From positions 1 to 34,340 of the forward strand of contig QLUI01000001.1 of NCBI GenBank assembly GCA_018725345.1: a DNA stretch of 34,340 nt. Reading direction: 5' to 3'. Source of the DNA: Bacillota bacterium. Lineage in GTDB: Bacteria; Bacillota; Dethiobacteria; Dethiobacterales; Dethiobacteraceae. Numbering within the stretch: the first letter of the stretch is position 1; each line of letters opens with the position of its first letter. Shown here piece after piece: positions 1 to 34,340 of the stretch. The notes under the pieces were generated by a model, which was not told where the DNA came from, did not search any database, and saw only the letters and a list, made by a program, of their open reading frames with translations. The position numbers and the translations under genes are program-made.

Positions 1-347
1 AGCCATGTGTCGCGCAAATCGACCAGCAATTTTTCAACTTCTGCCAAAGGCGCCGCTTCTTTTTTTAGATTGGCAGTCACAAGGCGTTGATGCATATAGT
101 CGTAAAGCAGGTAAAGGTTATCGGCCATCTCTCCTTGGTTTGGATTGAGGGCATTCATCAGTTCAAAAAGAATATCCTGCGTCTTGACGTTGTTAATATG
201 GCTTTGTTCAAGCTTGTTTTCCGCCAAGCCTATTTGTGCCAGTTTAGTAAATTTAATCGCGCCGTTGTAGAGCATGATGATTAGCTTTAGGCCAGACGCA
301 GTTTCTACTTGGTTGTGCAAATATGTGCGGTAAGGGTTTGCCAGCAT
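1..347 (-). CDS. fliS: Flagellar export chaperone FliS; N-terminal ~115 aa only, the C-terminus runs off the left window edge
   Basis: My own minus-strand translation from the ATG (complement of 345-347), preceded by an AGGAGG-type SD (complement of about 353-360): MLANPYRTYLHNQVETASGLKLIIMLYNGAIKF...NVKTQDILFELMNAL...MADNLYLLYDYMHQRLVTANL. This is the typical FliS pattern. It is absent from the ORF track because it is truncated by the edge. Confidence 0.8.
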   Translation of the reverse strand, partial: MLANPYRTYLHNQVETASGLKLIIMLYNGAIKFTKLAQIGLAENKLEQSHINNVKTQDILFELMNALNPNQGEMADNLYLLYDYMHQRLVTANLKKEAAPLAEVEKLLVDLRDTW

Positions 348-363
348 CTTTGAGCCTCCTTTT

Positions 364-744
364 CTAACGCTTTGTGTCCAGCAGCAGGCCAATCATTTCT
401 TGGATTTGCGCGGCCAGCCTAAGTAAACGCTCCGGGGGTATTTCACGAATCAGCTCATCAGTCTCTTTGTCGATAACCTGCACCATTACTCTGTCAGATT
501 CGTCATGGATTTTAAAGCGCAGACTGAAACTAAATGCGTCTAAAGCACTGTTTACTTTGCTGACGGCAGTATCTATTTCCGTAGCCGAATGAGACGAAGG
601 ATGAGCTTCCGTGTTAGGGCTAGGGGTTCCTTTAATGCTTTCTTCTTTTTCTCGTGTTTTGCCCGGATGGCTGAGTTCATTTGTAACGTTTCTAAGCCCG
701 TCCGGTGTAATCGCAGACAGGGAATTTGCTGCTCCGATTTTCAC
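364..744 (-). CDS. flaG: FlaG family flagellar protein
   Basis: 126-aa ORF with a GTG start and a GGAGGTG SD 6 nt upstream. The C-terminal region FSLRFKIHDESDRVMVQVIDKETDELIREIPPERLLRL matches the FlaG signature. It lies immediately upstream of fliS. Confidence 0.75.
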   Translation of the reverse strand: MKIGAANSLSAITPDGLRNVTNELSHPGKTREKEESIKGTPSPNTEAHPSSHSATEIDTAVSKVNSALDAFSFSLRFKIHDESDRVMVQVIDKETDELIREIPPERLLRLAAQIQEMIGLLLDTKR

Positions 745-926
745 CGTTTCACCTCCTCATCTTCGCTCAGGCGAAAATTGCATACTACTCATTTTGCCTA
801 ATATTTTCGGCAAAAACTAAAAAAACTTAATACTCCTGCAAAAATATAGTAAAGTTTTTCAATCTGGGGCCGATCAAGAATATAGAAATAGAAAGAACTG
901 CTGTCTCGTGAAGTGGGGGATGAGCT

Positions 927-1286
927 GTGAAGGTACAAGGGGTGGATCCTGTCATTATGAGCAGGATTCAGGAAAAAGTAAAAAAACAGTTGGTGCAAGA
1001 TAGCCGACAGGTTGAGTTTGCCAAAGATCGCCAAAACAGCCAAGAGCAAGAACGGCAAGCACCGGATCGAGAAGAATTGGCTGCGATGGTGCAGAAGCTA
1101 AACAAAATGGCAGACTCTTTGGGTATTAATTTGCTCTTTGTCTTGATTGAGGATGATGCTCCTCGGTTGTTTGCGCTCAACAGAACAACGCAGGAGCTGA
1201 TTCATCAGCTCTCTCCCGCAAAAGCCCGGGAAATGTTGACAGAAATGAAAAGCTTTGTAGGTATGTTGGTAGATCAACTTTCATGA
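927..1286 (+). CDS. FlaG-like paralog (hypothetical flagellar protein)
   Basis: The C-terminal half, VQKLNKMADSLGINLLFVLIEDDAPRLFALNRTTQELIHQLSPAKAREML...GMLVD, parallels the FlaG motif of the divergent neighbour at 364-744. GTG start with a purine-rich SD. Confidence 0.45.
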   Translation: MKVQGVDPVIMSRIQEKVKKQLVQDSRQVEFAKDRQNSQEQERQAPDREELAAMVQKLNKMADSLGINLLFVLIEDDAPRLFALNRTTQELIHQLSPAKAREMLTEMKSFVGMLVDQLS

Positions 1287-1298
1287 GGGGGATGGAGC

Positions 1299-1703
1299 GT
1301 GGCGGCTACGGTGACGGAATTGCTTGAGCAGTTGAGCGCTAATTATCAGCAGCAGTATCTGCTCTACCAAAAGGTATATCAAATAGCGCAAGCGGAAGGC
1401 GCGCTGATTGAAACCAAGGAAATGTTGCAATTAATTGAATTACTCCATTGTGCAGAGGAAATTATGCGGCGCATCCATGATTTGGAGGAGCCGCAAAAAA
1501 AGAACAGAGAGTTACTCCGTAAGGCTTTGCCTGGCAATAGCATTTCACTCGATCTGCTTGCTTGTTTGACAGAGAGCCGGGTTTTCCTCCGCTACAAAAA
1601 AGTGCTGGCGCAATTGGCTGAAATTTTGGCAGAGATAGAACAACTAAAAAATAAAAATATCGTTCAGCTAACACAAATGAGGCTGGCAAAAAATCGGCTA
1701 TAA
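1299..1703 (+). CDS. FlgN-like flagellar chaperone family protein (putative)
   Basis: 134-aa helical protein (LLEQLSANYQQQYLLYQKV...IEQLKNKNIV). Size, heptad-like composition and flagellar context fit FlgN/FliT-type chaperones. GTG start after a GAGGGGGA SD. The family call is weak. Confidence 0.4.
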   Translation: MAATVTELLEQLSANYQQQYLLYQKVYQIAQAEGALIETKEMLQLIELLHCAEEIMRRIHDLEEPQKKNRELLRKALPGNSISLDLLACLTESRVFLRYKKVLAQLAEILAEIEQLKNKNIVQLTQMRLAKNRL

Positions 1704-1774
1704 ACAGAGCTCTGTTGACTGTGAGCAATCCGCTGTTTATTTGTCGTGTCTTTTTTTCGCGGAAAAACTACATA

Positions 1775-1916
1775 TTATGTTAAGCATTTCTACTTTTATG
1801 CCATTTTATTCAATTTATGTTAAACTTATGTTAAGCATTTCTACTTTTATGCCATTTTATTCAATTTATGTTAAACTTATGTTAAACATTTCTACTTTTA
1901 TGCCATTTTATTCAAT
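1775..1916. repeat. 51-bp AT-rich tandem repeat, about 2.75 copies, upstream of flgB
   Basis: Units start at 1777, 1828 and 1879. Units 1 and 2 are identical (atgttaagcatttctacttttatgccattttattcaatttatgttaaactt). Unit 3 has one substitution and is truncated after ttcaat. Confidence 0.95.
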
Positions 1917-2038
1917 CTTTGCAGGAATTTTTCCATTTTTAGCGAATGGTTTCAGCGAATGGTTACGATGTGACGATATGTCAGCAATTACACGGTTAGG
2001 CATCTCGAAAGGTAAGACTGCTAAAAGGCAAGGAGGCG

Positions 2039-2458
2039 ATGATGATTAACGGGTTATGGACAGATAAAGTTTCTCTCGTGTTGCAGAAAAGCCTTGACGC
2101 AGCGGGAGAACGGCAGCGTGTCATGGCTCATAATATTGCCAATCTTAACACGCCGCTTTTCAAAAGAAAAGAAGTTCGCTTCGAAGAAGAATTGCGCCAG
2201 GCGTTGCTGGGTCCGTCCCGCCTGCCCCTTGCCGCCACTCACCCCCGCCACATGGGCAAAGCTCCCAGTCTGCAAGATGTGAGCCATGAGCTTAAAACTG
2301 ATTTGCAGTTAAGCATGCGGCCTGACGGCAACAATGTGGATCTAGAACGTGAAATGGCTATGCTTGCCGCAAACCAGTTGAACTATAACGCCTTCGTCCA
2401 GTTATTAAGCGGTCGGCAGGCTTCATTGCGTTATGTGATCCATGAAGGGAGAAGGTAA
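2039..2458 (+). CDS. flgB: Flagellar basal-body rod protein FlgB
   Basis: The motif RQRVMAHNIANLNTPLFKRKEVRFEE is the typical FlgB N-terminus. AGGAGG SD at 2031-2036; the start is ATG 2039 or 2042. Confidence 0.9.
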   Translation: MMINGLWTDKVSLVLQKSLDAAGERQRVMAHNIANLNTPLFKRKEVRFEEELRQALLGPSRLPLAATHPRHMGKAPSLQDVSHELKTDLQLSMRPDGNNVDLEREMAMLAANQLNYNAFVQLLSGRQASLRYVIHEGRR

Positions 2459-2460
2459 GC

Positions 2461-2871
2461 ATGCAGATTTTTAAGGCGATGCAGATTTCCTCATCCGGGT
2501 TGACGGCTGAACGCTTTCGCTTGGATTTGATTGCCAATAATATTGCCAACGCTCATAGCACTCGGACTGAACAGGGTGGCCCTTACCGGCGCAGATCAGC
2601 CGTTTTCGCAGAGAAAATGGATGCCGCCCGCCGCAACCTACAGGGCGTGCGGGTGATGGCAGTAAGCGAAGACCAGACACCGCCACGGTTAGTTTACGAA
2701 CCGGGACACCCAGATGCAGATGCGGCTGGCTATGTGGCTTACCCAAATGTAAATGTGATTCAGGAAATGGTAGATATGATTACGGCCACCAGGGCTTACG
2801 AGGCTAACGTTACAGCTTTAAATGCAACAAAGAGCATGTTTCTAAAGGCGTTGGAAATTGGCAGAGGATAG
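2461..2871 (+). CDS. flgC: Flagellar basal-body rod protein FlgC
   Basis: SSSGLTAERFRLDLIANNIANAHSTRT...TATRAYEANVTALNATKSMFLKALEIG is the canonical FlgC pattern. Confidence 0.92.
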   Translation: MQIFKAMQISSSGLTAERFRLDLIANNIANAHSTRTEQGGPYRRRSAVFAEKMDAARRNLQGVRVMAVSEDQTPPRLVYEPGHPDADAAGYVAYPNVNVIQEMVDMITATRAYEANVTALNATKSMFLKALEIGRG

Positions 2872-2881
2872 GTGAGTCAAA

Positions 2882-3178
2882 ATGAGAATTCAGGGGAACA
2901 ACCCCTTTATCCCGACGCAATGGCAAAAAATTCAGCCGGAAATACAAAGCAGGCAGACGGAGGGCTTTGCGGCTGCGTTAAAAAGCGCCCTAAGCGATGT
3001 GAATAAGCTGCAGCTTCAGGCAGATGAATCTGTTAAAAAGTTGGCTATGGGTCAGGGAGAAGATATCCACCAGGTGATGATTGCGGTTGAGCAAGCTAAG
3101 CTTGCCATGCAGCTGACGGTGCAGGTGCGCAATAAAGTTGTTGAGGCTTATCAGGAAATTTCACGGATGCAGATTTAG
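2882..3178 (+). CDS. fliE: Flagellar hook-basal body complex protein FliE
   Basis: 98 aa with the C-terminal motif IHQVMIAVEQAKLAMQLTVQVRNKVVEAYQEISRMQI. Position after flgC. Confidence 0.9.
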   Translation: MRIQGNNPFIPTQWQKIQPEIQSRQTEGFAAALKSALSDVNKLQLQADESVKKLAMGQGEDIHQVMIAVEQAKLAMQLTVQVRNKVVEAYQEISRMQI

Positions 3179-3261
3179 TGACCAGCCAATTTGCAAGTGA
3201 CAGCTGTCAACTGGCCACGGGTCATCGTTTGCCCAGGACAGGCAGAAAGGGGCAATGAGTT

Positions 3262-4815
3262 TTGGCGGAAGAAAGCCGGGCCGCATTCTCGATGTTTACG
3301 CTACAAGAGCGTTGGCAGCAAATCAGCAAACAAAAGAAGCTAGCTGTGATCATTTTGCTTGTAGCAGGTTTTGTTTCGCTTTTTTATTTGGGGCAGGCAC
3401 TTTCCCGTCCAAGGATGGCGCCTTTGTTTTCGGGATTGGAGCCGGCTGATGCCGGGCGGATTACTGCTCGGTTGCAGGAGCTGAATGTGCCTTATCAGTT
3501 GGCAGATGAGGGTAGAACCATTCTGGTCGGGCAGGATCAAGTATATGAGATGAGAATTCAGTTGGCCAGCGCAGGAGCGCTGGTCGGGGGCAGCGCTGGA
3601 TTTGAACTTTTTGATCGGACACAGCTTGGGGCTACCGATTTTAATAGACGCCTGGATTATCTGCGAGCGCTCCAAGAAGAGCTCCGACGGACCATTGTTC
3701 AGTTGGAAGAAGTTGAGCAAGCCCGGGTACACTTAGCCCTCCCCGAACCAAGCGTCTTTGTTCAGGATACGGCAGAGCCGACTGCGTCGATTGTGCTACG
3801 GCTTAGACCTCTTTCTCGCCTGCAGCCTGAGCAGATCCGCGGGATTGTTTATCTGGTAGTGGGCAGCGTGGAAAACATGACTGCGGAAAATGTGACTGTG
3901 ATTGACACACAGGGAAATATTCTTAGCGATTTAACCACGGAGTTGTCTTCCTCCGGCCAGTTAGCCGAGGCTTCTTTGCGGCAGTTGGAGGTGAGGCGTT
4001 CCTTCGAGAAAGAAATGGAACAGCGCGTCCAGCGGGTGCTGGAGCGGGTTCTAGGTGCGGGTCAGGCGGTCGCTATGTTGACGGCGGAACTTGATTTTGA
4101 TTCCCGTGAATCAAGCATCATCACTTTTGCGCCCGAAGGAGTGCCTCGGAGCAGAACCGTTGCGAGGGAAATATTTGAGGGGACAGGAACCATGCCTGGG
4201 GAAGCAGGTACGGACAGTAATATCCCCGGTTATCCTTTTGCAGTCGGCGGCGGCGATTCTCGTTATGAGCGGGATGATGAAACTATTAATTACGAAATCA
4301 GCGAAACAACGGAGCGGCAGATTCAAGCGCCGGGGCGCTTGGTCCGCTTGCACGCTGCCGTTGTTGTTAATGATAACGGAGGCGTGCTGACAAATGAGCA
4401 GCTCGCGCAGATTAACGAGCTGGTCGAGGCTGCCATTGGTTATCAGGTAGCGCGTGGGGACAGCATCAGTGTGCAGGGAATGAATTTTGATACTTCACAA
4501 CTAGAGGAAGCCAAGCGAGAGATGGACGAGGCTTTGCGCAATGAGCAAAGGGGACAACTTATCTATCTGGGCGTAGCCATTTTGCTCTTGGTTTTGTTTT
4601 TCGTGCTCGTATTGCGGGCTAGAGGAGCACGCCGCGAACGAGAGTTAGAAGCTCAGCTTGCCACAGTGCCGCACATGCCCTTTTTAGAAGAAGCGCCGGC
4701 AATCGGCGAGCTGCCAAGGGAAGAGGAACTTTTGCACAAACGTGTCCGCCAACTGGCGGAGAAGGAACCTGAAGCGGCAGCATATTTGATCCGGGCTTGG
4801 CTGGCTGAAGAATAG
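3262..4815 (+). CDS. fliF: Flagellar M-ring protein FliF
   Basis: 517 aa with an N-terminal TM segment, the YscJ/FliF-type region LNVPYQLADEGRTILV...QLASAGAL, and a C-terminal TM segment plus a FliG-binding tail. TTG start at 3262; ATG 3292 is an alternative. Confidence 0.9.
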   Translation: MAEESRAAFSMFTLQERWQQISKQKKLAVIILLVAGFVSLFYLGQALSRPRMAPLFSGLEPADAGRITARLQELNVPYQLADEGRTILVGQDQVYEMRIQLASAGALVGGSAGFELFDRTQLGATDFNRRLDYLRALQEELRRTIVQLEEVEQARVHLALPEPSVFVQDTAEPTASIVLRLRPLSRLQPEQIRGIVYLVVGSVENMTAENVTVIDTQGNILSDLTTELSSSGQLAEASLRQLEVRRSFEKEMEQRVQRVLERVLGAGQAVAMLTAELDFDSRESSIITFAPEGVPRSRTVAREIFEGTGTMPGEAGTDSNIPGYPFAVGGGDSRYERDDETINYEISETTERQIQAPGRLVRLHAAVVVNDNGGVLTNEQLAQINELVEAAIGYQVARGDSISVQGMNFDTSQLEEAKREMDEALRNEQRGQLIYLGVAILLLVLFFVLVLRARGARRERELEAQLATVPHMPFLEEAPAIGELPREEELLHKRVRQLAEKEPEAAAYLIRAWLAEE

Positions 4816-4827
4816 GGGAGATAGTTT

Positions 4828-5835
4828 TTGGCACGCAATAAATCCAATGGTCTAAAAAAATCGGCTATTTTGCTGATGGCACTGGGGCCGTCAGTCTCGT
4901 CTAGAATTCTCAGGCAGTTTACTGAGGCCGATATCGAGCGTATCTCCCTGGAGATTGCCAATACCAACAAGGTGGAAGTGAATACCATGGAGGAAGTGCT
5001 GGAAGAATTTTTATTGCTTAGCCAAGCGCAACGCTATATATTGGACGGCGGATTAGATTATGCGCGTAACCTTTTGGAGCAGACACTAGGTATTCAGAGA
5101 GCGACTGAAATTATTAAAAAGCTAAAAGAAGCTTCGCAAATTAAACCATTTATGTTTGTCAGGAAGGCTGACCCTAAGCAGTTAACAAACTTGATTGGCC
5201 AAGAGCATCCGCAAACTATTGCCTTAATACTGTCCTATCTTGACCCGCTGCAAGCTTCTCAGGTTTTGGGCAGTCTGCCTGATGAACAGCAACCTGAGAT
5301 AGCTCGGCGAATTGCGCTGATGGATCGGACTTCGCCTGAGGTCTTAAAAGAAGTGGAGGGAGTGCTGCAAGAGCGTCTTTCTTCCGTAGTGCAGCAAGAT
5401 TTTGCTACCGCAGGCGGGATTCAGTCGCTGGTGGACATTTTAAACAATGTGGATCGTGGCACAGAAAAACTAATTTTGGAAGAGCTGGAGAAAGATGATC
5501 CCAAGCTTGTCGATGAAATACGTAAGTTGATGTTTATCTTCGAAGATGTAACCGCCTTGGACAACGCTTCCATTCAGCGGATTATTCGTGAGGTTGACCA
5601 GAAGGACTTGGCTTTGGCGCTTAAAGGCTCCAGCGAGGAGGTTAAGGAACGCATTTTCCGCAATGTTTCCAAGCGGGCAGCAGAAATGTTAAAGGAGGAT
5701 GTGGAGTCTATGGGGCCAGTTCGCTTGCGTGAGGTGGAAGAAGCACAACAGCGGATTGTAAGTGTTGTTCGTAAGCTCGATGAGACTGGTGAGATAATTA
5801 TTTCACGGGGTGGTGAAGATGCCATTATTCTCTAG
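4828..5835 (+). CDS. fliG: Flagellar motor switch protein FliG
   Basis: Contains the EHPQTIALILSYL and KLMFIFEDV motifs. 335 aa. Confidence 0.93.
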   Translation: MARNKSNGLKKSAILLMALGPSVSSRILRQFTEADIERISLEIANTNKVEVNTMEEVLEEFLLLSQAQRYILDGGLDYARNLLEQTLGIQRATEIIKKLKEASQIKPFMFVRKADPKQLTNLIGQEHPQTIALILSYLDPLQASQVLGSLPDEQQPEIARRIALMDRTSPEVLKEVEGVLQERLSSVVQQDFATAGGIQSLVDILNNVDRGTEKLILEELEKDDPKLVDEIRKLMFIFEDVTALDNASIQRIIREVDQKDLALALKGSSEEVKERIFRNVSKRAAEMLKEDVESMGPVRLREVEEAQQRIVSVVRKLDETGEIIISRGGEDAIIL

Positions 5836-6595
5836 GCTGCTTAAAGCAGAGCAAGTAGCAGTCACCGAAAAGATCTGCCGTCTTGCTTACCATGAAGCAA
5901 CTTTGCCTGCCGGCGCGGGAGGGAGCGAGGCACCAGGTGATGCAAATCCTGTCACTTGTGTCATGGTGGAGGCAGAGGAGCGTGCCTCTGAAATGCTGGC
6001 GGCTGCGGCAAGACAGAGTGCGGAAATCTTGACATCTGCTAGTAGTGAGTGTGAGGAGCTCCTTCATCAGTCAAAAATGAAGATTCTTATTTTGGAAGAG
6101 GAAGCACGTAAACGTGGCTATGACAAAGGTTATCTGGAAGGCTTGGGGGCAGGGCAAACTGTGGGAATCGGTTTGCAGCGCGAAGCTGAAGCCATGCTCC
6201 GGGAAGCTGTCGAGTTTCGCGAGAGGGTTTTGGAGCGGGTGGAGCCGCAAGTGGTGGAATTAGCTGTCTGTGTGGCGGAGAAATTGGTGGGGAGACAGCT
6301 GACTATTGAACCGGAAACCGTAGTCACTATTGTCCGGGAAGCCTTGCGCCTGCTTAATGAGTCCGGCGAAATTCTGATCCGCCTTCATCCTGGTGATTTA
6401 CTGCTCTGCCAGGCAAGGCTACCTGACTTGCAGGCAGAAGTGCGCGAGAATAGTTCGCTTAATCTTTTTGCCGACCCGCAACTGCCGGCAGGCAGTTGCC
6501 GTGTGGAAACAAACGGTGCCTTGATTGAATGTATGCTCGATGAGCGCTTTGTTGCGCTGCGTGCAGCATTAGCGGATGTGGCTAATCATGGATAA
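5819..6595 (+). CDS. fliH: Flagellar assembly protein FliH
   Basis: Position between fliG and fliI, with a coiled-coil N-terminal half and a FliH/V-type ATPase E-like C-terminal half. ATG 5819 has a GGGGTGG SD. The ORF is open from GTG 5810. Confidence 0.8.
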   Translation: MPLFSRLLKAEQVAVTEKICRLAYHEATLPAGAGGSEAPGDANPVTCVMVEAEERASEMLAAAARQSAEILTSASSECEELLHQSKMKILILEEEARKRGYDKGYLEGLGAGQTVGIGLQREAEAMLREAVEFRERVLERVEPQVVELAVCVAEKLVGRQLTIEPETVVTIVREALRLLNESGEILIRLHPGDLLLCQARLPDLQAEVRENSSLNLFADPQLPAGSCRVETNGALIECMLDERFVALRAALADVANHG

Positions 6596-8039
6596 AGAAC
6601 TATGCCGTCTGCAGCAGCAGGAAGACGAAAATACTTCTTCGCTCTGCTCCCACCCTAGCCCTCACCCTAGCCCTCTCCCAGAGGGAGAGGGGAATTGTGG
6701 GGGAGGGAGAGGGGAGTTGCCGGATGGATTGGATTTATTGCCATATCTGCGTGCGACTAAAGCTTTTCCCCGTGCTAAAATTATCGGTCGCGTGACCCAG
6801 GTGGTCGGTCTGACCATCGAGGTGCGAGGTTTGCAGGCTTTTGTGGGTGAAGTATGTCAGATTTTCGTCGACACCGAAGCTACGCCTGTGGCGGCTGAGG
6901 TGGTAGGGTTTAAAAACGGTCATGTGTTGATGATGCCTTTGGCTGACTTGCGTGGCATTGCTCCAGGTTGTCAAGTTTTGCCTACCGGTAGCGCGTTTAA
7001 GGTGCGTGTGGGACCGGCTCTTTTAGGACAAGTGTTGGACGGGATGGGCATTCCACTAGATGGCAGCGCGCCGAGTGGTCTGAGGTGCAGTTACCCTGTC
7101 GATAATGATCCTCCTAATCCGCTGACGCGGCAACGGATTAGGGAAGTATTGCCTACCGGTATTCGCGCCATAGATATGTTTCTGACCTGCGGGCAGGGTC
7201 AAAGGATTGGCATTTTTGCCGGCAGTGGTGTCGGTAAATCGACCATGCTGGGTATGATTGCCAAGCAGAGTGAGGCAGACGTAAATGTAATCGCGCTTGT
7301 AGGCGAGCGAGGCAGAGAAGTGGTAGACTTTATCGAGCGTGACTTGGGTCAGAAGGGGCTCGAGCGTTCTGTGGTGGTGGCCGTCACATCAGATCGACCT
7401 TCCTTGCTGCGTATAAAAGGAGCGCTGGTGGCCACGACTATCGCGGAGTATTTCCGTGATCAAGGTAAAAAAGTGATGCTGATGATGGACTCGGTGACAA
7501 GGTTGGCTATGGCTCAACGGGAAGTCGGTCTGGCCATCGGCGAGCCGCCTACTGCCAAGGGTTATACGCCGTCGGTATTTGCCCTCTTACCTAGACTGCT
7601 GGAACGAGCGGGCACATCAGCAAAGGGATCTATTACCGGTCTTTATACTGTGCTGGTTGACGGCGATGATTTTAACGAGCCGATAGCTGACGCAGTGCGG
7701 GGCATCTTGGATGGACATATTATCCTTTCCCGCGATTTGGCTGCAAAAAATCATTTTCCCGCTATCGATGTTTCAAGGAGTATCAGCCGCTTGATGACGG
7801 ACTTGGTAGATAAAGAACATCAACAACTGGCAGGGCGCTTCCGTGATTACCTTTCCGCCTACTACGAAGCGGAAGATTTGATTAATATCGGTGCTTATGT
7901 GCAAGGCAGCAATCCCAAGGTTGATAAGGCTCGTCAATATATTAGCCAGATGCTTTCCTTTTTGCGCCAAGATGTAACTGAGTGTGAGCCTTTCGCGGTT
8001 GCCCGGGACAATCTGGAAATTCTCCTGGGGAAGGAGTAG
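6576..8039 (+). CDS. fliI: Flagellum-specific ATPase FliI (start uncertain)
   Basis: Walker A FAGSGVGKSTML and a T3SS ATPase body. The maximal ORF starts at ATG 6576, with ATG 6588 as an alternative. In-frame TTG 6717, preceded by GGGAGGGAGAGGGGAG, would give MPDGLDLLPYLRA..., which fits typical FliI N-termini better. Confidence 0.9.
   Translation: MWLIMDKELCRLQQQEDENTSSLCSHPSPHPSPLPEGEGNCGGGRGELPDGLDLLPYLRATKAFPRAKIIGRVTQVVGLTIEVRGLQAFVGEVCQIFVDTEATPVAAEVVGFKNGHVLMMPLADLRGIAPGCQVLPTGSAFKVRVGPALLGQVLDGMGIPLDGSAPSGLRCSYPVDNDPPNPLTRQRIREVLPTGIRAIDMFLTCGQGQRIGIFAGSGVGKSTMLGMIAKQSEADVNVIALVGERGREVVDFIERDLGQKGLERSVVVAVTSDRPSLLRIKGALVATTIAEYFRDQGKKVMLMMDSVTRLAMAQREVGLAIGEPPTAKGYTPSVFALLPRLLERAGTSAKGSITGLYTVLVDGDDFNEPIADAVRGILDGHIILSRDLAAKNHFPAIDVSRSISRLMTDLVDKEHQQLAGRFRDYLSAYYEAEDLINIGAYVQGSNPKVDKARQYISQMLSFLRQDVTECEPFAVARDNLEILLGKE
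6651..6714. repeat. GC-rich palindromic (REP-like) repeat at the fliH/fliI junction
   Basis: Direct repeat caccctagccct x2 (6651-6674). Perfect 9-bp hairpin ccctctccc-aga-gggagaggg (6671-6691). A second gggagagggg copy lies at 6705-6714. Confidence 0.8.
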
Positions 8040-8045
8040 ATCTTA

Positions 8046-8492
8046 GTGTATAGCTTTCCTTTACAGAAAGTGCTCGATTACCGGAAGAACAGGGAAGAAG
8101 AAGAGCAACGTCGCCTGAGCCAAGCAACCCGGGAGGCGGAAGCCTCCAGAGCGGCACTGGTCAGGCTACAGGATGATTTGTTCAGACTGCAGGAAGATGT
8201 CCTCCTTTGCCAGTCCGGACAGATTGATGTGCAGCGTGCTCTGGTCACTTGTGACTACAACGTGCTGCTCGCTGGTCGCATTAAAGAAGGGGAACAGGTG
8301 GCAGCCCGCTCGGAAGCTCGCCTGCACGAACAACTGCTCCTGACGGAAAAGTGCTGGCAGGAACGCAAAGTGATGGATACTTTGCGTGAAAAAGGAGAAA
8401 CACGTTTTCTGTACCAGTTGAGCCGGGCGGAACAACGTGAGAATGACGAAATGGCGAGTTTTATCTACCAGCAGCGCAAGCAGCAAGGCTAA
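8046..8492 (+). CDS. fliJ: Flagellar export protein FliJ
   Basis: 148-aa coiled-coil protein starting FPLQKVLDYRKNREEEEQRRL. Position after fliI. Confidence 0.85.
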   Translation: MYSFPLQKVLDYRKNREEEEQRRLSQATREAEASRAALVRLQDDLFRLQEDVLLCQSGQIDVQRALVTCDYNVLLAGRIKEGEQVAARSEARLHEQLLLTEKCWQERKVMDTLREKGETRFLYQLSRAEQRENDEMASFIYQQRKQQG

Positions 8493-8520
8493 GAGAGTTT
8501 TGTGAGAGGAGGTGATAATC

Positions 8521-9771
8521 ATGGAAATGAATACTCTTTCCCAGATTGTTCCGGCGATGCAGAGCAAATTTATGCATCCGCTTGCCGGGAGTGGGCAGCA
8601 AGCAACTGGTTTTGCAGGCCTGCTTGCTAGCTTGCAGCAGCAGCCGGGGTTTGGTCCGGAAGTTGCCATTGTGGCTGCGCAATTGGCCGGCCAAGCAGAG
8701 CAGCAGGGCGCGTTGTCAAAATTGCTTGTCGCCTTACTGCCTCAAATGATGCCGCTGCAGACGCCTGAAGGCAGTGCATCGACTCTGCTTCAAGAAAATG
8801 GAGCAAGCGCCTGTGCGGCACTATGGTTGCCGGCGGTTTTGCTGGGATTGCCGCTTCAATCCCAGCAGTTTCCCGCCGGCGGTGCAAGTGGCAGAGCCTG
8901 TGCCGGTGGAACAACTGTCCTTTTCGGCAATGTGCTCCAGGCTGCAGCAGCGGCCAAACTGGGAGCGGAAAAGCTGCAGCCTGAAACTCCGGCGGCTGCG
9001 CTCCAAGATGCTGTAGTTGCTAAATTTGGGCTGGATTACTTACTGCCGGAGCCGGTGACGGCCATCTCCCAAGCAGCCTCAGTGGCCAAACAGGGAGCGG
9101 AAAATATTTTGTCGGAAACTTTGCCTGTGGAAAAAAATGCTGCGGCTGCAGACAAACCAGCGCTAGAAAAAGGAACACTGCTCCATTTGCAAACGGCAAA
9201 TAAAGAAGTCGCCGAGTTGCCTGTTTCCCGCATCAGCAAATCGGAGTCGCCATCAACAATTCAGGGCTCCTCAGCCTTGAGCTATCAGGCTTTTTCAGAT
9301 AGACCAGCGCTTACGGCAACAGCAGTTCGCTTTGCCGAGTCGCCACTTGGCCGGGTAGCGTTGGCGGAGCAGGTATTGGAAAAAATGGTATTTAGGAAAG
9401 ATTCGGAGGGAGATTCCACCTTGTCTGTCCGGCTTAGACCTGCGGCGCTTGGGGAGGTACAAATCAGCCTGCGTCTGGAAGAAGGCCGGTTAGTGGCAAG
9501 GATTGTGACGGAAAACCTGTATGTGAAGGAAGCGCTTGATGCCGCTCTTGGACAGGTAAAACAACGCCTGGAAGCGCAGCAGATTCAAGTGACGGAATTG
9601 ACGGTGACAGTAGACAGTCAGCAGGACTTTCGGCAGGACAGAACGTTTAATCCGTTCTGGCAGCAAACGGAAATTAAGGACAAACGACCTGCCATGGCAA
9701 CAATCGGTGAGGAAAGGGGGGGAGGGCAGCTTGTCAGTCAGCGTCAAGGGTTGATTGACGCCCGTGTCTAA
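8521..9771 (+). CDS. fliK: Flagellar hook-length control protein FliK
   Basis: Ala/Gln/Pro-rich N-terminal region. The C-terminal Flg_hook-type domain reads LSVRLRPAALGEVQISLRLEEGRLVARIVTENLYVKEALD. ATG 8521 lies 8 nt after a GAGGAGG SD; the ORF is open from GTG 8512. Confidence 0.85.
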   Translation: MEMNTLSQIVPAMQSKFMHPLAGSGQQATGFAGLLASLQQQPGFGPEVAIVAAQLAGQAEQQGALSKLLVALLPQMMPLQTPEGSASTLLQENGASACAALWLPAVLLGLPLQSQQFPAGGASGRACAGGTTVLFGNVLQAAAAAKLGAEKLQPETPAAALQDAVVAKFGLDYLLPEPVTAISQAASVAKQGAENILSETLPVEKNAAAADKPALEKGTLLHLQTANKEVAELPVSRISKSESPSTIQGSSALSYQAFSDRPALTATAVRFAESPLGRVALAEQVLEKMVFRKDSEGDSTLSVRLRPAALGEVQISLRLEEGRLVARIVTENLYVKEALDAALGQVKQRLEAQQIQVTELTVTVDSQQDFRQDRTFNPFWQQTEIKDKRPAMATIGEERGGGQLVSQRQGLIDARV

Positions 9772-9820
9772 TAGGTTATGGATAACTGCGAGTAATTACG
9801 ATAATGGAGGTAATAAACAG

Positions 9821-10261
9821 ATGACAGCGATAACGGCTTCAGGGGCCGCTCCGACAACGTCGACTAAAGCACAAGCTTCTACCGGTGCCATGCAAGCTCT
9901 GGGTAAAGATGTGTTTCTAAAACTGCTGGTGACACAATTGCGCTACCAGGATCCGTTGAAACCGCAAGATAATAGTGCCTTTGTTGCACAGATGGCGCAA
10001 TTTACTTCGCTAGAACAACTGCAGAATATTAATGCTACACTGGCACAGCTAGTGACAATGCAGTCCAAGGAGGCAAATAATTTTATCAGCAATGCTCCGG
10101 CATACTTGGGTTTAGTGGTCACCATGGCGGGAAAAGATGGTGAAATTGTTTCAGGTACGGTCAGTGCAGTGGAATACGAGCAAGGAAAACCTTTGCTGGT
10201 AATTGATGGTGTCCGCCATGGGCTTGAGAAGTTGTTGTCAGTTAGGGGCAGAGAAGCTTGA
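9821..10261 (+). CDS. flgD: Flagellar hook capping/assembly protein FlgD
   Basis: Contains LGKDVFLKLLVTQLRYQDPLKPQDNSAFVAQMAQFTSLEQL. ATG 9821 follows a GGAGG SD; the ORF-track start at 9755 is probably too long. Confidence 0.9.
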   Translation: MTAITASGAAPTTSTKAQASTGAMQALGKDVFLKLLVTQLRYQDPLKPQDNSAFVAQMAQFTSLEQLQNINATLAQLVTMQSKEANNFISNAPAYLGLVVTMAGKDGEIVSGTVSAVEYEQGKPLLVIDGVRHGLEKLLSVRGREA

Positions 10262-10353
10262 TAAAGCAATTTTTTTGGGTGACACAGTCTGAAAATTAGT
10301 TTCCCAGCGGTTGAGAAAGGGCAATGAATTAGTGTTAAAGCAGGTGGTGAAGA

Positions 10354-10755
10354 GTGATGAATTCAGGCAAGATCCGTTTTCCGGGACAAGTTGCGGCGCC
10401 CACCGTGGGGCAGGTTCCTCCCAAAGCGCCGCTTAGGCAAAATGGGGCAGGAGTGACACCTTTTGCTCAGCTTTGGCAGGAGACGCTGCAAAAGCAGGAA
10501 GCAGTAAAGTTTTCCGCCCATGCGCTGCAGCGGTTGCAGGAGAGACGGATTACGCTGGGAGAAAATGAACTGACTAGAATCAATCAGGCTGTCAGCGCAG
10601 CCGAGAAAAAGGGGGCGCGGTCTTCATTATTGTTGTATGAGGATTTGGCCTTGGTGGCAAGTGTAAAAAACAGAACAATTATAACCGCCCTAGGTGGCGA
10701 AGATATGCGCGCTCATGTTTTTACCAATATTGACAGCGCAGTAATTATTAAATAA
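10354..10755 (+). CDS. Flagellar operon protein of the family found between flgD and flgE in Firmicutes and spirochetes
   Basis: VKFSAHALQRLQERRITLGENELTRINQAV...LLLYEDLALVASVKNRTIITA plus conserved position. The start is GTG 10354 or ATG 10357. Confidence 0.6.
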   Translation: MMNSGKIRFPGQVAAPTVGQVPPKAPLRQNGAGVTPFAQLWQETLQKQEAVKFSAHALQRLQERRITLGENELTRINQAVSAAEKKGARSSLLLYEDLALVASVKNRTIITALGGEDMRAHVFTNIDSAVIIK

Positions 10756-10836
10756 GTGGCCGGACCTCTATTAGAGGAAGCCACGGTCGTGGAGTGAGAG
10801 AAGCGGCCAAACCCTCAAACTAAGGAGGTTAGCTTT

Positions 10837-12072
10837 ATGCAAAGATCATTGTTTGCGGCGGTAAGCGGTCTGCGCAATCATCAAGTTAAGATGGATGTGA
10901 TTGGCAACAATATCGCCAACGTTAATACGAGCGCCTTTAAAGGCGGGCGGGTTCGTTTTCAGGATATTTTGAGTCAAAATATTCGCGGCGCAAGTGCGCC
11001 CCAATTAGGCATGGGAGGAATCAATCCCGCTCAGGTGGGTCTAGGGATGAGTATCGGAGCCATCGACACGATTCATACTCAGGGGAGCCTGCAAAACACC
11101 GGACGGTCAACAGATTTGGCTATTCAAGGTAACGGCTTCTTTGTGATGAGTAATGGCACAAGCCAGTTTTATACGCGGGACGGAGCCTTTTCAGTGGGCG
11201 CCGACGGAGAACTGGTAAACGCAGCCAGCGGCTTTAAGCCGTTGGGCTGGGCAGCCGATGCTGCCGGAAATATCGATACCACTTCTCCGCTGCGTGCGCT
11301 TAATATCCCAATCGGCAACCGTGTTAACACCCGGGCTACCGAGAACCTGGTTTTAGGCGGCAACTTGAACGCGTTGGCTGCCATCCCAGGCCCGCCGCCT
11401 GCTCCACCCTCACATACTACTGAAGTGTTAGCCTATGACTCCCAAGGCGGGATGCATACTATCGCTATAGCGTTTAGCAAGACAGCAAGCAACGCTTGGA
11501 GCTGGACGGCTACCAGCGGTGCTCTTCCCATGACTGGCAGCAGTGGTACGCTGACTTTCGCTGCAACCGGCAATCTTACAGCTTCTACAGGTGGTCCTAT
11601 TGCTTTCTCTCCGCCGGGGGTTGCACCGCTTAGCATCGCCCCTGATTTCTCGGGGCTTACCCAGGTGGTGGGTCGAAGCAGCGCGCTGGTTCGTTCCCAA
11701 GATGGATTTCGCGTGGGCGAACTGGAGAGCTTTATGATTGGCAATACCGGGGTGATTAACGGTGTTTACAGCAATGGCTTGGTGGTTGCCTTAGGACAGG
11801 TGGCTCTCGCCGGTTTCCCGAACCCGGAAGGATTGCAGAAGGCGGCGGCAAATATGTTTCAGCTTTCCGCCAACTCAGGGCTGCCTCGTATCGGCGGTGC
11901 TGGTCTTGAGGGACGGGGAACTATTGAAACGGCTTCGCTGGAAATGTCCAATGTGGATCTGTCTGTGGAATTTACGGAAATGATTACCACTTCCCGGGCA
12001 TTCCAGGCTAATTCCCGGATGATTTCCGCCTCAGATGATCTGTTGCAGGAAGTTGTTAACCTGAAGCGTTAA
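10837..12072 (+). CDS. flgE: Flagellar hook protein FlgE
   Basis: N-terminus MQRSLFAAVSGLRNHQVKMDVIGNNIANVNTSAFK. C-terminus LEMSNVDLSVEFTEMITTSRAFQANSRMISASDDLLQEVVNLKR. Confidence 0.93.
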   Translation: MQRSLFAAVSGLRNHQVKMDVIGNNIANVNTSAFKGGRVRFQDILSQNIRGASAPQLGMGGINPAQVGLGMSIGAIDTIHTQGSLQNTGRSTDLAIQGNGFFVMSNGTSQFYTRDGAFSVGADGELVNAASGFKPLGWAADAAGNIDTTSPLRALNIPIGNRVNTRATENLVLGGNLNALAAIPGPPPAPPSHTTEVLAYDSQGGMHTIAIAFSKTASNAWSWTATSGALPMTGSSGTLTFAATGNLTASTGGPIAFSPPGVAPLSIAPDFSGLTQVVGRSSALVRSQDGFRVGELESFMIGNTGVINGVYSNGLVVALGQVALAGFPNPEGLQKAAANMFQLSANSGLPRIGGAGLEGRGTIETASLEMSNVDLSVEFTEMITTSRAFQANSRMISASDDLLQEVVNLKR

Positions 12073-12092
12073 GCACATGAGGTGAACTGACT

Positions 12093-12923
12093 ATGGGACA
12101 ACGCATGGATGCTATGACTATTTTGGGGATAGGCTTGGGCCTATCCCTAGTGCTAGGCTCCATCGCCTTAGGCGGAAGCATGATGCTTTTTTGGAGTTTT
12201 CCCTCGCTGATGATTACGGTGGGAGGTTCCTTTGCTGCGCTCTTAATCAGTTTTCAGATGCAGCAAATCAGCATGGTCGTTCGGGTAACAAAAAATGCTT
12301 TCTTTAGCGAAGTTGGAGATATCGGCGAGTTGATTCAACTTTTTGTTCGTCTTGGGCAAAAGGCGCGGCGGGAAGGGCTGCTGGCTCTTGAAGATGATTT
12401 GACCGCTCTCGATGACTCCTTTCTTGTCAACGGACTGCAAATGGTGATTGACGGGCTGGATCCCGCTATAGTCAGGGATATAATGGATACGGAAATTGCT
12501 TCCACCGCCACACGACACCGGCTTGGTCAAGATGTGTTTCGGACGTGGGGTTCACTGGCGCCGGCTTTTGGGATGATTGGCACGCTGATTGGCTTGATTC
12601 AAATGTTGGCTAATTTGCATGATCCTGCCGCAATCGGACCCGGGATGGCGTTGGCTCTCTTAACCACCTTCTACGGCGCATTGATGGCCAATCTGCTTTT
12701 TATTCCCTTGGCCGGTAAGCTGGCCATCCGCTCCGATGCTGAAATAGCTTTGAAGGAGGCGGTGGTGGAGGGTATCCTTGCTATTCAGGCCGGAACAAAC
12801 CCGCGCATTTTGCAGGAGAAAATGAAGGCTTTCGCCTCGCCCAGCCAGCGTGAAAAAATGCAGCGCAAAAACTCTGAGCAGGTAGCAGAGAGCGGCGAAG
12901 AAGTGGTTTACGACAATGCCTAA
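12093..12923 (+). CDS. motA: Flagellar stator protein MotA family
   Basis: Four-TM MotA/TolQ/ExbB-type protein with APAFGMIGTLIGLIQML...ALLTTFYGALMANLLFIPLAGKL. Confidence 0.9.
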   Translation: MGQRMDAMTILGIGLGLSLVLGSIALGGSMMLFWSFPSLMITVGGSFAALLISFQMQQISMVVRVTKNAFFSEVGDIGELIQLFVRLGQKARREGLLALEDDLTALDDSFLVNGLQMVIDGLDPAIVRDIMDTEIASTATRHRLGQDVFRTWGSLAPAFGMIGTLIGLIQMLANLHDPAAIGPGMALALLTTFYGALMANLLFIPLAGKLAIRSDAEIALKEAVVEGILAIQAGTNPRILQEKMKAFASPSQREKMQRKNSEQVAESGEEVVYDNA

Positions 12924-13653
12924 AAAAAAGCTGGAGCGGCCTCAAGTTATCGGTGCCCCGGCGTGGATGACTACTTACGGTGATATGGTGACTTTGCTGC
13001 TGGCGTTTTTCGTGCTGCTTTATTCTTTCTCTGTGATCGACGTCCAGAAATTTCAGCAGATCATCTCATCCATTCAAATTTCTTTTTTGGGACAGCAAGG
13101 AATTATGGAGACGGCGCTTGACCCTTCCCGGGGTGAGATGATTGAACTGGCTGTGGACCATAAGTTTGAGGACGTACTAGTGACGTATCAGGAGGTCAAG
13201 GAAGATCTGCGACAAGAAGGTCTGGAAGGGATGATCAAAATGCGTATCGAGGAGCGCGGGGTAGTGCTGGAAATTCAGGATCAGATTTTGTTTGATTCCG
13301 GTAGGGCGGAAATCAGGCAGGAAGCGCAAGTATTGTTGCAGAAAGTAGCAGGGATTATTGCAGAAGTGCCTAATCAGATTATTGTGGAGGGCCATACCGA
13401 CAATGTGCCGATAAATACAGCGCAATTTCCATCGAACTGGGAGCTTTCCGTGAGCAGAGCCGTCCGAGTCGTGCGTTTTTTCAGTGAGCAGCAAAAGCTG
13501 CCTGCAAAGCGCTTTATCGCAAGCGGGTACGGTGAATTTCAACCTTTGGCAACAAATTTGACGGTTGCCGGGCGCGCACAAAACCGTCGGGTCAATATTA
13601 TTATTTCAGACCTAAACTTGTTGGACGGGGAGACGAGGCAGAATGAGCAGTGA
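12916..13653 (+). CDS. motB: Flagellar stator protein MotB family (OmpA-like peptidoglycan-binding domain)
   Basis: APAWMTTYGDMVTLLLAFFVLL carries the conserved Asp in the TM segment. The C-terminal region reads EGHTDNVPI...NWELSVSRAVRVVRFF...NRRVNIII. Confidence 0.9.
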   Translation: MPKKKLERPQVIGAPAWMTTYGDMVTLLLAFFVLLYSFSVIDVQKFQQIISSIQISFLGQQGIMETALDPSRGEMIELAVDHKFEDVLVTYQEVKEDLRQEGLEGMIKMRIEERGVVLEIQDQILFDSGRAEIRQEAQVLLQKVAGIIAEVPNQIIVEGHTDNVPINTAQFPSNWELSVSRAVRVVRFFSEQQKLPAKRFIASGYGEFQPLATNLTVAGRAQNRRVNIIISDLNLLDGETRQNEQ

Positions 13654-14107
13654 AAAAACAGATAGACAACCAGGAAAAAGCAAAACAAAACTGCTGCTCC
13701 TAGCGATAGTGGTCTTGGCTTTGCTGGGCGGGGGGCTTGGCTTTTATACCTTTTTTGTACAAGCCAATCAAGATGAGGGCGCTAATCTGCCGGCGAAAGA
13801 AGAACCTTTGCTGATGCACGGGCCGCAGGATTTTACGGTCAATATGTCCGACAGGGCACAGCGTCGTTACCTGAAAGCAACTATTGTCTTGGGGTATGCA
13901 GATGAAAAAATGTCGCGCGAGTTAGAGCAGCGCAGTGTGCAGATCCGCGACGTGGTCATCAAGGTGCTGCGCAGTTTTTCTACGGAAGACATGGCTACCG
14001 TAGAGGGAGTCGCCAGACTGCGGGCGGAGCTGATCAAAAATTTAAATACCCTTTTGACCAGCGGAGAAATTAAAGAAATCTATTTTACTGACTTGCTCGT
14101 TCAGTAA
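13643..14107 (+). CDS. fliL: Flagellar basal body-associated protein FliL
   Basis: Single TM segment followed by FTVNMSD...RYLKATIVLGY...IRDVVIKVL...LRAELIKNLN...IKEIYFTDLLVQ. Confidence 0.88.
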   Translation: MSSEKTDRQPGKSKTKLLLLAIVVLALLGGGLGFYTFFVQANQDEGANLPAKEEPLLMHGPQDFTVNMSDRAQRRYLKATIVLGYADEKMSRELEQRSVQIRDVVIKVLRSFSTEDMATVEGVARLRAELIKNLNTLLTSGEIKEIYFTDLLVQ

Positions 14108-14128
14108 GCGCATGCGGAGGGTGGACTT

Positions 14129-14590
14129 GTGTCTTCTTTTTTGTCGGCTAAGGAAATAGAAGTGTTGCTTAAGCGGCTAAATCCCGAGGAAGAACTTAAC
14201 AAAAACAGGGAAGAAGCAGAGCAGCAGGCGCAAACACGGCTTGCGGAGCTGAAAAAAATGCCTCTACTGGAGGTGGAGCAGGTAGAGTTTCCGGAACTAC
14301 GGAAGAGTACCGGTGACGAAAAATGCAGGGAAGTTGGTTTCTTTAGTGTTGTAACGGTTAGTTTAGCGCTTGAATTGGGTGGTGTCACGCTGAAAGTGCG
14401 GGAGATACTTTCGCTGCAGAAAAATTCGATAATTAGATTAGATAAGCTGGCGGGAGAAAATATTTCTCTTTGTGTTAACGGCAAGCCGTTAGCAAGCGGC
14501 GAAGTTGTGGTTATCAATGATAATTTTGCTTTTCGGGTAGCCCGCTTGGGTGAAAAACCTGCAGACTCAGAGGAAATGGGGCAAGTGTGA
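14129..14590 (+). CDS. Small FliN-family (SpoA domain) switch protein paralog
   Basis: The C-terminus VTLKVREILSLQKNSIIRLDKLAGENISLCVNGKPLASGEVVVINDNFAFRVARL is a FliN/SpoA surface-presentation-of-antigens domain. The N-terminus LSAKEIEVLL resembles the LSQxEIDxLL CheY-P-binding peptide. Confidence 0.75.
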   Translation: MSSFLSAKEIEVLLKRLNPEEELNKNREEAEQQAQTRLAELKKMPLLEVEQVEFPELRKSTGDEKCREVGFFSVVTVSLALELGGVTLKVREILSLQKNSIIRLDKLAGENISLCVNGKPLASGEVVVINDNFAFRVARLGEKPADSEEMGQV

Positions 14591-15021
14591 TGGATAGTTT
14601 TCTGACATTTTTGCGCGTGCTGTTTTCTCTGTTGTTCGTGTTGGCTCTAGCATGGTGGTGTACGCGCTATGGATTGCCATTGCTGCAAGGGACTCAAACG
14701 AGGCGAAAAAGTAACGTGACGGTGTTGGAACGGATTCCGCTTGGGATGCGTGGAGCACTTTGTCTGGTGAAGGTGGGAGAGCGTTTTCTGTTAATCGGTC
14801 TGACGCCGGCAAAGATAGAACGCCTGGCAGAGATCCCTGCAAGTGAGCTTCATTTGCTAGATGGAGAACCTCCCCTTCCTCCGGACTTTGCGGCAATTCT
14901 AGCAAAGAGCAAGGCAAAAACGAGCAATTTGAGCAGGCAGATTATGAGCCGAGCTCGACGGGTAAAAGAGAGGAAAGACCAGGAACATGATCATCCGCAA
15001 GAAAAAGACCATCATTCTTAG
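14587..15021 (+). CDS. fliO: Flagellar biosynthesis protein FliO (FliZ)
   Basis: N-terminal TM segment followed by VTVLERIPLGMRGALCLVKVGERFLLIGLTPAKIERL. Position before fliP. Confidence 0.8.
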   Translation: MMDSFLTFLRVLFSLLFVLALAWWCTRYGLPLLQGTQTRRKSNVTVLERIPLGMRGALCLVKVGERFLLIGLTPAKIERLAEIPASELHLLDGEPPLPPDFAAILAKSKAKTSNLSRQIMSRARRVKERKDQEHDHPQEKDHHS

Positions 15022-15760
15022 TCTGATCATATTTTTTTTGGTAACACTGTTGCCTGCGCCGCAACTTTTTGCTCAGCCTGCTATTCCTATCCCGAATCTT
15101 AAGCTTGAGCTTGGCACAGCCACCGAACCGGAGCAGGTGGTGGGTTCGCTCCAACTGTTGCTGCTGCTTACCATCCTGACGCTTGTTCCCGCCATTTTGG
15201 CATTGATGACATCGTTTACCAGGACTGTTATCGTGCTCTCTTTTGTTCGTAGTGCTTTGGGTACCCAACAGATTCCGCCAAATCAGGTCTTGATCGGTCT
15301 GGCGTTATTTTTAACATTTTTTATCATGGCTCCTGTTTACCAACAGGTAAATACGATGGCGATTCAGCCCTACCTTGCAGCTGAGATCGATTTTAATAAA
15401 ATGACGACTGTGGCAATGCAGCCTATGCGCGAATTTATGTTCCGTCATACGCGAGAAAAGGATTTAGCCCTTTTTGTAAATATTGCCAACGCTGAAAGGC
15501 CCAGCTCACGCGATGATGTGGCATTGCACGTCTTAATTCCCGCTTTTGTGATTTCTGAACTGAAAACAGCATTTCAGATGGGGTTTATGATTTTTATTCC
15601 CTTTCTGGTGATAGATATGGTCGTGGCAAGCGCATTAATGTCAATGGGAATGTTTATGCTACCGCCTGTCATGGTTTCTTTGCCCTTTAAATTGTTGTTA
15701 TTTGTGATGGTTGACGGCTGGCATTTGGTGGTTCAGTCTTTGGTTGAAAGTTTCGCATAG
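14987..15760 (+). CDS. fliP: Flagellar export apparatus protein FliP
   Basis: LLLLTILTLVPAILALMTSFTRTVIVLSFVRSALGTQQIPPNQVLIGLALFLTFFIMAPV is the canonical FliP pattern. Confidence 0.93.
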   Translation: MIIRKKKTIILSLIIFFLVTLLPAPQLFAQPAIPIPNLKLELGTATEPEQVVGSLQLLLLLTILTLVPAILALMTSFTRTVIVLSFVRSALGTQQIPPNQVLIGLALFLTFFIMAPVYQQVNTMAIQPYLAAEIDFNKMTTVAMQPMREFMFRHTREKDLALFVNIANAERPSSRDDVALHVLIPAFVISELKTAFQMGFMIFIPFLVIDMVVASALMSMGMFMLPPVMVSLPFKLLLFVMVDGWHLVVQSLVESFA

Positions 15761-15767
15761 GACGGGG

Positions 15768-16046
15768 ATGATAACTATCTCTCAAGAGCTTGTCCTGGCA
15801 GTTGCCCGGGAGGCAGTCTTAGCCACTTTGTATATTTCTGCTCCGGTGCTCATTGTAAGCCTGGTTGTCGGTCTTAGTGTCAGCGTGTTTCAAGCTACCA
15901 CACAGATTCAGGAACCTACGTTAACATTTGTACCGAAAATCGTCGCCGTGTTCATCAGCATGCTGGTTTTTGGTGGCTGGATGCTTACCATGCTGATCCA
16001 ACTCACAATCAGTATTTTTGCTCATCTAGGCACCTTTGGGTCATAG
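15768..16046 (+). CDS. fliQ: Flagellar export apparatus protein FliQ
   Basis: 92 aa counted from ATG 15768 (GGGG SD). Contains PVLIVSLVVGLSVSVFQATTQIQEPTLTFVPKI. The ORF-track start at 15711 overlaps fliP and is probably too long. Confidence 0.9.
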   Translation: MITISQELVLAVAREAVLATLYISAPVLIVSLVVGLSVSVFQATTQIQEPTLTFVPKIVAVFISMLVFGGWMLTMLIQLTISIFAHLGTFGS

Positions 16047-16052
16047 TAGCAG

Positions 16053-16814
16053 ATGACACTCGAGCAATGGACCGTCTATTTTTTGCTTTTCACTCGCTTC
16101 ACAGCCCTGATTGCGGTGCTCCCTTTCTTTACCTGGCAAGGCATCCCGACGCTGGCAAAAGTGGGGTTTGCCGGCATGCTGGCGTTACTGATTTTTCTCG
16201 CTAATCCTCCCGGCTCGCCTGAACTGCCGCCACACTTTATTGCTTATCTTTTGGCGGTGGGTTCGGAAGTGCTCTTTGGTTTGACTTTGGGTTTTTTGGT
16301 GTTGCTAATCTTTAGCGCCGCCAGACTTGCGGGACAGTTGGTGGATATGCAGTCAGGCTTAATGATGGCCTCCATTTTCGATCCACAGTTTGGCAGCCAG
16401 GTAACTATTTTTGAACAGTTTTATTATCTGTTTGCCTTAGTTTTTTATCTCTCGCTCAGCGGGCACCATCAGCTATTTTTGGCTTTGTCACGTTCTGTTG
16501 AAATAATTCCACCGGGTAGCGTAGTTTTTTCTCCGCATTTAATCCCGCAATTTATGCAGTTTATTTTTGAGATGTTTTCGATAGCGTTTCAACTGGCGGC
16601 GCCTGTCGTTGCAGTTTTGATCTTTACCGATCTGGCGCTCGGGTTGCTATCTAAAACGGCTCCCCAAATACATGTCTTTATGGAGGGGATGCCGTTAAAG
16701 GTGGGGGTTGCGTTATTTATCGTTTATCTGATTTTTCCGTACCTTGCAAGTCTGATGATAACTGTATTTGCTCGCATGCAGAGTCAGATTGCCACGCTCT
16801 TTGGCCTATTTTAA
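16053..16814 (+). CDS. fliR: Flagellar export apparatus protein FliR
   Basis: 253-aa polytopic membrane protein with ARLAGQLVDMQSGLMMASIFDPQFGSQVTIFEQF. Confidence 0.9.
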   Translation: MTLEQWTVYFLLFTRFTALIAVLPFFTWQGIPTLAKVGFAGMLALLIFLANPPGSPELPPHFIAYLLAVGSEVLFGLTLGFLVLLIFSAARLAGQLVDMQSGLMMASIFDPQFGSQVTIFEQFYYLFALVFYLSLSGHHQLFLALSRSVEIIPPGSVVFSPHLIPQFMQFIFEMFSIAFQLAAPVVAVLIFTDLALGLLSKTAPQIHVFMEGMPLKVGVALFIVYLIFPYLASLMITVFARMQSQIATLFGLF

Positions 16815-16822
16815 CTGCTTTT

Positions 16823-17887
16823 TTGCAACTCGACCTGCAGCTTTTTGCGGAAGGGGACAAAACTGAAGACGCCACTCCGCAGCGCCGGCAGGAAGCGCGC
16901 AAAAAGGGTCAGGTAGTTAAGTCGGCAGAATTAAATTCTGCGGTTAACTTGCTGGCTGTAACAGTTTTTTTTATAGCCGCTGGAGAATTATTGTTTGCCT
17001 ATTTTAGCCAGATGACAGTCCGCTATTTGCTCATGGGCGGCGAGGTGTTGACGCCTGGCAACATCGGCAGACTCACTTTGGCCGTACTTGGAGATTACTT
17101 TATGTTGACGTTGCCACTGTTTTTCACTGCTCTGCTGACCGGTCTGCTGGTCAACTATCTGCAGGTAGGCTTTCTCTTCACCACGGAACCGCTTAACCCC
17201 CAGTTAAGCCGGATGAATCCGGTGGAAGGTTTTAAAAAAAGTTTTTCTAAACGGTCGATCTTTGAACTGGTTAAGTTGCTGCTGAAAATGTCGCTGGTGG
17301 GAATTGTAGTGTTTCTCTTTATCCGTAACAACCTGGAAACGCTGCTCCTCACGCTTTACCAGGACGCCGGCGGCCTGTGGGAAACAATCAGCTCGCTTAC
17401 CTTGAGCATGTCGCTAAGAATTGCCGCAGTTTTTTTCGCCCTTTCGCTGATGGACTATCTTTATCAGCGTTATGAGCATAACCAGAATCTGAAAATGACT
17501 AAGCAGGAAGTCAAAGAAGAATTCAAGCAGGCTGAAGGAGATCCGCAACTGCGGAGCCGTTTACGAGAGCAGCGGCGCAAAATCGCCATGCAACGCATGA
17601 TGCAGGATGTGCCCAGTGCCACAGTAGTAATTACTAATCCTACTGCCTTGGCGGTTGCAGTCCGCTACCGGGAGGCAGAGGATGAAGCGCCGGTGGTGGT
17701 CGCAAAAGGGGCTGCGCTGATGGCAAAAAGGATCCGCGATCTGGCAGCGGAACACGGCGTTTCGCTGGTGGAAAATAAACAGGTGGCAAGAATGCTTTAT
17801 GACCAGGTGGAGATCGGGCAGGAAATCCCGCTGGAACTTTACCAAGCTGTGGCAGAGATTCTGGCGCTTGTGTATAAGCTGCGCTGA
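16823..17887 (+). CDS. flhB: Flagellar export switch protein FlhB
   Basis: N-terminus LQLFAEGDKTEDATPQRRQEARKKGQV. Also MTKQEVKEEFKQAEGDPQLRSRLRE. The autocleavage region reads NPTA rather than NPTH. Confidence 0.92.
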   Translation: MQLDLQLFAEGDKTEDATPQRRQEARKKGQVVKSAELNSAVNLLAVTVFFIAAGELLFAYFSQMTVRYLLMGGEVLTPGNIGRLTLAVLGDYFMLTLPLFFTALLTGLLVNYLQVGFLFTTEPLNPQLSRMNPVEGFKKSFSKRSIFELVKLLLKMSLVGIVVFLFIRNNLETLLLTLYQDAGGLWETISSLTLSMSLRIAAVFFALSLMDYLYQRYEHNQNLKMTKQEVKEEFKQAEGDPQLRSRLREQRRKIAMQRMMQDVPSATVVITNPTALAVAVRYREAEDEAPVVVAKGAALMAKRIRDLAAEHGVSLVENKQVARMLYDQVEIGQEIPLELYQAVAEILALVYKLR

Positions 17888-17922
17888 GACGGGACTGCTA
17901 ACTTTGAGAGGATGGCATAATC

Positions 17923-20001
17923 TTGGCTAATAATTTTGCCCGCCGCGGATGGCTAGGTATGATGCAAAATGCTGATATGTTGGTGGCCGCTGCGGTGGTG
18001 GCGGTGGTGATGATTATTATCATCCCCATTCCTCCCTTACTTTTAGATCTGCTCATCACGTTATCTATTGCTTTGTCGCTGATTATTATGCTTTTAACAT
18101 TATTTACGACTCAAACTTTGCAGTTTTCCGTCTTCCCCTCCTTGTTGCTTGTGGTAACCCTTTTCCGTCTTTCCTTGAATGTCTCCTCCACCAGGCTAAT
18201 TCTTAGCCGCGGTGAGGCGGGCGACATAATTGCCGCCTTTGGTGGTTTAGTGGCCGGTAATAGTTATGTGGTTGGCCTAATCATTTTCATTATTATTACT
18301 GTGATTCAATTTGTAGTTATTACCAGTGGCGCAGGACGGGTGGCTGAAGTATCCGCCCGCTTTACGCTCGATGCTATGCCCGGCAAACAAATGAGTATTG
18401 ACGCTGACTTTAATGCCGGATTAATTGACGAACACGCAGCCAGAAGCAGACGACAGACATTACAAGCGGAGGCTGATTTTTACGGGGCAATGGACGGTGC
18501 CAGCAAATTTGTGCGAGGTGATGCCATTGCCGGGATTGTGATTGTGCTCGTAAATATCCTGGGCGGGTTTGCCATCGGTATGATCCAACTGGGCTTATCC
18601 TTTGAGGAATCGTTGCAAAAGTATATTTTACTTACAGTAGGAGACGGATTGGTGACGCAAATCCCGGCGCTGCTGGTTGCTACCGCCGCGGGCTTGCTGG
18701 TGACGCGCAACACTTCGGAAGGAAGTTTTGGCCGAGACTTGTCAAGGCAACTGCTTAGTTTTCCCCGTGTGATGATGCTTAGTAGCGGAATCCTGCTGGT
18801 GCTGGCCTTGGTTCCTCAGATTCCTTTTTTTCCGTTTTTCTTTCTCTCAGCTGCCACCGCTTTTGCGGCATATACCTTGCTGGATGAACAAAAGCAGGAT
18901 GAAAAGCGGGCTGTTTCCCAGGCGGCGGCAAAGAAAGAGGCAATGCCGGACCCGCCTGAAAACGTCATGAATCTGCTGGCGGTGGAGCCTATGGAAATTG
19001 AAATCGGCTATAGTCTGATTTCGCTCACAGACCAGCACCAAGGTGGAGACCTTTTAGAACGAATCACCGCCAGCCGCAGACAGTGTGCTCTGGAGCTGGG
19101 GATTGTGGTGCAGCCCATTCGCATTCGCGATAACTTGCAGCTGCCTCCGGGAACCTATGTTTTCAAATTGAAAGGCAATGAGATCGCCCGCGGTGAGTTG
19201 CGTCCCGGTTATTACCTCGCAATGAATCCATTGGATTTTGATAGTCATAATCAAATTGATGGTTATCCCACCAGGGAACCAACTTTTGGACTGCCGGCGA
19301 CTTGGATTCCGGCCGAGAAGAGAGAAGCGGCAGAGATGTCCGGCTATACGGTGGTAGATGTAATCACTGTGATGATTACTCATCTTGCCGAAACGATTAA
19401 AACCTATGCTCATGAGCTACTAGGGCGTCAGGAAGTAAAGTCGCTGATTGATCTTGTAAAGGGAAAGCAGCCTGCTGTGATAGAAGAATTGCTGCCTGAA
19501 TTGCTGACGGTGGGAGAAGTTCAGAAAGTGCTGCAAAACTTATTGAAAGAAGGCGTGTCAATCCGGGATTTGGTAACAATTTTTGAGACGATGGCTGACT
19601 ACGCTCGGACAAGCCGCGAGATTGATTTTTTGACAGATTATGTGCGTCAGGCGTTGGGGCGGACAATCTGCGGCCAATATGCACTCGAGGGCAAACTACA
19701 AGTTATTTCTCTTGATCCACGGCTTGAGCAAAAGTTGGCAGACTCTTTGCAATCGACGTCAGCCGGTACCTACCCGGTGATGGATCCGCAGACTATACAG
19801 AAAATCATGGCTGAACTTTCGGTGCGGGCAGAGCAAATGATCTCCCAAGGACGTAATCCGGTGGTGCTTACATCGGCGCGAATCCGGTTACCTTTTAAGC
19901 GACTAACAGAAAGGTTTTTGCCAAGTCTGGTCGTACTTTCTTTCAATGAAATTATTCCCGGAGTGGAAGTAGAATCGGTAGGGATGGTGAGTCAAGGGTG
20001 A
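17923..20001 (+). CDS. flhA: Flagellar export gate protein FlhA
   Basis: 692 aa with VITSGAGRVAEVSARFTLDAMPGKQMSIDAD...FYGAMDGASKFVRGDAIAG. TTG start. Confidence 0.93.
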   Translation: MANNFARRGWLGMMQNADMLVAAAVVAVVMIIIIPIPPLLLDLLITLSIALSLIIMLLTLFTTQTLQFSVFPSLLLVVTLFRLSLNVSSTRLILSRGEAGDIIAAFGGLVAGNSYVVGLIIFIIITVIQFVVITSGAGRVAEVSARFTLDAMPGKQMSIDADFNAGLIDEHAARSRRQTLQAEADFYGAMDGASKFVRGDAIAGIVIVLVNILGGFAIGMIQLGLSFEESLQKYILLTVGDGLVTQIPALLVATAAGLLVTRNTSEGSFGRDLSRQLLSFPRVMMLSSGILLVLALVPQIPFFPFFFLSAATAFAAYTLLDEQKQDEKRAVSQAAAKKEAMPDPPENVMNLLAVEPMEIEIGYSLISLTDQHQGGDLLERITASRRQCALELGIVVQPIRIRDNLQLPPGTYVFKLKGNEIARGELRPGYYLAMNPLDFDSHNQIDGYPTREPTFGLPATWIPAEKREAAEMSGYTVVDVITVMITHLAETIKTYAHELLGRQEVKSLIDLVKGKQPAVIEELLPELLTVGEVQKVLQNLLKEGVSIRDLVTIFETMADYARTSREIDFLTDYVRQALGRTICGQYALEGKLQVISLDPRLEQKLADSLQSTSAGTYPVMDPQTIQKIMAELSVRAEQMISQGRNPVVLTSARIRLPFKRLTERFLPSLVVLSFNEIIPGVEVESVGMVSQG

Positions 20002-21083
20002 AGATAAAAAAATATTGTGTGGAAAATGTGCAGGAAGGCATGCTGCAAATCAAAAAGGAACTCGGGCCTGAAGCCGTAATTATCGATAGCCGTAAAGTGC
20101 GTGAAAAAGGATTGCGCGGTTTTTTCGCACCTGTGAAGGTTGAAATTACTGCCGCTGTGGACTCTCCCCCCTCACCCTGGCAGGCCACTGCGACCCGAGA
20201 AAGAGATTTTCAGGAACAAAAATTGCAAGGAGAGCTTAGCGAATTAAAACAGTTGGTTAACCAGTTGGTGAATCGTCAGCAGAAACAAAACATTGAGGAG
20301 AAAGGGCCGTTTTACCGTTGGATGCAGCGTCTCATCGAAAATGATGTGGCTCCGGCACTAGCACAGCAAATTTTAACGGAAATTCACGAAGACTTTGCGG
20401 TGGAAAATGCCCTTTCTGACGAAGTGATTGAACTAATTCTGCTGAAAAAAGTACGAGAAAGGCTTCGTGTCGCCGACTTGCCGGATACTGCCCGTATCTT
20501 AGCTTTCGTCGGACCTACAGGCGTAGGAAAAACTACTACGCTTGCAAAGCTTGCGGCGCGGTTTGCGCTGTATCACAATAAGCAGGTAGGAATGATCACT
20601 ATTGATACTTACCGCATCGGGGCGGTTGAACAGCTCCGTACTTACGCGGATATTACTGGCATGCCTATAGAAGTTGTTATGACACCAAAAGATATGCCAC
20701 GTGCGCTGGAGCGCCTGGCAGACCGTGAACTGATTTTGGTGGATACGGCGGGGCGCAACTCAAAAAACTCCATGCAGGTGTCTGAACTTGCTTCATTTAT
20801 GGCGGGACTCCCCACACCGGAAATATTCCTGGTCCTGAGTGCTACTACTAAAACAAAAGATTTATACCGGATTATGGCAAATTTTGCCAAAGTTAATTTT
20901 AACAAACTAATTTTTACAAAGCTGGATGAAACAGATACTTTTGGGGTGCTGTTAAATGCGTCTTCATCGACTAGCTTGCCGATGACATACGTTACTACCG
21001 GCCAGAATGTGCCTGATGATTTGGAAGGAGCCAACGCCGAAAGGCTGGCAAAACTGATCTTAGGGGTTGAGCAGCATGTCTGA
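19998..21083 (+). CDS. flhF: Flagellar SRP-type GTPase FlhF
   Basis: Contains FVGPTGVGKTTTLAKLAA, DTYRIGAVEQL, VDTAGR and TKLDET motifs. Confidence 0.9.
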   Translation: MKIKKYCVENVQEGMLQIKKELGPEAVIIDSRKVREKGLRGFFAPVKVEITAAVDSPPSPWQATATRERDFQEQKLQGELSELKQLVNQLVNRQQKQNIEEKGPFYRWMQRLIENDVAPALAQQILTEIHEDFAVENALSDEVIELILLKKVRERLRVADLPDTARILAFVGPTGVGKTTTLAKLAARFALYHNKQVGMITIDTYRIGAVEQLRTYADITGMPIEVVMTPKDMPRALERLADRELILVDTAGRNSKNSMQVSELASFMAGLPTPEIFLVLSATTKTKDLYRIMANFAKVNFNKLIFTKLDETDTFGVLLNASSSTSLPMTYVTTGQNVPDDLEGANAERLAKLILGVEQHV

Positions 21084-21954
21084 CCAAGCAGAGCGTTTTC
21101 GTCAACTTGCGTTGGCGTCGGACTCAAGGCGGACGATTATTAAACAGAAAAAAATTCCCAGGGTGATTACTGTCACCAGCGGTAAAGGGGGAGTTGGCAA
21201 AACAAACTTGGTGGTTAACTTAGCTATTGCCCTTTCTCGGCTGGGCAAGCGGGTGGCGATTATGGATGCTGACTTAGGTCTGGCAAATGTTGATATTCTT
21301 TTGGGGCTTTTACCGCTGCATAACTTATATGATGTGGTGCAGGGGACTAAATCATTGGAAGATATTGTTATCAGCGGACCGGATGGGCTAAAAATTATCC
21401 CGGGCGGCTCCGGTCTGACGGAAATGGCAAATTTGTCGTCGCCGCAACGAGAGCGACTGATGGATAGCCTGATTGCTTTGGAGAATATGGCGGATATTCT
21501 TTTGATTGACACCGGTGCCGGCCTTTCTCGTGCCGTTTTATCTTTCGTTTCCGCTGCAGATGAACTGATAGTCATCACTACTCCTGAACCTACAGCCATT
21601 ACTGATGCTTACGGATTGATTAAAGTTGTGGCAAAGCATAAACTGCACCAACAGGTGAAGCTGGTAGTGAACCAGGTGAGCAGCAAGGGCGAGGCTGTCA
21701 ATATCGCTGAGCGCTTTGCGGAAGTAAGCCAAAAATTTCTGCAGCAAGATGTCCGTTTCTTAGGGGAAATCTGTAGTGACCAGCAAGTGGTTTACGCGGT
21801 GAAGCAGCAACAACCCTTTCTCACCCTTTTCCCTCGCACCAGGGCAACCCAGGACGTGCAAAATATTGCCGGCAAGTTATTAGAAATTGCTCCGGAAAAA
21901 CCACGTGGGATTAGCGGTTTTTTGAGCCGGCTTGCAAAACTGCTGGAAAACTGA
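21067..21954 (+). CDS. flhG: MinD/ParA-type ATPase FlhG (YlxH/FleN)
   Basis: N-terminal DQAERFR activator helix and the deviant Walker A TSGKGGVGKTN. Position after flhF. Confidence 0.88.
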   Translation: MSSMSDQAERFRQLALASDSRRTIIKQKKIPRVITVTSGKGGVGKTNLVVNLAIALSRLGKRVAIMDADLGLANVDILLGLLPLHNLYDVVQGTKSLEDIVISGPDGLKIIPGGSGLTEMANLSSPQRERLMDSLIALENMADILLIDTGAGLSRAVLSFVSAADELIVITTPEPTAITDAYGLIKVVAKHKLHQQVKLVVNQVSSKGEAVNIAERFAEVSQKFLQQDVRFLGEICSDQQVVYAVKQQQPFLTLFPRTRATQDVQNIAGKLLEIAPEKPRGISGFLSRLAKLLEN

Positions 21955-21968
21955 AGCTCGAAGGGGGG

Positions 21969-22634
21969 ATGGCGATGACAAAAAAGAAGTGGTTATCCGT
22001 CCAGCAAAAAATTGAGATCATGCAACTGCCGGATGGTGAGCGATTTAAGAGTTTAATTCAGGAGCTTGATGGAGAAACAGTTGCTGTTACAGTCCCTTAC
22101 AGGCAAGGGAAATACCTTCTTCTTTACAGCGGTGAAATGGTTAGAGTGGAATTTGTCGTAAGCGACGCAATCTACGGTTTTCAAGCTAAAGTCCTTGGTC
22201 GCAGAAAGTCAAATAATGTGCCACTAGTCTTGCTTTCACGCCCTGCTTTCTTTACCCGCAAGCAGCGCCGCAGCTTTGTACGCTTTCCCATCACCCTTCC
22301 AGTGCGCTTTTATCTTCACCCTCAGTCAGTCGGTCCGTTGACACCGGAAAGTTGTGAGGAAAAGACAGGAAAGACGATTGATATTTCCGGCGGCGGGCTG
22401 CAGATTTACACTAGCACCGCTGTGCAAGTTGGGGCGCAGGTTTTGCTGCGCCTCAAGCTAAATGACGGTCATCCCCAGGAATTGAGTTTAAGCGGCAATG
22501 TAAACTGGGTTACGGAAGATGAGTGGAATCGTTCCGTTCGTTTTGGCGTCTGTTTCCAGGGAATAAGTGAAGCAGCGCAGGAAAGAATTATCTCCTATGT
22601 TTTTAGTATGATGCGCCAAAGAACCCTAATTTGA
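21969..22634 (+). CDS. PilZ-domain c-di-GMP receptor (YcgR/MotI-like flagellar brake candidate)
   Basis: RxxxR motif in QRRSFVRFP and D/NxSxxG motif in DISGGGLQI. The N-terminal half is YcgR-N-like. Position between flhG and fliA. Confidence 0.75.
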   Translation: MAMTKKKWLSVQQKIEIMQLPDGERFKSLIQELDGETVAVTVPYRQGKYLLLYSGEMVRVEFVVSDAIYGFQAKVLGRRKSNNVPLVLLSRPAFFTRKQRRSFVRFPITLPVRFYLHPQSVGPLTPESCEEKTGKTIDISGGGLQIYTSTAVQVGAQVLLRLKLNDGHPQELSLSGNVNWVTEDEWNRSVRFGVCFQGISEAAQERIISYVFSMMRQRTLI

Positions 22635-23371
22635 TGGGGGCGAAACGGATGAGTGGAACTAACCTCTGGTTAAAATACCAGGAGACAAAAGCAGAAGGAG
22701 TGCACAGCGAACTGGTGAGTCAATACCTGCCGCTTGTACGTTTGCACGCAGGGCGTCTGGCGTTGGGCTTGCCGGCCCATGTTAATCGGGACGACCTGGT
22801 GCAAGCCGGCGTGCTGGGACTACTAGAGGCTATGCAGCGTTTTGACCCAAACCGAGGTGTTCGCTTTGAGTCTTTTGCCACACTGAGGATCCGCGGCGCT
22901 ATGCTGGATGAGCTACGGCGTTTGTGTTGGCTACCCCGCTCTCTGCTGCGCCAGATGCGGGAAGTGGATCGTGCTTCCCAGGCTCTGGCTGCTAAACTAG
23001 GTCGAGAGCCGGAGCTTGAGGAAGTGGCAGATTGCCTGCAGATAGCGGTGGAGCAGCTGCGGAAAACAGTAACGATGATAAACTGCGGCACAGTGTTGTC
23101 TATCGAGGACACCTTGTTTGCCGCGCCGGAGACAGAGGGCCAAGAAATAGCGACACTGGATCATTTGATTGTCGCCGAGGAAAAAGAACGCTTGGCTGCG
23201 GCCATAAAGGAATTACCGGAACGTCAGCAACAACTACTAGCCCTTTATTATCAGGAGGAGCTGACGCTGAAGGAAGTAGGGTTGGTGCTAGGAGTATCGG
23301 AATCCCGGGTTTGTCAGTTGCATGCGCGCATTGTAGCGCGCCTGCGCTCCGCCCTGACAGAAGAGTCATAG
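22631..23371 (+). CDS. fliA: Flagellar sigma-28 factor FliA/SigD
   Basis: Region 2: DDLVQAGVLGLLEAMQRFDPNRGVRFESFATLRIRGAMLDELR. Region 4: LTLKEVGLVLGVSESRVCQLHARIV. The more likely start is ATG 22649 (MSGTNLW). Confidence 0.9.
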   Translation: MMGAKRMSGTNLWLKYQETKAEGVHSELVSQYLPLVRLHAGRLALGLPAHVNRDDLVQAGVLGLLEAMQRFDPNRGVRFESFATLRIRGAMLDELRRLCWLPRSLLRQMREVDRASQALAAKLGREPELEEVADCLQIAVEQLRKTVTMINCGTVLSIEDTLFAAPETEGQEIATLDHLIVAEEKERLAAAIKELPERQQQLLALYYQEELTLKEVGLVLGVSESRVCQLHARIVARLRSALTEES

Positions 23372-23622
23372 ACCCCACGGCTAAAGCCGGGGGCTTAGCA
23401 TTTGCCCCACTATGACCAGCCTAAGTCCCACGAGGACTACGTTTACTTAGCCATGACACCCTGGGGTGCTTCTCCAGCTCCAGGCACTGTCGTCCGGACT
23501 AAACAGCGAGTAGGGGTTGTACGAGCAGTGCCCCGGACGCGACAAGCTAAGCTAACATTGGCGAGGAGAGACTAAAAATAGCGTTACCGGCCCCTTAAGG
23601 GGCTCCGAAAGGAGAGAAAAAG
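23372..23622 (+). ncRNA. Candidate IscB omega-RNA (HEARO-type) scaffold; exact 5' end and guide unknown
   Basis: 251 nt with no plausible ORF directly upstream of iscB, which is where IscB omega-RNAs are encoded. It holds many complementary segments: 23404-23409/23462-23467; 23421-23426/23445-23450; the interleaved pairs 23483-23489/23526-23532 and 23491-23497/23533-23539; and the palindrome gccccttaaggggc at 23590-23603. Confidence 0.6.
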
Positions 23623-24927
23623 ATGGCTGTATTCGTACTGGACAAGCACAAGAAACCACTAATGCCCTGCACTGAAAAACGGGCTAGGCTGTTACTCGAA
23701 CGCAGACGTGCGGTGGTGCACAAGATGTCGCCTTTTACTATCCGGCTCAAAGACCGGACGGTAGAACAAAGCCAACTTCAACCGTTACGTCTGAAGTTAG
23801 ATCCAGGTAGCAAAACTACCGGTATCAGCATCTTACAAGAAGCAGTGTCCGAGAAAGCAGATGTCGTCTTTTTGGCGGAGCTGCGCCACAAGCCGGGCAT
23901 CAAAGAGAAGCTGGCCGACAGAAAGACACAGCGGCGGAATCGTCGCAACCGCAAAACACGCTACCGCGAGAAACGGTTTGATAATCGTACCAGGCCAAGC
24001 GGCTGGCTGCCGCCGTCGCTTCAAGCCCGGGTTAATCAGGTCGAGAATACCGTAAACAAATTGCAAAAGCTGTTGCCCATAACCGCAATCAGCACCGAAC
24101 ATGCCAAATTCGACACACAACTTATGCAAAACCCTGCCATTGCCGGTATCGAGTACCAGCAAGGCGAACTTTTAGGTTACGAGGTTCGGGAATATCTATT
24201 AGAAAAATGGAAACACAAATGCGCCTACTGCCGTACCGCCGACACACCGCTGGAAATAGAGCACATTACCCCCAAATCAAGGGGCGGCAGTGACAGAATC
24301 AGCAACCTAACATTAGCCTGTCGCCCGTGCAACCAAGCCAAGGGCAACAGGACGGCAGAAGAGTTTGGCCACCCTGAAATCCAAAAGCAGGCCAAATTAC
24401 CGTTAAAAGACGCGGCCATGATGAACGCCACGCGGTGGGCATTGTTTAACAGGCTAAAAGAAACTGGCCTCCCGGTCGAGTGCGGTACTGGCGCCAGAAC
24501 CAAGAAACAGCGTATAGAACATAAACTCCCGAAAACCCATTACTACGATGCGTGTTGCGTGGGTGCCGGCACCCCGGCAAATCTTGCGATCAGGCAAAAG
24601 TATGTTTCCATTTGGAAAGCGATCGGCAGAGGCACCAGGAGGATGTGCAACACAGACAAATATGGTTTTCCGAAAGGTCACAGACAGCGCAAGAAGAATC
24701 ACTTTGGTTTTCAGACAGGCGACATCACAGCAGCGGCTATTCCTCGCGGTAAATATCAGGGCATTCACACTGGCCGAGTAGCGGTTAGAACGAGTGGATG
24801 CTTTGATCTAAAAGACATTGCCGGCATCCGTATTTGTCAAGGTATCGGCCACAAACATTTTCGGCTGCTGCAAAGAGCCGGCGGATGGCATTATGGCAAA
24901 GCGAAAATAGCATATAAAGGAGAATGA
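23623..24927 (+). CDS. iscB: IscB RNA-guided nuclease (PLMP, RuvC-I, Arg-rich bridge helix, RuvC-II, HNH, RuvC-III, C-terminal domain)
   Basis: 434 aa. KPLMPC at aa 11-16. LKLDPGSKTTG (D60). RKTQRRNRRNRKTRYREKRFDNR. ISTEHAKFD (E159). HNH insert: CAYC...EIEHITPKSRGGSDRISNLTLACRPCNQAKGN. KTHYYDA (H306, D309). SD AAAGGAGAG at 23608-23616. Confidence 0.85.
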   Translation: MAVFVLDKHKKPLMPCTEKRARLLLERRRAVVHKMSPFTIRLKDRTVEQSQLQPLRLKLDPGSKTTGISILQEAVSEKADVVFLAELRHKPGIKEKLADRKTQRRNRRNRKTRYREKRFDNRTRPSGWLPPSLQARVNQVENTVNKLQKLLPITAISTEHAKFDTQLMQNPAIAGIEYQQGELLGYEVREYLLEKWKHKCAYCRTADTPLEIEHITPKSRGGSDRISNLTLACRPCNQAKGNRTAEEFGHPEIQKQAKLPLKDAAMMNATRWALFNRLKETGLPVECGTGARTKKQRIEHKLPKTHYYDACCVGAGTPANLAIRQKYVSIWKAIGRGTRRMCNTDKYGFPKGHRQRKKNHFGFQTGDITAAAIPRGKYQGIHTGRVAVRTSGCFDLKDIAGIRICQGIGHKHFRLLQRAGGWHYGKAKIAYKGE

Positions 24928-24990
24928 CGAAGGCGCGCTTCCTCCCCATAGATGAATCCAGGGGCTTTTTGCGCTACGTCTGGTGAAGAG

Positions 24991-25446
24991 ATGGTATACT
25001 TGCTTTTGTTAATCGGCTTAGCGCTGGCTTTGCTGGCTTCCGCTAAACTGGTTCAAAAAAATAGAGAGCCGTTTGACGACGCTCTGCGTGCTGAGGTAAG
25101 CAAACCACTAAATCGCGAATTGGTGATTCTGTTTGAGTTGCAGGAATCGGTGGAAGCTGCTCTGGCCGAGCTGGACGAAAAAAATCAGGTTTTTCAGCAT
25201 TTGGTGTCTCGGTTGGAAAAGCAGCGTGCGGCAGTAGAGCACAGGTTGCAGCAATTAGAGAGGCTCATCAGCCGAGCGGAAGCTGTGTTGAAAAACCCGG
25301 TAGCTCGGGAGGCACCGGAAGGAGATCGCTATCGCCGTGAACAAATCTATCGGTTGGCAGACCAAGGCAAAGATGTGGCGGATATGGCGGTGGAGCTTGA
25401 ATTAGGACGGGGTGAGGTGGAATTAATACTCGGCTTGCGAAAATAG
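24991..25446 (+). CDS. Membrane-anchored coiled-coil protein with a C-terminal HTH-like segment (positional analog of B. subtilis swrB; DUF2802/DUF6115-like)
   Basis: MVYLLLLIGLALALLASA TM segment, then a coiled coil, then IYRLADQGKDVADMAVELELGRGEVELILGL. I start it at ATG 24991, where the homology to the cheA-upstream repeat ends. The ORF-track start at 24952 lies inside the IscB element end. Confidence 0.6.
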   Translation: MVYLLLLIGLALALLASAKLVQKNREPFDDALRAEVSKPLNRELVILFELQESVEAALAELDEKNQVFQHLVSRLEKQRAAVEHRLQQLERLISRAEAVLKNPVAREAPEGDRYRREQIYRLADQGKDVADMAVELELGRGEVELILGLRK

Positions 25447-25469
25447 GAGAATTTAATTGGCATTTCTTA

Positions 25470-25634
25470 TTGGGTTTCGGGTTGGGTCTCTTGCTGGCTG
25501 CTTTGCTTATCTTGCTGCAGGGTACAAGGCCTATTCCTGCGGCTGAGGTGGAAAGGATGGCGCGGGAACAGGGTATGGTCTATCCACAAGAAGTTGTTCC
25601 TTTTACAGAGGGGGAACCGGTCACGGAGCAGTAA
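25470..25634 (+). CDS. Possible small single-TM protein (start codon unclear)
   Basis: The open frame reads ...FLLGFGLGLLLAALLILLQGTRPIPAAEVERMAREQGMVYPQEVVPFTEGEPVTEQ*. It has protein-like composition, but only a TTG at 25470 without a clear SD, and it falls below the ORF-track size cutoff. Confidence 0.25.
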   Translation: MGFGLGLLLAALLILLQGTRPIPAAEVERMAREQGMVYPQEVVPFTEGEPVTEQ

Positions 25635-25656
25635 ATTTTGCGCAAAGAAAGGTGGG

Positions 25657-26415
25657 ATGACTTTGATTAGAGGACTTTACACAGCAGCAAGCGGGATGAT
25701 GGTTGAGTCTGCCCGTCAGGAAACAATCACCAATAATTTGGCAAACAGCGAGACTACAGGTTTCAAGCGAGATTTGGCTCTGCAGCGTGCCCAAGCAGAA
25801 TTGCCGGTGCTACGAGTGGGCGATAGCAATCACTTGCCATTGCAGCCGGTCATCGGAACTTTGGGTACAGGTTCGCTGGTGGCTGGCATACACACCGTTC
25901 ATGAACAAGGGGTGCTGCGGGAGACGGGCAGGAAACTGGATCTATCCTTGGCAGGTCAGGGTTTTTTCACGGTAGAAACGGCTCAAGGTTTACGGTTCAC
26001 ACGTAACGGCGCTTTCACACTCGATGCCGACGGTTTTTTGCGTACTGACGCAGGACACCGGGTTATGGGAACGGAAGGATATTTGCAAATTCCCGCAGGG
26101 GAGCTGACGGTGAATGAAAACGGCAGGCTTTTTGTGGACGGAGCGCCGGTTGGCCAGCTGCGGCTGACTTTGTTTGCGGAACAGGAAATGCTTAGCAAGC
26201 AGGGGGAATCTTTGTTTGATGCCGGCGGACAGGTTGCACTGCCGGCTGCCGCTCAGGTGAAACAGGGATTTCTTGAGTCAGCCAATATCCAGGTTATTCA
26301 GGAAATGGTGAGAATGATTGCTACACAGCGCGCTTATGAAACGAATCAACGCGCACTGCAAGCCCAAGATGAGTTATTAGGCAAAGCCGTTAATGAAATC
26401 GGTTCACTTCGCTAA
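25657..26415 (+). CDS. flgF: Flagellar basal-body rod protein, FlgF/FlhO-like
   Basis: N-terminus MTLIRGLYTAASGMMVESARQETITNNLANSETTGFKRD. C-terminus GFLESANIQVIQEMVRMIATQRAYETNQRAL. ATG 25657 follows an AAAGGTGGG SD. Confidence 0.85.
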   Translation: MTLIRGLYTAASGMMVESARQETITNNLANSETTGFKRDLALQRAQAELPVLRVGDSNHLPLQPVIGTLGTGSLVAGIHTVHEQGVLRETGRKLDLSLAGQGFFTVETAQGLRFTRNGAFTLDADGFLRTDAGHRVMGTEGYLQIPAGELTVNENGRLFVDGAPVGQLRLTLFAEQEMLSKQGESLFDAGGQVALPAAAQVKQGFLESANIQVIQEMVRMIATQRAYETNQRALQAQDELLGKAVNEIGSLR

Positions 26416-26429
26416 GGGGGGAATAGCTG

Positions 26430-27206
26430 GTGTTACGCAGCCTTTGGAATGCGGCTTCTGGCATGAGGGCGCAACAGGAAAAAATTGATGTGACTGCCAA
26501 TAATATTGCTAATGTGAACACCACCGGCTTCAAGAAAAAAACGATAGTTTTCCACGACTTGCTTTACCAGTCCTTGGAGCGGCGGGGCAATGCGGTGGCG
26601 CCGGCTTTTGCGGGAGGCCGGCCGAGCATGGCGGGTGTGGGCAGTGCGGTGGGTGCAGTTCGTGCCGATATGCGGGCTGGCACATATCTGCAGACCGGCA
26701 GGGCGTTGGATTTGGCTGTGGTGGGTGAGGGATTTTTTCGGGTGGAACTGCCGGATGGCAGAATAGCATATACCCGTGATGGTTCCTTTTCCCTGGATGC
26801 GGCAGGAAACTTGGTGACTGCACAGGGACAGCGGGTGATCTTTCCCGCTCTTCCCTTGGGGCAACAGGAAATAAAGATCTCTCCCCAGGGGCAGGTGTCT
26901 GCGGTTGAACCAGATGGAGATCAGCTGGCGGTAGGGACGGTGTCGCTAGCCTATTTTAATAATCCTCAGGGACTGGAACAGTTTGGTGGAAATCTGCTGC
27001 TTGCCACAGAAGCATCCGGCGAGGCAGAAAACAGAGCCCAGGGAAACGCTACAAAGCTTATGCAGGGCTATTTGGAAAGTTCCAATGTCGATCTTAGTGA
27101 AGAATTAGTGAATCTTTTGGTCAGCCAACGCGCTTTTGAACTAAATTCCAGAGCGTTGCGGACATCAGACGAAATGTGGAGTATTGCAAATCAAATACGG
27201 CGCTAA
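26430..27206 (+). CDS. flgG: Flagellar distal rod protein FlgG/FlhP-like
   Basis: N-terminus MLRSLWNAASGMRAQQEKIDVTANNIANVNTTGFKK. C-terminus GYLESSNVDLSEELVNLLVSQRAFELNSRAL. Confidence 0.88.
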   Translation: MLRSLWNAASGMRAQQEKIDVTANNIANVNTTGFKKKTIVFHDLLYQSLERRGNAVAPAFAGGRPSMAGVGSAVGAVRADMRAGTYLQTGRALDLAVVGEGFFRVELPDGRIAYTRDGSFSLDAAGNLVTAQGQRVIFPALPLGQQEIKISPQGQVSAVEPDGDQLAVGTVSLAYFNNPQGLEQFGGNLLLATEASGEAENRAQGNATKLMQGYLESSNVDLSEELVNLLVSQRAFELNSRALRTSDEMWSIANQIRR

Positions 27207-27225
27207 GAAAGATTTTTCTGCATAA

Positions 27226-27281
27226 ATAATCCCCCCGGTGATTATACTTTCCTGTAAGGAAAAATTTACCGGGGGGATTAT
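27226..27281 (+). promoter_or_regulatory. Perfect 14-bp inverted repeat with a nested hairpin between flgG and the TPR gene
   Basis: ataatccccccggt (27226-27239) pairs with accggggggattat (27268-27281). The 28-nt loop contains tttcct-gta-aggaaa. The right arm covers the G-rich SD-like run 3 nt before ATG 27284. Confidence 0.4.
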
Positions 27282-27283
27282 CT

Positions 27284-27802
27284 ATGCGCTTTTCTCTTCA
27301 GCAAAATCAAAAGCAAGAAAGTGGCAGCCTCAAAGATACGGCAGCCGACTATAACAGGCAAGGTGTATCGGCCATACTGCGCGGCGCAGACCATGAGGCA
27401 ATTTACTATCTGCTCTCAGCCGCAGTTTGTGAGCCTGATTATTGGCTCGCCTTTTATAATCTGGGGAACTGCTGGGCCAAACTCAAAGAAAACCAGGCAG
27501 CACTGTGGGCCTATGAACAGGCTGTTCGGAACTGCTACCATCATGCGCCACTTTTTTTAAATCTAGGGATTGTTTGCTGCCGGGAAGGAGAGGCCAAGCG
27601 GGCACTGCCGTACTTGGAACAGGCTTTGTGCTTAAATCCCGCAGACGCAAAGTGCTCCGCTGCACTGGGGTTTGCCTATTATGGGCTTGAAGAATGGGGG
27701 CTTGCCTGGCACTGGTATAACAAAGCTTTCCGATTGGATCCCCACAACGCTGACTATAAAACAAGTATGCGAATTGTGGAAAAAAGAATCAGTGACGGCT
27801 AA
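27284..27802 (+). CDS. Tetratricopeptide (TPR) repeat protein
   Basis: Repeated A-x-x-Y/F...A...P TPR-like helices, for example LAFYNLGNCWAKLKENQAALWAYEQAV and ALPYLEQALCLNPADAKC. Confidence 0.7.
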   Translation: MRFSLQQNQKQESGSLKDTAADYNRQGVSAILRGADHEAIYYLLSAAVCEPDYWLAFYNLGNCWAKLKENQAALWAYEQAVRNCYHHAPLFLNLGIVCCREGEAKRALPYLEQALCLNPADAKCSAALGFAYYGLEEWGLAWHWYNKAFRLDPHNADYKTSMRIVEKRISDG

Positions 27803-27937
27803 GCAAGACTGTCTGCCCTTCCTTGCCTATCGCAATACGACTTTTACCCACAGCGTCACTGATTTTTAGGATGCTTTTGCCAACCATAAAAATAGTATTT
27901 TCGTAAGCCTTGTCCACATCAATCCAGCCTTTGCTGC

Positions 27938-28186
27938 TTACCTGGAGAGTGGTGATCGCACCAGCCTCCGAAGCCGGCTTCCTTGACGTAAATCGCTTTC
28001 GCCCGGACCGTTCCGCCGCGCTAAAGCTTGCTGGATTGCGCTCTCCCTGATACCATAACAGATGCCCGCTTTAGTCATGGCATCAAGGACTTGACTGATC
28101 TCAACCTGAGCTTCATGATTTATAGAAAGTGCCGCCAACATAGCGTTTTGGCTGATGGTAAGCGTCCATTGGTTGTCTTGAGCCAC
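27938..28186 (-). pseudogene. Relic of a FapA/DUF342 (flagellar assembly protein A-like) gene: only the N-terminal ~55 aa are recognisable
   Basis: TLTISQNAMLAALSINHEAQVEISQVLDAMTKAGICYGIRESAIQQAL matches the DUF342/FapA N-terminal pattern. The frame then degenerates into Arg-rich junk and stops. Full-length family members are several hundred aa. Confidence 0.4.
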
Positions 28187-28404
28187 AGATAGACCTCGCT
28201 CTCTTTTCTTTGCAGCGGCATTTCGTTGATGGGCTTACGCAAGCGTAAGGAGTCGTTTGCTAGCGTCGTAATAAGTTCAAATTCGTCTGAAAATTACATA
28301 ATCCTGCTATATTTTTCAGTTTGTCTAAAGAATAAAAACTCTGACGGCTAAACAGGAAATCGGCCGGCACCGGCGAAATATACATAACCAAAGGTGGTGA
28401 GGTA

Positions 28405-29385
28405 ATGAAAGAGGTGTTGTCTCAGTCGGAGATTGACTCTTTGATTCAGGCGCTTTCAAAGGGACATATTGCTGAGGAAACAGAAAGCGGGAGCATTGAG
28501 GGCGGTTTCGTCAAACTATACGATTTTCGCAGGCCCAATAAATTTTCAAAAGAACAGATGCGTACACTGCAAATCGTCCATGAAAACTTTGCGCGTGTTC
28601 TTACCAATTTCCTAACTGCTTATCTGCGTACGCCTGTGCAGGTCAAGCTGGAATCTGTTTCGCAGGTGACATTTGAGGAGTTTATTTTTTCATTGCCTAA
28701 CCCAACGTTGATGACCATATTTAACGCAGCTGAAGAAATGGGTAGTGCCATGTTGGAAACTAACCCTCAATTTGTTTTTCCTATTATCGACCTGCTATTT
28801 GGCGGAGTAGGAGAAACGCCAAAGAAAATCCGTGAACTTACAGAGATTGAATTGACGGTGATGCGTCGAATCATGACAAAAATACTTGAAAATTTGCGTT
28901 ATGCTTGGGAAGACATTGTGACTTTGATGCCACGGATTGAAAACATGGACACAAATCCGCAGTTTAACCAGATGATTGCCTCCAACGAAATAGTGACCTT
29001 AATGACGTTGAGCACCAAAATTCGCAAATCTGTAGGGTTAATCAACGTCTGCTTTCCGTTTATCACGTTAGAGCCGGTGATAGCCAATCTTACCGCGCAG
29101 CATTGGTTTTCTGCCTCGCAGCGGGTAGGCAGCGTTGATAGCCGACTTGTGCAAATTGGGCTGGAAACGGTAGAAGTGTCGTTAGCAGCAGTGCTTGGTG
29201 AAACAACGGTCAAAATGGAAGACTTTCTCCAGCTTGAAATAGGCGATGTTATTCTCTTGGATCAACAGGTGGACAAACCCATGTCTCTGCTGGTAGAGAA
29301 TAAACCAATGTTTCAGGTTCAGGCCGGTGTCTCCATGGGGCGACGCGCAGTACGCTTTCTTGCAGGGAAAGGGGTAGAGGCTTAG
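28405..29385 (+). CDS. fliM: Flagellar motor switch protein FliM
   Basis: N-terminal CheY-P binding peptide LSQSEIDSLI. Also YDFRRPNKFSKEQMRTL and the LLFGGVGE (GGxG) motif. C-terminal SpoA-like domain. Confidence 0.92.
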   Translation: MKEVLSQSEIDSLIQALSKGHIAEETESGSIEGGFVKLYDFRRPNKFSKEQMRTLQIVHENFARVLTNFLTAYLRTPVQVKLESVSQVTFEEFIFSLPNPTLMTIFNAAEEMGSAMLETNPQFVFPIIDLLFGGVGETPKKIRELTEIELTVMRRIMTKILENLRYAWEDIVTLMPRIENMDTNPQFNQMIASNEIVTLMTLSTKIRKSVGLINVCFPFITLEPVIANLTAQHWFSASQRVGSVDSRLVQIGLETVEVSLAAVLGETTVKMEDFLQLEIGDVILLDQQVDKPMSLLVENKPMFQVQAGVSMGRRAVRFLAGKGVEA

Positions 29386-29792
29386 TGAGTGGTTCATTGC
29401 TCTCCCAAGCAGAAATCGACGCTCTTTTGGCTCAGATTCCTTCATCAGCTGACGGGGAGAATCAGGCTGCGAAAACCGAGTTAATTCAGCCGAAACAGTA
29501 TGAAAATGAAAAAATAGTGCCGCCTGGGAGTCATCCCAATTTGGAGCGGATTCTAGATATTCCGTTGCAGGTTAAGGTAATCTTGGGGCAAGGAACTCGC
29601 TCGGTTAAAGATGTGCTGAGCCTGATGCCGGGTGCCATAGTGGAGTTTGAACGGAATGTCGCAGAACCGGTTGACATTATGCTTAACGGCAAGCTAATCG
29701 CCCGCGGTGAAGTCGTGGTCGTGGAAGAGCATTTTGGCGTGCGCATCACACAGATCAGCAGTCCTCTGGAAAGAGTCAGAAAAATGGTTTAA
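29385..29792 (+). CDS. fliN: Flagellar motor switch protein FliN with an N-terminal LSQAEIDALL peptide
   Basis: LERILDIPLQVKVILGQGTRSVKDVLSLMPGAIVEFERNVAEPVDIMLNGKLIARGEVVVVEEHFGVRITQI is a SpoA/FliN domain. The GTG start overlaps the fliM stop. Confidence 0.88.
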   Translation: MSGSLLSQAEIDALLAQIPSSADGENQAAKTELIQPKQYENEKIVPPGSHPNLERILDIPLQVKVILGQGTRSVKDVLSLMPGAIVEFERNVAEPVDIMLNGKLIARGEVVVVEEHFGVRITQISSPLERVRKMV

Positions 29793-29830
29793 CCAGTCTA
29801 TAGCCATTTTTTAAGTTAAGCAAAAGCCTG

Positions 29831-29866
29831 GAGAAACAGGTGCAATAAGCCTGTTTCTCAGCTTTT
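29831..29866 (+). terminator. Candidate intrinsic terminator after fliN
   Basis: 10-bp stem gagaaacagg/cctgtttctc (29831-29840/29850-29859) with a 9-nt loop, followed by agctttt. Confidence 0.5.
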
Positions 29867-29937
29867 AATCACCAATTAAGGCAGGAATTTGCAAATTCCC
29901 GTCGAAATATGCTGTAAAACAGGAAAGGCGGTTTGCC

Positions 29938-31530
29938 GTGAATAAACTTACAGCCATGCAGTTGGACGCGCTGGCGGAAAGCGGCAATATCTCTATGGGC
30001 TCTGCCGCCACGGCGTTGTCTCATCTTTTGGGCTACAAAGTGGAAATAACAACGCCCCGTTTATCATACACCACGCTCGATAAAATCCGGGCGTCTCATC
30101 CGTTGCCTTGCATCTTGATCCGTGTCCGTTATCAAAAGGGACTGGAAGGCAGCAATCTCTTTATCCTTTCAGACCGTGATGCAGGGATGGTTGCTAACAT
30201 GATGATGGGAGATCCGGATTTGCCTGTGCCGGATGAACTTGATGATTTATATCTCAGCGCTGTGAGCGAAGCGATGAATCAAATGATGGGCTCTTCCGCT
30301 ACAGCAATGTCGGAGATGTTTTGCCGAGTGGTCGAGATTACTCCACCGGAAATGGAATATGTAAATCTTGGCACTGACACTCCAATTGGAGAATTTGCCG
30401 ACAATACAGAGGTCATTCAGATAGCCTTTGATTTGAAGGTGGGAGACTATATATCGAGTCAGATGCTGCAAATTCTGACGCTTGATTTTGCCAAGCAACT
30501 GGTCGACGAACTTTTATATGTTTTAAGCGGGGAAAGCTTGCCGGAGGAGCCGGTTCTTTCCGCTGATGAAGCTGACACATTGGCTGAAATCGGCAACATT
30601 TTCATGGGTTCGGCCGCCACGGCGCTTTCGCAACTATTGGCTAAGCAGGTCAATATTACTACCCCCCGGGTCTCTACGAGTACGCTGCGCCAAATACAGC
30701 AACAGTTTCCGGAGCCTTGTGTAGTAGTAACTGTGGAGTATCTGCAGGGGCTTGCGGGAGACAATCTGTTGATTATCAGCCGGCGCGATGCGACTGTTAT
30801 TGCAGCGCTGATGATGGGGGAGGAAGCAGATAGCCCCGCCGATCTAGATGAAATCAGGATTAGCGCTGTAAGTGAAGCGATGAATCAGATGGTGGGCGCC
30901 GCTTGCGCTTCTTTAGCTGAAATCTTCTATCGGAGTATTGAGATATCGCCGCCGCATACGGAATACCGTGCGCTGGGCGAGGACGCCGGCGCGAAAAAAA
31001 AATTAGACGAAGTGCTGGTAAAGCTTTCATTTCGTCTGCAAGTAGATGGCCTGATTGATAGTGAAATTGCGCAGTTAATTCCTTTGGTTTTCGCCCGGGA
31101 GATGGTGAGGGTTTTGCTGGAGGCCATGGAAGGTCAGGAGGCGCAGTTGCCCCAGTCTGTTTTTGAGTCGTTTCCGGAACCGCCGCCGGAACCGCTACCG
31201 GCTCCGCTGGATTGTGAACCGGTTCTTTCAGGTGCGTTGCACCGGCGGCAGGAGCCCGTCGGAACGTTCTGCCCTGAAGGGACGGTGCAGTTAGATCTAA
31301 TCCGGGATATCCCTGTGCTCGTTACCGGCTTACTGGGACGCCGAACTGTGAAATTAAAAGAGTTAATGGCTGTGACCGCCGGGTCTGTGCTGGAGCTTGA
31401 GAGTACCGCGGATATTCCCGTTGACATTCTGGCTAACGGGAAGCTGGTTGCCAGAGGCGAGGTTGTGGTTTATAACAGTCACTTTGGCATTAAAATAACT
31501 GATATAGTTGAACCATGGCAACGTAATTGA
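29938..31530 (+). CDS. fliY: FliY-type switch protein/CheY-P phosphatase with two tandem CheC-like domains and a C-terminal FliN domain
   Basis: There are four D/S-x3-E-x2-N-x22-P-type motifs: DALAESGN (aa 10-17); SAVSEAMN (aa 107-114); DTLAEIGN; and a second SAVSEAMN. The C-terminus LIRDIPVLVTGLLGRRTVKLKELMAVTAGSVLELESTADIPVDILANGKLVARGEVVV is a SpoA/FliN domain. GTG start. Confidence 0.85.
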   Translation: MNKLTAMQLDALAESGNISMGSAATALSHLLGYKVEITTPRLSYTTLDKIRASHPLPCILIRVRYQKGLEGSNLFILSDRDAGMVANMMMGDPDLPVPDELDDLYLSAVSEAMNQMMGSSATAMSEMFCRVVEITPPEMEYVNLGTDTPIGEFADNTEVIQIAFDLKVGDYISSQMLQILTLDFAKQLVDELLYVLSGESLPEEPVLSADEADTLAEIGNIFMGSAATALSQLLAKQVNITTPRVSTSTLRQIQQQFPEPCVVVTVEYLQGLAGDNLLIISRRDATVIAALMMGEEADSPADLDEIRISAVSEAMNQMVGAACASLAEIFYRSIEISPPHTEYRALGEDAGAKKKLDEVLVKLSFRLQVDGLIDSEIAQLIPLVFAREMVRVLLEAMEGQEAQLPQSVFESFPEPPPEPLPAPLDCEPVLSGALHRRQEPVGTFCPEGTVQLDLIRDIPVLVTGLLGRRTVKLKELMAVTAGSVLELESTADIPVDILANGKLVARGEVVVYNSHFGIKITDIVEPWQRN

Positions 31531-31540
31531 AACAAAAAGG

Positions 31541-32071
31541 ATGGTGTCGGCAATGAATAACCTGGTAGGGAAAACGGAGGAGCAGCCCCAGGATGAATTG
31601 CAATTGGTAGTTTTTTTTCTGCAGGGTGAGGAATTTGCTGTGGATATCCAAAAAGTACGGGAAGTGTTGAAGTTGCCTCCGATTACGCGCCTACCGCAAT
31701 CCTTGGATTTTATTGAGGGTGTCATTAATTTGCGGGGAGAGGTTATCCCTGTGCTTGATCTGCGCAAGCGATTCCGTCTCAATGATGCGGCGAAAGGCGA
31801 TAAAGCGCGGATCATTATTGTGGAGATTGAGGAAGGTATGGTTGGTCTGATTGTAGATTCAGTTACTGAGGTGCTCCAGCTCAACCCCTCTGCAATCGAG
31901 CCGCCGCCGCGCCGGCTTGCCGGCACGAGGCCTGAGTTTATTTCCGGTGTGGGCAAGTTGGGGAATCGCCTGATCATTATTTTGCATCTGGAAAAAATTC
32001 TTTCTACCGAGGAACAGTTGGAATTGGAGCATTTGCAACTAGCGGAATCGGAGAGAGTTGCCCTAAACTGA
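31541..32071 (+). CDS. cheW: Chemotaxis coupling protein CheW
   Basis: LQLVVFFLQGEEFAVDIQKVREVLKLPPITRLPQSLDFIEGVINLRGEVIPVLDLRKRF is the canonical CheW pattern. The start is ATG 31541 or 31553; the ORF is open from 31508. Confidence 0.9.
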   Translation: MVSAMNNLVGKTEEQPQDELQLVVFFLQGEEFAVDIQKVREVLKLPPITRLPQSLDFIEGVINLRGEVIPVLDLRKRFRLNDAAKGDKARIIIVEIEEGMVGLIVDSVTEVLQLNPSAIEPPPRRLAGTRPEFISGVGKLGNRLIIILHLEKILSTEEQLELEHLQLAESERVALN

Positions 32072-32080
32072 TAGACTGAG

Positions 32081-32239
32081 GTCAAGGTATCGGCCACAAA
32101 CATTTTCGGCAGATGCCTTGAGCCGGCGGCTGGCATTATGGCAAAGCGAAAATAGCATAGAAAGGAGAATGACGAAGGCGCGCTTCCTCCCCATGGATGA
32201 ATTCAGGGGCTTTGTGCGCTACGTCTGGTGAAGAGATGG
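32081..32239 (+). mobile_element. Truncated, degenerate copy of the IscB element 3' end (last ~92 nt of iscB plus ~67 nt of right end)
   Basis: By eye, a gap-free alignment to 24836-24994 with about 10 mismatches in 159 nt. The iscB reading frame here reaches a premature stop (QGIGHKHFRQMP*). Confidence 0.85.
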
Positions 32240-34233
32240 ACACCAGCGAATATAGAGACCTCTTCCTGGCGGAAGCCAGGGAATATTTGCAGGGGTTAAA
32301 TATTGCTCTCTTGCAATTGGAGAGTGACCCTGCGAACAAGGAAGTTTTGCAGGAAATGTTTCGCGCAGCCCACAGTCTTAAAGGTATGTCTGCCACCATG
32401 GGTTACCAGCTGCTCGCTAATTTGACACACCAGATGGAGAATGTGTTGGATTTTTTGCGGCAGGATTCACTACGTGCCAATAGGGATGTGGCGAATATAT
32501 TGTTTGAGTCGCTCGACTTGCTGGAACTCTTATTGGGGCGCCTTGATGAACCGGCGGCTTGCTTAGAGCAGGTCGATAAAGTGGTGGGCAAGCTCCGTGC
32601 GGCTTGTGATGGCAGTGTGGAGGACGCAGGTTTGCTCGGAAGTGCGGCTGACGGGGGTGCTCTGTTACTGGATGAATTTGAAAAGGAAATGCTTAGAGCC
32701 GGCTGCGCCGGCGGAGAGCGCGCGAGGCATTTGGAAGTGGTTTTGGATGCTTCCTGCCTGCTCAAATCTGTGCGAGCCTACATGGTATTTAAATTGCTGG
32801 AAAAGTTCGGGCACATTGTTAAAGCTGTGCCGGGTACGCAGGAACTGGAAGAGGAACAGTTTGAAGACCGGTTTCAATTGGTTATTCTCACGCAGACCGC
32901 CGATGAAACTATTCGGGCGGAGCTGTTGCAGATAGCTGAAGTAGCAGACGTGTTGGTGCGGGATCTACCAGAAATGGTTGCGCCTTCAGCCGGTTTGGAA
33001 CCGCTTAAAGTGCGGAAGGTGGAATTGGTATCAGAGACGGCCATTAGCCAGGGGGAGGTAAACGGGGAGCGCAGAAATATCCGCCACGCAGCAGAAAAAA
33101 CTATTCGTGTGGAAACAGACAAGCTTGACAAGTTGATCAACTTGGTAGGGGAATTGGTGGTAAACCGTACGCGGGTGGTGGAACTTGGCAGGATTGATGT
33201 AGCGGCCGAATTAGTCAGTGCGGTTGAACAGTTGGACAGAATTACCACCGATTTGCTGAGTGCAGTAATGAAGCTGCGCATGGTGCCGATTAAACAGGTT
33301 TTTGACCGCTTCCCGCGGATGGTTCGGGATTTAAGCCAGGAAAAAGGAAAAAAAATTAATTTGGAAATTCGCGGCGAGGAAACAGAGTTGGATCGGTCTA
33401 TTGTTAATCAAATTGGCGATCCTCTGGTTCATTTGTTGCGCAACTCTGTGGATCATGGGATCGAACCGCCCGGGGTACGGGTGCAAAGCGGCAAGCCTGA
33501 GGAAGGAACCATCATTCTGGAAGCGCGGCATGAAGGCTCTTATGTGTTAATCCGTGTCAGCGACGATGGGCGCGGGATTTCCGCTGGAGAAATGCTGAAA
33601 AAGGCAGTGGAGAAGGGACTGCTTAGCAGTGCGGAAGCACAAAGGATTAGCGAAGAAGAAGCGTTGCGGCTGATTTTTAGGAACGGTTTTTCTACTGCGG
33701 AGCAGGTAACCGATATTTCCGGTCGTGGCGTAGGGATGGATGCTGTAAAAACGGTGATCGAAAGTATGAACGGCAGCGTTGAAATTAAGACCAGCCCTGG
33801 AGAAGGATCTCGTTTTTACGTGCGGCTACCCCTCACCTTAGCCATTATCAAAGCTTTACTGGTGGAAGTTGCAGGCGAGATTTATGCCATACCTATAGAG
33901 TCAATCCGCGAAAATCTGTACGTTGCTCCCCAAGACATTAAGACTATCCGGGGAGAGAAAGTTATCAATGTGCGTAGTGAAGTGCTGCCGCTGATTTATC
34001 TGGGTGAAATGCTGGGCATGCAAACCGACAGCAGTGAAGAAATTCTTTCGGTGGTAGTAGTAGAAGCCGCAGACCGCAAAACCGGTCTGGTAGTAGATGT
34101 CTTGCTGGGACAACAGGAAATCGTCATTAAGTCGCTGAGCAGGGCAGTGGAAGGAATACGTGGAGTGGCTGGAGCCACGGTGCTTGGCAACGGGCGTGTG
34201 GCGCTAATTTTGGACGTTTCAAGCCTCATCTGA
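32236..34233 (+). CDS. cheA: Chemotaxis histidine kinase CheA
   Basis: MDTSEYRDLFLAEAREYLQGLN is the canonical CheA N-terminus. HPt His in AAHSLKGMSATMG. HATPase region DDGRGI...GRGVGMDAV. C-terminal CheW-like domain. I start it at ATG 32236; the ORF-track start at 32197 lies inside the IscB end relic. Confidence 0.92.
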   Translation: MDTSEYRDLFLAEAREYLQGLNIALLQLESDPANKEVLQEMFRAAHSLKGMSATMGYQLLANLTHQMENVLDFLRQDSLRANRDVANILFESLDLLELLLGRLDEPAACLEQVDKVVGKLRAACDGSVEDAGLLGSAADGGALLLDEFEKEMLRAGCAGGERARHLEVVLDASCLLKSVRAYMVFKLLEKFGHIVKAVPGTQELEEEQFEDRFQLVILTQTADETIRAELLQIAEVADVLVRDLPEMVAPSAGLEPLKVRKVELVSETAISQGEVNGERRNIRHAAEKTIRVETDKLDKLINLVGELVVNRTRVVELGRIDVAAELVSAVEQLDRITTDLLSAVMKLRMVPIKQVFDRFPRMVRDLSQEKGKKINLEIRGEETELDRSIVNQIGDPLVHLLRNSVDHGIEPPGVRVQSGKPEEGTIILEARHEGSYVLIRVSDDGRGISAGEMLKKAVEKGLLSSAEAQRISEEEALRLIFRNGFSTAEQVTDISGRGVGMDAVKTVIESMNGSVEIKTSPGEGSRFYVRLPLTLAIIKALLVEVAGEIYAIPIESIRENLYVAPQDIKTIRGEKVINVRSEVLPLIYLGEMLGMQTDSSEEILSVVVVEAADRKTGLVVDVLLGQQEIVIKSLSRAVEGIRGVAGATVLGNGRVALILDVSSLI

Positions 34234-34282
34234 AGTTTGCAGGCTTAGTGAACTCGTTTAAGCAAAGCTTAAACATCGGGGA

Positions 34283-34312
34283 ATCAGGTGGAGAGTCTAC
34301 TCCACCTGATTA
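34283..34312. terminator. 12-bp perfect hairpin downstream of cheA (no U-tract)
   Basis: aatcaggtggag (34283-34294) pairs with ctccacctgatt (34301-34312), with a 6-nt loop. It is followed by aaaaatt, so it is not a classical + strand intrinsic terminator. Confidence 0.3.
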
Positions 34313-34340
34313 AAAATTCCCACCTACGCTTCGCTTAGAG

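Follow-up and report, generated by a model that had tools for sequence, protein, structure and literature searches.

Probable recent insertion of a non-autonomous IscB element into the flagellar and chemotaxis operon of a Dethiobacter-like bacterium

Overview

We conclude with considerable confidence that the region behind fliA in the stretch of DNA analysed here (the window, 34,340 nucleotides) is a non-autonomous insertion sequence of the IS200/IS605 family, in which an omegaRNA gene accompanies an intact iscB, and that it entered the fla/che operon of this Dethiobacter-like bacterium recently. The system itself is of a known kind: solo occurrence, co-orientation and reliance on read-through have all been reported before as traits of the family.

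23365-24982, + strand: whole non-autonomous IS200/IS605-type IscB element, 1,618 bp, delimited by copies with different flanks and by empty sites

Occupied and empty alleles

Comparison of orthologous fliA intervals, proposed in an earlier note on this DNA, was carried out, and empty sites in relatives define both ends of the element. Conspecific strains with flanks 99.5-99.9% identical to those of the window lack the element (L183/L188 and L184), sister species have empty sites (L002, L004, L005, L178 and L181), and the site is occupied in L101, L185/L190 and L186/L189. Presence of the element varies between strains of the species, and the opposing case set out beforehand, a vertically inherited flagellar gene with no element boundaries, was not borne out. 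The flanks differ by 0.1-0.5% from the conspecific empty alleles, which points to a very recent insertion. Related IscB copies occur in unrelated loci, one at adk-rpsF and another in a tad pilus operon.

Homology to the empty alleles breaks off at 23366 and picks up again at 24983, with a 2-nt ambiguity in the boundary because the element and its right flank both start with GT. The earlier note had drawn the element from 23372 to 24994, and we have corrected this span to 23365-24982. Copies with unrelated flanks all start with GTCA (GTCATAG in the window) and finish with GCGCTACGTCTG; these discrete ends are shared between unrelated contexts, with neither terminal inverted repeats nor target-site duplications. 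The element end sequence is GTCATAGACCCCACGGCTAAAGCC. GAAGAG, found at both junctions, was considered as a target-site duplication and rejected because the ends lie elsewhere in other copies.

No match to a Y1 transposase was found among window ORFs of at least 100 aa, which agrees with the prior claim that no Y1/HUH TnpA is encoded in the 34 kb, and none was found in the fetched loci. Around the element, the window ORFs of at least 100 aa that have a Pfam hit are all flagellar or chemotaxis proteins. A deletion in fapA was considered as an IS-related event and discounted because an empty strain also has it.

The omegaRNA, the ends and the candidate TAM

23365-23576, + strand: omegaRNA scaffold, HEARO (Rfam RF02033)
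23349-23364, + strand: predicted omegaRNA guide segment CCGCCCTGACAGAAGA, host DNA (fliA codons) directly 5' of the scaffold
23373-23393, + strand: conserved stem-loop CCCCACGGCTAAAGCCGGGGG, the first omegaRNA hairpin
24926-24980, + strand: interrupted hairpin GACG..GCGC..CCCC-loop-GGGG..GCGC.CGTC at the iscB-distal end (LE in the transposase frame), from folding and sequence conservation across copies
24983-24986, + strand: GTGA (TCAC in the transposase frame), candidate TAM directly next to the element, from the right flanks of copies

The HEARO match scores 130.9 bits (gathering score 83) and covers model positions 1-211 of 211. Model position 1 coincides with the element boundary, the match stops about 45-46 nt before the iscB ATG, and the placement is identical in eight related loci. 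The scaffold probably extends to about 23605, taking in a palindrome (23590-23603) that lies outside the Rfam HEARO model. HEARO model position 1 also sets the location of the guide, whose length of 16 nt is taken from published IscB omegaRNAs.

The stem-loop at 23373-23393 had been described as the hairpin after fliA, with a weak T-tract. As a fliA terminator it can be ruled out; it is stem 2 of the omegaRNA/HEARO fold, lies at the transposon end and is conserved in every copy. The region holds eight terminator-like structures, no excess over the 6.1 +/- 2.9 seen in shuffles. Even between copies with just ~50% identity in IscB, the stem-loop is almost unchanged, and in L088 a neighbouring TnpB element also carries it at its end. 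We suggest that it is likely to be the subterminal hairpin that TnpA recognises at the end next to the omegaRNA, which is the RE in the transposase frame. Folded as single-stranded DNA, the omegaRNA-side end gives z = -3.4. The energy of the distal-end hairpin is no better than that of shuffles (z = -1.1), and this hairpin is weak on energy alone.

Directly after the distal end, (G)GTGA is present at all eight of the eight independent insertion sites, and the left flanks of these sites are mutually unrelated. This recurrence makes GTGA the likely TAM of the IscB. In the conspecific empty allele, GTGA comes right after the 16 nt predicted as guide, and both native candidate sites there have GTGA.

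The insertion site and the right junction

23365-23371, + strand: element-derived fliA 3' end, which finishes the GAG codon and contributes one Ser and a TAG stop
24983-24994, + strand: 12-nt right flank GTGAAGAGATGG, found unchanged beside the mini derivative, with the DUF6115 start codon at 24991
32081-32227, + strand: mini derivative, 147 bp, consisting of the last 92 nt of iscB and the distal end, in the cheW-cheA spacer and followed by GTGA

The earlier note placed the element after fliA on the same strand, which the empty sites confirm, but its placement in the gap behind the gene does not hold. The element takes in the fliA stop codon (23369-23371), and its first bases have overwritten the native stop; empty alleles end GAAGAG TGA (or TAA) and the window allele ends GAAGAG TCA TAG. 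The start assigned to the next gene, ATG 24952, sits within the element end, and the true start of this downstream DUF6115 gene is ATG 24991.

The right junction is less simple. Compared with the conspecific empty fliA allele, which has GTGAAGTTATGG with the spacer complete, the occupied allele is missing 44 bp of host spacer and has AG in place of TT at positions 24989-24990. The fliA copy is consequently not a scarless insertion, whereas the mini derivative at cheA is. Canonical insertion by TnpA yields no such 44-bp loss or 2-nt change. The rearranged junction before the DUF6115 gene reads as the element end followed by GTGAAGAGATG.

One could therefore propose that the fliA copy arrived without TnpA, by break repair or template switching (or by horizontal transfer and recombination), the element and 8-12 nt of flank (GTGAAGAG-ATGG) being copied from a cheW-cheA-type site and replacing about 52 nt of fliA spacer in one event. 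The identity of the occupied right flank to the native cheA flank over 12 nt, set against the complete spacer of the empty allele, would be accounted for, as would the two changed bases, which are the only clustered mismatches in ~8.5 kb of flank. We suggest that this is unlikely. The left junction is the exact canonical terminus placed 5' of a native GTGA, an arrangement that transposition predicts and that illegitimate recombination, with 2 nt of microhomology, would produce only by luck. The cheA copy in the window is also 6.3% divergent, so it is not a recent donor of the whole element and could at most have been the template for the last ~25 nt.

We prefer transposition for the insertion itself, and offer a narrower and equally doubtful proposal for the right junction. 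It may record a repair templated by an IS end, in which 44 bp were removed and the flank was made identical over 12 nt to that of the mini derivative, transplanting a host RBS and start context (GGTGAAGAG-ATG) between operon junctions. Were this the case, the element would sit within the operon without silencing the downstream gene; combined with a guide that depends on fliA read-through, both expression of the nuclease and tolerance of the element would be wired into the flagellar operon.

The mini derivative is 93.7% identical to 24836-24994 and is polymorphic between strains. Its empty sites, in relatives and in a conspecific strain, read GACTGAG followed directly by GTGAAGAGATGG, so the insertion is clean and without duplication. 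In keeping the distal end and a 4-nt GTCA terminus, in its clean insertion beside GTGA and in its strain polymorphism, it resembles the MITE/PATE-like miniatures of IS200/IS605 elements. Unlike them, it is without the usual omegaRNA-side hairpin, and four substitutions give its left end a novel 10-bp stem. We considered the cheA copy as an in-situ remnant and donor of the whole fliA copy and rejected this; the two are 6.3% apart, and each insertion postdates the separation from the empty strain, which amounts to 0.1-0.5% divergence. The idea that off-target cleavage by a cheA-site guide brought about the fliA insertion was also set aside; on inspection, the 16-mers before GTGA motifs in the fliA spacer are unlike AAACTGATAGACTGAG.

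The iscB gene and its product

23623-24927, + strand: iscB ORF, 434 aa, identified by profile, PDB, motif and fold evidence
23610-23616, + strand: iscB ribosome-binding site AGGAGAG, read from the sequence and conserved in related copies

Judged by sequence profiles and a predicted fold, the 434-aa ORF is a full-length IscB and a member of the known family. The profile search that had been recommended gave a match to Pfam RRXRR at E=1.3e-68 (230.7 bits, cut-off 25) and to the HNH models HNH_5 (3e-14) and HNH (4e-13; 49.6 bits, cut-off 21.4). The NCBIfam equivalog NF040563, 'RNA-guided endonuclease IscB', scores 449.8 bits against a cut-off of 175, with residues 3-314 spanning the entire profile. 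IscB chains in the PDB are matched at E=9e-46 to 1e-27, and at 1.6e-69 using a profile. An exact-sequence look-up with the protein gave no hit.

The full IscB layout claimed for this ORF is present, with all quoted motifs at the residues given for them. The domain order is a PLMP domain (KPLMPC, 11-16), a split RuvC (D60, E159, H306/D309), an Arg-rich bridge helix (~100-122), an HNH domain (EIEH including H214; HNH residues H214, N228 and N237) and, last, a C-terminal domain rich in beta structure. Aligned with a solved IscB, D60 and H214 fall on its corresponding motifs. In an alignment of 64 homologues, D60, E159, H214, N228, N237, H306 and D309 all fall in columns that are invariant or at least 90% conserved, which bears out the claim that the catalytic residues are intact. 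The protein departs from columns conserved to at least 90% at three non-catalytic positions only, S69, K101 and H198.

A structure comparison had also been suggested. An AF2 model (pLDDT 80.7, pTM 0.78) has as its best Foldseek matches the IscB-omegaRNA(-DNA) complexes 8csz, 9liq, 9k30, 8dmb and 7xht (E=1e-24 to 1e-18, TM ~0.5-0.7); an earlier model built from an 11-sequence alignment had a pLDDT of 45 and was discarded.

The iscB stop codon has been lost (TAG>TAT at 24913-24915), which adds the four residues YKGE, and this change together with the three altered conserved positions makes a lowered IscB activity possible. It could be argued further that the element is an inactive relic captured at the site, which has ceased to work as a nuclease/guide pair and to move, and the rearranged right junction and the absence of TnpA from the 34 kb would fit this. 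We consider it improbable. The catalytic residues, ribosome-binding site, full omegaRNA and both ends are all intact, and the closest related copy is 91% identical with a dN/dS of 0.26 (0.09-0.26 across relatives). The small divergence of the flanks from the conspecific empty alleles, with the very recent insertion that it implies, argues in the same direction.

Transcription and a proposed mechanism

The predicted guide corresponds to the final 16 nt of fliA and lies beyond the element boundary, and its transcription could therefore come only from an upstream host promoter. A search for sigma-70-like promoters on the + strand from 21900 to 26500 found none. The sigma-28/SigD-type pattern TAAA-N13-17-CCGATA has no match in the whole window, a result that is neutral on separate downstream promoters. 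Read-through transcription of the guide and omegaRNA from upstream is, on this sequence evidence, a reasonable proposal.

We have constructed a mechanism using the published one for the IS200/IS605 family as a guide. A Y1 TnpA encoded elsewhere would have inserted the element as single-stranded DNA beside the TCAC/GTGA motif that overlaps the native TGA stop of fliA. In the fliA read-through RNA, the 5' part, corresponding to the fliA 3' end, would function as the guide and the next ~210-240 nt as the scaffold, with IscB translated from its own ribosome-binding site. At the occupied locus the protospacer is followed by GTCA, so the IscB-omegaRNA complex would be unable to cut there; it would cut the empty allele or the donor joint, which have the same 16-mer followed by GTGA. 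Recombination of the cut molecule with an occupied copy would then restore the element. The loss of 44 bp of spacer and the change of TT to AG would belong to a secondary event, for which the simplest template would be the identical end-plus-flank of the mini derivative 7.2 kb downstream.

The species offers a clean natural example of the IscB 'homing' architecture, with both occupied and empty alleles. The empty allele combines the predicted guide match with the inferred TAM, overlapping the fliA stop codon, and so supplies a testable guide/TAM pair; the pair belongs to a compact (434-aa) IscB that is only distantly related to the solved ones. In a population with both alleles, drive-like retention would be measurable.

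Relation to known systems

A location within a flagellar operon and a guide segment whose sequence is that of the fliA 3' end bring to mind TldR, the transposon-derived, RNA-guided repressors of flagellin genes that adjoin flagellar genes, but that this IscB has, by analogy, been domesticated as a regulator of flagellar genes seems to us exceedingly unlikely, given the presence/absence polymorphism inside one species, the complete transposon ends and candidate TAM, the retention of every RuvC and HNH catalytic residue and the related copies in unrelated loci. TldR derives from the TnpB/Cas12 lineage, is catalytically dead and is fixed in place; the window protein is of another family, with its nuclease residues and mobility signatures intact.

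The closest parallels to the transposable element that we favour are IscB-omegaRNA elements such as GstIscB (Geobacillus stearothermophilus) and OgeuIscB (PDB 7UTN/7XHT). They share the domain order PLMP, RuvC-I, bridge helix, RuvC-II, HNH, RuvC-III and C-terminal TAM-interaction domain, and a HEARO-type omegaRNA that immediately precedes the gene on its strand and takes its guide from outside the element. Like known IscB elements, this one has no tnpA and points the same way as the gene upstream. A tnpA lies near just ~1.5% of iscB genes, and IscB elements are found preferentially in the orientation of the gene that precedes them (Meers et al., bioRxiv 10.1101/2023.03.14.532601); a solo, co-oriented element therefore follows the norms of the family.

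Some differences are evident. Identity to solved IscBs is 18-22% over the structural alignment, and the protein has 434 aa compared with ~496 aa. Unlike in known IscB elements, the host stop codon is overwritten and a 44-bp host deletion lies alongside. In the described arrangement, the omegaRNA lies beside RE and the TAM, common to TnpA and IscB, abuts LE (Meers et al., bioRxiv 10.1101/2023.03.14.532601). The short motif at this far end, taken from the flanks and written in the transposase frame, would be NTCAC here, compared with TTCAT in GstIscB (Meers et al., bioRxiv 10.1101/2023.03.14.532601).

The element and its limits

The IscB element downstream of fliA is a recent and polymorphic insertion. 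Conspecific contigs were retrieved by exact-protein look-ups of neighbouring genes; in L183/L188 (GCA_048539515.1) and L184 (a Logan assembly) both flanks are 99.5-99.9% identical to the window and the element is absent, the empty junction reading ...CCGCCCTGACAGAAGA followed directly by GTGAACAGTGGCGAGTTAATGACCAAAATAGCGAAGACATGGGAGTGAAGTTATGGTATAC..., and the insertion is present in L101, L185/L190 and L186/L189. We regard these empty alleles as the strongest evidence for a mobile element as opposed to a resident gene of the flagellar locus. Metagenome contigs L082-L085, which share an identical IscB (P0002), show two left and two right flanks in all four combinations; the most likely reason is chimeric assembly across the repeat, a problem that also explains the N runs at the element ends of loci L001 and L189. 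The features of the element are as follows.

23365-24982, + strand: whole IscB element, 1,618 bp (copies in unrelated contexts and empty sister-species loci)
23365-23576, + strand: HEARO (RF02033), omegaRNA scaffold (Rfam)
23623-24927, + strand: iscB ORF, 434 aa (ORF translation)

The limits follow from the agreement of two comparisons. Related copies in contexts unlike that of the window (P0002 and P0004, 82-83% identical, and further metagenome copies) all start GTCA(TAG)ACCCCACGG..., finish ...GCGCTACG(T/G)C(T/A)G and diverge immediately beyond. Aligning the intervals downstream of fliA in relatives, as the earlier note had proposed, did yield empty sites and both ends: the fliA-anchored loci of sister species (L002 at 95% nucleotide identity; L004, L005, L178 and L181 at 86-90%) follow the window collinearly as far as 23366, and the collinearity resumes at 24983, the two blocks being separated by only about 44-50 bp of spacer. 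The element is therefore placed at 23365-24982, in place of the 23372-24994 first proposed, with a 2-nt ambiguity because GT is present on both sides. These limits also mean that the element does not lie in a gap after fliA, as had been thought, since the fliA stop (23369-23371) is itself element sequence; the native end GAAGAG TGA has become GAAGAG TCA TAG, which adds one Ser. At the other end ATG 24952 falls within the element, and the DUF6115-family gene starts at ATG 24991, matching all empty alleles.

IscB and its omegaRNA

Four independent lines bear out the identification of the ORF as IscB. Pfam matches the full RRXRR profile (residues 3-181, E=1.3e-68) and three HNH models; the NCBIfam equivalog for 'RNA-guided endonuclease IscB' is matched at 449.8 bits (cut-off 175); phmmer against PDB sequences finds IscB, IsrB and small Cas9 chains only, the best match of 9e-46 improving to 1.6e-69 with a 64-sequence profile; and an AlphaFold2 model from the 64-homologue alignment (pLDDT 80.7, pTM 0.78) has as its best Foldseek matches the IscB-omegaRNA-target DNA complexes 8csz, 9liq, 9k30 and 7xht (E = 1e-24 to 1e-18). 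The IscB motifs that the earlier note read from the translation are all found at the residues it assigned, and D60, E159, H214, N228, H306 and D309 occupy columns of the same alignment that are either invariant or conserved to at least 90%; the protein deviates from such columns at S69, K101 and H198 only. Comparison with three relatives gives a dN/dS of 0.09-0.26. The family stop TAG is TAT in the window, extending the protein by four residues (YKGE) up to a TGA. Three observations contradict a domesticated regulator: the species is polymorphic for the element, the catalytic residues are intact and the ends are complete.

HEARO, the RNA now named IscB omegaRNA, is the sole Rfam family in the entire window (130.9 bits, gathering score 83, model positions 1-211 of 211) and is found in eight related loci with identical placement relative to iscB. 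The hairpin at 23373-23393, earlier read as a weak terminator, is one of the stems of this RNA and hardly varies, even where the IscB of a copy is down to about 50% identity. It is also found at the end of a TnpB element adjacent to the L088 relative, which fits a second role as a subterminal hairpin that the transposase may recognise. In L088-L096 this opposite-strand TnpB (OrfB_IS605) element lies at about 2860-4030, some 50 bp past the IscB element, and its end bears the CCCCACGGCTAAAGCCGGGGGCTT hairpin seen at the 5' end of the IscB omegaRNA. The shared hairpin implies that one TnpA family would mobilise both kinds of element. In the distant copy L117 (about 60-150) the first 45 nt or so of the omegaRNA-side end are tandemly duplicated, with GTCATAGACCCCACGGCTAAAGCCGTGGGCTT occurring twice.

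Candidate TAM, predicted guide and transposase

The statement that no TnpA is encoded in the window was upheld by Pfam scans of ORFs of at least 100 aa, in which Y1_Tnp was not found and the matches, where there were any, were to flagellar and chemotaxis families; nor do the genes listed for the related loci include a TnpA. The element is non-autonomous, like almost all IscB elements; a tnpA is nearby for only about 1.5% of iscB genes (Meers et al., bioRxiv 10.1101/2023.03.14.532601). The same study assigns the omegaRNA side to the transposon RE, places the TAM, recognised by both TnpA and IscB, against the LE, and reports a preference of IscB elements for co-orientation with the upstream gene. 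Right flanks begin GTGA or GGTGA at all eight independent sites. Read in the frame of Meers et al., this gives a candidate TAM of NTCAC, which resembles the TTCAT of GstIscB; the terminal GTCA on the omegaRNA side (TGAC in that frame) is one base off the motif. The left flanks of independent copies have nothing in common, as expected of a guide region.

23349-23364, + strand: predicted omegaRNA guide, 16 nt, CCGCCCTGACAGAAGA (host DNA before the scaffold)

Since the predicted guide is host DNA, it must be transcribed from a promoter on the fliA side; a scan of the + strand from 21900 to 26500 gave no sigma-70-like site. The exact 16-mer precedes GTGA in empty alleles (conspecific strain, L002 and L004) and GTCA in the occupied allele, which is the complete homing arrangement known for the family. 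We infer that the nuclease would leave the occupied allele intact and cleave the empty one. The candidate TAM overlaps the native TGA stop of fliA and is absent in L005 and L178, relatives with a TAA stop.

The copy at cheA and the junction at fliA

A pattern search for the element end located a second copy.

32081-32227: mini element, 147 bp, last 92 nt of iscB and the distal end

It is 93.7% identical to 24836-24982 and begins GTCA, as the full element does. The copy sits in the cheW-cheA spacer, which reads GACTGAG followed directly by GTGAAGAGATGGACACC in sister species and in the conspecific empty strain (99.5% identical), so the mini element is a clean insertion adjoining GTGA. The start of cheA at 32236 is supported by a 665-aa database protein with 100% identity. 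ATGs inside both IS ends (24952 and 32197) are in frame with the DUF6115 gene and cheA, 39 nt before the true starts, which leads gene callers to stretch host genes into the element (164-aa calls; L185, L186). Of the ten positions at which the mini element and the intact copy differ, five lie close together at 32111-32119, and four of these substitutions turn mismatches into pairs, raising a 10-bp left-end stem from 6/10 to 10/10. By this pattern the mini element resembles a MITE-like miniature derivative with a self-evolved hairpin and not a relic left in place.

Both window copies run directly into an identical 12-nt flank, GTGAAGAGATGG (24983-24994 at fliA, and up to 32239 at cheA). This flank is native at cheA; in the conspecific empty allele of the fliA site, GTGAAGTTATGG stands after a 44-bp spacer. 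Comparing 24983-24994 with L183 2449-2504 places the element exactly 5' of the first GTGA and shows that the 44 bp bounded by two GTGAA repeats are missing from the occupied allele. This allele also carries TT>AG at 24989-24990; no other mismatches adjoin each other in about 8.5 kb of flank, where differences otherwise occur about every 300 nt. The main rival explanation, that the element was copied along with its flank from a cheA-type site, is disfavoured by the left junction, which is the exact element terminus, and by the 6.3% divergence of the two window copies. The most economical account would be a canonical insertion at the first GTGA, followed by one repair or template-switch event copying the identical end and flank of the mini element, which lies 7.2 kb downstream; a single templated event would account for the deletion and both substitutions together. 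The change at the right junction may be templated repair or gene conversion.

Relationship to other IscB elements

The finding reported in the earlier note is real and its interpretation essentially correct. All testable defining sequence features of an IscB/omegaRNA IS200/IS605 element are present, with two qualifications: the fliA insertion is not scarless, and folding energy gives no clear support for the distal hairpin. The element belongs to a well-described kind and the type of system is not new. Other family copies also lie within operons, co-oriented with their neighbours (adk-rpsF; cpaB-like/cpaE-like, in a tad pilus operon), so the flagellar location is not special. What makes the locus useful is that it is a neat natural example: its ends are defined, it has a candidate TAM and a guide paired with a target, and empty alleles co-exist with it. 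It also shows the small junction rearrangement at fliA.

Insertions seem to recur in the fliA-DUF6115 spacer. In a Dethiobacter MAG lineage this spacer holds a different insert of about 410-460 bp (L003 4740-5190; L179/L180 1387-1847), rich in GGGCGGGTTTGAAACCCGCCC inverted repeats, for which Rfam gave no match. Elsewhere in the window, fapA (flagellar assembly protein A; 27789-28186, - strand) has lost about 1.08 kb internally compared with the sister species, leaving an 82-aa FapA_N ORF; the conspecific IS-free strain shares this deletion, which is therefore unrelated to the element. The window opens with two FlaG-family ORFs in divergent orientation (364-744, - strand; 927-1286, + strand).

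Follow-up and report, generated by a model that had tools for sequence, protein, structure and literature searches.

Between cheW and cheA in the flagellar and chemotaxis gene cluster of a Dethiobacter-like Bacillota MAG, positions 32081–32227 very probably represent what is left of a second, decayed copy of an IS200/IS605-family IscB element, the intact copy of which occupies positions 23365–24982 of the analyzed stretch of 34,340 nucleotides (the window). What survives is the TnpA-defined left end, comprising the last 92 nt of iscB, a putatively TnpA-bound hairpin, and the terminal ...GCGCTACGTCTG. As read from the sequences, the inserted DNA is an IscB-element end, and the Shine-Dalgarno (SD) sequence and the start codon following it are a property of the host.

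Two copies of the element end in the window

Using a repeat search and MAFFT within the window, an ungapped pair of 159 nt was obtained (32081–32239 and 24836–24994) with 149 of 159 positions identical (94%), in agreement with the gap-free match with about 10 mismatches described in the original prediction. The homology begins with GTCAAGG and stops at ...GGTGAAGAGATGG, while the flanking DNA is unrelated on both sides in the MAFFT alignment. The repeat comprises the last 92 nt of iscB and 67 nt beyond the iscB stop. Translated in the iscB frame and compared with the intact copy, the second copy reads GQGIGHKHFRQMP-stop-AGGWHYGKAKIA-stop-KGE-stop; its premature TGA bears out the earlier view of a truncated, dead element end downstream of iscB. 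The following features, all on the + strand, were assigned:

23349–23364 (+): inferred guide of the omega-RNA, 16 nt of the fliA 3' end just outside the element, deduced from the HEARO start and the published IscB architecture
23365–24982 (+): full-length non-autonomous IscB element, GTCATAG...CGTCTG; left terminus from copies elsewhere, right terminus from 10 insertion sites
23365–23576 (+): omega-RNA scaffold HEARO (RF02033); cmscan 130.9 bits, E = 3.7e-27, full-length model
23623–24927 (+): iscB ORF, 434 aa; Pfam RRXRR 1.3e-68 and HNH
24944–24965 (+): LE hairpin of the full copy, CCCCATAGATGAATCCAGGGGC, with an A-C mismatch in the stem
24983–24993 (+): TAM GTGA, spacer AGAG, and ATG of the DUF6115 gene; GTGAAGCTATGG in relatives; start-codon offset 8
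32081–32227 (+): relic, 147-nt solo TAM-proximal end (LE in the TnpA sense) of the IscB element, between cheW and cheA and missing in nine relatives
32081–32172 (+): dead iscB 3' remnant covering the 30 terminal codons; the translations show a premature TGA and the ancestral family TAG stop
32189–32210 (+): subterminal LE hairpin of the relic, CCCCATGGATGAATTCAGGGGC, with a G-T mismatch in the stem
32228–32238 (+): host DNA with TAM GTGA (32228–32231), 4-nt spacer, and cheA ATG (32236–32238); bases shared with the element-free loci L001–L004, L127, and L129–L132 (L numbers denote loci from the searches)

In the full copy, HEARO lies directly upstream of iscB on the same strand and extends to the element terminus; the match covers model positions 1–211 and its 130.9 bits compare with a gathering score of 83. 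Besides the RuvC-like RRXRR domain, the iscB product carries Pfam HNH_5 and HNH domains (1e-13 to 1e-14). The family stop codon TAG has changed to TAT in this copy (24923–24927), which adds four codons (YKGE) relative to the homologues of 430 aa. The ancestral TAG is still present in the relic, and in family members iscB ends with ...AAAATAGCATAG. GTCATAG, the left terminus, adjoins two different left flanks, and contig L020 begins exactly there. In the window, these first omega-RNA bases now provide the stop of fliA, thereby adding one Ser to its product (...LTEES instead of ...LTEE). No Y1 transposase ORF was noticed among the eight ORFs of the window scanned against Pfam. Mobility of the element in its source organism is at most putative.

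The relic is 91–94% identical to 24836–24982, and the two copies differ at 10 of 147 positions. It has kept a genuine terminus and TAM junction matching the empty sites, while the other end and the omega-RNA are gone. It has no intact nuclease gene, its iscB remnant has two stops, and no Rfam match was found in it even at E ≤ 1.

Terminus, TAM, and hairpin of the element family

Further copies were collected from IscB homologues with 82–91% identity, from a metagenome pattern scan (64 loci with 7 genuine ends, the remainder being chance matches), and from one further homologue. A viral scan for the element end gave two matches, both by chance, and the more distant IscBs P0162 and P0148 (68–69% identical) showed no recognisable LE of the same type and added no sites. 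On the right, the family ends with ...GCGCTACGTCTG, and GTGA follows ...CGTCTG at 10 independent sites (twice in the window, L016, L017/19, L031, L064, L077, L109, L155, and L005). The sequences after the terminus were GTGAAGAG (window, twice), GTGATGAG, gGTGAGTT, GTGAATGG, gGTGATAG, GTGACTTC, GTGAAGTC, and GTGAGAAA, always with GTGA; a slightly different subfamily has GTCAGTGAGG in this place. From these junctions, GTGA on the iscB strand, corresponding to TCAC and often TTCAC in TnpA orientation, is the TAM, host DNA required beside the element.

Some of these copies have unusual surroundings. In L016–L019, two left and two right flanks are combined around an identical IscB element (SAF with ParA, SAF with X, Y with ParA, and Y with X), either by recombination between two copies or as assembly chimeras across the repeat. 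In L006–L013, a TnpB gene on the opposite strand lies just past the IscB element end, at a distance of about 150 nt from iscB, seemingly as an IS605-family insertion that is nested or adjacent; it is missing in L005 and L014. The flank of L005 contains Mu-like capsid genes.

The hairpin CCCCATGGATGAATCCAGGGGC is located about 18 nt inside the terminus. In 185,579 species-representative genomes, the hairpin 22-mer was found at 42 loci belonging to many phyla, none of the contigs having both hairpin copies of the window. By tblastn, no IscB was detected in these 42 loci except for an 18-aa relic in L031, and therefore we read the end as a TnpA/LE feature rather than an IscB-specific one. At several of the loci, the direct neighbor is a Y1 TnpA gene in divergent orientation (PF01797, E = 1e-44 to 1e-46), with a longer ORF beyond. 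In L037, this position is occupied by a confirmed TnpB, and the one longer ORF scanned beside the TnpA gene in L053 (482 aa) had no Pfam match. Across the loci, the hairpin is followed by a short GC helix and then by G^GTAA, G^GTCA, or G^GTGA (the caret marks the junction), and hairpin copies within one genome diverge right after this G^GTNA-type motif. GTAA is the complement of TTAC, the classical target of IS608.

The stem covaries: the combination GG-C (TGGA/TCCA) was found 27 times, GA-T (TGAA/TTCA) 14 times, and a mismatch 6 times, so that the pair is kept in 41 of 47 distinct sequences; the stem of L155 is TGGC/GCCA. For the outer helix, covariation was judged qualitatively from single sequences, the MAFFT alignment being out of structural register. 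Single-sequence folding of the two ends in the window was no better than that of shuffled sequences (z = −0.2 to −1.2), a result that fits the stem mutations but does not speak for the hairpin. Judged by its conservation in 42 loci, its position beside TnpA genes, and the compensatory stem states, the subterminal hairpin at the TAM-proximal end of the full copy belongs to the type recognized by Y1 TnpA. According to Meers et al. (bioRxiv 10.1101/2023.03.14.532601), the RE of an IscB element borders the omega-RNA and its LE borders the TAM; the elements are also oriented like the gene upstream, and GstIscB has the TAM TTCAT. What had been called the right end is indeed an element end, but by transposase terminology it is the left end (LE).

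Two groups of hairpin loci have a different context. In cyanobacteria (L021, L027, L032, L041, L044, L058, and L061), the same 22-nt hairpin lies within GATTTTGGATTTTAGATT-type simple repeats and without the outer GC helix and the GGTNA terminus. In Legionellales (L035, L036, L054, and L062), each genome has several copies of the hairpin with ...ATTTTG^GTAA termini; these loci lack a transposase or nuclease ORF in their vicinity and resemble miniature or solo ends.

Comparison with element-free relatives

Ten contigs of relatives were retrieved via their CheA proteins (76–93% identical; 89–93% for the nine closest), and in all ten the element is absent from both the cheA and the DUF6115 site. 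In the nine closest relatives, all Dethiobacter-like contigs, the cheW–cheA junction reads ...ccctaaacagatagactgag^GTGAA(G/A)AGATGGA... (in short, gactgag^GTGAAGAG), and the distance from the cheW stop to the cheA ATG is 14 nt. In the window, the junction reads ...gatagactgag^GTCAAGG...CGTCTG^GTGAAGAGATGGA. Comparing empty and filled sites, the DNA inserted at cheA is 32081–32227 only, i.e. 147 nt, and a target-site duplication is absent. Placing the element boundary at the end of the shared 159 nt was therefore wrong. The last 12 nt of the repeat (GTGAAGAGATGG) are native host DNA including the ATG and GGTGA except for its first G, and element-free relatives have gag^GTGAAGAGATGG ahead of cheA and ggga^GTGAAGCTATGG ahead of the DUF6115 gene (in longer form ...cacggga^GTGAAGCTATGGTATAC). 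The homology seems to reach ATGG because the two host ribosome-binding sites were already identical at 10 of 12 positions (GTGAAGnnATGG). A homology block may thus overrun the boundary of a mobile element when target sites are alike, and the host origin of SD and ATG becomes visible through the empty-site comparison only.

At the fliA–DUF6115 site, a host spacer of 49 nt present in the relatives is missing (window 23359–23371 compared with L004 1720–1790). Both edges of the deletion, the fliA stop on one side and the junction of the insertion on the other, carry the 4-nt repeat GAGT, which could explain the spacer loss. The flank after the full copy (24983–24994) is GTGAAGAG as at cheA, whereas nine of nine relatives have GTGAAGCT (AG versus CT). 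Measured against the relatives' sequences, the insertion on the fliA side is not a clean TnpA product and requires extra events; an empty fliA–DUF6115 junction reading gaagaGTGAAGAGATGG would mean a clean TnpA insertion. In three relatives (L001–L003, 1388–1846), the same spacer contains a different insertion of 459 nt with GGGCGGGTTTGAAACCCGCCC-type palindromes, and this intergenic spot seems to be prone to insertion.

Origin of the relic and history of the two copies

Insertion in this family takes place directly beside the TAM, 5'-GTGA on the iscB strand and (T)TCAC in TnpA orientation, and leaves no target duplication. At cheA, the TAM is the 3' half of the native SD sequence GAG^GTGA. The insertion therefore cut the SD in two, and the final G of the element re-created GGTGA at a distance of 8 nt from the host ATG, which stayed unchanged. 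The DUF6115 gene downstream of fliA is a parallel case, and GGTGA presumably continues to be used as SD. Later, a deletion reaching from the initial GTCA of the cheA copy to an internal GTCA (24836–24839) would have removed the omega-RNA and most of iscB and left an immobile solo end behind. The left edge of the relic, GTCA, matches the four initial bases of the element, and the adjoining host flank is intact. A relic beginning with the element's own GTCA suggests an internal deletion of a once-complete copy, and from the sequence we infer a deletion between the terminal and the internal GTCA as its simplest origin.

Both window copies share derived states, among them GGAGAAT and an extra T-run before GCGC, which are absent from L077, the closest outside copy; they are therefore intragenomic sisters. 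Both copies have decayed: the hairpin stem of each has its own mismatch, the TAG stop is gone from the full copy, and 6 clustered changes as well as the premature stop are found in the relic. A Peptococcaceae MAG from a serpentinite site contains a further solo-LE relic of the family (L031, about 1690–1796; also L082 and L111), which has kept no more than 18 codons of the IscB 3' end and is located upstream of a promoter-like region.

The shared AG in the flanks allows for an additional event, namely that the two copies underwent gene conversion or ectopic recombination which overran into the 10/12-identical flanks, rewrote GTGAAGCT to GTGAAGAG at the fliA site, and thereby copied 8 nt of the cheA flank. 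Consistent with this, the fliA site has CT in each of the nine relatives and the AG of cheA in the window, the difference does not extend beyond the similar part of the flanks (up to ATGG), and the copies are sister direct repeats 7.2 kb apart. However, two substitutions in a diverged lineage would give the same result, and with 10 differences in 147 positions between the copies any conversion must be old. We regard such an event as possible but rather unlikely, and it would alter the history only, not the identity of the relic.

Another conceivable origin is one in which the 147-nt piece was never part of a full copy at cheA. In that case, an aberrant TnpA event using the internal TGAC (the complement of GTCA at 24836–24839) as pseudo right-end cleavage site would have mobilized a mini-element, which then integrated beside the cheA TAM. 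Precise single-strand excision and integration would be expected to give a relic with edges like these: exactly GTCA at one, the genuine terminus followed by the TAM at the other, and host flanks left intact. The internal GTCA, however, has no adjoining RE hairpin, a second 147-nt unit was found neither in the genome nor in the metagenome scans, and the relic in L031/L082/L111 has a different, non-GTCA breakpoint, which favors ordinary deletions. We therefore consider a mini-element improbable and retain the internal deletion of a complete copy.

Two further routes were rejected. Off-target homing of IscB from cheA to the fliA spacer, for which a protospacer-side similarity of 10/16 would speak, does not agree with the position of the mismatches next to the TAM, as judged by eye, and excision with extra flank via an alternative cleavage site does not agree with CCAT, which is unlike the TAM. 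The 16–20 nt to the left of the two TAMs, i.e. the would-be protospacers (window 32061–32080 and L004 1754–1775), are alike at 10 of 16 positions when anchored at the TAM; the purine-rich composition of ribosome-binding sites may suffice for this.

Start codons and ribosome-binding sites of the downstream genes

ATG 24991 and ATG 32236 are the true starts of the DUF6115 gene and cheA, respectively, as previously proposed. All close CheA orthologues and a 100%-identical public record have 664–666 aa and the N-terminus MDTSEY, and DUF6115 orthologues have 151 aa and are called from the corresponding ATG in most relatives. The N-terminal extensions shared in the ORF track, already suspected to be spurious, originate from an ATG inside the element hairpin, and the same artefact is present in gene calls on L016 and L155. 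For annotation, the 13-residue N-terminal extensions of CheA and the DUF6115 protein, as well as similar public gene calls, are thus artefacts of a transposon-hairpin ATG.

The original prediction had offered two explanations for the position of the element ends: insertion immediately against start codons, or an outward-facing translation initiation region in the element end, from which the genes would take their SD and possibly their ATG. The second is favored by the identical 12 nt GGTGAAGAGATGG after both copies and by GGTGA being completed by the last G of the element. It is contradicted by the empty sites, since SD and ATG are present in nine of nine empty cheA sites and in all empty DUF6115 sites, where element-free relatives carry GAGGTGAAGAGATGG and GGGAGTGAAGCTATGG, respectively. 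The element stops at ...CGTCTG, with 8 nt remaining to the ATG, and no more than one G of the SD comes from it. Moreover, other sites differ after ...CGTCTG^GTGA (TGAG, CTTC, AGTC, and ATGG), and promoter and terminator scans of both element ends found nothing, including no outward promoter-like site. A donated initiation region is thus refuted; copies in which ...GGTGAAGAGATG accompanies the element to unrelated sites would contradict the host ownership of SD and ATG. That the approximately 67 nt after iscB are themselves host DNA, for which only their presence upstream of two host genes speaks, can practically be dismissed, as they are lacking in all relatives at both sites and are found after iscB in unrelated contexts.

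Insertion against start codons holds as a tendency. At 4 of 9 independent sites, a start codon opening a substantial ORF follows 8–11 nt after the terminus (the DUF6115 gene and cheA in the window, a ParA/TadZ-like gene with GTG in L016, and a 313-aa gene with ATG in L109). Two further sites have a start within 50 nt, and at a tenth site (L155) a small ORF starts 0–12 nt away. Outside the window, 2 of 7 sites have a start codon at 8–11 nt. As background, GTGA at −8 to −11 was counted in 12 of 80 called genes of the relatives, equal to 2.15% of GTGA/TCAC sites. For the sample of 9–10 sites, two of which prompted the test, the binomial p is 2.5e-5 for 4/9, 5e-4 when the window is counted once (3/8), and an estimated value of about 0.01 without both window sites (2/7); with a looser background (any start codon opening 100 aa or more), p is 0.005. 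By eye, TnpA/TnpB elements with a GTGA TAM (L026, L039, L049, L053, and Sutterella loci) showed no start-codon adjacency.

GTGA forms the 3' portion of the extended SD sequence of Firmicutes (GGAGGTGA), and insertions tend to adjoin start codons because the obligatory TAM overlaps SD sequences. We read the adjacency as the result of this overlap and of the retention of harmless co-transcribed insertions, not as a built-in function of the element; selection is presumably the reason why insertions at SD sites are retained. A more far-reaching idea, which we consider speculative and unlikely, is that a clade with an SD-mimicking TAM (G^GTGA) homes preferentially to ribosome-binding sites in operons as a 'safe-harbour' strategy. 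There, it would profit from host read-through transcription, the terminal G would rebuild the SD, and insertion and excision would be near-neutral; 8 nt of one ribosome-binding site might even have been carried to another gene by recombination between copies. Should a large survey confirm the adjacency, the reported orientation bias of IscB elements would gain a concrete explanation at the level of the target site, and a TAM (about NTGA) would be suggested for a compact IscB clade.

Comparison with known systems

The left end of IS608/IS605 elements has the target TTAC, a subterminal imperfect hairpin, and a Y1 TnpA. The window element resembles it in having a flanking target motif of 4 nt that is not duplicated and a hairpin located about 18 nt inward of the terminus, and elsewhere the same 22-nt hairpin is located beside Y1 TnpA genes with the flank GTAA (= TTAC). 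In contrast to IS608/IS605, the cargo in the window is IscB and not TnpA/TnpB, and both window hairpins have a stem mismatch.

The IscB element of Geobacillus stearothermophilus (ISGst) likewise has an omega-RNA at one terminus, iscB, and a hairpin-bearing end abutting the TAM; it has no tnpA in cis and is co-oriented with an upstream host gene. The window TAM (T)TCAC is close to the Gst TAM TTCAT, but it ends in C instead of T, resulting in GTGA on the gene strand, which overlaps the Firmicute-type SD. Also unlike ISGst, one of the window copies is reduced to a solo end. With IS200/IS605 solo ends and PATE-like miniature elements, the relic shares the form of a short non-coding remnant with one TnpA-binding-type hairpin; unlike PATE-like elements, it has one end only, should be immobile, and is single-copy in the data searched. 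HEARO (RF02033) is full-length and high-scoring in the full copy and absent from the relic. Overall, the locus adds one more case to a known type, an IS200/IS605 IscB element together with a solo left end formed by ordinary mobile-element decay.

As a further feature of the window, three tandem copies of an AT-rich unit of 51 nt (100%, 100%, and 84%) were found at 1775–1927, at the start of the flagellar cluster.
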